A stretch of 64,000 nucleotides of DNA, taken from Candidatus Bathyarchaeota archaeon. Lineage in GTDB: Archaea; Thermoproteota; Bathyarchaeia; 40CM-2-53-6; RBG-13-38-9. The position numbers were made by a program, and so were the translations under genes. The notes below the pieces were generated by a model. It was not told where the DNA came from and searched no databases. It saw only the letters and a list, made by a program, of their open reading frames with translations. This document shows positions 1 to 64,000 of this stretch, piece after piece. Within the stretch, counting starts at the first letter, position 1, and the number at the start of each line of letters is the position of its first letter. The DNA lies in contig CAWECG010000001.1 in NCBI GenBank assembly GCA_963807605.1, forward strand, positions 32,001 to 96,000. Direction: 5' to 3'.

Positions 1-1
1 T

Positions 2-133
2 GTTCCCTTTGATTCCGCCAAGCAAGGACTCCCCTTCATAGCCGAATCTTACGTGACAACCGCGGAGCTCTGGTGCATGACCTGCTATCGTACTCGAGAG
101 AAGAAACCTGACGAGGCTGAGTGTATAGCTTGA
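2..133 (+). CDS. 3' end of a small viral Cys-containing protein (partial, ...ELWCMTCYRT...)
   Basis: Open frame from the window edge with a CxxC motif; its stop overlaps the next TTG start (TTGA). Confidence 0.5.
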   Translation, partial: VPFDSAKQGLPFIAESYVTTAELWCMTCYRTREKKPDEAECIA

Positions 134-228
134 CCTGCCCCCGCTGCGGATCCCCAATGGCCCTCGTTGCTGACATCGTCGTCTGCACTCTCTGCCCGAT
201 GGCGATCCCGAGGTTCCTGGTGGTTTGA
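130..228 (+). CDS. 32-aa zinc-ribbon microprotein MTCPRCGSPMALVADIVVCTLCPMAIPRFLVV
   Basis: CPxCG...CxxC motif; 4-nt TTGA overlaps at both ends; below the ORF-track size cutoff. Confidence 0.65.
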   Translation: MTCPRCGSPMALVADIVVCTLCPMAIPRFLVV

Positions 229-335
229 GTCTCTGCGACACCTGCCATTACACCCGAGCCTACTGTCCCCGAGGCATAACGGCGGGTAAGGATGTGACGG
301 TCTGCTACTACTATGAGAGAGAAGGCATACTTTGA
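225..335 (+). CDS. 36-aa Cys-rich microprotein MSLCDTCHYTRAYCPRGITAGKDVTVCYYYEREGIL
   Basis: CxxC-x6-C-x12-C pattern; TTGA overlap upstream; stop directly abuts the ATG at 336. Confidence 0.6.
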   Translation: MSLCDTCHYTRAYCPRGITAGKDVTVCYYYEREGIL

Positions 336-719
336 ATGAGCACTCCAAATGAACCAGTGACCCGTGGTGCACCGAAGAATACTGGCGGTAGACCACAGCG
401 TAAGCCAGTTCCTTGGCCTAAGAGATTCAAACTTGACACCAGAGACGACGCTAGGGCTTTTCACCGCAACTATATCAAGACGGTTTGGACTGAGAACCCG
501 ATGGATAGTCGCGCCGCTGGATCCTTGAATATGGCTTTACGATTGCTCTATGAGCTGGAGGGGTGGATTCAGAAGGCTCCACTGCAGATTATTCAAGCTC
601 AGACCGTTGTGAAGTTTAACGTTGAAGAGTTGAAGCAGAAACTTGACGCTTTCAGCCAGGAAGAACAGCGAGTCCTCGCTAGAGCAATTGCCAAACTTGA
701 AGCTAGCACTAGCACATAA
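336..719 (+). CDS. Probable terminase small subunit
   Basis: Basic N-terminus (GGRPQRK), helical, 127 aa, immediately upstream of and overlapping TerL. Confidence 0.6.
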   Translation: MSTPNEPVTRGAPKNTGGRPQRKPVPWPKRFKLDTRDDARAFHRNYIKTVWTENPMDSRAAGSLNMALRLLYELEGWIQKAPLQIIQAQTVVKFNVEELKQKLDAFSQEEQRVLARAIAKLEASTST

Positions 720-2010
720 GGATCCCATTAGTTTAGCGTCGCTCTATGCTAAAACGAACCCTAGTCCCGGACAGACTAGATTCATGGAGGCTATCTGTTC
801 CACAGCTCCAGAACACCGTCAAATAGTAGTGAAGACTTGCAGGAAAGGCGGCAAAACCATAAGCGTCGCAGTTGCATTCGCCAGCCTATTCCTCACAGAA
901 CCCACCATCAGGATCTTTCACCTATCTGGTAGCTATCTTCAAGCCTCAAGACTCTACGATTACTTCAAGCCAATAGTTGTCAATGAAGAACTCTTTCCAG
1001 ATGCTCTCGAGTCAGAGCCAACAAGATACTTTACCAGATTCAAGAAAGGCGGCTGCCTAGAAGTAGCAACCGCCAGCGCAAAGAGCATCCGAGGCGGAGA
1101 CTATGACATTCTCAGCATCGACGAAGCCGTTCTGGTTCCTCCACCCTTGATTGATGCGGCTTGGGCACTGCCACGTGCCTCTAAACGTCCAAAGAGAATA
1201 ATCACTAGCACCGCCAGCCCCGAGGTCAACCTTGAATGGTTCCTCCGGCTTTGGCAGCAAGCACAGCAATTAGGCTTCGAACCCTTTGAATGGCAACCTG
1301 AAGAATGCACTTGGCTCAACACCGACGATAATGCTCTCGCCAGAAAGATACTTGACAGCGTCACCTACGCAATTGAGTATGAGGGCAAGATTGGCGAGCG
1401 GAAAGGACTGGTCTGGAGCGGCAACCTAGTCAATGAGAAAGGCGAAGCCAAATCACTCATCGACAGTGCAATAGTGGATCCGCGAAGGGCAGAACAATAC
1501 CCCATCCCCCTGGCGCCTCCTGCAACCGAATGGTCATGTGGTCTCGACTGGGGATTCACACACCCCACCGTCCTCACAGTCTGGGAGAAACAGGGCGAAA
1601 CCGTCTATGCTCGTGACTGCAGAATATGGAGTGAGACGCGGTTCACAGAGATAATGCAGGAGATCAAGGAGGACTACGGCAACATTACAGTCAACGCTGA
1701 CTCCTCCAGTCCCGGTGAGATTGCGGAGTTGAAGAGTCTCGGCGTCACCGTCGTCCCCGTCATCTTCAGCAAGGAGAAGAGTGAGCTTATCAGTCATATT
1801 CGCTGGCGTCTCGAGAACAGGTTCCTGAAGATTCCAGACCCGGAAGTTGACAGCCGATTTTTCACTCTTGTTCAACAGATGAAAGCCTACCACTACGATG
1901 CCAGCGGTAAGCCGGCCAAGGTAAACGACGACGCTGTTGACTCAATGATTTGTGGAATGAAATTCTTTCTGCATCCACCAGTGATGCCGTTTGAGGCGAA
2001 AATCTTCTAA
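643..2010 (+). CDS. terL: Terminase large subunit (true start may be TTG 688 or 697)
   Basis: Walker A-like CRKGGKT, Walker B ILSIDEA, RNase H-like CGLDWG and C-terminal NDDAVDS. Confidence 0.93.
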   Translation: MTLSARKNSESSLEQLPNLKLALAHKDPISLASLYAKTNPSPGQTRFMEAICSTAPEHRQIVVKTCRKGGKTISVAVAFASLFLTEPTIRIFHLSGSYLQASRLYDYFKPIVVNEELFPDALESEPTRYFTRFKKGGCLEVATASAKSIRGGDYDILSIDEAVLVPPPLIDAAWALPRASKRPKRIITSTASPEVNLEWFLRLWQQAQQLGFEPFEWQPEECTWLNTDDNALARKILDSVTYAIEYEGKIGERKGLVWSGNLVNEKGEAKSLIDSAIVDPRRAEQYPIPLAPPATEWSCGLDWGFTHPTVLTVWEKQGETVYARDCRIWSETRFTEIMQEIKEDYGNITVNADSSSPGEIAELKSLGVTVVPVIFSKEKSELISHIRWRLENRFLKIPDPEVDSRFFTLVQQMKAYHYDASGKPAKVNDDAVDSMICGMKFFLHPPVMPFEAKIF

Positions 2011-2013
2011 GGT

Positions 2014-3789
2014 TTGAGAATAATGCCACACTGGCCTACACTATTCAACCGGACCAAGCAGGCAATCATAGAAGTTCCACCATCACCATCGCCAATTCAA
2101 CTCTATGAGGGACATGTCTGGGGAACAGCGCCAGATGATGAGACACCATTTAAAGGCATCAACTACTCCGTAACAGTTGACCAGACTGGTAAAGTACGAC
2201 CCGGCGCAATGTCGCGAACCCAGGTCTGGAAGCAGAACGATAAAATCTTTGAGATGCGCAGCGAAGTCAGCAGCGCCTTCATGGCCCTCGCCGGCTACGT
2301 CATCGCAAGAGGCTTCGTCACAGTTGCAACAGATCCAAAGGATCCCACTGCTATTAATGCTAAGGACATTTGTGACAAGTACACGCAGGATATTGGATTA
2401 GACCAGATAATCTATGAAGGCACCATGGACCTGGCGAAGCACGGCAACCTCTTCCTTGAGAACAAGATAGTTACCGGTAAACTCTTGGACACCCGACTCT
2501 TTCCCTGGCAGGACGCAATGGAGCCCGCGACTCTGACAGCTGACGGTGAGATTGCGACCTGGCGACAATATGTACCCGGCAAGCAATCCATCGAGTTTGA
2601 ACCTGAAGAAATAGTACACATAAGGCTTCCACCCTTGGATGAGCAACGATTCGGCACCCCACTGCTTCAATCCGTCAAGAAAGTGTTGGCTACAAATGAC
2701 CAGTTGGAAACCGACGTCGGAGCCTACATGCATGGATCCGCCTTTCCAAAGGAAATATTCAGTTTGAGCAGTCCACAGCCTGAGCGGGAACTCTCTGTTA
2801 ACAGTGTTCAACTAGCTTATGCCCGTCTTCGACAGTGGAATCCCGGCGACAAATTCGTCACCGACATGAATGTGAACTATCAAACAGCGGGAGTTGGCAG
2901 ATTTGAAAGTCGCCTGATACCCAGTTTCGTCAGCGATAACGCGGATAAGTGTGTTAGCGGCCTCATAATGCCAACCACATCGTACCTGCGAAGTGCAACT
3001 GAAGCCTCCGCCGCCACCATGGAGGATCATGCGAATCGTGCGCTTATAATGCCTATTCAGCGGATTTGGAAGCGCAAGATTGAGCTTGAAATGTTCAAGC
3101 CTCTCCTAGTCGGCGAAGGCATAGACGAGAAATATGTTCCCCAAATTGTTTTTGGATTACCAACAGAAGAGGAAGTCGCAAGTAAAACAGTGAGGATCAT
3201 CAGCATGTACACAGCTGGACTCCAGCAAGGCCAGCCGGGACTGCTTGACCGAGCGGAGTGTCGCGGCCTCTTAGACATTGCAGACCCTGAGAAACCACCT
3301 GAACCAATGCCGGCAACACAGCCGGGAAAAACAGGTTTGAACGCACCCACGCCCGCGGAACCAGTGACACCTCCTGAAGATGAAGGTGAACCTGCGGAAC
3401 CTGAAACTGAGAATGATGATGAGACGCCGGAGAAGAGACCGGGGTTAACTCCAACATTGCCGAAGACTCCTGATAGTGAGGAGCCTGAACAGGAAGAAAA
3501 ACCCGTGAAGGGTAGGCCTCACATCAATAAGCTTCATGAACGAAGCAAGTTGTGGACTGACCAACTGCAACAGGTAGTTAAGAATTACATGGAGAAGAAG
3601 GTCAATGAGAAAGAAGCCCGCAGTCAAGCAGTCACAGTCATTAATGTTCACTGTGAGCAGGTTGGAAAGATTGCTCTTGAACGATTGAAGACTACGAGTC
3701 TACCGCCGGAGACTGTTAGCCAGATTGAACGTTTGAAGCAGCAGGCTCTTCGAGACTTCGAGAAGATACTGAAGGATGTTAAAACTTGA
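2014..3789 (+). CDS. Portal protein with a Pro/Glu-rich linker and C-terminal helical extension
   Basis: Follows TerL; portal-like motifs HGNLFLE, FEPEEIVHIR...RFGTPLL and LLDRAECR. Confidence 0.85.
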   Translation: MRIMPHWPTLFNRTKQAIIEVPPSPSPIQLYEGHVWGTAPDDETPFKGINYSVTVDQTGKVRPGAMSRTQVWKQNDKIFEMRSEVSSAFMALAGYVIARGFVTVATDPKDPTAINAKDICDKYTQDIGLDQIIYEGTMDLAKHGNLFLENKIVTGKLLDTRLFPWQDAMEPATLTADGEIATWRQYVPGKQSIEFEPEEIVHIRLPPLDEQRFGTPLLQSVKKVLATNDQLETDVGAYMHGSAFPKEIFSLSSPQPERELSVNSVQLAYARLRQWNPGDKFVTDMNVNYQTAGVGRFESRLIPSFVSDNADKCVSGLIMPTTSYLRSATEASAATMEDHANRALIMPIQRIWKRKIELEMFKPLLVGEGIDEKYVPQIVFGLPTEEEVASKTVRIISMYTAGLQQGQPGLLDRAECRGLLDIADPEKPPEPMPATQPGKTGLNAPTPAEPVTPPEDEGEPAEPETENDDETPEKRPGLTPTLPKTPDSEEPEQEEKPVKGRPHINKLHERSKLWTDQLQQVVKNYMEKKVNEKEARSQAVTVINVHCEQVGKIALERLKTTSLPPETVSQIERLKQQALRDFEKILKDVKT

Positions 3790-4076
3790 GCCTGCAGGTT
3801 CAGGAAGCCTTCTGGACAAGCATGGAAGGCATTCTACAACGCATAGCCCTACTCGCTAAGAATTATGCTTGGCAGATTTACGGCATAATCATAGGCAATC
3901 ATGCAGAGCAGCTCATCTGGCGTACTAATCCTGAAATGAGCAAGAGCGGCCCATGCGATTTTTGCATAGACCTAGAGGCTGGCTCACCCTACAAGAAAGG
4001 TGAGGAACCCGATTATCCTGCACATCCAGACTGTTGCTGTGATCTGGATCTGGTTGAGGCTAACGAAGAACCATAA
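3786..4076 (+). CDS. Short MuF/SPP1 gp7-like minor head protein (C-terminal Cys/His domain only)
   Basis: CDFC...PAHPDCCC resembles the MuF CxxC...PxHPNCRC motif; lies after the portal gene. Confidence 0.7.
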   Translation: MSLQVQEAFWTSMEGILQRIALLAKNYAWQIYGIIIGNHAEQLIWRTNPEMSKSGPCDFCIDLEAGSPYKKGEEPDYPAHPDCCCDLDLVEANEEP

Positions 4077-4084
4077 CAAAATAG

Positions 4085-4495
4085 ATGCGTGTTATCATGA
4101 ATAATCGTTTCTTGATAGTGGCAGTTCTGCTCGGAGTCATCTTAGGATCCCCAGTCGGCTACTACTTCGCAGTCTGCGGCGAATACAACCTCACACATGA
4201 AAATACCCAATTCAACAGTACCATAAGAATCCACATAGTGGTTAAGGATGCTTTCGGATTCAGGCGAGTCAACTTCAACATGGTCTGCCAAGTTGAAAGC
4301 ATCATGTACTTTCCAACCTACAGCATACACGCATATTCCATGGCGCCCTGCCAAATCCAGATGGGACAGGCGTATCTTGTCTGGGTCTTCACAGTTGACT
4401 ATACGCTTACCGTTCGCTTCACATCAGCGCTCGGTAACTTCACTGAGACGTTTCATGTAGGCAATGAGACGGCGACACCAAGTCAAGCTGCCTAG
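4085..4495 (+). CDS. Membrane-anchored hypothetical protein (possible moron)
   Basis: N-terminal hydrophobic helix FLIVAVLLGVILG, several NxT sequons, T-tract after the stop. Confidence 0.6.
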   Translation: MRVIMNNRFLIVAVLLGVILGSPVGYYFAVCGEYNLTHENTQFNSTIRIHIVVKDAFGFRRVNFNMVCQVESIMYFPTYSIHAYSMAPCQIQMGQAYLVWVFTVDYTLTVRFTSALGNFTETFHVGNETATPSQAA

Positions 4496-4526
4496 TTTTC
4501 TAATCACTCAAGGAGGGTGATGCAAT

Positions 4527-4817
4527 ATGAATTATGGAGAGTTCAAGAAACGTGATCCCGCCCTAGCAAACGCTGTGGCGGAGCTAGTTGGAAACTACAG
4601 CCCCGACTATTATCGAGGTTTCATCCGAGCTGTCAATATCGTTCAGGGCGACCGAGCATCCAACATTGATCGTTCTGAGGAGTACAAGGCTTACTGCAAA
4701 TTCAAGATTGGAGAACCCGGGGAAGTACAAATCAAAGACATGGTAGTCCAAGAACCAGAGATGCCGGAATTCTACGCGCCACAAAAGAGGAAACGAAAGT
4801 ATGTCGCAGAAGCTTGA
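4527..4817 (+). CDS. Hypothetical viral protein
   Basis: Strong SD (GGAGGGTGA) upstream; overlaps the protease start. Confidence 0.6.
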   Translation: MNYGEFKKRDPALANAVAELVGNYSPDYYRGFIRAVNIVQGDRASNIDRSEEYKAYCKFKIGEPGEVQIKDMVVQEPEMPEFYAPQKRKRKYVAEA

Positions 4818-6561
4818 AGTCAAGGAATCCTTCGAGTGGGCAGGGCCAATAAGCCTCTACAAGACTGAGAATGACGGTGCAAGAATCTATAAGGGCCGTG
4901 CTATTAGCGCCCGAATAAGCGGCAACAAAGTCAAATATGCTCCTGAAGAATTAAAATCAGCAGCAAAAAGCCTTGCCGACCATCCCCTAAACATCAACCA
5001 TAAAATTCCATTACCCTTCGACTCTACTAGGCAAACCATTGATAATCGCACATTAGACTCAGACTATAATCCTAAAACAAAAGCAGTCGAAGTCATCTAT
5101 CGTGTGGTTGATAAAAAAACAAACGACCTCTACGATCAGGGGAAAATCAATCACCTTAGCATCGAAGGAGCCGCACGAGATAAGCAGCCAAGCACAGGCG
5201 GATCTGAGGAAGCACAGGGATTACACTTCAATGGTCTAGCCTTAGTCACAAAAGATGTAACACCGGGGGACCCGACGACAAACATCAGTCTATGGGAGAC
5301 TGTTCAATTCTACGAGACTACCGTCGACCGGTTGCTAGGTGAACGGCCCGACCTTGCAGCCGCTACTAACGAGGAAGGCAAGACCCTTAGCCAAATGCTT
5401 AAGGATGCTCAAGTTGTCGCCGTCTGCAAGTGTGGCACCGAGTTTGATCCCACGTTAAAGGCTTGTCCCAAATGTAACGAACACTTCGAAGTGAAAGGCA
5501 AGCTAGTCTTACGATCACCAGATAACGAGGTGAAAAAAGATATGAGTAATAAAGTAGAAACTCCAAAATCAACCGAGAAAGTTGAGGAAGCAGGCTGGGG
5601 CGCCGCAGACTGGCCCAACTCCTGCTTCGCCTACGTTCCTAAAGACGGTAATCCAAGCGACCGTAAACTGCCCTACAAGAACAAGGATGGATCCGTAGAC
5701 ATACCCCATGTGAGAAACGCGTTGGCTCGTCTAGACCAGACTCAAGGCATCCCACCTGCCGAGAAAGAGGAGATTCGAACAATGCTGCAGAATCTCCTCA
5801 AGAAAGACAATCCAGACTATGAACCCTCAGAGAATAAAGCCCGCGTTGTAGCAGCTAAGGAAGAGAAGGATCCCCACATCGAGATCCCAGCGGTGTATGA
5901 TGGAATTGCGGGAGCGATGCATGAGAAGAAGATCGCGCCTGAAGTCTATCAAGAACTCAAACGCATCGCGACTAACAGCATCAACAAGGCCCAAGACCTA
6001 GACAGCAAGATCAATATTATTCGAGACCTGCAGAACAGTCAGATCGCTGAGATCAGTAAAGAAGTTGCCAAGGCAAACGAGGAACTCAAGAAGGTCGCAG
6101 CTTCAGCATCAACGAAGGCTGAAGTTATGGATGCCGTAACCAAGGTCGACGTTAAACTCAGCGGCGAACTAACTGAGACTAAGGAGCAGGTTCAAAAGCG
6201 TATCGAAGCAGGCGAGCTAGACAAGAAAGCAACGGAGACACAAGTAAAAAGCTTCAGCGAAACCATCACAGCACTCGGCCAGCGACTCGAAGCCTTCACG
6301 AAGAAGGTTGATGAAACCATGGAGAACATTCGCAAGGGCATGGAATCCTTCGATAAACGTGTTGACGGTGCAGTGAAGATAGCTGAGACAGTTAAGGAGA
6401 CTATTGAAAGCCGCAAGGCACTCAAGACTATACCGTTCAAAGGCACACACCCCGACGCATTGAAAGAAACTGTTGAAGCACCAGCAACACCGAAGACCGA
6501 GTCAACAGTTGACGAGGCTATTCAGGAAGCATGGACCAACAAGCTCAAGAAGAGACTGTAA
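4801..6561 (+). CDS. Prohead protease fused to a Zn ribbon, a small conserved domain and a coiled-coil scaffold
   Basis: PLNINH / HLSIEG / FNGLALV protease-type motifs; CKCG...CPKC; RKLPY...HVRNALARL domain; long Lys/Glu heptad-rich C-terminus. Confidence 0.8.
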   Translation: MSQKLEVKESFEWAGPISLYKTENDGARIYKGRAISARISGNKVKYAPEELKSAAKSLADHPLNINHKIPLPFDSTRQTIDNRTLDSDYNPKTKAVEVIYRVVDKKTNDLYDQGKINHLSIEGAARDKQPSTGGSEEAQGLHFNGLALVTKDVTPGDPTTNISLWETVQFYETTVDRLLGERPDLAAATNEEGKTLSQMLKDAQVVAVCKCGTEFDPTLKACPKCNEHFEVKGKLVLRSPDNEVKKDMSNKVETPKSTEKVEEAGWGAADWPNSCFAYVPKDGNPSDRKLPYKNKDGSVDIPHVRNALARLDQTQGIPPAEKEEIRTMLQNLLKKDNPDYEPSENKARVVAAKEEKDPHIEIPAVYDGIAGAMHEKKIAPEVYQELKRIATNSINKAQDLDSKINIIRDLQNSQIAEISKEVAKANEELKKVAASASTKAEVMDAVTKVDVKLSGELTETKEQVQKRIEAGELDKKATETQVKSFSETITALGQRLEAFTKKVDETMENIRKGMESFDKRVDGAVKIAETVKETIESRKALKTIPFKGTHPDALKETVEAPATPKTESTVDEAIQEAWTNKLKKRL

Positions 6562-6842
6562 ACTGGACTAAGGAATACTATTACGTTGACGAAGTCAGCG
6601 ACATCAGCTTCCACGACGACTACGTTGAACTACACTTGAAAAGACGAAGCGGACACATCTTCATAGGACACCCCATCACCCTACCCCAACTCGCAGCCAG
6701 CAAAGAAATCCTAAAGGGCGACTGGGTCCGAGTTGACTTCATACAGAACGGCTACAGCGCTATTGGAGTTCACCGACTTTTAGAGCTCCGGAAGGCAACA
6801 CTTGAAGACTTAGACATTGCGGCTAAGCAAGGCGAATTATAG
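6531..6842 (+). CDS. Hypothetical beta-rich viral protein
   Basis: 103-aa ORF coupled to the protease gene and followed by a T7 tract. Confidence 0.55.
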   Translation: MDQQAQEETVNWTKEYYYVDEVSDISFHDDYVELHLKRRSGHIFIGHPITLPQLAASKEILKGDWVRVDFIQNGYSAIGVHRLLELRKATLEDLDIAAKQGEL

Positions 6843-6849
6843 TTTTTTT
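6843..6849 (+). terminator. Oligo-T archaeal terminator candidate
   Basis: TTTTTTT directly after the stop at 6842. Confidence 0.45.
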
Positions 6850-6853
6850 CATG

Positions 6854-7116
6854 GTCACGCAGAATATCCGATACGTGACGCTGCTCCAAAAGTGGCAGAA
6901 TTGTTGTCGGAAGATTCTGCATGATAGAGCTAGCCCCGCGATGATGAGGGCTTAAAGAACCGACAGGCTGCAGTAACTTAGACTAAACTGCAAGGACTCG
7001 GTCGCAAACCGAGCGCCTGTCGTTATATTCACGCCTGTAAGACGGGCGGGTACACGGCACCCGTTCCCTAATCCTCGAAATGACGGGAGCCAAACCAGCG
7101 CACCTACTCAAGCGCT
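6854..7116 (+). ncRNA. Candidate structured non-coding RNA or leader upstream of the capsid genes
   Basis: The only long ORF-free gap in the viral operon, tiled by stems: 6854-6873/6905-6924; AGCCC/GGGCT; CGACAGGC/GCCTGTCG enclosing TGCAGT/ACTGCA and CTCGGT/ACCGAG; CGCCTGT/ACGGGCG; CGGGT/ACCCG; GTTCCC/GGGAGC; AGCGC/GCGCT. Confidence 0.65.
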
Positions 7117-7137
7117 TAACAAATGGAGTGATGAGAA

Positions 7138-7575
7138 ATGGCAATAGATTATTGGCCTCAGAAAGACGGCGTAATATCACTAAACCCAGTAGTCGGCTTC
7201 TTCATGACCGGCGACACATCAGTCGTCAACGGCTTAGGAGTCCAATGCTACACATCTGACACTGCTGGACAAGTCACGATTATGCTTGCCACAGCCAAGC
7301 AGGGTTGGGGCATAGCATTGGCAACACAGGCAACAGCCGGAAAAACTGTTCCCGTTTGCACTCGCGGATTTGTCAAGGCAATAGCAGGCGGAACCTATAC
7401 TCGAAACCTCGCGGTTGCTTTTGACTCAGCCGGCAAGGTTGTGGCACTAGCAGACCAAGCAGTCAACGAGTCCGGGTCATCCACCTACACGATCTATTAC
7501 AGCGCTAAGATTGGCAGAGCAATGCGGAGTGGAACACAGAGTGGCGATGAGATTCTCATCTACCTGAACCCATAG
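7138..7575 (+). CDS. Capsid decoration/cement protein (DUF2190-like)
   Basis: Small Ala/Gly/Thr-rich protein (WGIAL...VPVCTRG...KIGRAM...GDEILIYL) immediately before the MCP. Confidence 0.75.
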   Translation: MAIDYWPQKDGVISLNPVVGFFMTGDTSVVNGLGVQCYTSDTAGQVTIMLATAKQGWGIALATQATAGKTVPVCTRGFVKAIAGGTYTRNLAVAFDSAGKVVALADQAVNESGSSTYTIYYSAKIGRAMRSGTQSGDEILIYLNP

Positions 7576-7588
7576 GAGCGGAAGAATC

Positions 7589-8659
7589 TTGATGCAACTC
7601 AAAGAAATAGGAACCCTAATGGAAACCCAGCTTAAAGACAAGTTGGGAATCACCGGCAGCGAATCTATGGAGAAATTCATGAAGATGCAAGCCGGATCCA
7701 AGAAGTCTGAAGGCTTCGTGGATCCGATAAGTTTCAGCCCCTACAAGGATGAAGTCTACGGCAGACTGCGAAAGACAAGTCTAAACCAGCTCTACGAGAT
7801 CGTAGGCGGCGGAACCGGCACAGACTGGATAAGCTTCGTCATACCCATCAAAATCTACCAGGTAATGGCTGATGCTTTCTATGATGCAGACATCGGCGAC
7901 GAAATCCTAGCCGCAGACATTCCTAACTTCGACGGTGGAACCCTCAACTACCTATGGGGAACCATCGACAGCATGTATCCTGTAGACTACGCAGAGCCCG
8001 GTTCACCTCCAATGGTTCAGATAGAACCCGACAAGGCAGCCCTCACCCCTACACCCTTCGGAATGGACATGGCGATTTCCAGATCGTTGGTTGAAGACTC
8101 AGCCTTCGGGCTGGTTGAAACCTACGTTCGCAATGCGGGTGCGGCTATGGGATTCTTCGCCACCGCTAAGATTCTTAAAGCCCTATACGCAGGCTACGAT
8201 GCCACAGACAATGCAGTCGCAGGATCCAGCGGCGCCATCACGGTCCAACAGGTTCTAGCAGCGAAAGGCAAAGTGGAGAATCAGGGTGGACTCGCAGACA
8301 AATGCGTAGTCACCGCACCTATGAAGACTAACATATTCGGCGATACCGCAACCTTCAATCTAGCACTTCTATGGAAACAGAAACAGGTCCAAGACTACGA
8401 CATTAACGGCACCTTCGAAATGGAATGGTACACCAGAAGGGCAGTCACATTCAATGGACTCTACGACACACCCACCAGCAAGTATTACGCTCTAATCTTC
8501 GAGCAGGCCCGTGGAGCAGTCCGAGCGTGGAAGCGACCCCTAACCATCACCAACTACGACGAACCCAACGAGGGCTACGTCGGAGCAGCGGTGACGGCTA
8601 GGCAGGCAAGTGCGGCTATCCATGACGGACGCTACGTCAGCGCCATCCTCGAGACCTAA
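7589..8659 (+). CDS. Major capsid protein (HK97 fold)
   Basis: 356 aa, expected position, FVIPIKIY, FGMDMAISRSLVEDS motif. Confidence 0.85.
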   Translation: MMQLKEIGTLMETQLKDKLGITGSESMEKFMKMQAGSKKSEGFVDPISFSPYKDEVYGRLRKTSLNQLYEIVGGGTGTDWISFVIPIKIYQVMADAFYDADIGDEILAADIPNFDGGTLNYLWGTIDSMYPVDYAEPGSPPMVQIEPDKAALTPTPFGMDMAISRSLVEDSAFGLVETYVRNAGAAMGFFATAKILKALYAGYDATDNAVAGSSGAITVQQVLAAKGKVENQGGLADKCVVTAPMKTNIFGDTATFNLALLWKQKQVQDYDINGTFEMEWYTRRAVTFNGLYDTPTSKYYALIFEQARGAVRAWKRPLTITNYDEPNEGYVGAAVTARQASAAIHDGRYVSAILET

Positions 8660-8668
8660 GCAAATAAT

Positions 8669-8682
8669 CGAACATATGTTCG
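8669..8682. promoter_or_regulatory. Perfect 14-bp palindrome CGAACATATGTTCG, candidate operator
   Basis: Exact inverted repeat in the MCP 3' gap, with an extra half-site CGAAC at 8689-8693. Confidence 0.45.
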
Positions 8683-8753
8683 GTAAAACGAACAATCATT
8701 TCTAACCCTGTCTTATTGACGCGACAGGTTTCCCAATCACATAGTGGAGGTGA

Positions 8754-8930
8754 GTTGTTGTTGTTGTAGATACACAGAAGGAACTGTTTGAATCAAAAGA
8801 TCAATTAGAAGTAATCAATACGCCTGACAATCTGCTCGTCATAAAGAAAAAGGGCAAGACCGTTGCCGTCTTCAAGAACTGGTTGTACTGGTATGTTTCT
8901 CCAACCATAGAGCTAGGTTCCTATGTTTGA
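8754..8930 (+). CDS. Small hypothetical protein lacking a canonical in-frame start (...LLVIKKKGKTVAVFKNWLYW...)
   Basis: 58 open codons behind a perfect SD GGAGGTGA; stop overlaps the ATG of the next gene (ATGTTTGA). Confidence 0.5.
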   Translation, partial: VVVVVDTQKELFESKDQLEVINTPDNLLVIKKKGKTVAVFKNWLYWYVSPTIELGSYV

Positions 8931-9600
8931 AGGCGAACTCTTCATATCCGTTCTCACTCGCGGGTCTAGTAGTGAGGATTTCAGGGAGACCTTTGAACAA
9001 TTACAGAAGCCACCGGATACGCTTATTGACTGGGAGTTTGGCAGGCATGTTGCGAAGGCTCGTAATGACGGAGTTGTCCGCTTTTTCAAGACAGACCGGG
9101 AATACTTGCTCTTCATAGATAATGATGAGATATTTCCACATAGCGAAGTTGTAATGAAGCTATTGTCAGACGATCAGGACATTGTGTCTGGCTTATACTT
9201 CAACCGTAGAAGTCCTTTCAACCCGTTACTGTTCTACAAGATAGATCACACATTCCAGCTGAAATATAATGCAGATGACTATCCAAAGAACCGGCTTGTA
9301 GAGGTTGAAGGATGCGGAGCCGGCTTATTACTGATTAAGCGCCACGTCCTCGAGAAGATTGCTCCACCATGGTTTGACTATCATGAGCAATGGCTTCACA
9401 TTGGGGATACGATTATCCGTGAGGCTTGGGGTGAGGATATTGAGTTCTGCCAGAAAGCACGGCGGGCAGACTTCCGCGTCTACGTTGACACAGGCGCAGC
9501 CGCATTACACCCCGCAACTATTCCTATCGGTCCGCGTGAGTTGATGGATGATTGGGAGAAGGTTGTTGCTCAACGCGACTGTGTATCACTCGGTAACTAG
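8923..9600 (+). CDS. GT-A fold (GT2-like) glycosyltransferase
   Basis: AKARN...YLLFIDND (DxD), IVSGLY, GCGAGLLLIKR, GEDIEFC. Confidence 0.88.
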   Translation: MFEGELFISVLTRGSSSEDFRETFEQLQKPPDTLIDWEFGRHVAKARNDGVVRFFKTDREYLLFIDNDEIFPHSEVVMKLLSDDQDIVSGLYFNRRSPFNPLLFYKIDHTFQLKYNADDYPKNRLVEVEGCGAGLLLIKRHVLEKIAPPWFDYHEQWLHIGDTIIREAWGEDIEFCQKARRADFRVYVDTGAAALHPATIPIGPRELMDDWEKVVAQRDCVSLGN

Positions 9601-9897
9601 GTGAAATTCTCTTTGGGCGAAATAGTCTTCAGGTGCCCCCGCTGTCATAGAGTCTTTACTGGCAGCGACCAGCTTTACTCAATGCCCTGCGAATGTCATC
9701 TTGACTGTGACCAGTGTGGGCATATTGGAACCTTAACGATTCCTGTCACTAGGCAATTAACTGGGTCCATGTGGCCTGTCTGGTCGGATCCACATCCCTG
9801 GGGATCCTACCTGCAATGCAATTTCTGCGGTGCCTTGAGTGCGAAGCCGATTATGGATGCTTTGCCAACCAGTGAATGGAAGTTCGACGTTGCCTAG
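9601..9897 (+). CDS. Multi-CxxC zinc-finger protein
   Basis: CPRC, CEC-x3-CDQC, CNFC. Confidence 0.7.
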   Translation: MKFSLGEIVFRCPRCHRVFTGSDQLYSMPCECHLDCDQCGHIGTLTIPVTRQLTGSMWPVWSDPHPWGSYLQCNFCGALSAKPIMDALPTSEWKFDVA

Positions 9898-10612
9898 CAT
9901 AGCCGTCTTAACTCCTATTCCACCCCGGATTACTAATAATATTTTTGAGCCGATGAAGAGCTGGAGCAGCCTTCAAGGCACCTTTGATCACTATCTCTGT
10001 GGATCTCAAGGCGTAGACCTCTCAAAGCTTCCTCTGAAGAAATATGTGATGCACTACCGGCAACCGAGGAAGTATCCGGGTGTTCCTGAAGATTGGCAGA
10101 AGCTTTACCGAATCGCTGACGCCCGCAACATCCTCCGAGAATATGGGGAAAACTACGATTACGGTCTCTATTTGGACGCTGACATTGAGGTTCCACCGGA
10201 CCTACTTGAGCGATTAATCCGTCATGGAAAAGACATCATCAGCCCACTTGTCAGGGTTCCAACAAGCGTCGGATTGGGCTGGGGCTTCGGCTACTTCAAG
10301 AATCCTCTGCGAGATGGCTGGGTGAACAAGGAAATTCGTGAGCCTCTGCAAAGAGTTGACGCGGTCTGTACTTCTTGTATGCTTCTCTCGAATCAAGTGA
10401 TGAATGATCAAGAAGTTGGTTTCAAGCCAGTTAAATTAAGAGAGGATTTATACGCGGGTGAGGATCACGGGTTCTGTTATCTTGCTGGAAAGGCCGGCTA
10501 CGAAGTTTACGTGGACACAACCTTTGAGGTTAAGCATTGGAAGGTCTGTTGGAATCATCAGAAACTAAAGCTGGAATTGAGACCGCTGGGTGAACTTGGC
10601 TGCCCAATATAG
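9890..10612 (+). CDS. Second GT-A fold (GT2-like) glycosyltransferase (likely TTG start at 9890; frame open from 9839)
   Basis: IADARN...LYLDAD (DxD), KDIISP, VCTSCMLL, GEDHGFC...YVD. Confidence 0.88.
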   Translation: MPSIAVLTPIPPRITNNIFEPMKSWSSLQGTFDHYLCGSQGVDLSKLPLKKYVMHYRQPRKYPGVPEDWQKLYRIADARNILREYGENYDYGLYLDADIEVPPDLLERLIRHGKDIISPLVRVPTSVGLGWGFGYFKNPLRDGWVNKEIREPLQRVDAVCTSCMLLSNQVMNDQEVGFKPVKLREDLYAGEDHGFCYLAGKAGYEVYVDTTFEVKHWKVCWNHQKLKLELRPLGELGCPI

Positions 10613-11487
10613 CGCCTTTCACCGTCGCGCAGATTGAGACAGCTAACCAATGCAATGAACACTGTCTCTACTGTGCTTTCAAAAATCAGGATTGGCACCT
10701 ACCCGTCGGTGAGATGCCGCTTCCCACCTTCCAGAAGATCCTCAGCCAGATAGGGTCGCGAAGCCTCTACGATATACGTCCCTTCTACAGTGGAGATCCG
10801 CTCCTTGAGAAAAGAATGCCTAAGATCCTGCAGATGATTAAGGACTATTGCCATGCGAGGACGACTATTTACACGAATGGAGCCTTTCTAGATGGTAGAC
10901 GGATCCTACTGGATCCTAATCTTGACGAGGTTCACTTCACAATCAGCGCGGCGACACCTGAAACCTATGCGAGGGTTCACGGTCGACCGTTCTTCAGTAA
11001 TGCGGTTGGAACCGTGCGGTGGCTTGAGAACAGGCGTAGAGAAGCCCTACGGATCCTAATTCACTTCGTCATTGTTGATGATAACTTTCATGAGATTGAG
11101 GAGTGGAAGCAGCTCTTTGAAGGTTTCGAGCAGGTAATCTCACCGATCGTGAAGAATCAAGACCTGCAAGTTTCAGAGAAATACAACACTCACAGCATTC
11201 AAGAACAGCATGAGCGCGGAACCTTCAAAGGTGATATGGGTGGGATGCCCTGTGTTCTCTACAATAACCTGACAATTGATTGGATGGGGCGTTACCTTCA
11301 ATGTTGCACCTTCTACGATCCCTCACACTGGAATTATGGAACTGTGCATGAGAAGACCGTTGACGAGGCGTGGGCGGAGCGTCAAGCAAATAGATTGCAT
11401 AATCCGATCTGCGACAGCTGCAACCTGAAAAATAAGAATTACCGAAGCATAATTGCCGACTTGGAAATGAAGGCACTATTTAGGTGA
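10600..11487 (+). CDS. Radical SAM enzyme with SPASM/Twitch domain; probable CTG start
   Basis: CNEHCLYC (CxxxCxxC) is encoded upstream of the ORF-track ATG at 10714; GDPLL, YTNG; C-terminal C...CC...CDSC; in-frame TGA at 10591 and SD GGTGA 6 nt before the CTG. Confidence 0.87.
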   Translation: MPNIAPFTVAQIETANQCNEHCLYCAFKNQDWHLPVGEMPLPTFQKILSQIGSRSLYDIRPFYSGDPLLEKRMPKILQMIKDYCHARTTIYTNGAFLDGRRILLDPNLDEVHFTISAATPETYARVHGRPFFSNAVGTVRWLENRRREALRILIHFVIVDDNFHEIEEWKQLFEGFEQVISPIVKNQDLQVSEKYNTHSIQEQHERGTFKGDMGGMPCVLYNNLTIDWMGRYLQCCTFYDPSHWNYGTVHEKTVDEAWAERQANRLHNPICDSCNLKNKNYRSIIADLEMKALFR

Positions 11488-11495
11488 AATGAAAA

Positions 11496-11870
11496 TTGTC
11501 CTTATGGCTTGCAGCATCCGATGTTAGGCCGCTATCGCCGGGTGTTTTACCTGCATCGCTTGGCTTCACAGATGACTCCGCTTTCAACAGTTGGATTGAG
11601 TCAAGTCTCCTGCCAATGTGTCAGAGTATTATTGAGGATTTCTGCGAGCAAACCTTCGATCCCACAACGGTTCCCGCCTCCATCAAGGCCGTCTGCGCTC
11701 TCTTAGCCGGTCGAATTATGAAGGAGGGCATGCTTCTAGGCGGATCCTCTACTCAGCATCTCGCAGACTTCTCCGTGCAAGTCACAGCCTTCAAAGTCTT
11801 CGACACAGACCTCAAGGATCTATTGCTGCCCTACGCGAAGAGTCGAGGCATCTTCCTCAAAACCTGGTAA
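11496..11870 (+). CDS. Head-tail adaptor (gp6/gp15-like)
   Basis: Size and position; IIEDFC...VPASIK...DLLLPY pattern. Confidence 0.75.
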   Translation: MSLWLAASDVRPLSPGVLPASLGFTDDSAFNSWIESSLLPMCQSIIEDFCEQTFDPTTVPASIKAVCALLAGRIMKEGMLLGGSSTQHLADFSVQVTAFKVFDTDLKDLLLPYAKSRGIFLKTW

Positions 11871-11879
11871 GAGAGTTGA

Positions 11880-12236
11880 GTGCAAATGATGGATGTTGTT
11901 TCCTCAATCATACTGGGTTATGGTGAAAGTCTAGAAATCATGCGTCAAATTCAAACTGGAATAGACCCTTATGGAAAGCCAATCTTTACGTGGGAAACCG
12001 CTGCAACCGAGTACATTTTCATTCAGCCGCTCACAAGCAAAGAAGTCTTCGGCTCAGGCGGCCAATACAGCATCGATGATGCGAAAGGATTCTTCATGAA
12101 GACCAGCGTAACACAGGAGAATGATCAAATAGTTTGGGGCGGCGTTACCTATGCGGTTCGTGGTCTCCAACCTTTAAGGGCTAACAGCATCACGATGTTT
12201 CTACGCTCCTATTTGAAGCGAGTAATCGGGGCTTGA
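11880..12236 (+). CDS. Head closure/stopper protein (SPP1 gp16-like)
   Basis: GIDPYGKP...IQP...NDQIVWGGVTYAV pattern. Confidence 0.75.
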   Translation: MQMMDVVSSIILGYGESLEIMRQIQTGIDPYGKPIFTWETAATEYIFIQPLTSKEVFGSGGQYSIDDAKGFFMKTSVTQENDQIVWGGVTYAVRGLQPLRANSITMFLRSYLKRVIGA

Positions 12237-12237
12237 C

Positions 12238-13662
12238 ATGGAAGATCCTAAACAACTCATAGTCTCACTGTTGAACGGTCACATCGAAGTCTATGACGAT
12301 GCTGGGGCACTAGTTCCGGTGAGTGTGAGCGCAGCCTGGCCGCAGATCGCCATGACCTTTCCCTATGTGAGCGTAGGCCCGGAACTTGGAACCCACGACG
12401 ACCCGGAAGGACTGGGCGCCATCAAGTTCAAGAGTGAAGGAGTTTACCAGATTGATATCTGGTGTAAGCTGCCTCCAGCAAATAACTATTCGACTGATCG
12501 ATTGCTCTTCGATATCCGCCAGGAAATCAAGCGGTTAGTCAAAGCCTCGATGTTCAATCCTGACCCAAGCATCCAGTATGTTCTTCCTACCTTCTGGCAT
12601 GAAACCTTCGACGAGACTCTGCTGGCGAATCGATTGACCGGCCAGATCTCAGTCATCTACCGGGAGGATCGGCTCATCTCTGGTAGCAAGCGTAAGCCAG
12701 AATCACCGTTTATACTCCAAGATCTCCTAAGTTTCTCTGAAGAATACGGTATAATCCCTATGATAACTCATGAGGGCTTTCTCTACGTTGGAACCTGGAC
12801 TACTCCAGGGCAGATTACCAAGATTGACCTTTCAACATTTACAAAGGTTAGTACGCTCACGCTTAGTACAGCCACTCACCTCGGTTTTCTAGCTGTGAAG
12901 GATGGTTTTCTCTACGCTAGTTGTGAAAGCTTCCCTACTGGAGCCCTAGTCAAAGTTGATCTAGCTACCTTTACTGAAGTTGCCACGCTTACATTCGATG
13001 ATATTAGTTACTTGGAAAATATTGTCTTTGATGATAATTATCTCTATGCTACAAGTCGCATGGCGCAGCCTGGAATCATTCTTCGAGTCAATCTTTCAAC
13101 ATTTACTCGTGACAGTGTACTCACATTCAATACTGGCGAGGACTACAGCCAATCTTTGAATATCAAGAATGGATTTCTCTACGCTGGATGCAATACTTCT
13201 CCAATTCAAATCGTCAAAGTTGACACTTCCACATTCACTGAGGTTTCAACGCTTACACTCGGTGATGGAGAAGAATACCTGGATGGAAACACCAGCATTA
13301 TCATTGGAAACAATCTGTATGTTGGATGCTACTCTACTCCTGCAATGCTTGTTCAAGTTGACTTAGCATCTTTCACTGAAATAGCGACACTAGACTTTGG
13401 TACAAACTCCTCTTACATTACTACTATGACTTCTGACAATTATGGATTTCTCTATCTTGGATTAGTAATTTACAATACTTATCCAATGCTGGCTCAGGTC
13501 GACCCGTCCACAATGAGTATTATTGGCTACGTGCTACCATTGCCAAATTATACTGGAGGAAACATTTACGGCCTCGTAGTCGACAGCGATTGCTTCTATG
13601 CTGCAAACTATGATCTCACACCTGGAGTAATATCGAAGGGACCTACTGTCATCAGTTCCTAG
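12238..13662 (+). CDS. Tail terminator-like domain fused to a ~7-bladed beta-propeller
   Basis: N-terminal FPYVSVG...YQIDIW; about seven ~44-aa repeats of the type GFLYxG..PGxIxKVDLSTFTEVxTLT. Confidence 0.72.
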   Translation: MEDPKQLIVSLLNGHIEVYDDAGALVPVSVSAAWPQIAMTFPYVSVGPELGTHDDPEGLGAIKFKSEGVYQIDIWCKLPPANNYSTDRLLFDIRQEIKRLVKASMFNPDPSIQYVLPTFWHETFDETLLANRLTGQISVIYREDRLISGSKRKPESPFILQDLLSFSEEYGIIPMITHEGFLYVGTWTTPGQITKIDLSTFTKVSTLTLSTATHLGFLAVKDGFLYASCESFPTGALVKVDLATFTEVATLTFDDISYLENIVFDDNYLYATSRMAQPGIILRVNLSTFTRDSVLTFNTGEDYSQSLNIKNGFLYAGCNTSPIQIVKVDTSTFTEVSTLTLGDGEEYLDGNTSIIIGNNLYVGCYSTPAMLVQVDLASFTEIATLDFGTNSSYITTMTSDNYGFLYLGLVIYNTYPMLAQVDPSTMSIIGYVLPLPNYTGGNIYGLVVDSDCFYAANYDLTPGVISKGPTVISS

Positions 13663-13711
13663 GAGAAATTTTATGACTATTTCAACAGATTTTCTTGAAC
13701 CACAAATCCTA

Positions 13712-13733
13712 GTCACGGCCGAAAGGCCATGAT
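13712..13733 (+). promoter_or_regulatory. GNRA-capped leader hairpin upstream of the major tail gene
   Basis: GTCA-C-GGCC-GAAA-GGCC-A-TGAT, followed by SD AAGGAGG. Confidence 0.6.
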
Positions 13734-13750
13734 AAAACAATTAAGGAGGA

Positions 13751-14170
13751 ATGGAAATGTCTTTACCCGTTAAGGGATGGATTGGCAGACTCAGAATTGC
13801 CACCACTGACGTCGGACTCACAACCAATGTCACTGGAATCACCAACGTCTCACCAAACCTGACAAATAATGTTACGGCAGCATATGAGCTTGGCAGCAGG
13901 CTACCTCAAGCCGTCCTCGAAGGCAACATTAAACTGGACATGACAATAACCAGATTTTACATTGATAACACTTGGTTCAACTATGCGTACAGCGCGACAG
14001 CTCAGACAGCATACTACGTCCGCATATACCCACAAGGAGACGGCACAGGAATGCCGTATGTTGAGTACCTTGGTAAGTTTAGCAGCTGGAAGCTAACAGA
14101 GGCACAAGCAAACGAGGTTACTGAGCAATTGACCTTTGAGGGAAGCGCAGTAAGCATAGGAACGGCGTAG
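13751..14170 (+). CDS. Major tail tube protein 1
   Basis: Position, strong SD, YELGSRLP...EGNIK motif; paralog of the next gene. Confidence 0.75.
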   Translation: MEMSLPVKGWIGRLRIATTDVGLTTNVTGITNVSPNLTNNVTAAYELGSRLPQAVLEGNIKLDMTITRFYIDNTWFNYAYSATAQTAYYVRIYPQGDGTGMPYVEYLGKFSSWKLTEAQANEVTEQLTFEGSAVSIGTA

Positions 14171-14185
14171 GGGAGAAGGCCTGAA

Positions 14186-14866
14186 ATGTCTTTACCCTTC
14201 AAAGGATGGAATGGAGCCCTCGTCTTCTCAGGCGACCTAGTGAAGGAAGAATGCGTCGGCTCACCCGCAGTTGCGGCTCAGACAATCTTCTACACCAACT
14301 CGTTTCCCATCGTGAACTCTTCAACTAGAGTAGTCACAGACACGTCGTCCGACATCACCGTCTACGATAACGGCTCAGTCGTCGACTCTGGCAACTACAC
14401 CATCGTCGGAAGCCTCGGCAAGATAACATTTGGCACAGCCCCAGGAGCAGGACATGAGATCCTAGTCACATACAGTTACACCCTCACGGCTGGCTTCATT
14501 CAGAACGCCGGCATCGAGACTGACAACAAACTAGACGGCATCTACGGATATGGCAGTAGACTTCCTGGAGCAATCGGGGAAGGAGATATCACAATTAAGC
14601 TTACTTGCCAACGAGCCTTCGTCGATAGAGATCTGGTAGGCAAAGCCATAGCGGAGCTTGGGGAAACAACCTTCGGCGAAGGATCTGAAAGATTGCCCGC
14701 GTTCACAATCAACTTGTATCCTAAAGGAGTTGTGTCCACAGCGCCGTACTTCATCCTGACCGGAGCCAAGTGCAACACTTGGAAGCTGAACGGTCCACAA
14801 AACGCATGGGTCACTGAAGACTCGGAATTTCTCTGCGCCACGATAACCCCGGCAACGGTAAGCTAG
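14186..14866 (+). CDS. Tail tube protein 2 with an inserted accessory beta-domain
   Basis: MSLPFKGW...YGYGSRLP...EGDIT, homologous to the preceding ORF; insert ITVYDNG...GKITFGTAP...VTYSY. Confidence 0.72.
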   Translation: MSLPFKGWNGALVFSGDLVKEECVGSPAVAAQTIFYTNSFPIVNSSTRVVTDTSSDITVYDNGSVVDSGNYTIVGSLGKITFGTAPGAGHEILVTYSYTLTAGFIQNAGIETDNKLDGIYGYGSRLPGAIGEGDITIKLTCQRAFVDRDLVGKAIAELGETTFGEGSERLPAFTINLYPKGVVSTAPYFILTGAKCNTWKLNGPQNAWVTEDSEFLCATITPATVS

Positions 14867-15358
14867 ATGAGCAAGAACAAGAAGCCACGCCAAACCTCGG
14901 GAGAGATCGAGGTGAAGCGACAGCAAATAGTATCAAGAGCCAAGGCATTAGAGGACGCTCAACGTGCAGAGGAGGAACTCCTAGCCAGGGCTGAGAAAGC
15001 CGCCTACCTCACCCTTGAGGAAATCATCGCCAAAGAACCTAAGATGATCGAGGTCTACGTGCCCGCCCTCGACTGTAAGATCAAGATTAAACCTATCAAC
15101 GTGGAGGACTACCTCAAGAGCCTGAAGTTCAGATCCCAACGAGACGAGGAGGGCACGATGAACTACTTCGTCCACATGCTTCTAAGCTCGTGGGGCAAAT
15201 GTGACCCGACAGTCACCGAGGAAAAACTGCGAAAGATGAACCTCGCCACCCTCGTCAAGATAACCGCGGCGATCCCGATACCCAAGATAGACATTACACA
15301 GAACCCTTTACGATTGAATCAGTTAAAGCCGCCGCCCGAACCCCGGAAGGCCGCGTAG
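14867..15358 (+). CDS. Tail assembly chaperone (gpG-like)
   Basis: Lies between tail tube and TMP; slippery heptamer CCCTTTA at 15304-15310. Confidence 0.78.
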   Translation: MSKNKKPRQTSGEIEVKRQQIVSRAKALEDAQRAEEELLARAEKAAYLTLEEIIAKEPKMIEVYVPALDCKIKIKPINVEDYLKSLKFRSQRDEEGTMNYFVHMLLSSWGKCDPTVTEEKLRKMNLATLVKITAAIPIPKIDITQNPLRLNQLKPPPEPRKAA

Positions 15359-15492
15359 TCTTCGTACTGCAAGACCGTTTCGGCAAGATCGAGAACATTG
15401 GCCAGCTTCAACTCGTCCAAGAATTGTTTCTCTTAGAGTCTATGAAGTATGAGAACGAGCTGATTGAGAAGGCGAGGAAGGGCAAGAAGTGA
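15304..15492 (+). other. -1 frameshift extension (gpGT-like) of the tail assembly chaperone
   Basis: C CCT TTA (X XXY YYZ) in the correct phase; the -1 frame is open for 62 codons (FTIESVKAAARTPEG...RKGKK) and ends in a GTGA overlap with the next gene. Confidence 0.8.
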
Positions 15493-15839
15493 GCATCACC
15501 ATTCACCTAAAGGTCACGAAGGATACGGTGACGGCTCGACTTGACGAGTTGAAAGCAAAGATCCCCGACGTCGCCACGACGACTATGAAGGAATACACGG
15601 ATAAGATGGCGGCGATGGCCGAGGCTCAATGCCCCGTCGACACGGGTTATCTACTGTCAAGGATCTACTCAACAATTCTCGGCCCAATGAGTGTCGTCTT
15701 TGGAGATGACGCCAGCTACGCCGGCTTCGTCGATGGTGGAACCTACAAGATGGCCGCGCGTCCCTTCCTGACCAGCAGTGAACTCGCCTACGAGCGGGCG
15801 CTCGCTGATGCTCTCGCCGCGGATATAATCGCAATCTAG
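15489..15839 (+). CDS. HK97 gp10-like tail completion protein
   Basis: CPVDTGYL...YAGFVDGGTYKMAARPFL signature. Confidence 0.88.
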   Translation: MSITIHLKVTKDTVTARLDELKAKIPDVATTTMKEYTDKMAAMAEAQCPVDTGYLLSRIYSTILGPMSVVFGDDASYAGFVDGGTYKMAARPFLTSSELAYERALADALAADIIAI

Positions 15840-15858
15840 TTTAGGAAAGGGTTGAATC

Positions 15859-17622
15859 TTGTCGTTTGACTCAGCGGTTGAATTTGCCCTTACGGCCGAG
15901 GACGAGTACTCAGACGTCTTCAACGATCTAAAGTCACAGATCGAAGCGCTCAGCGGAGACATCACCGTCGGCATCACCGCGGATACAAGCGCCCTCGACG
16001 ACGTCAAGTCCGCGATCGCTGAGTTAAGCGGAGCCAGCGAAATCGATATTCCCGTCAACGTGACAGGTGACGCTTCGGACCAGATCTCTACTATCTCCGC
16101 CGACGTCGCAAACCTAAGCGGGCAAACGGCCGACATCACCGTGAACGTTGATGATGAAGCCTCAACAACACTGGCCGATCTTCAATCACAAGTGGACGCT
16201 CTTTCCAGCGGCGCCACTATTGGCGTCTCTACAACGGGCGGCGTGGGAGCCGCGGCGGGCGGGGTTGGGGGTCTTGGTGAGGCAGCGGCTGGCGCTGGAG
16301 GCGCTGGCTTACTTGCCGCCGCTGGGCCTATCGGGGTTGCTGTTGGCGCGGTAGTCGGCGCCGGCGCTGCTCTTAGCAGCGTGTCTGGTCAAGCCGCCAC
16401 GGCGCAAGACTCTATAACCCGGCTTCAACTTGCCGTTACAAATTCTGGCACTGCATGGTCTGACGTCGCCGATAAGACGAACGCCTACATTACAACATTG
16501 TCAGAGGCTACGGGTGTCAGTCACACCGCAATCGAAAGTACGGCCGCCGACCTTCTGTTGATGGGCATGAACTATACGACCGCGATGGGTACCGTCGCCA
16601 GCGCTCTTGACCTCGCCGCCGCGAAGCAGATCGACGTTGAAACCGCCGCGAACATGTTGGGCAAGGCGTGGGAGGGCAACTACACGATCCTGACCCGGTA
16701 TGGGATCGTGGTCGACGCGGCTACTAAGAAGACTGGCGACTGGGGCGCAATCCTCGACATCGTCGAACAACACTTCAAGGATGCCGCGGTCACAATGGGA
16801 GACACATTCAGCGGTGAGATGGGGAAGGCGACTAATGCGTGGAACGCCTTCCAGTCAACAATCGGTTCTGGAATAAACTGGTTAGGAAGCACGGTAATTA
16901 CTGGCCTTATGAGCGTATTTGGACTGGGTGGTGCACCTTCAACGGCACCGTCAATCGCGGGTCAGCCTATGCAGGGGATGGCCGCCCAGACCGCTCTCAG
17001 CACACTTGCAACCGAGCCCGCCGCCACGGTAACGACTCCCCTCGCAACAACGGCGAAGGCAACCGTTGACACCGCCGCTACGGTTCAGAACTTGATGACT
17101 CAGACGCAGTATCAATCGGACCTAATTGCTCAGCAGACCGCGGCCGTGTCAGACCTCTCAGGTAATCTTGAAAGATTCGTCACGACGGCGCCCACGCCTA
17201 CCGTCGCCGCCGCGGGATCGTCGAGTTGGCAACACGCCCAGGGCGGAGGCATTATTCCTAGGATGTCTGGGAAGGGCACACCTATACTCGCCGCGGAACA
17301 GGAGCCGGAAGCAATCGCGCCAATATCAGACCTTCAATCAATGATGGAACAGTGGGGCGCCAGCCTCGTCGGCAAGATCGCTCCGAGCCACTTCGGCACC
17401 TCGCCGAATATTCCGGTTCCAGCGCCGGGGCACTTTGGTTCTTCGCCGAATATTGGTGTTCAACCCGGCGGCCAGCAGACGCAGAAGGTTGAGCATACCT
17501 TTACGATCAATGTGCGTGGAGCCACAACGACTGACCTTCAGTTTGCTAATCAGGTGGCGAAGCAGCTCTCACAACTGAATGCTTTGAAAGGTACAAGTGG
17601 GAGGTCGTGGTCAAACGCATAA
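15859..17622 (+). CDS. Tape measure protein
   Basis: Ala/Gly-rich helical protein; LGKAWEGN...LTRYGI core; C-terminal GGII...EPEAIAP motif. Confidence 0.88.
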   Translation: MSFDSAVEFALTAEDEYSDVFNDLKSQIEALSGDITVGITADTSALDDVKSAIAELSGASEIDIPVNVTGDASDQISTISADVANLSGQTADITVNVDDEASTTLADLQSQVDALSSGATIGVSTTGGVGAAAGGVGGLGEAAAGAGGAGLLAAAGPIGVAVGAVVGAGAALSSVSGQAATAQDSITRLQLAVTNSGTAWSDVADKTNAYITTLSEATGVSHTAIESTAADLLLMGMNYTTAMGTVASALDLAAAKQIDVETAANMLGKAWEGNYTILTRYGIVVDAATKKTGDWGAILDIVEQHFKDAAVTMGDTFSGEMGKATNAWNAFQSTIGSGINWLGSTVITGLMSVFGLGGAPSTAPSIAGQPMQGMAAQTALSTLATEPAATVTTPLATTAKATVDTAATVQNLMTQTQYQSDLIAQQTAAVSDLSGNLERFVTTAPTPTVAAAGSSSWQHAQGGGIIPRMSGKGTPILAAEQEPEAIAPISDLQSMMEQWGASLVGKIAPSHFGTSPNIPVPAPGHFGSSPNIGVQPGGQQTQKVEHTFTINVRGATTTDLQFANQVAKQLSQLNALKGTSGRSWSNA

Positions 17623-19318
17623 CTATCAAGTTCTAATTGGCTCAGTGTATTATCAGCCTACCTCTGTCAGGATAAATGCTGAACTTTCTTCAGCTCCTTG
17701 GACTTTCGAAATTGACTTCCCAGAGTATCCTACTGGTCTTCGCAGTTCTGACATGATTGATGTTTACAGGGATGGTAAGGACATCTTCACTGGACAGGTT
17801 TTGCTTCCCACTCAGAACTTTGATATTAAACGCGGCTGGAAGCTCACTGGAATAGACCGCACTAATTTTCTTTTGAAGAACAGCACCTACGCTGTTAGGG
17901 CCAACGTGAATCAGGAGCCTAAGACAATCATCCAGTCAGCCACGTCTTATTCTGGTGTGGGCAATGGTGCTCAGAGTAGCTACGGCGCTGCTGTTGATGT
18001 TCGCGTCGACTGGAACCAGTGTATAGACGTTGTGAGCCAGCTCACAGGCAGAGTCGGCTGGGAGACTCTTGTTCATCCGGTTGCTAATACTCTCGACTTC
18101 GCAAACCAAGTTGGCTCTGATAAGAGTGCTGCCATCCGTTTCAAGACGGGGGAGAATTGCACTCTAGCAAACTACCAGGATAGACGGGATGCAGTCGTCA
18201 ACAGGGTTTGGATGAAGGGGAAGGGAACTAGCGACGCTAATGAGATTGTTCTCGCGTCTCCCTACTACATTGAGGATGTTCCCAGTCAAGGAGTTTATGG
18301 GCTGAGGAGCCAGCTCTTTGTTGAGAGGGACATCGACTCTCAAGCTAACTTGCTTCTGCGAGCTCAGTCTTTGCTTGCCAAGCTGAAGATTTCTTGGCCA
18401 GTCTACACCATCAACGTGAAGGAGCCTCGTCTTGGCGATATTACTGCTCTCTACTGGATCGGGGATACTGTAGCCTTTGCTTGTTCTGAGATGGCGATTT
18501 CAGGAGACTACCGAATTAATCGCCTTGGCATTATCTGGGATGAGCATGGGGAAATCATTGACATGGATCTCAACAAGATGGGTTTGGCTTTTCAGGACTT
18601 GGCTGAGACTGAGAAGAGTTATCTCATTGGCTTGTACGGTCCTCAGATATTTGCTGAGATGGCTGGCATAAGCAATACGGGCAGTGACACAGGAAATTCT
18701 AACGTGAGCGGGGCCACAGGAAACTCGAACACCGGCCACTCTACAGGAAACTCAAACGCAGGATCTTCAACCGGAGATTCAAACGTCACCAACAGCGACA
18801 GCGATTCAACTACGGGAGCTGGAGGAGCTGTTTCAAGCGGCAACGTGACTCAGGCTGGCGCTTCCAGTGTAGCTGTGAACTGGCCTACTCTTGGTGGTGG
18901 AGATTCGTGTGGGTACTGGGGAAACTTGTCTAGTCCCACGAATCAGGGAAATTGCTATCTTGAGGATGTTAATGCTGGACCTTCTATTCGCTGGCAGACT
19001 CAACGGTTGGACACTGCTTCAAGGTTAACCGGATACTCTTTTGAGAATACTTACAGGGGAGGTCACACAGCTCAGTTTGGAACTGATACGGGAACTGCTA
19101 CTTTGACGCTCACTGTAAACTCTTACGCTTATATTGTGTCTACTCACACTCACCCTGTCACCAGTCCAACGCATAATCATACTCTGAATTCTCCATCTCA
19201 CACACATACCGTGACGGATCCCACCCACACGCACACAGTCTCAGACCCAACTCACACTCACGCTGTCTCGGATCCCACTCATACTCATGCCGTGTCTGAT
19301 CCAACTCATACTCATTAG
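17597..19318 (+). CDS. Baseplate hub/central tail protein with a C-terminal His-rich needle
   Basis: Follows TMP; hub-like motifs VVNRVWMKG, SQGVYG, IGDTV; 9-aa GNSN and HxH repeats. Confidence 0.78.
   Translation: MGGRGQTHNYQVLIGSVYYQPTSVRINAELSSAPWTFEIDFPEYPTGLRSSDMIDVYRDGKDIFTGQVLLPTQNFDIKRGWKLTGIDRTNFLLKNSTYAVRANVNQEPKTIIQSATSYSGVGNGAQSSYGAAVDVRVDWNQCIDVVSQLTGRVGWETLVHPVANTLDFANQVGSDKSAAIRFKTGENCTLANYQDRRDAVVNRVWMKGKGTSDANEIVLASPYYIEDVPSQGVYGLRSQLFVERDIDSQANLLLRAQSLLAKLKISWPVYTINVKEPRLGDITALYWIGDTVAFACSEMAISGDYRINRLGIIWDEHGEIIDMDLNKMGLAFQDLAETEKSYLIGLYGPQIFAEMAGISNTGSDTGNSNVSGATGNSNTGHSTGNSNAGSSTGDSNVTNSDSDSTTGAGGAVSSGNVTQAGASSVAVNWPTLGGGDSCGYWGNLSSPTNQGNCYLEDVNAGPSIRWQTQRLDTASRLTGYSFENTYRGGHTAQFGTDTGTATLTLTVNSYAYIVSTHTHPVTSPTHNHTLNSPSHTHTVTDPTHTHTVSDPTHTHAVSDPTHTHAVSDPTHTH
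18665..18799 (+). repeat. Five degenerate 27-nt (9-aa G[NDI]SN) coding repeats
   Basis: GISNTGSDT GNSNVSGAT GNSNTGHST GNSNAGSST GDSNVTNSD. Confidence 0.8.
19142..19315 (+). repeat. Seven 27-nt (9-aa) HxH coding repeats
   Basis: THTHPVTSP THNHTLNSP SHTHTVTDP THTHTVSDP THTHAVSDP THTHAVSDP THTH-stop. Confidence 0.92.
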
Positions 19319-19327
19319 GTGACTTGA

Positions 19328-19753
19328 ATGCCAATAGTGAAAATGGGATTAACTCCAAGCATCCGGGCTCTTCCAATGACTACTGAGTCTGATCCCTACA
19401 CGAATCCTGAAGAGTTCGAACCTGTAACCACTGAACACAATGAGGTAGTGATAGTATTTGATAATATGCCGGAGGCTAGAGCTTTCTTCAATGATGTTCT
19501 CAAGGATGGTTCCGTACTTCCAGAGCAACCATTCGCAGCAGGCCTTAGACGATTGACTCTTGAGCAGAGCGATCCTGTTGTCGTCATGGTAGTATTCGCC
19601 AGAGAAAAATACGCAGCAAATTATCTTCTGCAACAGAGCGAGGGAAAATACAAGGGTGACGTCAAGAGGTTTATCACTGTCAGGAAAGGCGGGGACTTGT
19701 CTGAGGGTGAAACATTGTCGCTGAAAACTCTTAATTTCATGGCTGGGAGGTGA
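19328..19753 (+). CDS. Hypothetical tail-region protein
   Basis: SD AGGTGA; in operon. Confidence 0.65.
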   Translation: MPIVKMGLTPSIRALPMTTESDPYTNPEEFEPVTTEHNEVVIVFDNMPEARAFFNDVLKDGSVLPEQPFAAGLRRLTLEQSDPVVVMVVFAREKYAANYLLQQSEGKYKGDVKRFITVRKGGDLSEGETLSLKTLNFMAGR

Positions 19754-19757
19754 GAGA

Positions 19758-20003
19758 GTGACAGAGAAATCACCGCCAAAGATTCAGGTCCTCTTCCGTG
19801 ACGTCATAGAAGATACTCTCAGCCTTACCATTCGATTTAACTATCCCAAAGGTGTCTCCGTCGAGAAGGTCTTCAACTGGCCCGTGATCGGGAACAAGGC
19901 CGAGATTGACATGAGCCTTCGAAGGCTTTGGGAGCAGTACAGGCCCGACAAGATGAAGATGAATCCTTTGGACATCGAAGATATTACTTGGGAAGATAAG
20001 TAG
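19758..20003 (+). CDS. Hypothetical tail-region protein
   Basis: SD GGAGGTGA; in operon. Confidence 0.65.
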   Translation: MTEKSPPKIQVLFRDVIEDTLSLTIRFNYPKGVSVEKVFNWPVIGNKAEIDMSLRRLWEQYRPDKMKMNPLDIEDITWEDK

Positions 20004-20420
20004 ATGACAAACACTATTGGCAGCCTGAATATCTCTGTCGTAACTGACGTGCAGAGAGCTAGGTCGCCACTCTTCGAGTCGCTGAGGATTCCTAGCGGAG
20101 AGACTCTTTACCCGTATGCTGGCGCACCTTCTCGAAGTTGGACTGTGAAGGCTTCCCTCATCAGCGCAACAGTTTTTGATGACTATGCGGCCTTGGAGAA
20201 TATGGAAGCTAGCGCCGTCCCTTACTACTACAATCTCTATGTGTCCTGGGCTGCCCAGCAATGGCAGGGCTTCGGGAAGATATCAGATCTTAAACTGGAC
20301 TCCGTGGCTCCATCTAACAGGATTGATTGCAGCTTCACTCTTAACGAGGTTCCAAGCTGGGGAAGAACATATATGAGTACTCCTGGAAAACAGGCGTATT
20401 TCTCTGATCTTGATTTCTAG
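20004..20420 (+). CDS. Distal-tail (Dit)-like protein; possibly the N-terminal part of a frameshifted gene
   Basis: 138 aa with an RIPSG...GAPSRSWTVKA pattern; the downstream -1 frame opens at 20414. Confidence 0.55.
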   Translation: MTNTIGSLNISVVTDVQRARSPLFESLRIPSGETLYPYAGAPSRSWTVKASLISATVFDDYAALENMEASAVPYYYNLYVSWAAQQWQGFGKISDLKLDSVAPSNRIDCSFTLNEVPSWGRTYMSTPGKQAYFSDLDF

Positions 20421-20548
20421 GGCAGATAGAGGATATTCTCTCTCCTGCGTGGGCTAAACACAACTACTCAATTGATAGAGTTAACAAGAACATTAGCTGG
20501 GAGTTTATTCTTCAAAATCAGCTTGAGGAGACAGCGAGCGCTATTCTT

Positions 20549-22069
20549 ATGAATGATGATTCTGATCCTGATGGATACTGGGGCACTTTCTCTAGTGGTT
20601 CTGGCAGCCTAGGTGTTCCAACTCTCTCTGATGAGACGGCTTTCGTGGCAAGAGATGTGAACTCTCTAAAGATTGTTCCTGCAGCAGGCGCTTTCGGTGT
20701 TGTCGGGGTCGAACACACCTATGGAGGAAATCAGGATTGGTCGGCTGCAGACTTTCTCGGTTTCTGGTGGTATGGTAGTGGTTCAGGTGTTACTATAACC
20801 GTTGCTATATACTCGCCTGACTCAAGCAACTATTCTTCCTCAAGTTTCGTAGATAATTTCTATGGCTACCGCCGTTTTATTATTCCTCTGAGGTACTTCT
20901 CAAGCACAGGATCTCCTTCTTTGTCAACAGTGAAAGAAGTCATATTTTCTTGGACTGTTAATCCAGGCACTATCTATCTTGATCGTGTTGTTGCTGATGC
21001 AGGAACTTGGATCAATTTCGAGAGCCAGCTTCCAGATCGTGTTAAGATGCCCAGTGCGTCTGGAATATCTCTCTACAGTTGGAACGGGTCCGAATACAAT
21101 GTGGTGGATGCTGCCGATATTTATACCAAGTTGCTTTGTCCTTTTGATATTGACTATTCAGACTTCACAGGAGTTCACACGCTCACGAATACCAACTGCT
21201 CTATAAGCTCCTCTATCAAGAAGTTTGGTGCTGGAAGCTGTTACTTCGATGGTACAGCAGCCTTAACAATTTCACCTTACGCAGATATGCAACTTGGATC
21301 AAGTGATTGGACCATTGAGACTTGGGCGTATTTCCCGGTTGTGCCTGCTACTTGGGGAAAAATCTTTGCACAGGGCATTATTGCTAATAGTCTTGTTATG
21401 GGGATGTTTGGGTGGAATGACGTCTATAAGCTTTTCACAAATCTCTATGTGGGTAGCTCAAACATATTTACCACAATGAGTAGTTCCTTCTCCCTATCAA
21501 CGAATACATGGTATCATATTCGATTTGTGAGACAGGGCAGTAACTGGTATCAATTCTTCAACGGCTTTCTCGTTGGCGCGATAACAAACGCGACAGCCGT
21601 GCCTACTATGACTTATCCGCCCACGATTGGAGCGTGGCTCTGGAATGGATCAACCCTTGAAGATTTCATAACTGCATATCTAGATGATTACCATGTAACC
21701 TTTGTTGCTCTAAGCACGACAGATTATACTCCTCCAACATCTCCATGTGTTTACAGCCCTGGGGGATTCTATTTTTTGGACGGCAGCAAATCGGTGAATG
21801 TCTATTCAGGCACTTCCGGTATCAAAAGGTTCATGCCTAATGTGCTGGGTGCTACCGCGTATGGTGAAAGTCCTGACGCGGCCAGTTCTCTAGTCTACAC
21901 AAACAAGATGGGATGCAAGAACAGGTTTGGGTTGAGCGTTAAAATGCCTCCTGCAACATTCGATGGCTTGTATAATGCATTAGATGCTTCAGGCGCTCTG
22001 GCGTTGAACAAAACCCAGTTGAAAATCGTCGCTAGTTATGAGGATGATTCCACTACATGGGTTGATTGA
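20549..22069 (+). CDS. Tail protein with carbohydrate-binding (CBM11/CIA30-like) and LamG/ConA-like domains; frame open from 20414
   Basis: QDWSAADFLGFWWYG...IYLDRV; KKFGAGSCYFDG...DWTIETW...WYHIRFVR...YLDDYHVT. Confidence 0.75.
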   Translation: MNDDSDPDGYWGTFSSGSGSLGVPTLSDETAFVARDVNSLKIVPAAGAFGVVGVEHTYGGNQDWSAADFLGFWWYGSGSGVTITVAIYSPDSSNYSSSSFVDNFYGYRRFIIPLRYFSSTGSPSLSTVKEVIFSWTVNPGTIYLDRVVADAGTWINFESQLPDRVKMPSASGISLYSWNGSEYNVVDAADIYTKLLCPFDIDYSDFTGVHTLTNTNCSISSSIKKFGAGSCYFDGTAALTISPYADMQLGSSDWTIETWAYFPVVPATWGKIFAQGIIANSLVMGMFGWNDVYKLFTNLYVGSSNIFTTMSSSFSLSTNTWYHIRFVRQGSNWYQFFNGFLVGAITNATAVPTMTYPPTIGAWLWNGSTLEDFITAYLDDYHVTFVALSTTDYTPPTSPCVYSPGGFYFLDGSKSVNVYSGTSGIKRFMPNVLGATAYGESPDAASSLVYTNKMGCKNRFGLSVKMPPATFDGLYNALDASGALALNKTQLKIVASYEDDSTTWVD

Positions 22070-23424
22070 ATCTGGCTTTTCCTAGAGTTTCAAGGCCTAT
22101 GGGAGGCGGCATATTCCTTGGAGGGCCTCAAAGTAGTAGTTACATAGTGCAGGCTTTAGGTGATGTTGTCACGGCTTATCCAATGTCTGGAACTGGTTTG
22201 GAGTCTTTTGAAGGAGACACTCACACAGTCATTCAAGGATGCATTGATGCTGTTGCTGAGGTTGGTGGAGGAACAATTTTACTTCTTAAAGCTCGTTATC
22301 CTGCGCTCTCTGAAGGACTTCTAATCAACAATCGACACATTAGAATCTCTGCGGAGATTGGCACTATTCTTCAAGGATCGGTGATGCCTTTGCTAGAGGT
22401 TCTGGGGAACGGAATGGATCTTCCAAAGGAAGATGAGGTCATAAACGACGTTCAGGTTCTAGGGTTTCCTGAGTTTCTCTACACTGGCTCAGTTCAAACT
22501 GGGAAGGTAGTGAATATTCATGGAGGCATTTCATCGGACAATCGTTTTCAAGGGCCCATTATCTTCAACCTGATTACGAGATATTGTCCTTCTGGTACTG
22601 ACCAAAACACACAGATGGATGTTCCAACAGATGAAACCTTTGTAGGATTTAATCTGGAAGATTGTGTGGGTGCACATATCTGTTTTTCAACAGATTTCTT
22701 TGGAACAGGGTACAGGTATGGAGGAGGAGGGATATGGCAGGGAAGTCACAATGTATACACTCAATGCATGATCGGATACTGCAAACGTGGTGTATGGTAC
22801 AACTGGGCAGATACCACTTGTGAAACCTGGATTGCTTTGAAGATAATGCACACGGCCGAATACGCGTTTTATGGCGACTCGGATGGTTATCCGACCCAGT
22901 TGATTATGATTGCTCCACAGGTAGAGATTGCTTTTCTTAATGGGTACAACCTCAGGCCCTCTACTCTGCAAATAACTAATGGAGTGTTCAGCTCGATTTA
23001 TGACAATCCTGCAATAGTTTTTCAAGACTCTTCGACTGGTGCGGACTCTTCAGCTTGGCTTCAACAGAATAGTTTTTGGAACTGTCCTGCGGGGGCGATA
23101 AAAACTGCCTCTCCAACTTTTCTATGGGGTAATCAATACTCTGGCACTACCCCTGCTGCTCCTGTGATTTTGAATGGAGCATACGGCAAAATAATTCCCG
23201 CCTCGTTTGATTTGGGATATGTCATCGTCAATGCTGGAAATAGTATAGGAACTGGAGCTCAGCAAACAATTGCTCATGGACTATCAGCCATCCCCACCGC
23301 GGTCTACTTCAGTGACATAGACCTTGAAGCAGGACCTTACCAGTCAGCAGTCGCCGACGCGGCGAACATCTACATAACCGCTGTGTCAGGGAAGAACTAC
23401 CGTTGGAAGGCTGTGATCGAGTAG
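22066..23424 (+). CDS. Tailspike-like protein with a pectin-lyase-like beta-helix
   Basis: VIQGCIDAVAEVGGGTILL N-cap; C-terminal QTIAHGLSAIP domain. Confidence 0.72.
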   Translation: MNLAFPRVSRPMGGGIFLGGPQSSSYIVQALGDVVTAYPMSGTGLESFEGDTHTVIQGCIDAVAEVGGGTILLLKARYPALSEGLLINNRHIRISAEIGTILQGSVMPLLEVLGNGMDLPKEDEVINDVQVLGFPEFLYTGSVQTGKVVNIHGGISSDNRFQGPIIFNLITRYCPSGTDQNTQMDVPTDETFVGFNLEDCVGAHICFSTDFFGTGYRYGGGGIWQGSHNVYTQCMIGYCKRGVWYNWADTTCETWIALKIMHTAEYAFYGDSDGYPTQLIMIAPQVEIAFLNGYNLRPSTLQITNGVFSSIYDNPAIVFQDSSTGADSSAWLQQNSFWNCPAGAIKTASPTFLWGNQYSGTTPAAPVILNGAYGKIIPASFDLGYVIVNAGNSIGTGAQQTIAHGLSAIPTAVYFSDIDLEAGPYQSAVADAANIYITAVSGKNYRWKAVIE

Positions 23425-24374
23425 TGGAAATCTCAGTTAATCTCTATGATCAGAGCCAGCTTCAGTATCTTCCAGCATTAGCAGGGAAGATTCAAACTGT
23501 CATCTGGTACGGCCCGATAAGCAGCCAAGCCGCCGACGCCATCCACAACCATGGATTTCAGGTCTTCTACGCCTGCGATGCTCTCCGAGCCTGCAACACT
23601 TGGACCCTAGACGGTGTGACGCTCAACCCAAAGTGGTGCCAGTACGACTCCACAAGCAAGCAGTCATTCATCACGGATCAAAATGGTTACTGCTCCGCGC
23701 TCCCATGTGGCGCCGGAGGAACAGAAGCATGGTTCAGTCCACTCGGCCCCTTCACTTTCCGCGTCACAATTCCAAGAGTGAACTCGACAATTCAAGCGGG
23801 CTTCGATGGAATCTTCCTGATGAGCTTCAACCTCTGGCGAGATGATGGCGCGATGTCAGGCGGTGCTTGTGCTAACCCGGACTGGACTATGCCGATCAAG
23901 AATCAAGTCTACAGCTGCATCGCGGACTGGCAGCAGTTCCGCAAGGTCCAGATCGCGGACATGGCCAGCAGGATAAGCCAAGCCGCGAGGAGTAGCGGCC
24001 TCAAGGTTTGGTACAATGATGACAACATCTACATGCGGTTGTGGCCCGACGTCGTCAGACTTCGAGAAAGATTCGCCAGCAACCTCTCAGGAATGCAATC
24101 CTTCGCGGATGGCTATGTTTTTGAGTGGCTTGGAACCCCAGAGGACAACGCGATCGTTGACCATGTAACATTTCAGCAGGAGATTGACCAGGCGGTCAAC
24201 TGCATTCAGAACGCTAGGCAGGGCGACTCAATAGGCAAGCCGATAACGCTCATCGCCATAACCGGGCGCCAGGACGTCTACGACTATCTTCTCGCGAAGG
24301 CGTCTCAAAACACCTTCAACGTCTGGACTAGCTGGCGGTTCCTAGCCGGACTGCCGACGCCGCCCTACGCCTAA
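23403..24374 (+). CDS. Putative glycoside hydrolase-like TIM-barrel protein
   Basis: HNHGFQVFY, PKWCQ, WFSP, GFDGIFL, WQQFR pattern. Confidence 0.55.
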   Translation: MEGCDRVVEISVNLYDQSQLQYLPALAGKIQTVIWYGPISSQAADAIHNHGFQVFYACDALRACNTWTLDGVTLNPKWCQYDSTSKQSFITDQNGYCSALPCGAGGTEAWFSPLGPFTFRVTIPRVNSTIQAGFDGIFLMSFNLWRDDGAMSGGACANPDWTMPIKNQVYSCIADWQQFRKVQIADMASRISQAARSSGLKVWYNDDNIYMRLWPDVVRLRERFASNLSGMQSFADGYVFEWLGTPEDNAIVDHVTFQQEIDQAVNCIQNARQGDSIGKPITLIAITGRQDVYDYLLAKASQNTFNVWTSWRFLAGLPTPPYA

Positions 24375-24387
24375 GTTCTGCTCAGTT

Positions 24388-25227
24388 TTAACCTGTTAGC
24401 GGATGCTCTCTCTTTCTCAACACCGAAACTGCAAGAACTACTACTATCAGCACAGGCATGACTTGCGGGAGTTCAGGGATTGGCTGTCCAGCATCCAGCC
24501 ATAAGGTGTGAAAAACAGTCGCCACCGCGTTTGCCGCCAGATTAAGGCTTACCCCTACTCGGGTCTTGAACTGGGGATCACTCCAGTTGTAGTGAGTATC
24601 CATCCACGTCGCATTAGGTGGCACAAACATAGTGTTGTATGCTAGTTCTAGAGTCGCTTGATAAGCCGTTGTGTGGTTAAGCGGTCCCATCACCATGATC
24701 GACTGGTCAAACATGGATTGGTGGTCGTTGACGTAGGTTTCATAGTCTTCATGATGCTTCTCAACACCCCACGGCGTATTCGCTCCCATAACGTGGCCCC
24801 AAACTGCCATGTCAGAAATATAGTGGCTTACGGCTCCGGCAACCATGACCCCGCCGGAAAAGTTGCCTTTCTTTAGTAGAGCTAGTGCTTCGTTGTAGGT
24901 CTCGTTGGCTCTTCTAGCAGATGAGTCGTCAGTTACTTGGTGTTTCTCATTAAAATACACGTGGTGGTTGAATTGGTCACCGTAGCCGCCCATGTTCTTC
25001 GGCCGGTCCGGCAATTCTGTACCGTAATACAACCAGTTGATGTTATTCTTGAAAATTGCAGTCTCACTGACAGGCAGAAGTAGAATTGCTTTCTCAGCTA
25101 TCCAGTCGTGTGTGCCCATAGCGGGATGGGAAGGTGAGGTGGACCAGCCGCCGTTGCTCCAAGCATAGACAGGAGTCCCGTAAGTTAAGAATAAGATTAT
25201 GATAGAAAAGACTGCGAGGCTCTTCAA
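24388..25227 (-). CDS. Secreted Zn-dependent phospholipase C / S1-P1 nuclease family protein with a PEF-CTERM-like anchor
   Basis: Signal peptide followed by N-terminal Trp (AWSNG); THDWIA, PD, HH, HYISD, HHEDYE; C-terminal IPEL-hydrophobic-RKR. Confidence 0.82.
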   Translation of the reverse strand: MKSLAVFSIIILFLTYGTPVYAWSNGGWSTSPSHPAMGTHDWIAEKAILLLPVSETAIFKNNINWLYYGTELPDRPKNMGGYGDQFNHHVYFNEKHQVTDDSSARRANETYNEALALLKKGNFSGGVMVAGAVSHYISDMAVWGHVMGANTPWGVEKHHEDYETYVNDHQSMFDQSIMVMGPLNHTTAYQATLELAYNTMFVPPNATWMDTHYNWSDPQFKTRVGVSLNLAANAVATVFHTLWLDAGQPIPELPQVMPVLIVVVLAVSVLRKREHPLTG

Positions 25228-26408
25228 GTTTTCACCTCCGCCTCTAGTACTTTGGGGTCAGCTGTCAGCATCTTCTTCAGCAACTCCTCAACCCGGCTGA
25301 TGCGTTCCTGATTATCACTTATCACCTCGTCCCGCTCCTGGAGATCCTGGCGGAGCTTCTTGACTTCTTGCTGCTCCCGATCGGTCTGCACCCCCGACAT
25401 GATGTTCAGATGTTTCTCAGCGATCCGGTAATGCTCCAATGTGTAGCTTCGGTCCATGTAGAACTTGTCGTACTGATTTGGATCCGTGGTGTGTCCCATC
25501 CAGTACTCAACGCATTGAAGATCAAGTCCGTCGCCTTTACCCTTCAAGTGCAGTAGGGTTCTTGCGACGTCTCGGAACTCGTGGAGATTATAGCCGTACC
25601 TGACCGCTGTTGAGTGGCTATGCTTAACATATTTGAGCCGCTCAAGCAGCCTCATGTGGAGCTGCCGGTAAGCGCCTTTTGTGCAGGATCCAGATCCGTT
25701 TACCAGGAGGATCGGCTCACCTGCACCGGGCCAGCCGCGGATCCGCTCAAAATACTCCTTCCACGCTGCCAAGGCGTCGCGGCCTATGAAGGTTTGATAG
25801 TTCTTCTTGTTCTTGGTCTGCTTCCTGCCAGGATACTCAAACATGAAGGGGGTTTGAATCCCCTCCTTCTTCAAGTGCTGGGTCAACGCCTCACCGCATC
25901 CTGCGTTGAACTGGGTGAACCGTTCCAGGTCCATGAGGCCCTGCCATAAAGTCAGATAGAAAGCCTTCCGGCCCATAGGTGAGTTTTCAACCAGCGCCTT
26001 TATGATCTCAACTGTCAGCTTTCCGCTCGAGGGAGGTCGATCCGCATGAATCGCAAAGTCATCCTCAGGCAGAGGGGCCCGGTTCTTTTTGAAGAAGGAT
26101 CTCAGAATCGCATACTGAACGACCAGGCTATTGTAGGTTCCCTTCCTCCCCTGAAAGTAGGCTTGTAAAGCATCCAGGATCACAAACTGATCCTTCTTCT
26201 CCGCGTTCGCTTGAAACTCAACAAGCTGCCGTGGGGTCAACCCGCGAAGCCGCTCATTACCCTGCAGGAACTCAAGAAACCCGGCTAGCTTATATAGGCG
26301 GCTCCGACAGTCCGCATCTGGATAATGGCCAAGCCACCGAGCAACAGCGGGATCCCCAGCTAGAGAATCAACCTTGGATGTCATCAGTAAAACCACTAAC
26401 CAATACAC
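25224..26408 (-). CDS. int: Tyrosine recombinase/integrase (likely start ATG 26384)
   Basis: GRKQTK, HEFR (HxxR), WMGH, QY motifs; at the provirus boundary. Confidence 0.87.
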   Translation of the reverse strand: MYWLVVLLMTSKVDSLAGDPAVARWLGHYPDADCRSRLYKLAGFLEFLQGNERLRGLTPRQLVEFQANAEKKDQFVILDALQAYFQGRKGTYNSLVVQYAILRSFFKKNRAPLPEDDFAIHADRPPSSGKLTVEIIKALVENSPMGRKAFYLTLWQGLMDLERFTQFNAGCGEALTQHLKKEGIQTPFMFEYPGRKQTKNKKNYQTFIGRDALAAWKEYFERIRGWPGAGEPILLVNGSGSCTKGAYRQLHMRLLERLKYVKHSHSTAVRYGYNLHEFRDVARTLLHLKGKGDGLDLQCVEYWMGHTTDPNQYDKFYMDRSYTLEHYRIAEKHLNIMSGVQTDREQQEVKKLRQDLQERDEVISDNQERISRVEELLKKMLTADPKVLEAEVKT

Positions 26409-26415
26409 AAATTAA

Positions 26416-26423
26416 CTATATAA
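26416..26423. promoter_or_regulatory. TATA box candidate between divergent int and iorB
   Basis: CTATATAA / TTATATAG, ~20 nt before the iorB GTG and ~32 nt before the int ATG. Confidence 0.5.
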
Positions 26424-26442
26424 CAAGAATGACTGTGTTATC

Positions 26443-27033
26443 GTGTTAACCTACAGCATAGTCTTGGCTGGTGTCGGAGGACAAGGAGTCCTATTCCTGT
26501 CGAGGGTGCTGGGGCAAGCGGCACTAGATTCTGATCTAGAAGTCAAGGTTGCAGAGATACACGGAATGGCTCAAAGAGGCGGCTCTGTAACATCGACGGT
26601 GCGTTTTGGTAAAGAGGTCTTTTCCCCAACAGTCCCCCAGGGAGAGGCGGACCTGATCGTTGCACTCGAACCTATCGAGGCCCTGAGGAATATTGGATAC
26701 GCCAATTCCGAGACCCTCATAGTCCTAAGCACCAATATCATAGCACCTCCGGGCACCTATCTTTCAAAGGAAAAGTACCCCGACATAGCGAACATCGTAA
26801 ACAGTCTGAGAAGAGTCTCAAAGGACGTCTTGACAATCGATGCTTTGGAGTTGGCGGTAAAAGCTGGCAATCCGGCTACGCAGAACACTGTGATACTCGG
26901 ATTAGTCTCAGCCTCAGGGAAGCTACCCCTAGAAGCTGACGCCATAAAAAAGAGTATTCTGAGCTTGACTCAGAAGAAGTTCCAAGAGGTGAATCTGAAA
27001 GCCTTCGATCTCGGGCTGAACAACCTTGATTGA
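26443..27033 (+). CDS. iorB: Indolepyruvate:ferredoxin oxidoreductase beta subunit
   Basis: GVGGQG, EIHGMAQRGGSV, NLKAFDLG. Confidence 0.93.
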   Translation: MLTYSIVLAGVGGQGVLFLSRVLGQAALDSDLEVKVAEIHGMAQRGGSVTSTVRFGKEVFSPTVPQGEADLIVALEPIEALRNIGYANSETLIVLSTNIIAPPGTYLSKEKYPDIANIVNSLRRVSKDVLTIDALELAVKAGNPATQNTVILGLVSASGKLPLEADAIKKSILSLTQKKFQEVNLKAFDLGLNNLD

Positions 27034-27130
27034 TCATCCATAAGGCATAGCCTGCAGTCCAATGATAGACTAAAATAATAAGCGATTTGCTTATAGGTTC
27101 CTTGAAAGGCAGGTTTAGTCTGAATAACTG

Positions 27131-28534
27131 GTGAAAGAAATGAGTGAAAGCAAGATTACACGTCGTAAGTATTTGAAATACGCAGCAGCAGGTGTAGTGG
27201 CCGCTGCCGCAGCCGCCGTAGGAGTAGAATACTATTACTCCCAACCAGCAGCCAGAACCAGACCGATCAAGATAGGGATGCTCGCGCCGTTCTCACAACC
27301 TGAAGGCCCAGATATGGATCGGGCGTCCAAGATGGCCGTCGAAGAGATCAATTCAGCAGGCGGAGTCTACGTCAAGGATTGGGGTGTGTCAGCCCCAATA
27401 GAGATAGTGATAGCAGATAGTGAAAATGCATCCCCAGAGAAAGGAGTAACAGCGGTAACAAGAGCCATAATTGAGGACAAAGTTGACCTGATGATCGGAG
27501 GAATGTCGAGCGCTGAGACACTCGCAAGTCAGGTCCCAGCTATCGAGAATCGGGTCCCATTCATCATAACGGGCGCTTCAACCCACCTCGTCACCAGACG
27601 CGGGCCCCAAGGCAACTACGGCGGGCTTCCGGAAGGTAATCCGATGCGCATTGAGGACGCAGAAGGCATGAGTTACATGTTTCACTACTGCACGACCACC
27701 TACCATTACTCTAAGACAATAGTACATTTCTTCGGTGAATATCTTCAGCCGATAGTGGCTCCGAATCGCAACTTAAAACTCGCTGTGATATATCGTAATG
27801 ACCCCTATGGCGCAGGGGTTTGGCAAGCGAGCAAAGATTTCATTCAGAAAGACAATCTTCCGATCGATATTGTAGCCGAGAAGAACTATCCGATGGGAAC
27901 AACAGACTTCCACGCAGAACTGACAGCGATCAAAGCAGCAAATCCCGACGCGGTCTTCGCAGTCGACTTTACCGTCGGGACCTCTCAGATCTATATCCAA
28001 GGTCAGAGAGATGTTGGCCTCAACACGGTATACATGGCCGTCGAAGTCTGCGAAGGACCTGAATTCTACACCCTACTTGGAAAATGGGGAGATCATCAAT
28101 TATTGGAGTCAAAATTCGGACCGTACGCAGGCCCGCCTTTCTACCTGCCATTAATGAACACCTTCGTTCCAAACTTCAAGCAGAAATACAATGTTTCACC
28201 AGGCATGATGGGAGCAGACACCTATGATGCCTTTTTCATAGCAAAAGACGCTATCGAGAGGGCAGGCACATTAGATAAGGCAAAGGTTAGAGATGCGATC
28301 GAACAGACAAAGATGAAAGATATGCTCGTAGCAACCCAAACAGGTTACATCGAATTCAGTGAAGCACCTGACGCGTTCCACGAGATTGCACCCTTAACCT
28401 TCATAGAGCAGCTGTACTGGAAACAGGATCTTGGCGAGACTAGGCCCATGATAGTCTGGCCTGAGAAAGTTCCAGGCGTAGGAACGATCAAGCAGAAAGA
28501 CTTTGAACTGCCAGCAAACTACGCCTCGGTATAA
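27131..28534 (+). CDS. livK: ABC transporter substrate-binding protein (branched-chain family) with Tat signal
   Basis: ITRRKYLK twin-arginine; IKIGML, AVEEINSAGG, YDAFFI. Confidence 0.88.
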   Translation: MKEMSESKITRRKYLKYAAAGVVAAAAAAVGVEYYYSQPAARTRPIKIGMLAPFSQPEGPDMDRASKMAVEEINSAGGVYVKDWGVSAPIEIVIADSENASPEKGVTAVTRAIIEDKVDLMIGGMSSAETLASQVPAIENRVPFIITGASTHLVTRRGPQGNYGGLPEGNPMRIEDAEGMSYMFHYCTTTYHYSKTIVHFFGEYLQPIVAPNRNLKLAVIYRNDPYGAGVWQASKDFIQKDNLPIDIVAEKNYPMGTTDFHAELTAIKAANPDAVFAVDFTVGTSQIYIQGQRDVGLNTVYMAVEVCEGPEFYTLLGKWGDHQLLESKFGPYAGPPFYLPLMNTFVPNFKQKYNVSPGMMGADTYDAFFIAKDAIERAGTLDKAKVRDAIEQTKMKDMLVATQTGYIEFSEAPDAFHEIAPLTFIEQLYWKQDLGETRPMIVWPEKVPGVGTIKQKDFELPANYASV

Positions 28535-28600
28535 AAAAAGAAGGCACTGAACAGTTCGCAGCGCACATCGCGATATTTTACCGCGTAGGCACGACCTATA

Positions 28601-29473
28601 TTGATTGAAGTCGTCACCCTAGCCCTGACTCTCCTTTGGGGGGTCGCCATCGGCTGCATCTATATCCTACTGGCTGCAGGGCTCAACTTGATCTTCGGAG
28701 TTATGAAGGTAGTCAACTTCGCACACGGACAATTCCTCATGCTGGGCGCCTACATGTGCTATTGGACTTCGTTTCTACTGGGCATTAACCCATACGTAGC
28801 TGTGCTGTTATCAATGCTGATTGTTACTGCCGTCGGAATTGCTGTTGAGCGTTTGTGTTTCAGCAGAATACTTGGAACATCTAAGCTGAATGAGATCTTC
28901 ATAAGCCTCGGACTGATATACATCTTTGACTACTCAGCCGTCATGCTGTGGACTGACAAGCCGAAGAATATTGTGACCCCCTTCCAGTACTCTGTCCTAT
29001 CTTTTGGAATTGTCTCTATCAGCTATGACTGGTTGATATCTATAGCAGTCGTCGTCGCGATACTAGTCGCGCTCTTCCTTCTCCTGGAGAAGACCAAGTT
29101 AGGAAGGGCCATGCGGGCTACCAGTCAGGATAGAATTGCCGCCATGCTCGCGGGCATAAACGTAAACAGAATACATATGGCAAGTTTCGGAGTCGGTTCA
29201 GCTCTCGCTGCGGCTGCAGGCTCACTATATGGGATAATCTTCTCGATAGATCCCTACATGGGTTCACTCCCAGCTGTAAAGGCCTTTGCGATAATCATCC
29301 TTGGTGGGCTTGGTAGTATCAATGGAGCGATCGTGGGTGGACTCTTGTACGGCCTCGCCGAGAACACCGCGACCTTTTTCCTCGGCGGGATTTGGAGAGA
29401 TGCAGTTCCATTTGTTGTATTGATAGTTGTACTGATAATAAAACCCACAGGGCTCTTCGGAGAACGCGAGTGA
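28601..29473 (+). CDS. livH: Branched-chain ABC permease
   Basis: GLNLIFGVMKVVNFAHG; GGLGSING. Confidence 0.93.
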   Translation: MIEVVTLALTLLWGVAIGCIYILLAAGLNLIFGVMKVVNFAHGQFLMLGAYMCYWTSFLLGINPYVAVLLSMLIVTAVGIAVERLCFSRILGTSKLNEIFISLGLIYIFDYSAVMLWTDKPKNIVTPFQYSVLSFGIVSISYDWLISIAVVVAILVALFLLLEKTKLGRAMRATSQDRIAAMLAGINVNRIHMASFGVGSALAAAAGSLYGIIFSIDPYMGSLPAVKAFAIIILGGLGSINGAIVGGLLYGLAENTATFFLGGIWRDAVPFVVLIVVLIIKPTGLFGERE

Positions 29474-30405
29474 TGCAGAAGGGAAAGGGCATCTCCTCCT
29501 CCAAGATGATACTTGCATCGATCTTTCTCGGCTTTATCGCAGTATTGCCTGTATTCCAGAAGAATCAATATATTATCCATTTGATAATACTCTTCGGAAT
29601 CTACATAATCTACTCTTCCAGCTGGAACCTGTTGGCCTACTCAGGTCAGGCTTCCCTAGGGCACGCTGCTTTTCTGGGTATAAGTGGTTATGTCTCAACA
29701 TTGATGGTCATCGATCTCGGTATCAACCCTTGGATTGGTCTACTCGCAGGAGCATTGGTTGCATCGGTTATCGGCTTCCTCATAGGATTAACATGTGTGA
29801 GGTTAAGAGAATGGTTCCTGGCTATGGTGACATTTGGATTTGCGGTAATAGCGGGTACCGTTATTCTGGCTCTCGACTGGATCACACAGGGTTCTACTGG
29901 CTACGCTACCCCTAGCCTAGTTAATACTCGGATCGAGTACTATTACGTAGTGATGACGCTAGCAATAATGACGATTGCCACGATTTACCTCATCATCAAA
30001 TCTAGGATTGGGCTAGCTTTCAGTACTATTAGAGAGAATGAGCTTGAAGCGGAGAACATAGGGGTCAACACGACTAGGTATAAACTCTTGGCATTCACGT
30101 TAAGCGCCTTCTTCGCCGGTATCGCCGGAGGGGTATTGGCTTATTACATAGGCTACATCAGCGACCAAGTATTCAGTTTCGACCATTCCTTCATGCCTCT
30201 CATTATGGCCGTCACTGGTGGGTTGAATACCGTCGGAGGCCCAATAATAGGATCGATAATAATTCTTTCAATATGGGAAGCGCTGAATATTATCAATCCT
30301 ATTCAAAGGATGATCGCCATAGGGGTATTTCTCACCCTGATAGTGATTTTTGTCCCTCAAGGAGTCTTCTCAATTATCAAGAAGTATTTTGCATTTATCA
30401 AGTAA
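29392..30405 (+). CDS. livM: Branched-chain ABC permease (start probably 29470 or 29473)
   Basis: SGQASLGHAAFLG; RENELEAENIGVN. Confidence 0.92.
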   Translation: MERCSSICCIDSCTDNKTHRALRRTRVMQKGKGISSSKMILASIFLGFIAVLPVFQKNQYIIHLIILFGIYIIYSSSWNLLAYSGQASLGHAAFLGISGYVSTLMVIDLGINPWIGLLAGALVASVIGFLIGLTCVRLREWFLAMVTFGFAVIAGTVILALDWITQGSTGYATPSLVNTRIEYYYVVMTLAIMTIATIYLIIKSRIGLAFSTIRENELEAENIGVNTTRYKLLAFTLSAFFAGIAGGVLAYYIGYISDQVFSFDHSFMPLIMAVTGGLNTVGGPIIGSIIILSIWEALNIINPIQRMIAIGVFLTLIVIFVPQGVFSIIKKYFAFIK

Positions 30406-30438
30406 CGTCGAGTCACCGCGTACAGTGCACGGCTTCAC

Positions 30439-31143
30439 TTAGAAGCCGAGATACACTTCCCTGACGTAACTATCAGAGAGGAGTTCCTTCCCATCGCCGG
30501 ATCTCACAATTCTTCCATTCTCAAGTACGTAACACTTATCGGCCATCTCCAGAGACTCGCGTATATTTTGCTCTACCAGCAAGACCGTAACCCCGATCTC
30601 GTTTATTTGCGTCACGACGTCGAGCATCTTCTCAACCATGATCGGAGCTAGACCGAGTGAGGGTTCGTCTAGTATCAGCAGTTGTGGGCTGGACATGAGC
30701 CCTCTGGCGATGACCAGCATCTGTTGCTCACCGCCGCTCATAGTCTTGGCGCGATCACTCGCCTTATCTTTGAGAATGGGAAAGATCTGATAGAGGTTTT
30801 CCATGGTCTTTCTGATCTGTCTAGTGTCCCTTACTGGATAAGCGCCCATCAAGAGATTCTCATGTACGCTCATGTTGGGGAATACTCGTCGCCCCTCTGG
30901 TATGAGCGAGAGTCCTCTCTTCACAATGTCATAGGTTGGTAGCCTATCGATTCGTTCGCCTTTGAACGATACGGTCCCCAGAGTTGGCTTGTTTATGCCT
31001 AGTATCAGATTGACCAGTGTGGACTTGCCAGCACCGTTAGGCCCTATTATCGCGGTAATATCTTTCTCATTGGCTTCGAAGGAAATGTCCCATAGTACTT
31101 GGACCATGCCGTAGGAGAACGAGATATGTTCAGCCTTGAGCAA
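30439..31143 (-). CDS. livF: ABC ATP-binding protein
   Basis: GPNGAGKS, MSGGEQQML, LDEPSLGLAP. Confidence 0.94.
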   Translation of the reverse strand: MLKAEHISFSYGMVQVLWDISFEANEKDITAIIGPNGAGKSTLVNLILGINKPTLGTVSFKGERIDRLPTYDIVKRGLSLIPEGRRVFPNMSVHENLLMGAYPVRDTRQIRKTMENLYQIFPILKDKASDRAKTMSGGEQQMLVIARGLMSSPQLLILDEPSLGLAPIMVEKMLDVVTQINEIGVTVLLVEQNIRESLEMADKCYVLENGRIVRSGDGKELLSDSYVREVYLGF

Positions 31144-31146
31144 GCG

Positions 31147-31884
31147 TTATTCCCTTAGGAGATATTTCTTGCCCAAATATACTCTGATTACGGCTTCGTC
31201 GTCCATTATTTCTTTTGGAGTGCCCTCCGCTATCAACTCTCCATGGTGCAGGACTGAAACCGTGTCGCATAGCCCCATTATTATTTTCATGACATGTTCG
31301 ACCATAAGGATAGTAATGCCCTCTCCCTTCACTTTCTTGACAAGACTAATGGCCTTCTCACACTCTGCAGGGTTGAGCCCCGTCAGGAGTTCATCAAGCA
31401 GGAGAAGTTTAGGATTGGTGGCTAGCGCCCTTGCAAGCTGTATTCTTCTCAACTCTGTTATGTTGCAGTTCTTAACGGGTCTCTCGAATTTCTCTTCTGG
31501 TACGCCTACAAACTCTAATAGTTGACCCGCTCTTTCCAAAGGATCTTTATGCCCCCTGCTCCCGCCTCTGCCAAAGTGTACTCCCGCAAGAACATTTTCC
31601 AATGCAGTAAGATCTGGAAATGATTGAACAAGTTGGGACGTTTTGACTATTCCTTTGGAGCTTATCTTGTGTGTAGGTAGGTTAGAGATATCCTTGCCTT
31701 CAAACAATATCTGACCGCTGTCGATTCCGTGGATTCCGTTGATGCATGATAGCAGGGTAGTCTTTCCAGAACCATTTGGGCCGACTAGGCCTGTGATTTC
31801 TCCTTCTCTTGCAGTAATACTTACTTTCTTTAATGCTTGTACTCCGCCGAAGCTTTTCGAAACTTGAACGCATTCGAGCAGCAT
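31147..31884 (-). CDS. livG: ABC ATP-binding protein
   Basis: FGGVQAL, GPNGSGKT, LLLDE, VEHVM. Confidence 0.94.
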   Translation of the reverse strand: MLLECVQVSKSFGGVQALKKVSITAREGEITGLVGPNGSGKTTLLSCINGIHGIDSGQILFEGKDISNLPTHKISSKGIVKTSQLVQSFPDLTALENVLAGVHFGRGGSRGHKDPLERAGQLLEFVGVPEEKFERPVKNCNITELRRIQLARALATNPKLLLLDELLTGLNPAECEKAISLVKKVKGEGITILMVEHVMKIIMGLCDTVSVLHHGELIAEGTPKEIMDDEAVIRVYLGKKYLLRE

Positions 31885-31975
31885 GCGTGTTCTCCGTGAC
31901 TGACAACCAATGCTACAGAACTTATCTATTTTTCAGTCGGCAAATCGAAGGTTGATTCAGAGGAGCGCACCGTAC

Positions 31976-33286
31976 CTAGAGTTTTCTGTTGTCAACTACT
32001 CTTTTCGCTTTGCCTTCAGACCGGGGTATGCTCCCTGGCTCCACCAATTCGACGTCGACTGACAAGTTCAAGGCATTTCTTAAGGCTCTGTCAACTCTAT
32101 GCCTGATTGGTGTGAGATCTGATCTTGCAACTCTGTAGGTCTCTTCCGCCACTTCTACCTTTACAGTCATCCTATCGAGTTCATGTTCTCTATCGATGAT
32201 TAGTTGGTAATTGTCCCCAAGCTCAGGAATTTGCATTAGGACAGATTCAACTTGACTTGGAAAGACGTTTATTCCTCTTATCTTGACCATGTCGTCTACT
32301 CTGCCACGGATCCTCATTATTCTGGGATGGGTTCTGCCACACTTGCACTCTTTAAAGTTCAGGACACTTATGTCTCCAGTCTTGTACCTCACTAGCGGCA
32401 GCGCTTCCTTAGTCAAGGTTGTTACTACGAGCTCGCCCCTTTCGCCCTCGTCCAGGATCTCCCCGGTATCGGGGTTTATCACTTCTAAGAGGTACTGGTC
32501 CGCCCATACATGGATGCCATTCTGATACTTGCACTCCGTAAACAATGGCCCGCTTAGTTCTGAGGATCCGTAGATGTCATACGCCTTTATGCCGGTGGAA
32601 TCTTCAATCCGATGTCTCATATCTTCAGACCAGGGTTCAGCTCCGAACAGGCCGGCCTTCAGCCTCGTATCCTTTTTGAAGTCGACGTCCATGCTCCTTG
32701 CAACTTCGGCGAGATGAAGGAAATATGATGGCGTACACGCAATTATGGTGGAGCCCAGATCCCGCATGAGCTCCAGCTGCCTTTCAGTTCCCCCAGCACT
32801 GGTCGGAAGCGTTGTCGCCCCGATCATCTCAGCCGCGTAATGGATGCCCAGCCCACCGGTGAATAGCCCGTAGCCATAACTGTTCTGGATTAAGTCGGTC
32901 TTGCTAATTTCAAGCGATGTCAACCCACGAGCCAAGGACGTTGACCATTCATGAATGTCATTCTTCGTATACCCTACAATGGTGCGCTTTCCAGTTGTAC
33001 CTGATGAAGCGTGATAGCGCACTAATTGGTCGGGTGAAACGCAAAACATCCCTGTGGGATAAGTATCCCTGAAATCCTTCTTCACAGTAAAGGGTAGTTT
33101 TTGAAGATCCTCTAGATTCCTTATTTCAAGTGGATCGGTTTTGGCGTCTCTCAATCTTCTATTGTAGAAGCTCGAATGATCTTTGAGGTAAAGCAGTAAT
33201 TGGCGGAGTTTCTTCTCTTGAAGCCCCCTCAAGTCCTGCAACGGCATCGTCTCTATGCGGGAGTCCCAGTATTGCAAGTCACTCAC
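31976..33286 (-). CDS. paaK: Phenylacetate-CoA ligase family protein
   Basis: HASSGTTG, YGLFTGGLG, GKAKRVVDNR. Confidence 0.94.
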   Translation of the reverse strand: MSDLQYWDSRIETMPLQDLRGLQEKKLRQLLLYLKDHSSFYNRRLRDAKTDPLEIRNLEDLQKLPFTVKKDFRDTYPTGMFCVSPDQLVRYHASSGTTGKRTIVGYTKNDIHEWSTSLARGLTSLEISKTDLIQNSYGYGLFTGGLGIHYAAEMIGATTLPTSAGGTERQLELMRDLGSTIIACTPSYFLHLAEVARSMDVDFKKDTRLKAGLFGAEPWSEDMRHRIEDSTGIKAYDIYGSSELSGPLFTECKYQNGIHVWADQYLLEVINPDTGEILDEGERGELVVTTLTKEALPLVRYKTGDISVLNFKECKCGRTHPRIMRIRGRVDDMVKIRGINVFPSQVESVLMQIPELGDNYQLIIDREHELDRMTVKVEVAEETYRVARSDLTPIRHRVDRALRNALNLSVDVELVEPGSIPRSEGKAKRVVDNRKL

Positions 33287-33445
33287 CTTGAAAGAACACC
33301 GATCCTAGATTGCGAGCTAAAAAAATAACATCAGATACTTAAAAGACTTCATTCAGCAGGTCAAGATGCATATCTATAGTATCGCCTTTTTCTTGGTGGA
33401 GAGGAACTATATATCGCAACTAAGGAACTTTAGGTTGATGGATCT

Positions 33446-33880
33446 ATGCCGTTACTACAATTGAGTGTCTTTGCCGAGAACAAACCTGGAGCCATGGCCA
33501 AATTAGCTTCTGTTCTGGACAGAACAAAAGTCAAGATCTTCGCCCTTTCTATAGCGGAAGCAGGAGAGGTAGGGTTGGTTAGGATGGTGGTTAACGATGT
33601 CGAGACTGCTGTCCGGGAGCTGGAGTCTGCTGGATTCTCTTTAGCCAAATCTAGCAAGAATGTGGAGGTTATAGCAGTCCTAGTGACTGAGAAGCACACC
33701 CTATCAGAGATCACAAAGCTTCTGAGTTACAATGAGGTAAATATCGACTACGCCTACTCTTCGTCGATTCATTTGGATGGCAAATCCGCTCTGATATTGC
33801 GAGTGAGCGATCCCGATAAGTCGGAGAAGATACTTCAACAGAACGGTGTCAGAATCCTCGGCGTAAAGGACTTACAATAA
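33446..33880 (+). CDS. Double ACT-domain amino-acid-binding protein (paaK-associated)
   Basis: QLSVFAENKPG...VNIDYAYS. Confidence 0.9.
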   Translation: MPLLQLSVFAENKPGAMAKLASVLDRTKVKIFALSIAEAGEVGLVRMVVNDVETAVRELESAGFSLAKSSKNVEVIAVLVTEKHTLSEITKLLSYNEVNIDYAYSSSIHLDGKSALILRVSDPDKSEKILQQNGVRILGVKDLQ

Positions 33881-33993
33881 TACACTTGTCAGCAGTTCGA
33901 TCTTATTTTCATCGTCAATGACCATTTTTAACTGGGTCCTTGTGTGGAAATATAGAAAGTAGTTTCTTCAGCGCTACTTCAATTTAGAATAGT

Positions 33994-35352
33994 CTATGTG
34001 CTTAAGTTCCTTGAGTCAATGACTCTAATTGCCTTTCCTTCAACCCTTGGTATGGCCGCGGGATGTAAGAGCGTGACTTGGGCTTTCAAGCCGATCATGC
34101 TTTCTATTCCGGATCGTAGTCTTTCTCTTATGTTCTTTAATGCGGCATCGCCTTTGTCCCATACATATTTTTCCGCTTCTACATTGACTGTGATCTCATC
34201 AAGGAAGGCTTTGTTCGATAGAAGAATTTGATAGTTATTTCCAACCCCTTCCAATCCCATTATCGCAGACTCAATTTGACTAGGAAAGACATTGACCCCC
34301 CTAATTTTCAACATGTCATCGCATCTTCCTCTAATCCACCCAATTCTTTGATGTGCTCTGCCGCAATCACACTTCCCACCCAGGAGTCTCGTAAGATCTC
34401 TAGTTCTATACCTCAACAAGGGCATTGCCTCCTTGGTCAGCGTTGTCAAAACGAGTTCTCCATCTTCCTCAATCCCTGCCTGCTCGCCTGTTATTGGATC
34501 TACTATCTCTGCCAAGAAATAGTCGTTCCATAGATGCATGCCCACTTGTTTAAAACACTCGAAGGCTACTCCAGGGCCGCACATCTCTGACAAGCCATAT
34601 GAATTGAAAACACGACACCCAAACTCCTTCTGGATCCGTTTTCTCGTGTTCTCGCTCCAAACCTCTGCACCGCAACTGATCGACCGGATCTTAAGATCTT
34701 TGGCTGGGTCTACGCCCGCATTTTTCGCCGCTTCAGCAAGATGGAGAGCATATGATGGAATGCTAGTAAAAGCGGGCACTTTCAAATCGTGCATTAGTTT
34801 GATTTGCCTTTGAGTATTGCCTGTAGATGACGGAACCACAGTTGCACCAATTTTTTCAGCTCCGTAGTGGAAGCCTAAGCCGCCAGTGAACAGGCCGTAA
34901 CCTAAAATGACCTGAAAGATATCGCGCTTAGAGACACCGGTCATGGTCAGGCACCTAGCTGCACATTCTGACCATACCTCAAGATCGTTCCGCGTATATG
35001 CTACAACCGTCGGATCTCCAGTTGTTCCCGATGAAACATGCAGCCTAACGACGTCTGCCAATGGTGATGCCAAGAGCCCTAAGGGATAGTTGTCTCTAAA
35101 ATCGCTCTTCGAGGTGAAGGGTATCTTTCTGAGGTCATCAATTGTTCTTATTGAGTCCGGTCTCAGTCCCTTTTCGGTGAATTTTCGTCGGTAGAACGGG
35201 CTGTTTTCATAGGCATACTTGACTGTGGATCTTAATCGTTTGGTTTGCAGTTTCTTCAACTGGTTAAGCGTTAACTTTTCAACTGAAGGACGCCAGAACC
35301 GGTTCTTGAGCATACCAATCCTCGACCAATTTGCAGGTTTGTAACAGAACAA
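33994..35352 (-). CDS. paaK: Second phenylacetate-CoA ligase family protein (likely start ATG 35313)
   Basis: HVSSGTTG, YGLFTGGLG, GKAIRVIDSR. Confidence 0.93.
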   Translation of the reverse strand: MFCYKPANWSRIGMLKNRFWRPSVEKLTLNQLKKLQTKRLRSTVKYAYENSPFYRRKFTEKGLRPDSIRTIDDLRKIPFTSKSDFRDNYPLGLLASPLADVVRLHVSSGTTGDPTVVAYTRNDLEVWSECAARCLTMTGVSKRDIFQVILGYGLFTGGLGFHYGAEKIGATVVPSSTGNTQRQIKLMHDLKVPAFTSIPSYALHLAEAAKNAGVDPAKDLKIRSISCGAEVWSENTRKRIQKEFGCRVFNSYGLSEMCGPGVAFECFKQVGMHLWNDYFLAEIVDPITGEQAGIEEDGELVLTTLTKEAMPLLRYRTRDLTRLLGGKCDCGRAHQRIGWIRGRCDDMLKIRGVNVFPSQIESAIMGLEGVGNNYQILLSNKAFLDEITVNVEAEKYVWDKGDAALKNIRERLRSGIESMIGLKAQVTLLHPAAIPRVEGKAIRVIDSRNLST

Positions 35353-35492
35353 ACAGGCTCTAAAGCTTAAGGCCCTATGTCCATGCCACCGACACCAATC
35401 ATTCCTTGGATCTGCGAAAGGATGAAGTCGTAAGATAATTGGCTTTGAAATGCTTTGTGAATCAGATGGACTAGCCCAGGGCTTGCTGAAAG

Positions 35493-36281
35493 TTATTTCT
35501 TTTCGTGTAGTTTCTTCTCAAGCTGTGCTATGCGCTCTTCAAGAAGTAGAATTCTCTCCATAAATGGATCTGGGAGTTCACCATGCGCCAAGTCTATCTT
35601 CGGTAGTCTCTTGCCTTTTCTGGCGATTACTATCCCTGGAACACCGACGACTGTGCTGTCAGGGGGGACGTCCTTCGTAACAACGGAGTTCGCGCCTATC
35701 TTTACTCTATCTCCAACATTAATTGGACCCAGAATCTTTGCGCCCGCACCAATCACGACATCGCTGCCAACTGTTGGGTGACGTTTTTCCCCACGACCAC
35801 CGCCGGTTCCGCCCAGAGTAGCTCCCTGATACATCGTTACGTTGTCTCCTACCTTTGAGGTCTCCCCTATGACTACGCCTGTACCATGATCGATGAAGAA
35901 TTCTCTCCCAATCTCCGCACCCGGATGGATATCGATCCCTGTCATCTGGCGACTCACAAGGTTGAGGTAGCGCGGAACATATGGGAGTTTAAGATCCCAA
36001 AAGAAGTGGGCTATTCGGTGAAGTAACAGCGCTTGGATTCCAGGATAGTAGAGAACCTCCATGAGTGAGCCTGCTGCCGGGTCTTTCTTGAATGCTGCTT
36101 CGATATCGGACCCCAGGTACTCTACTATCTTTTCAAGCTCGTTCTTGAGCCATTTAGGGTCTATTGTTCGGTCTAGAACCCGGAGACCTCCAAGGCAGCG
36201 CACGCAGATAGCTCCGTTCTCTGTGAACTCTCCACACTTGAGGCAAATCAGTTGTTCAGACCTTTTTTCTCGCGAAGACAT
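35493..36281 (-). CDS. cysE: Serine O-acetyltransferase with an N-terminal CxxC...CxxC extension
   Basis: DPAA, TGIDIHPGA, KRHPT, hexapeptide repeats. Confidence 0.94.
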   Translation of the reverse strand: MSSREKRSEQLICLKCGEFTENGAICVRCLGGLRVLDRTIDPKWLKNELEKIVEYLGSDIEAAFKKDPAAGSLMEVLYYPGIQALLLHRIAHFFWDLKLPYVPRYLNLVSRQMTGIDIHPGAEIGREFFIDHGTGVVIGETSKVGDNVTMYQGATLGGTGGGRGEKRHPTVGSDVVIGAGAKILGPINVGDRVKIGANSVVTKDVPPDSTVVGVPGIVIARKGKRLPKIDLAHGELPDPFMERILLLEERIAQLEKKLHEKK

Positions 36282-36447
36282 ATTTTCATTTCAACCTTGG
36301 TTGAATTCATTCGACTTTGGAAGATCGTAATGCTCGGACTGTTGGATGTCAATACAAGGTTTCTTAATCTTAATCGGTGGCGTTTGCTATAACGCCGTTA
36401 TGCGAACATACTTTGGGATTCGTCTACTTAAATCATTCGTGAGTCCC

Positions 36448-37302
36448 CTAGTCGTAGATAATGCCCTTCTCAATTATCTCCAATACTCTGAGTCCATCAT
36501 GGACTGATGGGCTAGGCGCCTTCTGCTCTCTTATACACTCGACAAAATACTCGAGTTCGAGTTGGAGAGGCATATGCCAATCGATAGGAACCTCTACGTT
36601 GTTCATGTATAGCCTCCATCGATTATTCTCAAAGTAGGCGAAGATATTGTCTTGAGCATAAGTGAGAACCCATCTCCTGATCTTGGGTCCGAGGCAATCA
36701 GATATCACTATGACCTCAACATCCCCGAATGTTGCCTCGACTTGGCTTAAGTAGAAGGCTTCCTTCGACCTTATCGTTACATTGTTTGGTTCACCGAGAT
36801 ACCACCTCAAGAGATCGAGATCGTGCACCGCCAAGTCTTTCAGAACTCCCGTGTTTTTTGCAACGAGTGTCGGTGAGCCCGATCTCTGGCAGAAGATCTT
36901 TCCCGGTCCTTGAAGTCCGCCGATAATTGAATGAAGCTTAACAAAAACCGGGTTGAATCTCTCTATGAACCCGACCATAGCGACTTGGTCTCTATGCGAA
37001 TCTGAAATCCTCACCAGTTCTCTTGCTTCTTTCAGACTTGTTGACATGGGTTTCTCGACTAGGACGTGTTTAGTAGATTCTAACGCGGAGATAGCAACCT
37101 CCGCCAGGCTATTGGCAGGAACGGCTATATCGACCGCATCGGCAATCTCCAGCAGTGATCCCAGAGACTTCTGAGCGAGCCTTCCTTCGTAGGCCGGATC
37201 ATAGATTCCAACAACTTCAGCTTCCGGAATCTTGCTCCAGCTCTCATAGTGCCTCTTGCCCCAACTTCCCAATCCGACAAGCCCAATCTTGATTATATTC
37301 AA
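36448..37302 (-). CDS. Gfo/Idh/MocA oxidoreductase
   Basis: GLGSWG, HVLVEKP, DLAVHDLD. Confidence 0.9.
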   Translation of the reverse strand: MNIIKIGLVGLGSWGKRHYESWSKIPEAEVVGIYDPAYEGRLAQKSLGSLLEIADAVDIAVPANSLAEVAISALESTKHVLVEKPMSTSLKEARELVRISDSHRDQVAMVGFIERFNPVFVKLHSIIGGLQGPGKIFCQRSGSPTLVAKNTGVLKDLAVHDLDLLRWYLGEPNNVTIRSKEAFYLSQVEATFGDVEVIVISDCLGPKIRRWVLTYAQDNIFAYFENNRWRLYMNNVEVPIDWHMPLQLELEYFVECIREQKAPSPSVHDGLRVLEIIEKGIIYD

Positions 37303-37847
37303 GCGACTTCCAAACCCTCTTTCCTTCTCCTATCTAATACGTATCGGATGGCCCGTTCGCCAAGAATCCTGTCATCAATCCCAAGCTTGAGCACCTCATC
37401 GCTCTTAACGTTGAGGCTGCACACGGCAACAACAGGGCCGTTCAGGCTCGCAAGGTACCTGTCTTTCTCAGCTACTTCTCTTATGCAAATGACCTTCCCG
37501 ACTCTTTCTTCGCGAAGTAGTCGAGAAGAGAATCCCTCAAAGATAATTGCATCAATCTTGTCGGCCCACAGATCAAAATCACTCAGATCGGTTTCATCAC
37601 CATTCTTCACCATTATGGCCTTCTCAGAATCCGAAACCGTTGAGACTATTCTGGCCCCCGCCTTCCAGTGTCTCCAAGTATCCGTACCTTCCTTATCTAG
37701 GGTGAATCCATTCTGGCTGACGTGCTTGACGGTCATGATTGATAGATCTTTGCTTGTCAGGAACTTTACGACTATCTCTACTGCAGTAGTCTTTCCTGAA
37801 GCCTTTCCACCTAGAACTGCCAGAGTAGGAATGATCGGTTTGAACAT
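37299..37847 (-). CDS. mobB: Molybdopterin-guanine dinucleotide biosynthesis protein B
   Basis: GGKASGKTT, VKH, DKEGTDTWRH, EGF. Confidence 0.88.
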   Translation of the reverse strand: MFKPIIPTLAVLGGKASGKTTAVEIVVKFLTSKDLSIMTVKHVSQNGFTLDKEGTDTWRHWKAGARIVSTVSDSEKAIMVKNGDETDLSDFDLWADKIDAIIFEGFSSRLLREERVGKVICIREVAEKDRYLASLNGPVVAVCSLNVKSDEVLKLGIDDRILGERAIRYVLDRRRKEGLEVA

Positions 37848-37921
37848 CTCGCATCCATCTTCGCTACTGTAGCTATCGAATCAAACATTGAAGGTAAAGA
37901 TTACGATCAGCCCGTCACGTT

Positions 37922-38173
37922 TGGTGGGGCCGAAGGGATTTTCATGGCCTCTGAGGCCATTTTGAACCCTCGACTTCCGCCACGTCTTTGTCTACGGGTT
38001 TCTTCCCGCGCTCCTGAAGTTCTTCATTCCTCGGTAGGTCAGCAAACCCTTATTCAGGTCTCTTCTGGAGCCCTTGGCGGTCGACTTCCAACAATCCTTG
38101 TTGGTTCGACTGTCGTCATCCCTGACTAGAATCCGTCGTGACATGCCCAGTAGCATGATCTATCTACGGCCCC
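37922..38173 (-). tRNA. tRNA-Trp(CCA) with five introns (10/11, 28/29, 37/38, 45/46, 59/60) and encoded CCA end
   Basis: Exons 38173-38164, 38130-38112, 38073-38065, 37999-37992, 37974-37961, 37938-37922 join to GGGGCCG UA GUCU AGUCAGGGA UGAC G ACGGG CUCCAGA CCCGU AGGUC GAGGG UUCAAAU CCCUU CGGCCCC A CCA (77 nt). Each junction follows BHB geometry. AT-rich TATA-like element at ~38208-38222. Confidence 0.9.
38000..38064 (-). ncRNA. Box C/D-like guide RNA within the 37/38 intron of tRNA-Trp (partly degenerate)
   Basis: GGGUUUG-CUGA (D') puts the +5 G opposite C39; C' AUGAAGA; guide CUUCAGGAGC faces GCUCCAGAAG around C34. Boxes C and D are poor matches. Confidence 0.55.
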
Positions 38174-38389
38174 TTTGGGATGATCGACCCCAACCAGATG
38201 ACCGCACTTAATTTAATTAAACTTTGCTGGGGACCTGAAGGAGCTCTAAACTATTTTGTCAAAGGATGAACGTCACGTTTTTTGGAGTTCATTGTTAAGA
38301 TGCGAGCCTCCGGCGTACTATTCAAAAGACTCGGAAAGACTTAATGCAACCATAAAGTCAATAGTGACGCCCAGACGGTCTGAAACAAG

Positions 38390-39928
38390 ATGATAAAACG
38401 CGAAGCCACGACAGAAGAAGCCATCACTCTTTCTAAGATGGACCTATTCTTCAATCCCAAGTCTGTGGCCGTGGTGGGCGCCTCTAGGCACCTCAACAAG
38501 GCGGGAAATGTAATCTTCTCGAACTTTGCAGAAAATAAGCGGCGTGGTATCTTCAAAGGTGACCTATACCCTGTAAACCCAACTGATGATAGCGTTCTCG
38601 GCTTCAAATGCTATCCATCATTGAAGAAAGTCCCCGCTGACGTAGAGTCAGCGGTCATAGTTGTTCCAGCTAAATTCGTTCCAGACGTTATGCGCGAAGC
38701 AGCGCAGAAGAGTGTCAGCGTAGCCGTCATAATCTCAGCCGGGTTCGGTGAGATCGGGAATCATCAGCTGGAAGATGAGGTTAAACAGATTGCCAAGACA
38801 GCCGGAATAAAAGTGCTTGGGCCAAACTGCCTAGGGGTCTTCGATTCCTATTCAGGCGTAGACATGTTGTTTCTGCCTGAAACGAAGGTAGTCGGCAGCG
38901 GGGATGTTATGGTCGCGACCCCAAGACCGATGCAAGGCATCATAGCGATGGTCAGTCAGAGTGGAGCCTTCGGAGCTGCCGCACTCGACTATCTCACCGG
39001 AAGAGAGATGGGGATAAGTAAGTTCGTCAGTTTCGGAAACAAGAGCGATGTTGGGGAACCTGAGATGCTCTATTACCTCGGTCAAGATGAAAAGACGAGA
39101 GTTATCCTTCTCTACGTGGAGAGCATCGATAAGGGAAGGCAATTCATGAACGTGGCCAAAGAAGTCACGAAGAGTAAACCTATAGTGGCGCTTAAGTCTG
39201 GAAGAACTAATGCAGGAGCGAGGGCGGCAGCATCACATACAGGAGCCATGAGCGGCACAAGTGCGATATATGATGCGGCTTTCTCTCAGGTTGGCATAAT
39301 AAAGTCCCTAAACATGATCGAGTTCTTCAACGTCGGGAAAGCCCTCGCATTCCAGCCTCCTGCAAGAGGTAAGAATATTGCGATCGTGACAGATGCAGGA
39401 GGACCAGGAGTCATGGCTGCAGATGAATGTGAGTCTCGTGGAATCAATGTCAAGGTGTTTTCAGACGAGACCCTTACAAAGTTTGAGGAGCTGAAAAGAG
39501 AAGGTGTTATCCCTCCATTTGTTCAGAATCGAAACCCGGTCGACCTTACCGGCTCAGCAACTTCTGAGATGTTTGAGAGCGCTATGAACATAGTTGTCGC
39601 GGATGAAGAGGTACATGGAGTAATTGTCGTTGGTATACATCACCTTCCGGCAATCCAAGAGGACTTCGTCGACCGTATAGGGAAAGTGTGTACTAAAACG
39701 TCAAAACCAATTGTAGCATGTGATATCGGTGAAACAGAGATGGCCCTGTACATCAGATCTCGCTTTGAGAAACTCGGTATCCCGGCCTATCCGGCTCCAG
39801 AGGACACAGCGCAGGCGATAGCTGCTTTAGTCGCCTACGGGAAATACCTTGATAACAACAATAACTTTGACGATTATCTGGATAGCTTCTTATCTTGGCA
39901 AGGGAAGAAGCCGCTCAATAGAACCTAA
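38390..39928 (+). CDS. acdA: ADP-forming acyl/acetyl-CoA synthetase alpha subunit
   Basis: FNPKSVAVVGAS, GPNCLG, SQSGA, AASHTG, NPVDLTG. Confidence 0.92.
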   Translation: MIKREATTEEAITLSKMDLFFNPKSVAVVGASRHLNKAGNVIFSNFAENKRRGIFKGDLYPVNPTDDSVLGFKCYPSLKKVPADVESAVIVVPAKFVPDVMREAAQKSVSVAVIISAGFGEIGNHQLEDEVKQIAKTAGIKVLGPNCLGVFDSYSGVDMLFLPETKVVGSGDVMVATPRPMQGIIAMVSQSGAFGAAALDYLTGREMGISKFVSFGNKSDVGEPEMLYYLGQDEKTRVILLYVESIDKGRQFMNVAKEVTKSKPIVALKSGRTNAGARAAASHTGAMSGTSAIYDAAFSQVGIIKSLNMIEFFNVGKALAFQPPARGKNIAIVTDAGGPGVMAADECESRGINVKVFSDETLTKFEELKREGVIPPFVQNRNPVDLTGSATSEMFESAMNIVVADEEVHGVIVVGIHHLPAIQEDFVDRIGKVCTKTSKPIVACDIGETEMALYIRSRFEKLGIPAYPAPEDTAQAIAALVAYGKYLDNNNNFDDYLDSFLSWQGKKPLNRT

Positions 39929-39934
39929 TCTGCT

Positions 39935-40225
39935 TCACTGCCTCTTATACACAAGGTCATCTTCTCTAACTTTTCCATTAACCTTCAGACCCACCGATTG
40001 ACCTGACTCGGCTGTCTCAACACTCTTGTGTTCCATCTCCATTGAATCAATCTTCTGCTCGAGGTTGGTCGTAGAACCCTTGATTACGATTGTATCGCTA
40101 ATCTTCAACTGCCCTTTCAAATGGATAACGGCAACTCCGATCTTTGAATAAAAGTGTGTAATTCTCCCTATCTCTATAAGGTCCTCCATAAAATCACCCT
40201 CCACTAAATTGTTTTTTGTACACAT
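39935..40225 (-). CDS. Small EF-Tu domain 2-like beta-barrel protein
   Basis: IGRITHFYSKIGVA...GQSVGLKV...VREDDLVY. Confidence 0.8.
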   Translation of the reverse strand: MCTKNNLVEGDFMEDLIEIGRITHFYSKIGVAVIHLKGQLKISDTIVIKGSTTNLEQKIDSMEMEHKSVETAESGQSVGLKVNGKVREDDLVYKRQ

Positions 40226-40393
40226 CTAAGACTTTCTAACGCAGGTAAACTAGTCCTAGCCCTTGAAGAGACTCGAACCGCGTCGCTAACTCATTCTATT
40301 TAGTCGATCCATGCGCCATTCTTTTATCATACTTGTCTTGGAGTATGAGGAGACGCCTTCAACTAAATTGTCCAAAGCTCAGCCCAAAGGTCG

Positions 40394-41911
40394 ATGATCA
40401 TGTCGGCTTTACGAGAAAACGAAACTAGAGTTCTGTCAACTATCAAGGAGTTTGGTCAGAGAGTGACTATCCCGGAGATTATTGATAGAACAGGCCTTCA
40501 GGATGCGGCTGTAATGCGGGCCGTTTTAGCTCTCTCAGAAAAAGATCTCGTCAACATTCGTGAGAGAACTACCCGATTGGTCCAGCTTAATCAAGAGGGG
40601 ACATCATACGCACAACTCGGACTTCCAGAATCCAGACTTGTCAAGGCAGTTCTCTCACTTGGAGGCGAAGCAAGCCTCAACGAGGCTATCTCAAAGGCCC
40701 ACCTAGGAGAGGACATCATCCCAATAGTCTTGGGCTGGATTCGCAGAAAACGTCTAGCTGAGATTCAAAGACGAGAAGGCCTGATCTACATAAGGAGCAG
40801 CGGACAAGTACAACAGGATCCGGATGAGGTAACTTTACGCGTCATATATGAGAAAGGCGAAGTTAACATTGAGGAACTGCCTCCTCAAATGAAAGAGACA
40901 GTATCACGGCTTAAGAGCCGCAACCTTCTAGAACTCCACGACAAAGTCTATCGAGAGGTAGAACTGACCTCCAAAGGTCTCCAGACCCAAGAGTTAGAGA
41001 CTAAGACTGCAAAAACCATCACCGCATTGACCGCAGAAATGATAACAAGTGGCGAATGGAGAGACGTCGAGCTAAGACAATACGATGTGAGTGCCTCACC
41101 TCCAACTATCTACCCGGGGAAGAAGAACGCATATGTAGAATTCATGGAAGAAGCCAGGCGGATTCTCCTCACAATGGGATTCGCAGAGCATGAAGGCCCA
41201 CTGGTTGAGGCTGAGTTCTGGAACTTCGACGTTCTATTCCAAGCTCAAGATCACCCAGCCCGCGAGATACATGACAGTTACATCCTCAGAAATCCCACCA
41301 CAGCAGATCTCGACGATGAAGAGTTAGTTGAGAGGGTGAGAAGAACTCATGAGAACGGCTGGAAAACTGGATCAACAGGATGGGGTTACACATGGAATCA
41401 AAAAATTGCTGAAAGACTCATCTTGCGAACCCAAACAACCGCTGTTTCGATGAGGTATCTATCCTCGCACAAAGATCCTCCAGTGAAGATGTTCTGTCTA
41501 TCAAAGGTCTTCAGGCCTGATGTTCTCGATGCAAAACACTCGATGGAGTTCACGCAACTAGAAGGCATAGTTGGCGATAGGGGAATCAACCTGCGTCATC
41601 TGCTAGGTTTTCTTGAGACGTTCGCTTCCGCCATGAGACTTGGCAAGATTAGATTCAAACCAGGATACTTTCCCTTTACAGAACCGAGTGTTGAGTCTTT
41701 TATCAAACATCCGACCCTTGGTTGGGTCGAGTTTGTCGGTGCCGGAATGTTTCGACCCGAAGTGCTGAAGCCTCTAGGTATTGATTTCCCAGTAATTGCG
41801 TGGGGCATAGGCTTCGATAGACTTGCAATGATCGCACTTGGTATCAACGACATTAGGGACTTGCACTCGAAAAGACTCGAATGGCTAAGAGAGAAGCCGA
41901 TTAGGTGGTGA
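40394..41911 (+). CDS. pheS: Phenylalanine-tRNA ligase alpha subunit
   Basis: FWNFDVLFQAQDHPAR, LRTQTT, YFPFTEPS, GAGMFRPE. Confidence 0.96.
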   Translation: MIMSALRENETRVLSTIKEFGQRVTIPEIIDRTGLQDAAVMRAVLALSEKDLVNIRERTTRLVQLNQEGTSYAQLGLPESRLVKAVLSLGGEASLNEAISKAHLGEDIIPIVLGWIRRKRLAEIQRREGLIYIRSSGQVQQDPDEVTLRVIYEKGEVNIEELPPQMKETVSRLKSRNLLELHDKVYREVELTSKGLQTQELETKTAKTITALTAEMITSGEWRDVELRQYDVSASPPTIYPGKKNAYVEFMEEARRILLTMGFAEHEGPLVEAEFWNFDVLFQAQDHPAREIHDSYILRNPTTADLDDEELVERVRRTHENGWKTGSTGWGYTWNQKIAERLILRTQTTAVSMRYLSSHKDPPVKMFCLSKVFRPDVLDAKHSMEFTQLEGIVGDRGINLRHLLGFLETFASAMRLGKIRFKPGYFPFTEPSVESFIKHPTLGWVEFVGAGMFRPEVLKPLGIDFPVIAWGIGFDRLAMIALGINDIRDLHSKRLEWLREKPIRW

Positions 41912-41915
41912 AAGG

Positions 41916-43616
41916 ACGCCGACTCTGAACGTGGGATACAACGATATCTGCAAACTGATAGGAAAAGAAATGCCAATTGAGCTTCTAGAGGAGAAACTAT
42001 TCCTAATGAAATGTGAAGTTGAGAATGTCTCTGGCGACGAGATGCTTTTGGAGGTAACCTCAGATAGGCCAGATCTCCTTTGCTCAGAGGGAATTGCCAG
42101 GGAATTGCGAGGCCTACTCGATGCAGAAACAGGCCTGATAAAGTACAAAACTGCTCCGGGGGACATGAGGGTTAACGTTGATCAGTCAATAAAGAGGATC
42201 CGACCGTATATCGCAGGGGCCATCGTCAGAAATCTAAGGCTCACAGACGATTCTGTCAGACAAATAATGCAGCTCCAGGAGAAACTCCATCTAACATACT
42301 GCAGAAACAGAACAAAAGTCTCAGTAGGAGTGCATGACGCAGACAAAGTGACACACAAGCTAACCTACGCTGGTATTGCTCCTGGCAAGATAAGGTTCAG
42401 ACCGTTGGGAGAAGAGAGGGAGATGAACGGGAGCCAGATACTTGAGTCTACCCCCAAAGGAAGGGAGTACGGATGGATAATCAAAGACTTTCCCGCGTAT
42501 CCCCTACTTTACGATTCGAATGGAAACATACTCTCTCTGCCTCCCATCATAAATGGTGTAGTGACGCAGGTCACGTCCGGAACCACCAATCTACTAATGG
42601 ATGTGACGGGAACGGATTTGAAACTCGTCAACTTCGTCAACAACATCATAGTCTCAACTCTAGCAGAGCGAGGGGGAGTAGTAGAGTCAGCGAACGTGAT
42701 GTATGGTAATCGAGAAATTCGAACACCCGATCTGAAACCATCTACGGCGTCACTGAACCTCTCATCCGCCAATGATATGTTAGGCCTAACTCTCAAGGTC
42801 AGCGATGTCGTTACCCTTCTTAAGAGAATGAGATACGGAGTCAAGTCAACCTCAAAGAGAGGTGTCACAGTCCTAGTCCCTCCCTATAGAGCTGACATAA
42901 TGCATGAAGCTGATCTAGTCGAGGATCTAGCTATCGCTTATGGGTACAATAAGCTTCAGCCTATAATGCCTTTTACAGCAACCATCGGCTCCGAGAGAGG
43001 AATAACGAAGTTGAGCAGGAAGATACGTGATTTGATGGTTGGGCTTGGCTTTATTGAGGTCTTGAATTACGTGATGACGAGCACGCAATTGATTTCAGAG
43101 AAGATGGGTACGCTTTCCGATGGCGTGGTGGAGGTGGCCAACCCATTAAGTTCGGACTTTGCCGTGCTGAGAAACTGGCTTCTACCAGGTTTACTCAGCT
43201 TCTTGAGCTGCAACAAGCATGTTCCGTATCCACAAAAAATCTTCGAGTGTGGAGACGTGGTCTTAGTAAGCGAAGTTATGCCTACGAAGAGTGTGGCAAA
43301 AAAAAGAGTTGGCGCGGTGACGTGCGACTATAAGACCAGTTACGAAGACATCCAAGCCTCGCTCTACAGTCTCTTAAAAAATGCGGGGAGCGATGATTGG
43401 CAGCCACAGAGAGTTGAGCATCCCTCCTTCATCAAGGGACGCGTTGCAGCAATCACGATCTCAGGTAAGGAAGTTGCTCTTCTCGGTGAGATACATCCAC
43501 AACTTCTGGAGAGGTTCGAAATAGAGAATCCAGTCACAGCGTTCGAGCTGGATCTCGAGGCCGCCTTCAAGAGTGTAGACTCTAACGCTGATTACGTGGC
43601 CTCGACGAGACAATAG
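41916..43616 (+). CDS. pheT: Phenylalanine-tRNA ligase beta subunit (probable ACG start at 41916; first canonical start GTG 41931)
   Basis: DRPDLL..EGIAR, LSLPPIING, PPYRADIMH, GEIHP. Confidence 0.95.
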   Translation, partial: TPTLNVGYNDICKLIGKEMPIELLEEKLFLMKCEVENVSGDEMLLEVTSDRPDLLCSEGIARELRGLLDAETGLIKYKTAPGDMRVNVDQSIKRIRPYIAGAIVRNLRLTDDSVRQIMQLQEKLHLTYCRNRTKVSVGVHDADKVTHKLTYAGIAPGKIRFRPLGEEREMNGSQILESTPKGREYGWIIKDFPAYPLLYDSNGNILSLPPIINGVVTQVTSGTTNLLMDVTGTDLKLVNFVNNIIVSTLAERGGVVESANVMYGNREIRTPDLKPSTASLNLSSANDMLGLTLKVSDVVTLLKRMRYGVKSTSKRGVTVLVPPYRADIMHEADLVEDLAIAYGYNKLQPIMPFTATIGSERGITKLSRKIRDLMVGLGFIEVLNYVMTSTQLISEKMGTLSDGVVEVANPLSSDFAVLRNWLLPGLLSFLSCNKHVPYPQKIFECGDVVLVSEVMPTKSVAKKRVGAVTCDYKTSYEDIQASLYSLLKNAGSDDWQPQRVEHPSFIKGRVAAITISGKEVALLGEIHPQLLERFEIENPVTAFELDLEAAFKSVDSNADYVASTRQ

Positions 43617-43680
43617 TGCAGAGATCTGATCCAAGTTTCATAGGCAGTTCTAATCGACGATGCGAAAAGGGTAGATTTCG

Positions 43681-44142
43681 TTGGATAAAATGCCAGTTAA
43701 GCCGATAGGATTTGTCAGAACTGAACTTGAAGAAGATGAACTAAGAAAGCGGCGCTACAATTCAGACTTGGTGATAAACCCCATTTATGAGGATGCTTTG
43801 GAAGGGATTGAGGGCTTCTCACATCTCAACATTGTTTTCTGGATGCACCATGTATCCAAGGAAGAGAGAAGCAATTTGAAGGTTCGACCGAGGGGTCGCC
43901 GAGATATGCCCCTGCTTGGTGTCTTCGCAACTAGGTCTCCACAACGTCCCAATCCGATTGGTTTGACACTTGTAGAGTTAATTGAACGGCGAGGAAATAT
44001 CGTGACCGTCAAAGGGCTCGACGCTATTGACGGCACCCCGATCTTGGATTTGAAACCATACGATGCATGGGATAGGGCTGAAAAGATACGAGTCCCAAGT
44101 TGGCGAAGGAGACTTGAGAGGGACGGCACTCACAAACAATAA
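43681..44142 (+). CDS. tsaA: TrmO/TsaA-like tRNA m6t6A methyltransferase
   Basis: GVFATRSPQRPNPIG, LDAIDGTPILDLKPY. Confidence 0.92.
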   Translation: MDKMPVKPIGFVRTELEEDELRKRRYNSDLVINPIYEDALEGIEGFSHLNIVFWMHHVSKEERSNLKVRPRGRRDMPLLGVFATRSPQRPNPIGLTLVELIERRGNIVTVKGLDAIDGTPILDLKPYDAWDRAEKIRVPSWRRRLERDGTHKQ

Positions 44143-44244
44143 GAGCATCTGGATCCGTCTCTTTCCAAAAGGCTTTTTTGTCGACTCCTAGCCTTTCGTA
44201 AGGATAAACGCCGGAATGAATAGCAACCCATAGAGTGATGAGAA

Positions 44245-45159
44245 TTGGACAAGACCGAGAAGATTTGGATGGATGGGAGGTTTGTTGACTGGGATGAGGC
44301 TAAGATACATGTGTTGACTCACGCATTACATTATGCCACCGCGGTTTTCGAAGGCATAAGATGCTACAACACAGTCAAAGGCCCAGCCGTCTTCAGGCTT
44401 AAAGATCACGTCAATCGCCTCTTCAACAGTGCAAAGATGCACATGATGAAGATACCTTACTCAACTGAGGAGATTACCAAAGCAATCAAGGATACTGTCA
44501 AAATCAATAAGATCAAGGAATGCTACATCAGACCAATCGTCTACTACGGATACGCTGAGATGGGCCTAAACCCGCGCAAGAATCCTGTCAACGTTGCAAT
44601 AGCAGCCTGGCCTTGGGGAACCTATCTCGGTGAGGACGGCCTAAAGAAGGGCGTCAGATGCAAGATATCATCTTGGATTCGTATCGATACTCGCACACTA
44701 CCCCCGTTGGCCAAATCTACTGCAAACTACTTGAATTCAGTATTTGCAAAACTGGAGGCACTCGATTGCGGCTACGATGAAGCCATACTGCTCAACATGG
44801 CAGGTCAAATCACAGAAGGCCCAGGTGAGAACATATTCATAGTCAAAGATGGTTGTCTAGTCACACCTCCAAGGAGCTCTGGAGCCCTGTACGGTTACAC
44901 CATGGACTCCGTCAAAGAATTGGCTGCAGACTCCGCCATTCCAGTTATGGAACGAGAAATTATTCGTGACGAACTGCTCATGGCAGATGAAGCCTTCTTT
45001 ACGGGAACAGCTGCAGAGCTAACTCCTATAAGGGAAGTCGATGGGCGGACAATCGGTTCGGGCTCTATAGGACCCATTACAAAGAGGTTACAAGATAGAT
45101 TCTTCAACGTCGTACGAGGCAAGGAATCCAGATACGAGAAATGGGTTGATCTGGTCTGA
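44245..45159 (+). CDS. ilvE: Branched-chain amino acid aminotransferase
   Basis: HALHYATAVFEGIR, YIRP, EGPGENIF, GTAAE. Confidence 0.95.
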   Translation: MDKTEKIWMDGRFVDWDEAKIHVLTHALHYATAVFEGIRCYNTVKGPAVFRLKDHVNRLFNSAKMHMMKIPYSTEEITKAIKDTVKINKIKECYIRPIVYYGYAEMGLNPRKNPVNVAIAAWPWGTYLGEDGLKKGVRCKISSWIRIDTRTLPPLAKSTANYLNSVFAKLEALDCGYDEAILLNMAGQITEGPGENIFIVKDGCLVTPPRSSGALYGYTMDSVKELAADSAIPVMEREIIRDELLMADEAFFTGTAAELTPIREVDGRTIGSGSIGPITKRLQDRFFNVVRGKESRYEKWVDLV

Positions 45160-45165
45160 GCGGAG

Positions 45166-48063
45166 CTATTCTATGTATATCCCAGGTCGATGAGGCTTTG
45201 AAATGCTGGCTCTGTCCTTCGGGTCGTACCGTTGGTCATCATCTTCCTTGTAAATCTCCACGTCTGCCTTGAGTTCTTTAGATAGGAACTGTGTTGAACT
45301 CTCTAATGCGTTGAGTTCATCGACAATTCCTGCCTCAAGCAGCCTTTTCTTAGATTCGGGGGCCATCTTTGCAATCTCCTTTGAGACTCCTTCGACATAT
45401 TTTGCAATGTCCTTCATGTGAGTTTTGAGATTCGGATCTGATGCAAACTCCTTCATGATCACCTTGATCTCTGTGGAACCAGTCCTTTCCTGTTCAAGAA
45501 GCTTCAGGAGGCCTCTCCATTTCCACTCTGAGGCGACATAGAGTATAACCCGCGTGGGAGTTTTCGCCGTTACCCGAACAATACTACTGATATCTTCAAG
45601 TGTCTTCCGAACTGTCTCCTCGATGATCTCTGCCTTTATGGCTTTCTTGAATTTCTCATGCTTTGGCCATTCTGCCGTTGATACAAAACCGTTCTTCCCA
45701 AGACGTTCCCATAATTCTTCGGCTAGGTGCGGCGCGAACGGTGCCATAAGTCTAATCCAAGCATCGAATACTGCGAATGCGGCATCTCGATTGATATTCT
45801 GCTTTCTTCTCAAATACCACCTGAAATCGTTCGAGATCTCATAAATTACGTTCTCTGCTGCTGCCCGAGTTCTGATCTCTCTAAGATTCTCCGTAATCAT
45901 TCGGATCCTTTCATGCATTCTGCTGGTGAGCCAATCTTCAAGATGACCAGTTCCCTCATCTCCCTCAAGATCAAGCATGTCATCAGCTAGATTCATGAAC
46001 GATTCCAGCTTGTTCCTGACATCTCTAAGGTTCTCTATTCTCCAGTCAGGGTCGTCCATGTCATCTGCGCCTAGGAGCAGAGCGCACCTTGTCACGTCTG
46101 CTCCGTAGTCCTTAATAGCCTTCCGCAGTGTGACTATGTTACCTTTAGATTTCGACATCTTCTGACCCTCTATCATCAACATGCCATTTACTCCTATCCC
46201 CTTTGGCCAGTGTTCCTGCCTGAAGAGGGCTGCATGCTGGAAGAGAAAGAAGGTCAAGTGGTTTGGAAGAAGTTCTTTGGCTGAGACTCTCAGGTCCACC
46301 GGATACCAATAGAGGAACTCTTCACGCATGGCGCTCAGAGTTTCGCGGTTGATTCCGGCTTTCAGGGAGACGGTTTTCTCGTCTCCGATTCCTTGGAATA
46401 TGTAATCGAAGACCTCGTTTGTTAATTGCTGGGGAGAGAGACCGTGTCTGCGTATCTCGTTGTTTATTGTATAGAAAGCCATGTACACTGTCGAGTCGCT
46501 CAGTGTCTCGACAATCCAATCCTTGCTCCACGGAAGAGGAGTGCCCAGACCTGTCTTCCTAGCACAAGGCCACTCACGATACCAATCAATCACGTCGAGA
46601 AACCATTGCCTAGCTGATTCAGGATAGACGCGGGCTCCGGAAAGGAGAAACTTGGTTTTCTGCTTCCACGCATCATCTGAGTATCTTAGGAACCATTGTC
46701 CTTTGATCTTCTTGACTCTGCAGAGGGTTGTGCAACGACATACGACGCGTTGAGGCAGATCAAACATTGAATCGATTATCTTGGATTGTTCAAAGTCCTT
46801 AACTATGGTATCTTTGACTTCCCGAACCTTCATTCCAGAGTACTGGCCGCAGTTCTCTTTGAGCACTCCCGTGTGAAATTCTTTCTTGTATACGATCTTC
46901 GTTGCTTCTTCACATTTTGGGTCGTTCTGATCTACCACCCCCAGTCGATCTGAGATCTCTATCGCGGGGAACTCACCGTGGCCTTCCACAGAGATCATAC
47001 CGATCGGCCTAATGTTCTCAATTTGGGATCTTGAGATTCCATACTTTTCGGCCAACTCGGGGTTTGCTCTGAGATCTCTGAGGGCTATCCAGTCAAATGG
47101 GGCGTGCGCAGGGACACTGTATACAATACCGCTACCGTTAGCTGGGTCCACAAACCACCCTGGAAGGATGAGTAGGGGTCGACCAGCTATAGGGTCTTTG
47201 CATTCTCTGCCAATCAGCTCGCTTCCTTTTAGCTTCCTGATAATCTCAACATTCCTTAGCTGCTCTCTCAGCTTCTCTGTAGCTTGCCAGCTGACAATCC
47301 AATCTTCCCCATCGATTCGGGCTTGAACATAGTCCGCGTCAGGATTTATCCATAGATTTGTGACTCCGAAGATTGTCTCGGGTCTGAAGGTGGCTGCCAC
47401 GAGAAAGGCATCATTCAGGCGGAACTTCATCAGTACGTATTCTTCGGGCGAAACGCCCTCTCCCTCAAGCCTATCATGATCGCCCGTGGGACTTTCGCAG
47501 TGAGGACACCAAACAACTGGGTGCGTACCCATGATGACATAGTTTCCCTCGCGAAGTTTGTGGTACTGCCACTCCACAAACCTGTTGAAGGTCGGCTCGA
47601 GAGAGGTTGTGTGAAACTCTCTCCTCCAGTCTATCGAGAAACCGATGCTCTTAACAGTCTCTCTGTTCTGGTTGGTGTAGTACTGGGCTACGTAGGCGGG
47701 GTCACCGAATTTCTTAAGCTCCTCTTCTGGCACACCGTCTATTTCTCTGAACTCTTTGACGATTGCTGGGTCGCCCTTCTGTAATCTCTCAGAAGCCCCT
47801 GCTATGGTCTCTCCGGTCCAATGCCAAGCCCATGGGAATAGGACATTGTATTGTTGCATTCGCATGAATCTGGCGTATGCATCTACCTTTGCAGCAGTGA
47901 ACCCATGGCCCACATGGAGAGGGCCGTTCATGTATGCGAAGGGGAATGTGACAAATACTTTTCGGGTATTTGGATTGCGGTTTGCTTCGAAGAGCTTGGC
48001 TTCGCTCCACTTCTTCTGCCATTTCTTCTCGATCTTATCCCAGCCTACTCTCTGGTGGCTCAT
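45166..48063 (-). CDS. leuS: Leucine-tRNA ligase (archaeal type)
   Basis: YMNGPLHVGH, ATFRPET, VPAHAP, KMSKS. Confidence 0.96.
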   Translation of the reverse strand: MSHQRVGWDKIEKKWQKKWSEAKLFEANRNPNTRKVFVTFPFAYMNGPLHVGHGFTAAKVDAYARFMRMQQYNVLFPWAWHWTGETIAGASERLQKGDPAIVKEFREIDGVPEEELKKFGDPAYVAQYYTNQNRETVKSIGFSIDWRREFHTTSLEPTFNRFVEWQYHKLREGNYVIMGTHPVVWCPHCESPTGDHDRLEGEGVSPEEYVLMKFRLNDAFLVAATFRPETIFGVTNLWINPDADYVQARIDGEDWIVSWQATEKLREQLRNVEIIRKLKGSELIGRECKDPIAGRPLLILPGWFVDPANGSGIVYSVPAHAPFDWIALRDLRANPELAEKYGISRSQIENIRPIGMISVEGHGEFPAIEISDRLGVVDQNDPKCEEATKIVYKKEFHTGVLKENCGQYSGMKVREVKDTIVKDFEQSKIIDSMFDLPQRVVCRCTTLCRVKKIKGQWFLRYSDDAWKQKTKFLLSGARVYPESARQWFLDVIDWYREWPCARKTGLGTPLPWSKDWIVETLSDSTVYMAFYTINNEIRRHGLSPQQLTNEVFDYIFQGIGDEKTVSLKAGINRETLSAMREEFLYWYPVDLRVSAKELLPNHLTFFLFQHAALFRQEHWPKGIGVNGMLMIEGQKMSKSKGNIVTLRKAIKDYGADVTRCALLLGADDMDDPDWRIENLRDVRNKLESFMNLADDMLDLEGDEGTGHLEDWLTSRMHERIRMITENLREIRTRAAAENVIYEISNDFRWYLRRKQNINRDAAFAVFDAWIRLMAPFAPHLAEELWERLGKNGFVSTAEWPKHEKFKKAIKAEIIEETVRKTLEDISSIVRVTAKTPTRVILYVASEWKWRGLLKLLEQERTGSTEIKVIMKEFASDPNLKTHMKDIAKYVEGVSKEIAKMAPESKKRLLEAGIVDELNALESSTQFLSKELKADVEIYKEDDDQRYDPKDRASISKPHRPGIYIE

Positions 48064-50822
48064 CTCTTGCTCAACTGTTTGGAGACTATTTTCGGTGCGA
48101 GGCGAATCATCTTCTGGAGTTTGTCTTTTTCCATTCCGCCGCCCTGTCCGAAGTAGTTCTTTCCACCGCCTCCTCCTCCGATGATCGCTGTCAGTTCCCT
48201 AGCCAGTTCTCCGGCGTCTATTCCGGCTTTTATCGCATCTTTTCCTGCAAAAACGAAGAGTCTGATAGTCTTCTTTACAAGAAATATGATCGCTACCGCC
48301 TTGGGTTCGGCGTTGGTCGTCTTGCTTCCGAGCACTATGATTTCTTCCTCGTCAGCTTCTTCCTCTTGGCTTACGATCAGCTTGGTTCTGCCGATCTTTC
48401 TGGACTTGGCCAGAAGAGTTTCTGCTTCTCTTGTTGCAAGTTCTTCTCGCAGACGTGAAATCTTCTTAGTTAAAGCGTCCATATCTTTTACGACAATCGC
48501 AGCAGCACTTGAGAGATTTTCAATCGGTGTATTCAGCGTCTTGGCTGTCTCGGAAAGTTCTAGCTCTCTCTCTTGGATCTTCTTGAGAGCTTGCGGGCCC
48601 GAGGCGAAGATGATCCTTTCAACTCCGTCCTGAATTCTCTCCGTGCGTAGGATCTTGATTATTCCGATTTCACCGGTAGAGCGTACATGTGTTCCTGCGC
48701 ATGCCTCGACGTCCCAGTCGCCTATCTTGACAATGCGTATCACTGTTCCTGGGACGGCTCCACCTTGGTAGAGTCGGTATCCGTATTTTCTTTCCGCCTC
48801 ACCTCGGGATATCCACGCTGTCTCAACGGGAATGTTTCTCGTGATCACCTGACATGCCAGATCCTCGATCTTTCTTACCTCTTCTGTGGTGAGATGTTTG
48901 AAATGTGAGATGTCCAGACGACTTGTCTCGACATCCTTAGCTGCCCCTGCCTGCCAAGCGTGTTCACCGAGAACTCGTCGCAATGCTCCGATCAGTATGT
49001 GGGTGGAGGTGTGATGCCTCATAAGGCTTAGGCGTCTCTCCCAGTCTATAATACCCTTAATCTCTGAACCTACCGCAGGTGTGTTTCCTTCGATGATATG
49101 CTCCACGACATCTCCTAGAGACTGAACATTGACTATCTTTGAAGTTTCTCCGTCGAACTTGATGAGTCCTATGTCGGCGAGTTGCCCCCCGCCTTCAGAG
49201 TAGAAGCATGTTTGGTCCAGGATGAGGTGCCTTCCATCAATGACATCGAGAACTCTTGCGGTGAACTTCGTAAGATATGGATCTTCGTAGTAGAGCTTTC
49301 TCGTCTTTGGGAATGTCGAGGCCTTCTCCTTGAGTATCGTCATCTCAGATGGTTCTTCGGCTTGTTTGGATTGTAGGTGTCTTTGCGCAACTTTGCCAAA
49401 GAAATCTTCTGGAGCTGAAACAGCTATCGATTCCGTCTGTAGGAATTCGCGCACCATCTCGGGAACGAGACCGTGAGAATCGTAAAGTTCGATTAATGTC
49501 TTCTCAGGGATTTCTTTGAGTCCGGACTTCTTGATATCTTGTGATATTCTCTTGACAAGCTCAACACCTTTGACCAGAGTTCTATTGTACTTCTCCTGTT
49601 CCACTTTCAGTTCCTCAATGATCTCGTCCTTCATGATCCCTAAGTTTGGAAAGTTGTCAGACCAATAAGCTATCTGTCTCTCAACTATGTTGAGGAAGAG
49701 TTCCCCGATGCCGAGTGCTCTCAGAATTCTGTAGGCTCGACGCACAAGAAGCCTGGCGAGATAGCCTTCCTGCATGTTCGAGGGCACCACGCCTTCAGAG
49801 AGCAGGAAGCAGAGTGTCTTTGTATGGTCTAGGACTGTGCAGATATTTTGGAAATTTGAGATTGTTCTCTCGAGTTCTTCGGCAGAGAAACCTAAGCTCT
49901 CAGTGCTTCTCACTTTAGTGGCAATTGCGCTGGGGGCTGTTTGGCCGGTCATCGTTGAGGAGATTCTAGCACTTGCTGCGATGATTCTTTCGTCAATCTT
50001 CAGTCCGGCTAGGTCGGCTACGGTGTCCAGTAAGGTGCCGTAGGTCGCGTGGAACCCTGTCGGTGAGCCCTGTGATAGCCAAGTCCACCTCTCAATACCG
50101 TATCCTGTATCTACCGTTTTTATCGGCATCTCGACCAGTTGTTCACCAACATATCTGTACATCATGAATACGAGGGTGGAGATCTCCAAGCCTGAAACGC
50201 ATGCTTCGACACAAGGGCCGGCGTTGCCGCCGCCTGACCAGAAATCTTCCTTGTAACAAACTTCCTCTGAATCTACGCCTAGCCCTTGCGTAAGCAGCTC
50301 ATGATGAAACCTAACGGTCTCATCTTTCCAGTAGATCTTTTTCTCGGAGGAGTTGAAGGCGTGTGCCCCTCCCATCTCAAAGATTGTCATATGCCTTCCG
50401 AATGTCTGGCCTACTTTGTCAATGTCGGTGAATCTGATGCAAGGTTGGCTTATCACCAGTGGGTTTGCGGGCGGTGGTATCCTACCTTCCGTTACGTACG
50501 GCTGGAAGTTGTAGATGGAGGCACCAACAAGGTAGACATCGTCCCTCCATCGGGCTATCACAGGGTAGGGGCTGATTATTGTGTGGTTATTCTTTTCAAA
50601 AAATTTCAAGAAAAGCTCTCTAAACTGCGGGAGAGAATAACTTCGTTTAGACGGTGAATCTCCGATGAAGGCGTATTCTTGGCATGGAGCGTCTCCGCAA
50701 TTCTTGCTTTCAGCATTCTGTGTCCAATAGTGGACACCGCAGACTTGGCATTTTCTCCTATTGAAACCGTTCTCCTTGAAGAAGGAGAGTTCAAATTCAC
50801 CATCAAGGCTGACCAAACTCAA
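48060..50822 (-). CDS. alaS: Alanine-tRNA ligase
   Basis: ASIYNFQP, FEMGGAHAF, DTGYGIER, HTSTH, CAGTH, GGGGGG. Confidence 0.96.
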   Translation of the reverse strand: MSLVSLDGEFELSFFKENGFNRRKCQVCGVHYWTQNAESKNCGDAPCQEYAFIGDSPSKRSYSLPQFRELFLKFFEKNNHTIISPYPVIARWRDDVYLVGASIYNFQPYVTEGRIPPPANPLVISQPCIRFTDIDKVGQTFGRHMTIFEMGGAHAFNSSEKKIYWKDETVRFHHELLTQGLGVDSEEVCYKEDFWSGGGNAGPCVEACVSGLEISTLVFMMYRYVGEQLVEMPIKTVDTGYGIERWTWLSQGSPTGFHATYGTLLDTVADLAGLKIDERIIAASARISSTMTGQTAPSAIATKVRSTESLGFSAEELERTISNFQNICTVLDHTKTLCFLLSEGVVPSNMQEGYLARLLVRRAYRILRALGIGELFLNIVERQIAYWSDNFPNLGIMKDEIIEELKVEQEKYNRTLVKGVELVKRISQDIKKSGLKEIPEKTLIELYDSHGLVPEMVREFLQTESIAVSAPEDFFGKVAQRHLQSKQAEEPSEMTILKEKASTFPKTRKLYYEDPYLTKFTARVLDVIDGRHLILDQTCFYSEGGGQLADIGLIKFDGETSKIVNVQSLGDVVEHIIEGNTPAVGSEIKGIIDWERRLSLMRHHTSTHILIGALRRVLGEHAWQAGAAKDVETSRLDISHFKHLTTEEVRKIEDLACQVITRNIPVETAWISRGEAERKYGYRLYQGGAVPGTVIRIVKIGDWDVEACAGTHVRSTGEIGIIKILRTERIQDGVERIIFASGPQALKKIQERELELSETAKTLNTPIENLSSAAAIVVKDMDALTKKISRLREELATREAETLLAKSRKIGRTKLIVSQEEEADEEEIIVLGSKTTNAEPKAVAIIFLVKKTIRLFVFAGKDAIKAGIDAGELARELTAIIGGGGGGKNYFGQGGGMEKDKLQKMIRLAPKIVSKQLSKR

Positions 50823-50881
50823 CAGCCACCGACGTGCAGGGAAGAGTGAAGAAGGATATGTGTAGGATCTTTGGGTTTGAC

Positions 50882-51202
50882 TCAGCCGAAGAGAGCACCG
50901 AGACCGGCGAGAGCTTCCTCTTCTTTCTTCTCCTCAGTCTTCTTTGCCTCTGCAGCGGGTGCAGTGGGTGCAGCGGCTGAGGGTGGCGCTGCTGGGGCAT
51001 AAGTAGCAGTTGACGCCTGTTTTAGAACCTCATCAATCTTTACCTCTGAGAGTGCAGCTGTGAGTGCCTTCACTCTTGTTTCGTCAACGTTTATTCCCGC
51101 GGCTGTAAGGATCTTCTTCAAATTAGCCTCGTCGATAGGTTTTGAGGCTGAGTGCAGCAACAGCGCCGCATACATGTACATCAAATTCCTTTCCTCTGTC
51201 AA
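50882..51202 (-). CDS. rpl12: 50S ribosomal protein L12 (P1/P2)
   Basis: YAALLLH...[13 protein letters not shown]. Confidence 0.95.
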
Positions 51203-51267
51203 TTGTTACGGAATTCTTACACGTGCTATGAAACTTCACACTTAAGGGTTTCCTTTTGCAATTGATC

Positions 51268-52158
51268 TCAGCTTGCGCCTAAATTCGGTGCAGCTTCTTT
51301 ACTTATTGCGGCTACTCTATTTGTCAGAGTGGCCATCTCGGTGTAGGCAGTTCTAAAGATCTCTTTGACAGTATCTGGAGTCACGTATTCGGACTTGACC
51401 GCTAGGGAATGGGCTTGCCGCCAAGCTTTTCCGATGATCATTAGGGCGGTTTCAGGCGTTAGGTAGCCAGCCTCACTGGCTAGAATTAAGGCTTGCATAT
51501 AGGTACTTGCAATGTTCTTCTTGAAATCTTCAAGATCAAATGCCAATGCATCTCGGTTAAGGATTGACCCTTTATCGTAAGCAGCTACGATCGATAGTCC
51601 CGCCTCCATAGGCTTCATTCCGAGACGAGTTAGAACTGATGCGAGCTTTGTTGGGATCGTGTCGCCTTTTCTGGCTACCAGAGTGTCTTTTGCGACCCAT
51701 ATGCTTCCCGACTCAATCTTTGTGGGAATTTTGACTTCGCCAAACTCGCTGATTATGGGTCCGGGAGGAAGACCAGTGTTACCCGAAGGAATGGTGATGC
51801 TGCTCGTCGCGATGTCTCCTCCTTTTGCGGGAACCTTGACTTTGTTCTTATTCAAAAAGAGTATCAACTGAAAGGGATTCATATCAGTAAAGAGCAGAAC
51901 CAAAGGTCCTCTGATCGATTCTGCGAACTTGCTGATGTTTTTTCTTTCGGGCTCGAGCTCTTGACTTGCCTTTCTGAAGATCGTATTTTTTGTCACAAGC
52001 ATCGTTGCCTTGTCCCTCAGCGTCTTTCGAATCTCTTGAATTTGCATTGACCTAACACCCCTTAGGTCAGCTGCGGCTACGACGTCATGCATCTTCATGA
52101 CCCCCTTCATTTTTTCAAGAGCTTCTTTCTTCCATGGCTGGACTTTCCTTGCAGGCAA
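51268..52158 (-). CDS. rpl10: 50S ribosomal protein L10 (P0)
   Basis: QIQEIRK, KNT, NTGLPPGP. Confidence 0.95.
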   Translation of the reverse strand: MPARKVQPWKKEALEKMKGVMKMHDVVAAADLRGVRSMQIQEIRKTLRDKATMLVTKNTIFRKASQELEPERKNISKFAESIRGPLVLLFTDMNPFQLILFLNKNKVKVPAKGGDIATSSITIPSGNTGLPPGPIISEFGEVKIPTKIESGSIWVAKDTLVARKGDTIPTKLASVLTRLGMKPMEAGLSIVAAYDKGSILNRDALAFDLEDFKKNIASTYMQALILASEAGYLTPETALMIIGKAWRQAHSLAVKSEYVTPDTVKEIFRTAYTEMATLTNRVAAISKEAAPNLGAS

Positions 52159-52171
52159 TCATGTTACACCT

Positions 52172-52828
52172 CTAAAATGAAAGGCTCACAGGCTCTCCCA
52201 TAGAAGTCTTGAGGAGTATGGCTGAGACATTGCGTAGTCCCCGCTCAAGCTTACCCTCTAGGGTCGAGAAGACCGCTTGAATATTCTCTGAGAGGTCTTC
52301 GTTGGACATTTCGTCGCTGCCGACTCTGCATTGGATGACGGGTTGATCCCTAACCCGAATCTTTACCGTTCTCTTGCCCTGGTCTATGATCTCGGCTATT
52401 GGCGCATTCGGACTGATTGGGCTAGGCATTTTTCCTCTTGGACCTAAGACTGGACCGATCGTTTTACCGACTAAAGGCATGAGGCTAGCCTCGGCGATGA
52501 AGAAGTCGCAATCGTTCTGCAGCTTTCTGGAAGCCTTCTTATCTTTTGCCATTTCATCAAGTTGATCTCTCCCGATAACAAGGTCTGCATTAGCCTCCTT
52601 CGACCTTAACGCGAGATCGCCGGTGGCGATTACACAGACTCTGACTGTCTTGCCTATTGGGTGTGGAAGTATGACTGCTTGGTTAATCCTGTTCTCGGGT
52701 TTCTTTAAGTCGAGATCCTTGAGTTTGATTATGAGTTCTAGCGATTGCTTGAACTTGCGTTTCTCCTGTTTCTTTATGTCCTCAAGGGTTTTCTGAATAT
52801 TCTCTTTTGTCAACGGCAAGCGTCTCAC
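52172..52828 (-). CDS. rpl1: 50S ribosomal protein L1
   Basis: RKFKQSLEL, LGPRGKMP, KTSMG. Confidence 0.95.
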   Translation of the reverse strand: MRRLPLTKENIQKTLEDIKKQEKRKFKQSLELIIKLKDLDLKKPENRINQAVILPHPIGKTVRVCVIATGDLALRSKEANADLVIGRDQLDEMAKDKKASRKLQNDCDFFIAEASLMPLVGKTIGPVLGPRGKMPSPISPNAPIAEIIDQGKRTVKIRVRDQPVIQCRVGSDEMSNEDLSENIQAVFSTLEGKLERGLRNVSAILLKTSMGEPVSLSF

Positions 52829-53009
52829 CCATGGTTACTGTGGTGATCTTGAAAGTGTCTATTACCCTCCAACTAATGGCGTTAATTAGTATTTCGTACT
52901 CTACAAAGTGATGTCTTCTGGTTTGGTCTCACATTCCGGTCTGTACTCTTTAGGGGGGAATCTAAGCGAATAAATCCAGAGTGCCTTTACAGGTTCATCT
53001 GGTTGAGGT

Positions 53010-53501
53010 TTACTTTAGTAACGTGTTGTGTTTTCCTTGATCCACTTCTCTCTGTACTTCTCGCGGATCCTTGTTGTCAACGGTCACTCCAATACTTACG
53101 AAGGTCCCCAGCACTTCCTTCAATGCTGCTTTGGAATCTTTGGAGTACGTGTCCTTCATCTTCATCTGTGCGATCTTCAGCGTTTGCTCAATTGAAAGGT
53201 TCCCGATCTTCTCTAGCTTTGGATTTCCTGAGCCTTTCTCTGCGCCAAGTTCCTTTATTATCAGGGCCGAGGTTGTCGGAGTCCCTATCTCTACGTCAAA
53301 CTCCTTTGTCGAAACATCCACCGAAATCTTGACAGGGACTTTCATTCCAGCGTAGTCTTTCGTCAATTCGTTTATGCGGTTCACTATCTGCAGTACGTTG
53401 ACTCCTAGAGGGCCCAGTGCTGGACCCAGAGGAGGACCTGCGGTAGCTTCTCCGCCGTTGATCAGAGCTTCAATCTGTTTCTTTTCTGCCAACTCCTTCA
53501 C
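53010..53501 (-). CDS. rpl11: 50S ribosomal protein L11
   Basis: GGEATAGPPLGPALGP. Confidence 0.96.
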   Translation of the reverse strand: MKELAEKKQIEALINGGEATAGPPLGPALGPLGVNVLQIVNRINELTKDYAGMKVPVKISVDVSTKEFDVEIGTPTTSALIIKELGAEKGSGNPKLEKIGNLSIEQTLKIAQMKMKDTYSKDSKAALKEVLGTFVSIGVTVDNKDPREVQREVDQGKHNTLLK

Positions 53502-53961
53502 CTCTGCCGGCGCCTATTCGTCTAACATAGTCTGCATGCACAGTTATTGGCAGAGTTGCAAAACCCTCTTCAAGCAACTCTATCGTGACTTCTTCCTTCA
53601 CCTTGTCCATGTGCGTGATCTTAGCCCTAAGTCCTCTGAATGGTCCAGCAATCACCTCGACCAGGTCAGAATTGCTGAGATCCTCTATAGTTGGCTTCGT
53701 AACGATAAAGCGTTCGATTGTTGAGAGTGGAACCGAACCTTTGGTTTTGGCTCGTGCATGTTTTATGCCCGACATGGCTTCGTCGACTACGTGAGGGCCG
53801 GAAGCCTCTACAAAGACGTAGCCTTTGATAGCTTCGGATACTAGGACAGAGAAGACGGGCAACTTCTTCATCAATGATCTTGATGTAAGAACTTCGGCAA
53901 CGGTTCTTTCTTGTCCGCCTGTTGTTCGAATTGCAAAGATCATATTGCTTCCTTCAATCAA
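53470..53961 (-). CDS. spt5: Transcription elongation factor Spt5/NusG
   Basis: IRTTGGQE, KGYVFVEA, KOW motif VEVIAGPFRG. Confidence 0.95.
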   Translation of the reverse strand: MIEGSNMIFAIRTTGGQERTVAEVLTSRSLMKKLPVFSVLVSEAIKGYVFVEASGPHVVDEAMSGIKHARAKTKGSVPLSTIERFIVTKPTIEDLSNSDLVEVIAGPFRGLRAKITHMDKVKEEVTIELLEEGFATLPITVHADYVRRIGAGRGEGVGRKETD

Positions 53962-53971
53962 CGATTATCGC

Positions 53972-54151
53972 TTAGGTGGCGGATCCTGTGCCCAAGAAAA
54001 GAAAGAGAATCTTAACCATGAATCCTATCCCCCCGATCAAGGCTATCCCCAGCAGAGAGATTCGCAACAAAAGCCACACTTCCTCTCGAGTAGGTTTGGA
54101 GGAGGCGTGGACCAGTCGTCTCGTTGATTTGATGAACTGTCCTATGCTCAA
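53972..54151 (-). CDS. secE: Protein translocase SecE/Sec61-gamma (59 aa, not in ORF track)
   Basis: MSIGQFIKSTRRLVHASSKPTREEVWLLLRISLLGIALIGGIGF...; KP-x-x-EE plus a TM helix, upstream of spt5. Confidence 0.92.
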   Translation of the reverse strand: MSIGQFIKSTRRLVHASSKPTREEVWLLLRISLLGIALIGGIGFMVKILFLFLGTGSAT

Positions 54152-54426
54152 CCCTATAGCCTCAACACCTTAGACTTAGATCTATCATGTGCCTTATCTT
54201 TAACGATTCAACGTAGACAGATGAACTGACGCAAATTAAGTTTACCTTTTTGGTATCTGTTTCTTTCGGAGAGCTTCATATAGTGCAGGACTGGTAATTC
54301 TCGTGTGAAGTCTACGACGTCTCTGATGAGACTCGACTTTTCTCGCTGGTACTGGATCGCTGACTTTGACGATTAACGCGTGCTCTTCCATCTAATGCGA
54401 ATAGTCTGTGGTTTGAACGCACGCTT

Positions 54427-55239
54427 TCAGACTCTCACGAGACTAATGTTCATCTTTTCAAGCGTTGAGACTAGCTTCTTCCTAGCCTGGGATTTGAGAC
54501 CCTTCCAGTCGATCACAGCCGTATCACAACCGCCAAGCGTTCTTCTGAAAGCTTGATCGACAACATACGAATCATACTCTTGAAAGAAGTAGTCTGGGAG
54601 TATGTGGCCAATGGCAAAGTCTCCCTCGGCAACGGTGGCTGTATGTTTTGGTGAGTAGTGACCGCCACCGAAGCCTACTGCTGACTTGCCTAGTCCGCGT
54701 TCGCTGGCGGCCTTTAACGCGGCTTCGGCCGCAACCTCGGCTGCTTTTACACTTATCCACTGCTGGTTGGTACTGCCGATCTCTACGAATAGGACGGGCG
54801 TATGAAGTTCAGTCGGTCCATGATGTGTCGCCTCTAATGAGACGGAGTATTCTCGAAGTCCCAGTTGGTTGGTCGATTCCAAGAGTGCATTGAGGGCGGA
54901 CTGCAGTCTCTGAGGGTCGGCCCAAGCCAGGGCTCTCGGAAAGCCTCCAAACCGGTTGCTGCGTCCCGTGTTACCCGGCACGTGAGCTGTCAAAGTGGGC
55001 CTGCCGCTCCCGCTACTGTGACGTGAGATGCAGACTATGGCTTCAGCATGGTAACTCAAATCGGCATCGCGCATGTCAAGAACATCTCCGTCTACCTGCA
55101 AGAGCAGGAGATCCCCTTTTTCAAAGACGGTTTTCTTTCCATTCTCTGTCCGGTATTTGAATCCGAAATTGGCAACTAGTCTTTCGGCGATGTTCGTTGC
55201 TGCTGGGTCAGACTTCGATCCCACTATTAAGACAGGCAA
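54427..55239 (-). CDS. dtdA: D-aminoacyl-tRNA deacylase (archaeal DTD2)
   Basis: SRH, LTAHVPGN, EATHHGPT, FVEIGS, GGGHY. Confidence 0.93.
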   Translation of the reverse strand: MPVLIVGSKSDPAATNIAERLVANFGFKYRTENGKKTVFEKGDLLLLQVDGDVLDMRDADLSYHAEAIVCISRHSSGSGRPTLTAHVPGNTGRSNRFGGFPRALAWADPQRLQSALNALLESTNQLGLREYSVSLEATHHGPTELHTPVLFVEIGSTNQQWISVKAAEVAAEAALKAASERGLGKSAVGFGGGHYSPKHTATVAEGDFAIGHILPDYFFQEYDSYVVDQAFRRTLGGCDTAVIDWKGLKSQARKKLVSTLEKMNISLVRV

Positions 55240-55272
55240 GTCCTCGCCTCGTAGTTCAGGTTCGTTCTCGAA

Positions 55273-56221
55273 TCAAAGAAGCAAAGCTAGGAGGCTTTTC
55301 GTTGTGTGTAGTCTGTTTTCAGCTTGATCCCAAACCACGGATTGAGGGCCGTCGATAACCTCTCCTGTGACTTCCTCACCTCTTCGACAAGGAAGTGGAT
55401 GCATAAAGATGGCTGCGCTGGATGCTGAAAGCATTAATTCGGAATTGACTTGGTATTCCGGTAGGAAAGATCTCAGTCTCTCCTCTCTCTCAGCCTCCTG
55501 TCCCATGCTCACAAAGACATCCGTGTAGACAATGTCTGCTTCTGCAACTGCGTGCTTAGGGGATGTGGTGATGTCAACACTCGAACCTGTAGTCTCAGCG
55601 TTTTTTTTGGCTGTTCTCACGAATTCGGGGTCAGGCTCGTATATGGCTGGGCAGGCGACTGCTATGTTTATGCCCATCTTTGAACAGCCGATCAAGAGAG
55701 AGTTGCAGACGTTGTTACCATCTCCGACATAGGCTAAAGTGAGGTTTTCAAGGGTGCGTTTCTTCTCCCAGATTGTCATAAGATCTGCGATGGTCTGCAC
55801 AGGATGTTCCTTATCGGACAGACCATTTATTACTGGTACAGCCGAGTATCGGGCCAACTCATCCAGTGTGCTGTGTGAGGTCACTCTGGCAACTATTCCG
55901 TCAACATACCCGCCAAGTGTTCTGGCCGTGTCGGCTACAGTCTCTCCCCGGCCAAGCTGCAAGTCTAGCCAATTCAGATAGAGCGCATGCCCGCCAAGTT
56001 GACGCATAGCCACTTCAAATGAGGCTCTTCTCCGATCACCAAGGTTAGACCTCAGGTGATGTTCGGGTAGAGGGCTTCTGAAAGATCATAGCCAGACTCT
56101 TACTTGGAAGTAGCTTGGACATCCGTCTCCTCTTAAGATTCCTTGCAAACTTCAGGGTTCGCCAAATTTCACTATTCCCGTAGTCCTGCAGTGAGAGGAA
56201 GTCCCTTCCCTTTATCGACAT
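55273..56221 (-). CDS. argF: Ornithine carbamoyltransferase interrupted by a 31-nt BHB-type intron; join(56221..56061, 56029..55273), 305 aa
   Basis: SD AGGTGA plus ATG at 56221 gives MSIKGRDFLSL...MIFQKPSTRT|RASFEVAM; HPVQ, SMG and HPLP motifs downstream. Confidence 0.92.
56030..56060 (-). other. mRNA intron (bulge-helix-bulge/loop type) in argF
   Basis: CCGA AC|A UCACC...GGUGA UCGG AG|A AGAG: perfect 4-bp central helix, two 3-nt bulges and an intron hairpin. Excision restores the frame and the STRTR motif. Confidence 0.87.
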
Positions 56222-56388
56222 ATTTTCACCTGAGAATAGTGGTGAGGTGGCAGTATATAGTCGCTAAGGAAGCGGATCTGTGGTCGCGTTGAATTGGCAT
56301 ACGAAAAAGAAAATGTTGTGATATCCGCCTAGATAAAAAGGGGTATGACTCGCCGTTGCGTTAGTGGATGCTCCCCCAGGTCTCTACA

Positions 56389-56922
56389 TCACGTAGCTTC
56401 AAACTCTATTCTCAAAGTCATGCCGCTGATCTCCTTTGCAAGTCTTCTGGCAAGCTCAAAGTCAACGGGCATGTGTCGAGGTCTTCTTCCGTGAAGTATG
56501 ACTTTAGTCTCAGTAATCTCGCCAGGCAACCAGACAGTGTTGATCGTCAGAATTGAGATTGGACTGAAAAGATCCTCTATGAGTTGCCTTGAGTCGCCAC
56601 TATAGCCGAGAACCTTGATTCTACGACCCGTCTTCTCTCCTACGGCACGCACAATCTTCCCACCAGAGCTAAGCACCTTGCCAACATCCTGTTTGTTAAC
56701 TAGTATGGCTAGAACCTCCCCGGATTCAATAGCTCGTTCAAACGAGACGTCCTGCAGTATTGGAAACTCTTTCTCCAACTCATATAGGATTCTAACGATC
56801 CTTAGGTCTAGGTCTGTTATCTGGCCTTTTCTGAGTTTCTCCTCGCACCTTGGACATAAGACTCCGCTCTTGACACAGAAGTTGTCCAGAGTGGTCTTCA
56901 CCAAGATGTTTTCCTCCAACAA
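56389..56922 (-). CDS. NusA-like KH-domain protein with an N-terminal Zn motif
   Basis: FCVKSGVLCPRC, GGKIV KH-type motif, INTVWLP. Confidence 0.8.
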   Translation of the reverse strand: MLEENILVKTTLDNFCVKSGVLCPRCEEKLRKGQITDLDLRIVRILYELEKEFPILQDVSFERAIESGEVLAILVNKQDVGKVLSSGGKIVRAVGEKTGRRIKVLGYSGDSRQLIEDLFSPISILTINTVWLPGEITETKVILHGRRPRHMPVDFELARRLAKEISGMTLRIEFEAT

Positions 56923-57345
56923 GGAAGGAGCCGTCTGGACTCATGGATATAGTGTTGGTCCTTTCTTGAAAACATCCTCACGGCTATCCTACTGCTCTTC
57001 TACTGTTTTTGTGTACGCTACATTGAAACGGACAATAAATGCGTTATGGTTTCAAAATTCCGCGATAGCTGAAAGCACCTAGCTATTCAGATTCGCATAA
57101 GAACTGGTTCTGAATTACACTGAGCGGTTATGCAATTGTCCACTGGGAAAGGGAGAGATTTAGTCAAGCTCAGGGTGAAATCGTGTTGGCAAACCTCCAC
57201 GATTTTGATTTGTTAATGGTGGTTACAAGCCGAGGGATCGAAGAAGCGCATCGCGGGCTGTCCCAATGAATCTGATCTGCGTTCCGACAAGAATCGGTTT
57301 CTTATCGGACTTTCCGGTATTTGAGCACAATGTGCAAATCTTAAA

Positions 57346-58710
57346 ATGAAATACAATGCCCAGAAGTACAAGAGTTGGGATAAGAACGTGAAAATCGAGC
57401 CTTTGGACTCTTGGCGAAGGACACATTACTCAAGCATGGTTACGCCTGACCTCGATGGTAGCGAAGTGACGATTTTTGGCTGGATCCAAGACATACGTGA
57501 CCTTGGAAACATAGTCTTCATCACTTTGAGGGACAGAGAAGGTATTCTTCAGGTCACTGCAACGTCCAAGAAAGCTGACCTTGATACTTTTCAGAAACTC
57601 AAGAGCTTGGGAAAGCAATTTGCGGTTGGAATAAAAGGCATTGTCGCCAAGAGGGACGAGGCTCCGCGTGGCGTCGAGCTGATTCCAAGAGAAGTCAAAG
57701 TCCTAGGGCTGGCGAGTTCCCCTCTGCCCTTGGATCCAACTGGAAGAGTGCCGGCCGACGTTGACGTTCGACTGGATGCCCGGATTCTAGACCTGCGGAG
57801 ACCCGAGCCGCAGGCTATCTTCAAGGTCAGGCATGAAATTGTTAGTGTGATCAGACAATTCCTAAGTGAGAGGGGCTACCTCGAGGTACACACCCCGAGG
57901 ATAATAGCTGCTGCTGCTGAGGGGGGTGCATCCCTCTTCCCAGTTGAATACTTCGACGAGAAAGCCTACTTGGCGCAGAGCCCTGAGCTGTACAAGGAAG
58001 AGTTAATCTCAGTCTTTGAGAAAGTCTTTGAAATAGGGACCTTCTTCAGGGCTGAGGAATCACACACCAGAAGACATCTGAATGAGTTCATCTCCGTCGA
58101 TGTTGAAGAAGCCTTTGCAGAAGCAAAAGATGTCATGACCCTTCAGGAAGAACTCCTAGCAAGCATACTGAAGAGGCTTGAAAAGAGATGTGCGACCGAG
58201 CTTGGCATACTTAGCCTAGAACTTCCGTCGATCAGATTGCCTCTTACCAGATACACCTACTCCGAAGTTATCGATCAATTACAAAAAAGTGGCTTCGAGA
58301 TTCGGTGGGGCGACGATCTATCTACGCCAGCGTCTAGAGCTCTCGGGCAACTTCACAAGGACGAGTTCTACTTTGTGACTGAATGGCCAACCAAGACCCG
58401 GCCCTTCTACATCAAGCCAAGAGCCGATAAGAAGGAGATCTGTGAAGCTTTTGACTTCATGTTTGAATGGATTGAGATAACATCAGGTGGTTCAAGAGTC
58501 GATGACAAGCAGCAACTAATCGAGAGACTTAGAGAACAGGGACTCTCACCTGCAAGTTTTGATTTCCACCTTAAGACTTACGATTATGGAATGCCCCCTC
58601 ACGCTGGATGGGGTATGGGCCTGGACAGACTTGTCATGGCCATCCTGAGAAGAGAGAATATCCGGGACGTGGTCCTCTTCCCAAGGGATAGATTCAGACT
58701 CAGACCTTGA
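57346..58710 (+). CDS. aspS: Aspartate-tRNA ligase, probably non-discriminating (start may be GTG 57388)
   Basis: RTHYS, LAQSPELYKE, FRAEES, PPHAGWGMG, FPRD; Pro in the EAPRG loop. Confidence 0.95.
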   Translation: MKYNAQKYKSWDKNVKIEPLDSWRRTHYSSMVTPDLDGSEVTIFGWIQDIRDLGNIVFITLRDREGILQVTATSKKADLDTFQKLKSLGKQFAVGIKGIVAKRDEAPRGVELIPREVKVLGLASSPLPLDPTGRVPADVDVRLDARILDLRRPEPQAIFKVRHEIVSVIRQFLSERGYLEVHTPRIIAAAAEGGASLFPVEYFDEKAYLAQSPELYKEELISVFEKVFEIGTFFRAEESHTRRHLNEFISVDVEEAFAEAKDVMTLQEELLASILKRLEKRCATELGILSLELPSIRLPLTRYTYSEVIDQLQKSGFEIRWGDDLSTPASRALGQLHKDEFYFVTEWPTKTRPFYIKPRADKKEICEAFDFMFEWIEITSGGSRVDDKQQLIERLREQGLSPASFDFHLKTYDYGMPPHAGWGMGLDRLVMAILRRENIRDVVLFPRDRFRLRP

Positions 58711-58726
58711 AGGTCGGGTTGTTGAT

Positions 58727-58891
58727 CTACTTCGCTCCGAGTTCGCGTTTCTTCCATCTGAGATGCCCGCCATGACATTTTCTACATCTGTATGCGGCGG
58801 CTGAATTCTTGACTCCGCAATCTCTACAAATCTTATAGAATAGCCTATGTTTTTGTGCCAACTGTTTCTTAGCTATGTCTGTTATGGGCAT
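58727..58891 (-). CDS. rpl40e: 50S ribosomal protein L40e
   Basis: MPITD...KICRDCGVKN...RCRKC...LRWKKR. Confidence 0.93.
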   Translation of the reverse strand: MPITDIAKKQLAQKHRLFYKICRDCGVKNSAAAYRCRKCHGGHLRWKKRELGAK

Positions 58892-59074
58892 TCCCGATGA
58901 CCTCGGACAACACAAGGGACTGATTCGGGCAAATATGTCTTTTGGATAAGACTTGCGTTAATTTTGAGAGAACCTTAATACAATAGGCTTCCGGATAAAA
59001 AGGCCAAACAATGATTCGTCGAAGGTGTCTTTGCAAGCAGGCTTAGCTTTGAAAACACATGGCTGGTTGATTGG

Positions 59075-59497
59075 TTGAGGCTGGAAAAGATCCTAGGAAT
59101 TGTACTGAGCGCAGCTGGCCTCACATGCCTAGCTCTAGGAATCTTCTCAGTAAGCAGATTGATGAACATCTTCATCCCGAATATGGAGGAGGCAACAAGC
59201 AATGAGTTGGCATCATTCTTCTATATCTCAACACCGCAGACGATTCTCTGGTCTATAGCCTTTGTAACCTTCTTTGCCTCGGGGATGTTCCTGACGACAA
59301 GAACTGCCGGATTAACTGAAGAAGTAGATGAGCTCTCAAAAGTCTTGAGAGAGAGCGGAGACCCAGAAATCCTTGCTGCGAGCCAAGATTCAGAGGAACA
59401 AGTGAAAAGCGAGGCAGATAATAGGGTACTAACCATTAAGGCCGAGGTCCTTAAGGCCATTGAACGACTTGAGAAACTGGACCAGTCAACTGATTGA
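59075..59497 (+). CDS. Two-TM membrane hypothetical protein
   Basis: Two hydrophobic segments and a charged C-terminus. Confidence 0.65.
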   Translation: MRLEKILGIVLSAAGLTCLALGIFSVSRLMNIFIPNMEEATSNELASFFYISTPQTILWSIAFVTFFASGMFLTTRTAGLTEEVDELSKVLRESGDPEILAASQDSEEQVKSEADNRVLTIKAEVLKAIERLEKLDQSTD

Positions 59498-59819
59498 TTA
59501 AACGCGCATGTTTCTTCTGCTTCACTCCCAAATCCTGCAAAAGGCAAAGATTGTCTGCTGCTCCGATGGTCTAACTAAGGCCGACGAAGAGGCTTCGAAG
59601 TTCAATCATGCTGAGAGTCCGCAAGAAGCCCTTCAGATGACTTTAAAAGAAACGGGGACAAAAGAGTAAAGTCGGAAACGCGAAATGTGGAGAGATACTT
59701 CTAATAATCACCTCGTTCCTAAAGATGATGAAGAAAGAAGGGGTTTAGCAAAGCCTGGACAGGACGCCATGCGAAAGCTTTACTTAACCCATTCTAAAAT
59801 TATAGTTGGAGAGTGACGA

Positions 59820-61088
59820 TTGTCTATGGGCCAAGAACCCTATTATCCTTATGATGAGGAGAGAAGGAGAGCGGCCGCGCGTGCTATGGGCCAAGAACCC
59901 TATTATCCTGGTGATGAGGAGAGAGGGAAGAGAGATAGACAGAGGGATGAGAGTGGTGCTACTTCTAAAAGGCAGATTTATGCCCTTGTCGGACTGTTCA
60001 TGATAAGTGTTCTGGTAATCGGTGTAGTTCTAGCTCTCTTGTCCAGCGGAGTAGGTCAAAGCAGCGGCAACGGGAGTTGGTGGCAGAAGGTCTCCATAAC
60101 ACACACACCCATCACAACATCATCACTCGGCACGGATATAGTGGTAACCGCCAACGTCATCGGAACCCCCAAAAATGTCACATTAAACTATCTAATCATA
60201 CCTAACAATGCCACATATTCAATAATTCGGACCGTTGCACCAGAGACCGTTTATATGCTCTTACTGTCGCCTGGAGGTACTCAGTATTCCTATACGATTC
60301 AAGGCACTGAGGTGCTGGGGGACGTGACCTATTACATATCGGCTGCTGATGCCTATGGAAACAGCGCGGTAACACCACAATATAAAATACTGGTCGATGA
60401 TTACAATATCCAAACTTCGCTTAAACTGATGACTGTCTATGTGTCGTATCCTGCAACGACAACGGTTTACGTGAATTCCCTTAACAATTGGGTCTCTCCA
60501 ATCTCATTGAGAGCCACCGTGCTCGGTCTGCAAGCACTACCGGGAGGATTGGAAGCGGACTTTACCCCGCAGACTGTGTCACCACCTAAGGGTGGAACAG
60601 TGACCGCAACAATGACAGTAAGGGCTACATCAAACCAATTCGTTCCAGGTGGCATCTACTATATGAGAGTGGAGGGGCTTGCTTCTACTCCAAGAGGGTC
60701 CTTCATGAGAAACGGTTCAGAAACACAACTTGAGGTTCCTGACTTCAATTTCACAGTGACCCCGACAGCCCAGAGCGTGGTAAGACAAGTCGTCAACCAG
60801 ATAGTCGAGCAGATAACACCCTTCAATCTCACAATAAATATAAATCAGGGATTCGAGTCAACGCTAGCCTTCCGTACTTCCGGTCTGCCCACAACTGGAT
60901 TATTCATACGTTGGCTTAATGCAAATTCTACTATTCACACGAACGGAAGAACCATTGTGACTCTTCAGATCGTAACAGATACCTCGGTTGAAACAGGCAG
61001 TTATACGTGTACTATTTACGTTTCAGCTGGAGGGCTCGAGAAGTGGCAACAAGTCTCATTCGTTGTATTAGCGACCACGCAATCATAA
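59820..61088 (+). CDS. Type II membrane cell-surface protein with Ig-like beta domains
   Basis: Charged N-tail, single TM, Thr/Val-rich beta region (ITHTP, YYISAAD, DFNFTVTP). Confidence 0.75.
   Translation: MSMGQEPYYPYDEERRRAAARAMGQEPYYPGDEERGKRDRQRDESGATSKRQIYALVGLFMISVLVIGVVLALLSSGVGQSSGNGSWWQKVSITHTPITTSSLGTDIVVTANVIGTPKNVTLNYLIIPNNATYSIIRTVAPETVYMLLLSPGGTQYSYTIQGTEVLGDVTYYISAADAYGNSAVTPQYKILVDDYNIQTSLKLMTVYVSYPATTTVYVNSLNNWVSPISLRATVLGLQALPGGLEADFTPQTVSPPKGGTVTATMTVRATSNQFVPGGIYYMRVEGLASTPRGSFMRNGSETQLEVPDFNFTVTPTAQSVVRQVVNQIVEQITPFNLTININQGFESTLAFRTSGLPTTGLFIRWLNANSTIHTNGRTIVTLQIVTDTSVETGSYTCTIYVSAGGLEKWQQVSFVVLATTQS
59824..59924 (+). repeat. 60-nt-period tandem duplication encoding MGQEPYYPxDEER twice
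   Basis: CTATGGGCCAAGAACCCTATTATCCT at 59824 and 59884, each followed by NN-TGATGAGGAGAGA. Confidence 0.9.
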
Positions 61089-61250
61089 ATGGAGTATTAA
61101 CGCTCGCTTCTTATGAGTTGTCCTTGCAGGATCTGAACAGATCAGTATAGGCTACATTAGCCTGACATCCAACTAAAGATTATTTCATGGAGCGGTAGCT
61201 AGCGCCTTCACAAGAAAGGGAATAATATCCTTTTAGAGTGACATCTCGGG

Positions 61251-62618
61251 ATGCTTGGGTCAAAGACAATTCGCTGGGACGACTGGATCGGGAATGCAAG
61301 CCCTACCCCCTTTGGGGGCACAGGCACTAGCGGCGAAATGATGTTGACCCGAAGTCCAGGGTCAAAAATATGCCTTCTTTGCAGAGGAGGTAAGATGCTG
61401 TGTGGAAAGTTTCAATGCCCAGTAGTCGCTCGAGCTGAGGCTTTAGTCAAACTGCGTGGATTGATTGACAAGGAGATTATAGCGGGTTCGACACCACCAG
61501 CAGTCTTTGTAGGACGTTTTGGGTATCCAAGAGTCAACATTGGACCGATGATCCCTCCCTATTATGGGGATACCGAAATACTAGATACTCCTGAACTGTG
61601 GATGGGAAAGTCGATAGAGGAAGTGATCGATTATCGATTCTCTCTGGTAAGAGGAAAGTCTAGGTCACATGTTTTTGAGGTACAAAAGCCCAGTAGACTT
61701 CTGGAGACGCTCCAAGAGCTCGCCATGGGGGAGAAGCCTGCTGACACAGAAGCAGTCTTCACAAGGAAACCCCGAAGAATGTTGGTCTTGAGTGACGATG
61801 CGCAGCCTTTTGGTCCATCTGCTCCTATGAAGAGTTTCATAACGTCCAACGTTTCAGTCGATAGGAGAATCGAGAAATCTTTCTACGACAGGGATATGAA
61901 AGCCTCTGAAGCTATTTTATCCCTATACAAGGCTGGAGTACTTGTAACAAGGATTCAACGCTCCTTCAGCCTTGGAATGTTCGGTGTCTCCTCAAAGAGA
62001 CGTCTGGTGCCAACTAGATGGGGAATTACTGCTATAGACAGCACCATATCTTCGAAGCTCATCGAAGAGGTCAAACAGTTGCCCACCATCGATGAGTATC
62101 TCGTGTATACTTTCCGAAACATCGGAAATATCTATACCGCCATACTATTCCCTGAAAAGTGGAGTTTCGAATGGATAGAGGCATGGTTTCCCAAGACCTT
62201 CTGGAACCCCTCAGGTTCACGCCCGGAGCTCATGGGAGATTTTGAACCCTACGAGGGCCGAACTTCATATGCAAGTGTTGGTGGGTGCTACTACTCAGCC
62301 AGGTTAGCACTTGCAGAAAAACTCAGTCGTGAGCGGCGACAAGCGTCAGGCTTGCTTCTAAGAGAAATACATCCAGAGTACATTCTCCCAGTAGGAGTCT
62401 GGAATGTGAGAGAAAGCATTCGAGAATTGTTAAAGATTAAACCAGCGAAGTTTGACACATTCCAGAAAGCCTTTGGCCACGCCCTGAGAGCCCTCACAAT
62501 TCCTTATAGAAGTTGGGTTGCAAGTAGCACATTAGCCAGAGAAGCCGTGTCCCAAAGAAAGCTTACACACTATTTTCATCAAGAGAGGCTTCCACGAGAT
62601 GTCGCCGAAAGCAGCTAG
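61251..62618 (+). CDS. nreA: PCNA-associated DNA repair protein Nre
   Basis: CxxCRGGKMLCG..CP, PPAVFVG, LVPTRWGITA, GGCYY, PIP box QRKLTHYF. Confidence 0.92.
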   Translation: MLGSKTIRWDDWIGNASPTPFGGTGTSGEMMLTRSPGSKICLLCRGGKMLCGKFQCPVVARAEALVKLRGLIDKEIIAGSTPPAVFVGRFGYPRVNIGPMIPPYYGDTEILDTPELWMGKSIEEVIDYRFSLVRGKSRSHVFEVQKPSRLLETLQELAMGEKPADTEAVFTRKPRRMLVLSDDAQPFGPSAPMKSFITSNVSVDRRIEKSFYDRDMKASEAILSLYKAGVLVTRIQRSFSLGMFGVSSKRRLVPTRWGITAIDSTISSKLIEEVKQLPTIDEYLVYTFRNIGNIYTAILFPEKWSFEWIEAWFPKTFWNPSGSRPELMGDFEPYEGRTSYASVGGCYYSARLALAEKLSRERRQASGLLLREIHPEYILPVGVWNVRESIRELLKIKPAKFDTFQKAFGHALRALTIPYRSWVASSTLAREAVSQRKLTHYFHQERLPRDVAESS

Positions 62619-62778
62619 AATGTTTCGAAAGCTGTCTTTCAACTGTGAATCGATAGCCGCTTCAGCTATGTCCTAGCTTCATCCTCCTCCAGTGTTTTGG
62701 ACTGAAGTCTTAATTGGCCGTCAACGACAAGATAATTTGCTCAGATTTCGATCGCACAACAAATCCGTGGTGATATGC

Positions 62779-63813
62779 TTGGGCGTTGATCTCGGGGGAA
62801 TAATTGAGAAGAAGAAAATTAGTCTTGATGATCTTCGAGGGAAAGCACTCGCCATAGACGGCTACAATGCTCTCTACCAGTTTCTCGCAATCATAAGAGG
62901 AGAGGCGGGCGAACCTCTTATGGATGGGACCGGAAGAGTGACCAGTCATCTCAGTGGGCTGTTCTACCGAACCGTGAACATGATCGAAAAGGGGGTCCGA
63001 GTAGTGTACGTCTTCGATGGAACCCCACCGATATTGAAGGAAATCGAGATCAAGCGAAGAACGCAGATTAAAGATGACGCTCTGATACGGTATGAGGAAG
63101 CTCTCAAACGCGGTGCCATGGAAGAGGCAAGACGCTATGCTCAGATGACTTCCCGGCTGAAGGATGATATGGTTGATGACGCCAAGAGATTGCTGAGCAG
63201 CATGGGTGTTCCATGGGTACAGGCACCCTCAGAAGGCGAGGCACAAGCCGCCTACATCGTGTCAAAGGATGATCTATGGGCTGTGGCAAGTCAAGACTAC
63301 GACTCTCTGCTATTCGGTGCTCCCAGACTGATACGTAATCTCACACTAAGCGGGAAAAGAAAACTCCCTGGGAAGAATGTATACGTGGAGGTAGAGACCG
63401 AACTCTCTGAGCTTAGTAGGGTATTGAAAGATCTCGGGCTCACAAGAGAACAACTTATCGACTTGGCTATACTTCTCGGGACAGACTATAACCCCGGTGG
63501 GGTCAAGGGTATTGGTCCAAAAACTGGTCTTAAACTCATCAAAGAACATGGAGATTTCGAAAGCGTAATCAAGCATCTACCAGATCTAGCGCCAATTGAA
63601 GACCTTATGACTATCCGACAGATCTTTCTCAGACCTAACGTTACTAGCGATTACAAGATCGAATGGGGAAAGCCTGACATCGATGGTATAATCCAGTTTC
63701 TCTGTAGAGAAAGAGACTTCTCAGAGGAGAGGGTCAGAAATGCTATTGACCGTATTCTGAAGAGTGGGAATATCGGAGATCGAATGACCCTCGAGAAGTT
63801 CTTTGGAGGTTAA
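62779..63813 (+). CDS. fen: Flap endonuclease 1 (TTG start at 62779; frame open from 62692)
   Basis: MGVDL, IDGYNALYQF, APSEGEAQAA, SQDYD, GTDY, C-terminal TLEKFF. Confidence 0.96.
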   Translation: MGVDLGGIIEKKKISLDDLRGKALAIDGYNALYQFLAIIRGEAGEPLMDGTGRVTSHLSGLFYRTVNMIEKGVRVVYVFDGTPPILKEIEIKRRTQIKDDALIRYEEALKRGAMEEARRYAQMTSRLKDDMVDDAKRLLSSMGVPWVQAPSEGEAQAAYIVSKDDLWAVASQDYDSLLFGAPRLIRNLTLSGKRKLPGKNVYVEVETELSELSRVLKDLGLTREQLIDLAILLGTDYNPGGVKGIGPKTGLKLIKEHGDFESVIKHLPDLAPIEDLMTIRQIFLRPNVTSDYKIEWGKPDIDGIIQFLCRERDFSEERVRNAIDRILKSGNIGDRMTLEKFFGG

Positions 63814-63815
63814 GC

Positions 63816-63998
63816 TCAAGTAGACTTTCTTCTCAAGTTCAGCCTCAGACTATCAAGGGATAAACTCATCTTGTTTAGGACGTTCTCGCTGGCCGCTACA
63901 GCATTTATCAGCTTCTTTATCTCAGCGCATTGGTTTGCGTACATCGACGCGAGATGCTCATCCTTCGCCATCTGGGCCTGAACGCATTTTTCAAACGT
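63816..63998 (-). CDS. 3' part of a short CdvB/ESCRT-III-like protein (runs off the window edge)
   Basis: ...FEKCVQAQMAKDEHLASMYANQCAEIKKL...LNKMSLSLDSL resembles the CdvB/Snf7 core hairpin. Confidence 0.65.
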   Translation of the reverse strand, partial: TFEKCVQAQMAKDEHLASMYANQCAEIKKLINAVAASENVLNKMSLSLDSLRLNLRRKST

Positions 63999-64000
63999 CT

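Follow-up and report, generated by a model that had tools for sequence, protein, structure and literature searches.

The tRNA-Trp locus

The window, a 64,000-nt stretch of DNA from a Bathyarchaeia genome, contains a 252-nt locus on the minus strand (38173..37922) that becomes a tRNA of 77 nt when five segments are taken out (Table 1). The locus occupies a 540-nt gap with a mobB-like gene on one side and an acetyl-CoA-synthetase-like gene on the other, and the neighbouring protein has relatives in Bathyarchaeia MAGs. Six exons of 10, 19, 9, 8, 14 and 17 nt make up the product, exons 3 and 4 being the shortest, and ARAGORN identifies the joined exons as tRNA-Trp(cca). In the cloverleaf, the acceptor stem has 7 bp, the anticodon and T stems have 5 bp each, and the D stem consists of three pairs and U13-U22. 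The anticodon loop reads CUCCAGA, the variable loop is 5 nt long, and A73 is followed by a CCA that is encoded in the DNA. A sequence-only reading of this DNA had proposed a tRNA-Trp(CCA) gene split by five introns, all beginning with A, with two exons of only 8 and 9 nt. The call, each of the intron coordinates and these details were confirmed, and the spliced model, instead of scoring poorly, gave a clean cloverleaf in ARAGORN.

Table 1. Features of the tRNA-Trp locus, in the order of transcription (positions in the window; intron sites in tRNA numbering).
Feature	Position	Strand	Remarks
Putative archaeal promoter	38208..38228	-	BRE-like purine stretch 38228-38222; AT-rich TATA-like box 38221-38208
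5' leader, two candidate decoy segments	38177..38196	-	conserved in the family; spacer up to the TATA-like box varies
Exon 1	38164..38173	-	tRNA positions 1-10; invariant across all orthologs
Intron 1 (33 nt, 10/11)	38131..38163	-	HBh'; exon strand = acceptor-stem positions 5-8
Exon 2	38112..38130	-	tRNA positions 11-28
Intron 2 (38 nt, 28/29)	38074..38111	-	HBh'; one A-C mismatch; 5-bp intron stem
Exon 3 (9 nt)	38065..38073	-	tRNA positions 29-37 with the anticodon CCA; no change among 38 aligned sequences
Intron 3 (65 nt, canonical 37/38)	38000..38064	-	hBH; box-like and antisense elements inside
Antisense to exon 4	38052-38044	-	within intron 3
D'-like box	38042-38039	-	within intron 3
C'-like box	38027-38021	-	within intron 3
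Antisense to 5' splice region	38019-38010	-	within intron 3
Exon 4 (8 nt)	37992..37999	-	tRNA positions 38-45
Intron 4 (17 nt, 45/46)	37975..37991	-	HBh'; exon strand = anticodon-stem positions 40-43
Exon 5	37961..37974	-	tRNA positions 46-59
Intron 5 (22 nt, 59/60, T loop)	37939..37960	-	strict hBHBh'
Exon 6	37922..37938	-	tRNA positions 60-76; discriminator A73, encoded CCA at 37924-37922

The putative promoter is conserved in all same-family orthologs. As read from the sequence, its BRE/TATA-like block lies 48 to 35 nt upstream of the mature 5' end, which fits the distance of 30-49 nt reported for Thermofilum tRNA promoters (PMC3218864), and transcription would start near 38191. A plus-strand open reading frame of 61 aa (37944-38129) overlaps the tRNA locus; it was rejected as a gene and is considered spurious because the indels of the orthologs in this stretch are not multiples of three.

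The genome comprises 2.65 Mb in 5 contigs and is 94% complete. In a genome-wide spliced alignment with a forced CCA anticodon, the locus scored 108 and the next real locus 43, the next real hits being other tRNAs. The sequence-only reading had raised the question of whether this is the genome's only tRNA-Trp gene; with scores of 108 against 43 or less, no second Trp-like locus was found in the 94%-complete genome by Rfam, ARAGORN or genome-wide spliced alignment. Its prediction that standard tRNA finders would miss the gene was borne out for two of them, as the unspliced locus receives no call from ARAGORN, with or without intron mode, or from Rfam RF00005 at gathering scores. A scan for anticodon loops with a canonical bulge-helix-bulge (BHB) motif returned 6851 raw and 1059 filtered matches; it was set aside as unspecific, and spliced alignment was used instead.

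The Rfam tRNA model has only 19 matches in the whole genome, and we therefore conclude that most of the tRNA genes of this genome are heavily interrupted. An anchor-based census, which is incomplete, recovered about 31 CCA-encoding tRNA genes. When run on the whole genome in intron mode, ARAGORN made 31 calls, several of which are implausible (SeC, Pyl, introns of 400-700 nt). Outside the window, the multi-insert tRNA-like locus G000:C4:661380-661625 has the same layout of exon 4, 45/46 intron and T-loop intron and is 83% identical to the tRNA-Trp locus over 50 nt. Inspected by eye, it shows CAG in the anticodon loop and no encoded CCA at its end; it seems to be a different tRNA gene with a paralogous set of introns.

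Splice motifs and splicing machinery

Intron boundaries were set by spliced alignment, in which only shifts yielding an identical product were allowed. All five junctions obey the archaeal rule of a 4-bp central helix and a 3-nt bulge that is cut after its second base, on both strands. The central helix is fully paired in intron 1 (CCGU/ACGG), intron 4 (CCGU/GCGG, including one G-U pair) and intron 5 (UUCA/UGAA, lying between the T stem and a 6-bp intron stem), and it has three of four pairs in intron 2 (GACG/CGCC) and intron 3 (CUCC/GAAG, with a conserved C34-A mismatch). With boundaries fixed by the cloverleaf, the chance per site of at least three of four pairs is about 0.15, and that of four pairs about 0.02. 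These helices are all as first read from the sequence; what has been refined is their class, in that intron 5 alone has a strict motif and that of intron 3 leans on the anticodon stem.

The exon strands of the motifs of introns 1, 2 and 4 are tRNA positions 5-8, 23-26 and 40-43, which belong to the mature acceptor, D and anticodon stems, respectively. Because these motifs borrow bases of the mature stems, the precursor would not be a cloverleaf, and its introns are probably removed in an order. Nearest-neighbour folding of the full precursor placed the central helices of introns 2, 3 and 4 at a probability near zero, and a fold carrying all five motifs lay about 30 kcal/mol above the minimum. 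In a local fold, the central helix of intron 4 reached a probability of 0.86-1.0. We read the unfavoured motifs of introns 2 to 4 as a limit of the energy model, with a hint of stepwise or protein-assisted folding, and not as evidence against splicing.

The genome encodes two paralogs of the splicing endonuclease EndA (PF01974), with lengths of 188 aa (L026) and 175 aa (L027). One is a catalytic, alpha-type paralog that matches the catalytic subunits of crenarchaeal enzymes (2cv8_A, 1e-38; 3p1z_B, 3e-37) and aligns closely in the regions predicted to hold the Tyr/His/Lys triad and the crenarchaeal-specific loop. The other is divergent and beta-like, in keeping with a structural subunit. We infer from these sequences that the two would assemble into an (alpha-beta)2 heterotetramer, the type of EndA that is able to cut relaxed motifs at non-canonical sites. 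An RtcB ligase is also encoded (PF01139, 574.9 bits, G000:C3:1123606-1124913).

Orthologs and the presence or absence of introns

Matches to the DNA of the locus were found in 37 of 41 relatives from the order and in 54 of a class-wide sample of 151 genomes. We collected a first set of 23 orthologous loci from 19 genomes of the order and a second, class-wide set of 20 loci from other families and orders, and all of them yield tRNA-Trp after the removal of one to five introns. The locus is kept in synteny in every relative searched. In related genomes, the exons are identical to those of the reference gene at 74-77 of 77 positions. Introns 1 and 2 are 33-92% identical, with length changes that are not divisible by three, and their lengths among relatives range from 15 to 34 nt and from 16 to 88 nt, respectively.

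Pairing within the motifs is nevertheless retained where the intron sequence changes. In relatives in which the end of intron 2 differs, its central helix has four of four pairs and the intron stem is kept despite a changed sequence, and the central helix of intron 4 is fully paired in every ortholog. For intron 5 (alignment A2), 91% of cells are paired and five of the six intron-stem pairs have changed on both sides; compensating substitutions occur in both the T stem and the intron 5 stem. This pattern suggests that the exons are under purifying selection and that the introns drift yet keep their pairing.

Several relatives have the exact predicted junction in place of an intron. Intron 1 is missing from three loci without any D-arm intron (L018, L020 and L046), the T-loop intron 5 from L045, and the 45/46 intron 4 from L047, a locus of the same order. 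In one clade of the order, the 10/11 intron is replaced by a D-loop intron with a perfect palindromic central helix. Other orders have a tRNA-Trp gene with one (L037), two (L039, L040), three or four introns, with additional sites at 25/26, 43/44 and 51/52. Those examined have no 45/46 intron and a 5-nt variable loop, and some have a 43/44 intron instead. Overall, the class Bathyarchaeia has a tRNA-Trp gene with one to five introns. The orthologs with one or two introns reach Rfam tRNA scores of 52.7 (L037), 39.2 and 38.9 bits, and ARAGORN -i also identifies them as tRNA-Trp; the spliced product of L037 is identical to that of the reference gene at 69 of 77 positions. Recognition of these few-intron orthologs by Rfam and ARAGORN is an independent, motif-free check of the tRNA-Trp call.

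Introns 1 and 4 are preceded by the same exon hexamer, CCGUAG, and have similar 3' ends. In L012 (G022:C5), the introns at 10/11 and 45/46 are both 17 nt long and identical at 16 of 17 positions, which points to recent copying or gene conversion between two sites that share the exon hexamer. Judging from these similarities, introns 1 and 4 are paralogs. Intron 1 would have arisen when intron 4 was duplicated into another site that provides the same exon strand, this direction of copying being our reading of the sequences.

A 5' leader complementary to the tRNA

Both segments of the 5' leader are complementary to parts of the tRNA. The segment at 38191-38184 (GGGGUCGA; the match reaches 38196) is complementary to the 3' acceptor strand, and the segment at 38183-38177 is complementary to exon 2 at 38122-38116 (D loop and 3' side of the D stem). 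The duplex between the leader and the 3' end has an energy of -20.4 kcal/mol; among random genomic 40-mers, 0.13% reach this value. When the 18-nt leader was added in partition function calculations, the probability of the intron 1 central helix rose from 0.00 to 0.92-1.00, and that of the true acceptor stem fell from 1.00 to 0.00. In folding models, the leader thus mimics the acceptor strand and is needed for the splice signal of intron 1 to form. The leader is complementary to the 3' end in 15 of 15 loci with the 10/11 intron and in 7 of 24 loci without it (L037 included), so the link between leader and intron is real but not exclusive.

The alternative that the leader and the 3' end form a BHB processing stem was rejected, as the duplex shows a single unpaired base and not two 3-nt bulges. 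In the literature searched, we found no description of a leader decoy for tRNA splicing.

Three other leaders or upstream sequences deserve mention. In L037 (367-503), which belongs to another order and whose sole intron is the canonical one, the leader is perfectly complementary to the 3' end of its own tRNA over 14 bp (-30.4 kcal/mol). This leader resembles a degenerate tandem repeat of the tRNA's first ~21 nt and is unexplained by the idea of a decoy for intron 1. Two tRNA genes outside the window, G000:C4:65450-65612 and C4:321486-321632, have a spare copy of the acceptor 5' strand directly upstream; by eye, the former has an apparent intron right after position 8 and the latter a D-loop insert.

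Intron 3 as a putative box C/D guide

Matches to the locus from other orders span only exon 3, intron 3 and exon 4. Across the class, 38 distinct intron 3 sequences keep a CNGA box, a short stem, an AUGANGA box and two antisense stretches. Both boxes are invariant in the 38 sequences, the stem between them covaries, and the boxes together with both antisense elements are invariant or nearly so. The antisense pairing is formed in 87.9% of cells, compared to 30-52% when the partners are slid. The first antisense stretch pairs with the last two intron bases and with exon 4, so that C39 falls on the fifth base counted from the D'-like box. The second stretch is complementary to positions 31-37 and to the first three intron bases, and the pairs of those three bases covary; its register falls on C34 in lineages with a 12-nt spacer and on U33 with the 13-nt spacer of the reference genome. 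At the termini, the boxes are degenerate, consisting of a purine motif across the 5' splice site and NNGA 3-4 nt from the 3' splice site. A search of 37850-38250 against Rfam at E values up to 10 gave no match, and no curated C/D family therefore fits intron 3. Genes for fibrillarin and Nop5 adjoin each other elsewhere in the genome (G000:C4:129327-130743).

Based on this conservation, intron 3 most likely doubles as a box C/D-like methylation guide for both sides of the anticodon loop, with C39 placed where methylation would occur. Local folding favours the guide helix over the splice motif of intron 3, which implies a conformational switch.

Introns of tRNA-Trp with guide functions have been described in other archaea. 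The intron of Haloferax tRNA-Trp directs the methylation of C34 and U39 (PMC7714728), and the tRNA-Trp intron of Sulfolobus solfataricus forms a stable circle of 65 nt that is complementary to the regions of 34 and 39 and has no consensus boxes (PMC3326292). As in Haloferax volcanii and S. solfataricus, the intron described here is at the canonical 37/38 site of tRNA-Trp and has two antisense stretches over the 34 and 39 regions (PMC7714728, PMC3326292), and as in Sulfolobus it is 65 nt long with no evident consensus terminal C/D boxes. The putative guide described here differs in its clear C'/D'-like boxes, with C39 as the fifth base from D', and in its degenerate terminal boxes.

Discussion

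We propose that the locus is a functional, single-copy tRNA-Trp(CCA) gene that is driven by its own promoter, contains five introns that would be cut by EndA and joined by RtcB, and uses the leader and a guide in intron 3 as helpers. We estimate the probability of this reading, which draws on comparative sequence evidence, at about 0.9.

Five freely chosen deletions can make many sequences resemble something, and the locus could in principle be a chance product, or an assembly artefact, that is merely editable into a tRNA. The cloverleaf, though, fixes the boundaries to within a few bases, and the cutting rule still holds at all five sites. The locus was found independently in more than 35 assemblies, its score of 108 stands against a background of 43 or less, and standard models recognise its one-intron orthologs. 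The comparative data have in practice already refuted this explanation, to which we assign a negligible probability. It is also conceivable that the locus is a decaying pseudogene or relic, with the working gene in another place such as the 6% of the genome that is unassembled. The genome is indeed 94% complete, and two of the central helices have a mismatch. A relic would not, in contrast, be expected to retain five splice motifs and a promoter block across an entire order, or exons identical at 74-77 of 77 positions across genera while its introns diverge and its stems change in compensating fashion. Synteny is kept in every relative searched, and no other Trp-like locus was found. Taken together, these observations make a pseudogene highly improbable.

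An explanation that we regard as very unlikely, though slightly less so than a pseudogene, accepts the gene as real and questions whether EndA removes every one of the five inserts. That at 45/46 (17 nt), for instance, could be retained in the mature RNA as an enlarged variable arm, or an insert could be removed by another route. The 45/46 site does lie in the variable loop, where class II tRNAs have long arms, and thermodynamic folding disfavours some of the motifs. Against this, the 45/46 segment makes no stable arm, having only a 2-bp stem, and in every ortholog its central helix is fully paired at precisely the BHB register. L047 lacks the segment, as do the tRNA-Trp genes of other orders that were examined. 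Finally, the copy at 45/46 in L012 is identical at 16 of 17 positions to the insert at 10/11, where an insert would be intolerable in the D stem.

Under the reading of a working gene with five EndA introns, transcription from the BRE/TATA promoter would produce a precursor roughly 270 nt long, some 18 nt of which are leader. The heterotetrameric (alpha-beta)2 EndA would excise the five introns at their bulge-helix-bulge motifs, and RtcB would join the exons and probably circularise the introns. Excision probably follows an order. Intron 4 would have to leave before the anticodon stem, the frame of intron 3, can close, and the canonical intron 3 is probably the last to be removed. By holding the 3' end, the leader may serve as a spare acceptor strand and leave the real bases 5-8 free to pair with intron 1. 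Intron 3 most likely has a second role as a box C/D-like guide, with pairing to either side of the anticodon loop. We go further only tentatively, at a little under even odds, in suggesting that the precursor is a programmed folding device, in which the leader is required for the cut at intron 1, the splice order is fixed and intron 1 was copied from intron 4.

The peer-reviewed maximum is three introns per archaeal tRNA gene (PMC8450103, PMC4033280, PMC3218864). A bioRxiv preprint of October 2026 (10.64898/2026.10.13.758758) gives up to five intervening sequences in one Asgard tRNA gene, and for this reason the five introns described here tie the highest reported count; the suggestion of the sequence-only reading that they may exceed described cases does not hold. 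We found no paper on Bathyarchaeia tRNA introns in the literature searched. What extends beyond that literature is the proposed leader decoy, together with the paralogy of introns 1 and 4.

Several features are shared with the multiple-intron tRNA genes of the Thermoproteales (Pyrobaculum, Thermofilum, Caldivirga; Sugahara 2007/2008, reviewed in PMC4033280, PMC4090602, PMC8450103), namely an (alpha-beta)2 EndA with the crenarchaeal-specific loop, which is predicted here, related introns at different sites, which have been taken as intron transposition, and motifs that in some cases form only after the removal of another intron. The published maximum in that group is three introns per gene, compared to five here with exons of 8 and 9 nt. 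The lineage here is Bathyarchaeia, and the conserved leader with its candidate decoy segments is likewise a difference. Asgard tRNA genes resemble those of the present genome in that most are interrupted, with up to five intervening sequences per gene, many D-arm introns that a standard annotator misses and repeated intron gains at BHB-competent sites (10.64898/2026.10.13.758758). They belong to another phylum, and the Asgard count is a motif-free census of inserts of at least 10 nt, whereas here each of the five introns has a BHB motif, relatives have exact intron-less junctions, and introns 1 and 4 are paralogous. Ectopic and multiple tRNA introns also occur in the red alga Cyanidioschyzon merolae, a eukaryote in which the introns are fewer and the endonuclease differs in its architecture (PMC3728597, PMC9602550).

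Neither ARAGORN nor the Rfam tRNA model detects the sole known tRNA-Trp gene of this organism. With interrupted tRNA genes missed in this way (19 matches in a genome that is 94% complete), Bathyarchaeia genomes are expected to look tRNA-poor, and they may be marked down on quality criteria that rely on tRNA counts. Exons of 8-9 nt and motifs that compete with mature stems push the known limits of EndA substrates, and both the splice order and the role of the leader are directly testable in vitro. The series of orthologs with one to five introns, together with a near-identical pair of introns, provides a natural series for the spread of archaeal tRNA introns.

What the first reader, a model, noticed from the sequence alone, without database searches (positions are those of the whole stretch)
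56030..56060. tRNA-type (BHB) intron inside the protein-coding gene argF, in the STRT active-site motif
Seen: argF begins at 56221 with a good SD and reads ...FQKPSTRT, then hits a 31-nt insert with in-frame stops (AUCACCUGAGGUCUAACCUUGGUGAUCGGAG). The insert forms an intron hairpin (UCACC/GGUGA plus GAGGU/ACCUU), a perfect central helix CCGA/UCGG, bulges AC|A and AG|A, and an exon helix CUCU/AGAG. Cutting at the EndA-predicted bonds gives CGA ACA AGA GCC = STRTRASFE and a 305-aa OTCase. Known: the classic archaeal mRNA intron is in crenarchaeal cbf5; I know of none in argF. Inference: this lineage splices metabolic mRNAs with the tRNA splicing machinery. Together with the five-intron tRNA this suggests genome-wide BHB intron proliferation hidden among apparent pseudogenes, and possibly a splicing-based control point for arginine synthesis.
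Basis: partly seen in the sequence, partly recalled or inferred. Interest (0 to 1): 0.92.

Follow-up and report, generated by a model that had tools for sequence, protein, structure and literature searches.

The report
tRNA-type intron inside archaeal argF gene
The only ornithine carbamoyltransferase gene of this uncultured archaeon (class Bathyarchaeia) is broken by a 31-base insert shaped like a tRNA intron and kept at the same codon across its whole family, so the messenger RNA very probably has to be cut and rejoined by the tRNA-splicing enzymes; five more genes in the same genome carry such inserts.

Summary
Confirmed. A 31-nt insert (56060-56030, minus strand) splits the last Thr codon of the STRT motif of the genome's only argF; removing it gives a 305-aa OTCase. 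The predicted bulge-helix-bulge (BHB) cuts fall on the junction that homology requires (chance about 1e-4). All 11 same-family Bathyarchaeia genomes with the junction covered carry a 30-34-nt insert at the same base, with compensatory stem changes and both exons under purifying selection. These genes form one clade (100/98); other argF genes read are intronless. The genome encodes an (alpha-beta)2 EndA with the Crenarchaea-specific-loop lysine, and RtcB. The exon helix is offset, so the motif is a relaxed BHB, as in cbf5. A genome scan found six conserved mRNA introns (argF, nadE, cbf5, EF-2, aIF5B, rnhB), about 1% of testable genes: a repertoire, not wholesale proliferation. Nothing supports arginine-specific control. 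Splicing itself is inferred; no RNA run was listed. Papers I could search report two archaeal mRNA substrates (cbf5, HVO_1309). This scan already noted such introns in other Bathyarchaeia genes and genomes (EF-2, nadE, pcm, rnhB, cbf5); I found no argF note except this same stretch.

The parts
56226..56231 (-). Shine-Dalgarno-like AGGTGA, 4 nt before the start codon
   Evidence: sequence; GGTGAA also precedes the start in G008
56061..56221 (-). argF exon 1 (53 codons plus 2 nt, ending in the split Thr codon of STRT)
   Evidence: Pfam OTCace_N profile positions 1-53, E 4.8e-10; best PDB hits are OTCases 1PVV and 1A1S; pN/pS 0.09-0.38
56063..56066 (-). 5' (exon) strand of the 4-bp central helix, CCGA
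   Evidence: Arg codon is CGN in 11/11 intron-bearing genes against 7/22 intronless Bathyarchaeia genes
56060..56062 (-). 5' bulge AC|A, predicted EndA cut between 56061 and 56060
   Evidence: ACA in all 11 family members
56030..56060 (-). 31-nt intron: hairpin, two in-frame stops, +1 frameshift
   Evidence: 30-34-nt homologues at the same base in 11/11 family genomes; compensatory A-U/G-C change in the stem
56032..56035 (-). 3' (intron) strand of the central helix, UCGG
56029..56031 (-). 3' bulge AG|A, predicted EndA cut between 56030 and 56029
   Evidence: AGA invariant in the family alignment
55273..56029 (-). argF exon 2 (1 nt plus 251 codons and stop)
   Evidence: Pfam OTCace_N positions 54-148 and OTCace 2-157; HPVQ, ARV, HPLP and ENR motifs present; pN/pS 0.16-0.40

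Best explanation
The insert is a cbf5-type archaeal pre-mRNA intron, gained once in the ancestor of this Bathyarchaeia family. In the argF transcript the last four exon-1 bases before the bulge pair with the intron's 3' end, and the intron folds as a hairpin, giving a relaxed bulge-helix-bulge. The heterotetrameric EndA cuts after the second base of each 3-nt bulge, RtcB joins the exons, and the rejoined ACA (Thr) codon restores STRT-RASFE and a 305-aa OTCase. Unspliced RNA gives a 58-aa stub. Shown: the insert, the fold potential, its conservation, selection on both exons and the presence of the enzymes. Inferred: the cutting and ligation in vivo. Most likely the intron is a tolerated, constitutively spliced passenger that persists because only an exact deletion keeps the active site; it is one of at least six in this genome.
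For: Predicted cuts equal the junction required by homology (chance about 1e-4). 11/11 family genomes from 6 genera have a 30-34-nt insert at the same base, in all three frame classes, and the in-frame 30- and 33-nt versions carry stops. Pairing 79.5% against 70.7% shuffled (0/500), 16 cells with two-sided change, slid controls 15-39%. pN/pS at most 0.40 in both exons. Only argF in the genome; the other tblastn hit is 28% identical, pyrB-like. Intron-bearing genes are one clade, 100/98. EndA alpha and beta, and RtcB, are encoded; alpha is closest to crenarchaeal (alpha-beta)2 enzymes, with K40 aligned to A. pernix K44, the residue tied to relaxed-motif cleavage (PMC5829648). The same genome has the cbf5 intron at the experimentally known Asp codon.
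Against: No transcript evidence. The exon helix is offset; the four g3 genomes have an A-G mismatch at the outer central-helix pair and G014 a G-A mismatch at the inner one, so cleavage relies on relaxed recognition. The 11 sequences are kin, so the covariation figures overstate independence, and the structure was taken from one of them.
Confidence: 0.92

Rival explanations
1. Pseudogene: an old insertion killed argF and the family lives without it.
For: Four family genomes searched (G004, G007, G010, G012) gave no argF-level match, so loss is possible in this family.
Against: Both exons keep open frames of constant length and pN/pS 0.09-0.40 across 6 genera; no second argF; argG is intact; the insert keeps a paired structure while its sequence drifts.
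Confidence: 0.01
2. Assembly or sequencing artefact of this genome.
For: G000 has a number of 1-nt indels in essential genes such as RNA polymerase subunits.
Against: Ten other independently assembled genomes and one metagenome contig carry different 30-34-nt inserts at the same base.
Confidence: 0.003
3. Translational bypassing or frameshifting: the ribosome hops over the hairpin, as in T4 gene 60, with no RNA splicing.
For: A hairpin and in-frame stops follow the take-off point.
Against: Take-off codon ACA and landing codon AGA do not match, no stop follows the take-off codon, stop position varies, and one member has none in the stretch tested; lengths fall in all three frames; the conserved features are exactly the BHB helix and bulges.
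Confidence: 0.02
4. Real intron whose splicing is regulated, gating arginine synthesis (or, through limiting EndA, a set of essential genes together).
For: No loss among 11 genomes; all six introns interrupt essential motifs, so unspliced RNA is null; a negative-regulator role was proposed for the cbf5 intron (PMC2738675). This is compatible with the best explanation and adds to it.
Against: No conserved loop sequence, no Rfam match, exon-1 Arg content varies 3-8, argF is not in an arg cluster, the other introns are in unrelated genes.
Confidence: 0.12
5. Split gene: exon 1 and a re-initiated exon 2 give two chains that assemble.
For: The unspliced frame happens to keep STRT, and a GTG start at 56013 opens a 246-aa ORF.
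Against: The RASFE residues would be lost although they are conserved between the insert and that GTG in all members; it does not explain the conserved BHB.
Confidence: 0.01

Closest known systems
cbf5 pre-mRNA intron of Desulfurococcales and Sulfolobales (Watanabe 2002, Yoshinari 2006, Yokobori 2009, PMC2738675)
   Same: Short (16-44 nt there, 30-34 nt here), splits an active-site codon, relaxed BHB with cuts after the second bulge base, variable inner sequence, host has a hetero-oligomeric EndA, clade-limited gain.
   Different: Different gene (a metabolic enzyme, not an RNA-modifying one), different class (Bathyarchaeia), one of at least six such introns in one genome; splicing is proven for cbf5 and only inferred here.
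HVO_1309 mRNA BHB intron of Haloferax volcanii (Schwarz 2020, PMC7714728; PMC10485636)
   Same: An mRNA cut by the tRNA splicing endonuclease at a BHB.
   Different: Lies in the 5' UTR, not in the coding sequence; homodimeric EndA.
Non-canonical tRNA introns of TACK archaea (HBh' motifs, (alpha-beta)2 EndA with the specific loop; PMC5829648)
   Same: Same motif geometry and enzyme type; this genome has many, including a five-intron tRNA-Tyr.
   Different: Located in an mRNA; no sequence likeness to the ARAGORN-called tRNA regions of this genome beyond chance 8-mers.

Membership tests
cbf5-type archaeal pre-mRNA BHB intron | Short insert that interrupts a coding sequence and whose exact removal restores a conserved protein | tested here: met
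   305-aa product; Pfam positions 1-53 and 54-148 abut across the insert
cbf5-type archaeal pre-mRNA BHB intron | 4-bp central helix with 3-nt bulges, cuts after the second bulge base matching the exon borders (strict or relaxed) | tested here: met
   CCGA/UCGG, AC|A, AG|A; relaxed because the exon helix is offset; chance about 1e-4
cbf5-type archaeal pre-mRNA BHB intron | Structure conserved while the inner sequence varies | tested here: met
   11 genomes, 30-34 nt, compensatory changes, 0/500 shuffles as high; kin are not independent
cbf5-type archaeal pre-mRNA BHB intron | Host encodes a hetero-oligomeric EndA able to cut relaxed motifs, and a ligase | tested here: met
   Two EndA subunits; alpha closest to 2CV8, 3P1Z, 2ZYZ with loop Lys40 and Tyr124, His132, Lys163 aligned to the A. 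pernix residues; RtcB E 7.8e-173. By sequence only
cbf5-type archaeal pre-mRNA BHB intron | Spliced mRNA or EndA cleavage shown experimentally | not testable with these tools
   No RNA run was listed for this stretch
Group I or group II self-splicing intron | Catalytic RNA core of hundreds of nucleotides matching Rfam models | tested here: not met
   31 nt; no Rfam match up to E 1
Translational bypass element (T4 gene 60 type) | Matching take-off and landing codons with a stop right after take-off | tested here: not met
   ACA against AGA; next codon is a sense codon in all 11
Ornithine carbamoyltransferase (argF) | STRT, HPxQ and HxLP motifs and both Pfam domains | tested here: met
   STRT 51, HPVQ 129, HPLP 264 in the joined frame; PF02729 and PF00185 over cut-off. 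Activity not tested

The most novel reading that the evidence does not exclude
This Bathyarchaeia family runs a multi-gene mRNA-splicing repertoire (argF, nadE, cbf5, EF-2, aIF5B, rnhB and perhaps more) on the tRNA splicing machinery, with introns gained in steps at essential motifs, and the cell uses splicing efficiency as a shared control on translation, NAD and arginine synthesis. That at least six mRNAs need splicing I put at about 0.9; the probability given is for the regulatory use.
Probability: 0.12. Interest if true: 0.92.

Novelty: new member of a known kind. Interest (0 to 1): 0.74.

Why it matters
Papers I could search list two archaeal mRNAs cut by the tRNA splicing endonuclease, only one within a coding sequence, and expect more (PMC10485636, PMC7714728). 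argF would add a central metabolic enzyme, and six conserved cases in one genome make pre-mRNA splicing a routine step of gene expression in this lineage rather than a one-gene oddity. The introns differ in age (cbf5 class-wide; aIF5B and rnhB patchy in the order; argF and nadE seen only in this family), which gives a dated series for studying how protein-spliced introns enter coding genes. Practically, annotation pipelines will call these genes truncated, so metabolic reconstructions of Bathyarchaeia may wrongly score arginine or NAD synthesis as broken.

Tried and rejected
Structure-only BHB scan: no enrichment over 2-, 4- or 5-nt-bulge controls; an intrinsic coding-score filter missed argF itself and was dropped. 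Three apparent long inserts (L035, L091, L100) were pattern errors in intact genes. Open-frame length as an intron test can miss cases (G006 shows 312 aa despite its intron), so the class-wide survey is indicative only; junctions were read directly where stated. G190 (family f2) breaks at the same codon but by a 1-nt deletion. No donor among the ARAGORN-called tRNA regions or the other five mRNA introns. pcm, reported intron-bearing in other Bathyarchaeia, is intact here. The bacterial promoter scan and Rfam gave nothing. A first search for the five-intron tRNA at the ARAGORN Tyr call failed; it lies on C2. Literature searches found no report of an argF intron or of Bathyarchaeia mRNA introns; subscription papers are mostly not covered.

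Full report
Observation. On the minus strand argF starts at 56221 behind AGGTGA. The frame reads to FQKPSTRT and stops at TAA 56045 after 58 codons. Removing 56060-56030 gives 305 codons with KPSTRTRASFE; offsets 0 and +1 give the same product and no other offset from -6 to +6 restores it. The exons match Pfam OTCace_N positions 1-53 and 54-148, so they abut exactly. The junction has a 4-bp Watson-Crick helix CCGA/UCGG, bulges ACA and AGA, and a 10-bp intron hairpin. The claimed exon helix is offset by two unpaired bases, so the motif is of the relaxed HBh' kind. A random or shuffled 31-mer at this site gives an equal motif about once in 10,000 trials. A BHB shape alone is common by chance in the genome, so the argument rests on position and conservation.

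Lineage and distribution. The nearest named records are Bathyarchaeia, including RBG_13_38_9. All 11 genomes of the same family in which the junction is assembled (6 genera) carry an insert of 30, 31, 32, 33 or 34 nt at the same base, starting after CG(A/G)AC and ending in CGGAG before AAGA. The in-frame 30- and 33-nt versions contain stops. The 14 argF loci from other families of the order and 66 other archaeal and bacterial loci are uninterrupted, as are nine further Bathyarchaeia loci read directly. In a class-wide search of 250 genomes, the listed matches outside the family had open frames near or above 290 aa, apart from partial matches and one 1-nt indel; this test can miss cases. A tree of exon-2 proteins puts the 11 intron-bearing genes on one branch, support 100/98: one gain, no loss seen.

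Selection. Both exons show pN/pS of 0.09-0.40. This is the only argF in the genome, and argG is intact. On the family alignment 79.5% of cells pair against 70.7% in shuffles (0/500) and 15-39% in slid controls; the third stem pair switches between A-U and G-C. The Arg codon that forms the central helix is CGN in 11/11 intron-bearing genes but in 7/22 intronless ones. The sequences are kin, so these figures overstate independence.

Machinery. The genome encodes two EndA subunits and RtcB. The catalytic subunit is closest to the crenarchaeal (alpha-beta)2 enzymes; its Lys40 aligns with A. pernix Lys44 of the Crenarchaea-specific loop, and Tyr124, His132 and Lys163 align with the catalytic triad (triad numbering from my own knowledge). 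This enzyme type cuts relaxed motifs (PMC5829648).

How many more. Using 1.11 Mb of an argF-intronless relative (G030) as reference, 568 genes were orthologue-like. A blind best-excision search gave a full BHB only for argF and nadE; many other breaks were 1-nt indels or single stops typical of assembly error. A second scan allowing short first exons and introns shared with the reference returned six: cbf5 (19 nt), nadE (32), EF-2 (31), argF (31), aIF5B (37), rnhB (26). The two control geometries returned one gene-boundary artefact and one shifted copy of nadE. I found cbf5, nadE and the EF-2 candidate before reading earlier notes; aIF5B and rnhB were leads from notes. Conservation in relatives: cbf5 in 29/29 readable class loci, at the Asp codon known from Crenarchaeota; nadE in nine family genomes and not in the other loci that could be read; aIF5B in all 15 readable family loci plus family f3; rnhB in 10 readable family loci plus one f4 genome; EF-2 shared with G030. 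All six split conserved motifs; detection by homology favours such sites. About 1% of testable genes is a lower bound, and it is a repertoire, not wholesale proliferation.

Mechanism. Most likely EndA cuts after the second base of each bulge, RtcB joins the exons and the ACA Thr codon is rebuilt. Each step is inferred from the cbf5 precedent (PMC2738675); no RNA run was listed. Ribosomal bypassing lacks matched codons, and pseudogene and artefact readings fail on selection and on independent assemblies. For regulation by arginine I found nothing: argF lies between a KH-like ORF and a D-aminoacyl-tRNA deacylase-like ORF (named by eye), exon-1 Arg content varies from 3 to 8, and the loop is unconserved. 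The origin of the insert is open; it resembles neither the tRNA regions tested nor the other five introns.

Comparison and verdict. It works like, and meets every testable feature of, the cbf5-type pre-mRNA intron; the experimental feature is untested. Reviews list cbf5 and the 5'-UTR intron of HVO_1309 as the known archaeal mRNA cases. I found no paper on argF or Bathyarchaeia mRNA introns. Earlier notes of this scan report the same kind in other genes and genomes, none in argF apart from this stretch. Verdict: a real feature, new member of a known kind, interest 0.74.

Noticed in passing
G000:C3:1143681-1143699 (+), L172: 19-nt BHB intron in cbf5 at the catalytic Asp codon; present in 29 of 29 readable Bathyarchaeia loci (16-35 nt).
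   Followed up: yes
G000:C3:875125-875156 (+), L173: 32-nt BHB intron in NAD synthetase (nadE); 30-34 nt in nine family genomes, absent from the other loci that could be read.
   Followed up: yes
G000:C1:210688-210718 (+), L238: 31-nt BHB intron in EF-2 just before the GTP-binding loop; a 39-nt counterpart in G030.
   Followed up: partly
G000:C1:148050-148014 (-), L237: 37-nt BHB intron in the P-loop of aIF5B; 35-40 nt across the family and 45 nt in family f3, absent in the other families read: patchy within the order.
   Followed up: yes
G000:C4:128220-128245 (+), L236: 26-nt BHB intron in the DEAGRG motif of RNase HII; 21-31 nt in the family and in G018 (f4).
   Followed up: yes
G000:C2:53336 (+): tRNA-Tyr(GUA) with five BHB introns (23, 24, 47, 22, 21 nt); removal gives a 77-nt tRNA accepted by ARAGORN.
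   Followed up: yes
L359 (G190:C17, near 37530): argF of a family-f2 genome has a 1-nt deletion in the codon right after STRT, the site of the intron in family f1; probably an assembly error.
   Followed up: partly
G000, e.g. C3:948554, C4:305533, C4:390656, C3:910373: Several 1-nt indels and single stops in core genes, including RNA polymerase subunits; likely long-read errors that mimic pseudogenes.
   Followed up: partly
G037:C11:292008-294365 and G061:C11:16465-18771: cbf5 of two Bathyarchaeia is matched in two pieces about 1.5 kb apart within one open frame of about 800-850 aa, which suggests an intein in Cbf5.
   Followed up: no
G000:C1:150338 and C3:1072032: Two intact argininosuccinate synthase (argG)-family genes, far from argF.
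   Followed up: no
G000:C4:560618, C4:503613, C1:230895 (+): A repeated 60-63-nt hairpin element in at least three copies, probably an IS or MITE end.
   Followed up: no
G000:C3:1056437 (+), 17 nt: A cbf5-intron-like mini BHB (GGC GAAA GCC stem) whose removal fuses two short frames; no homology support was obtained.
   Followed up: partly
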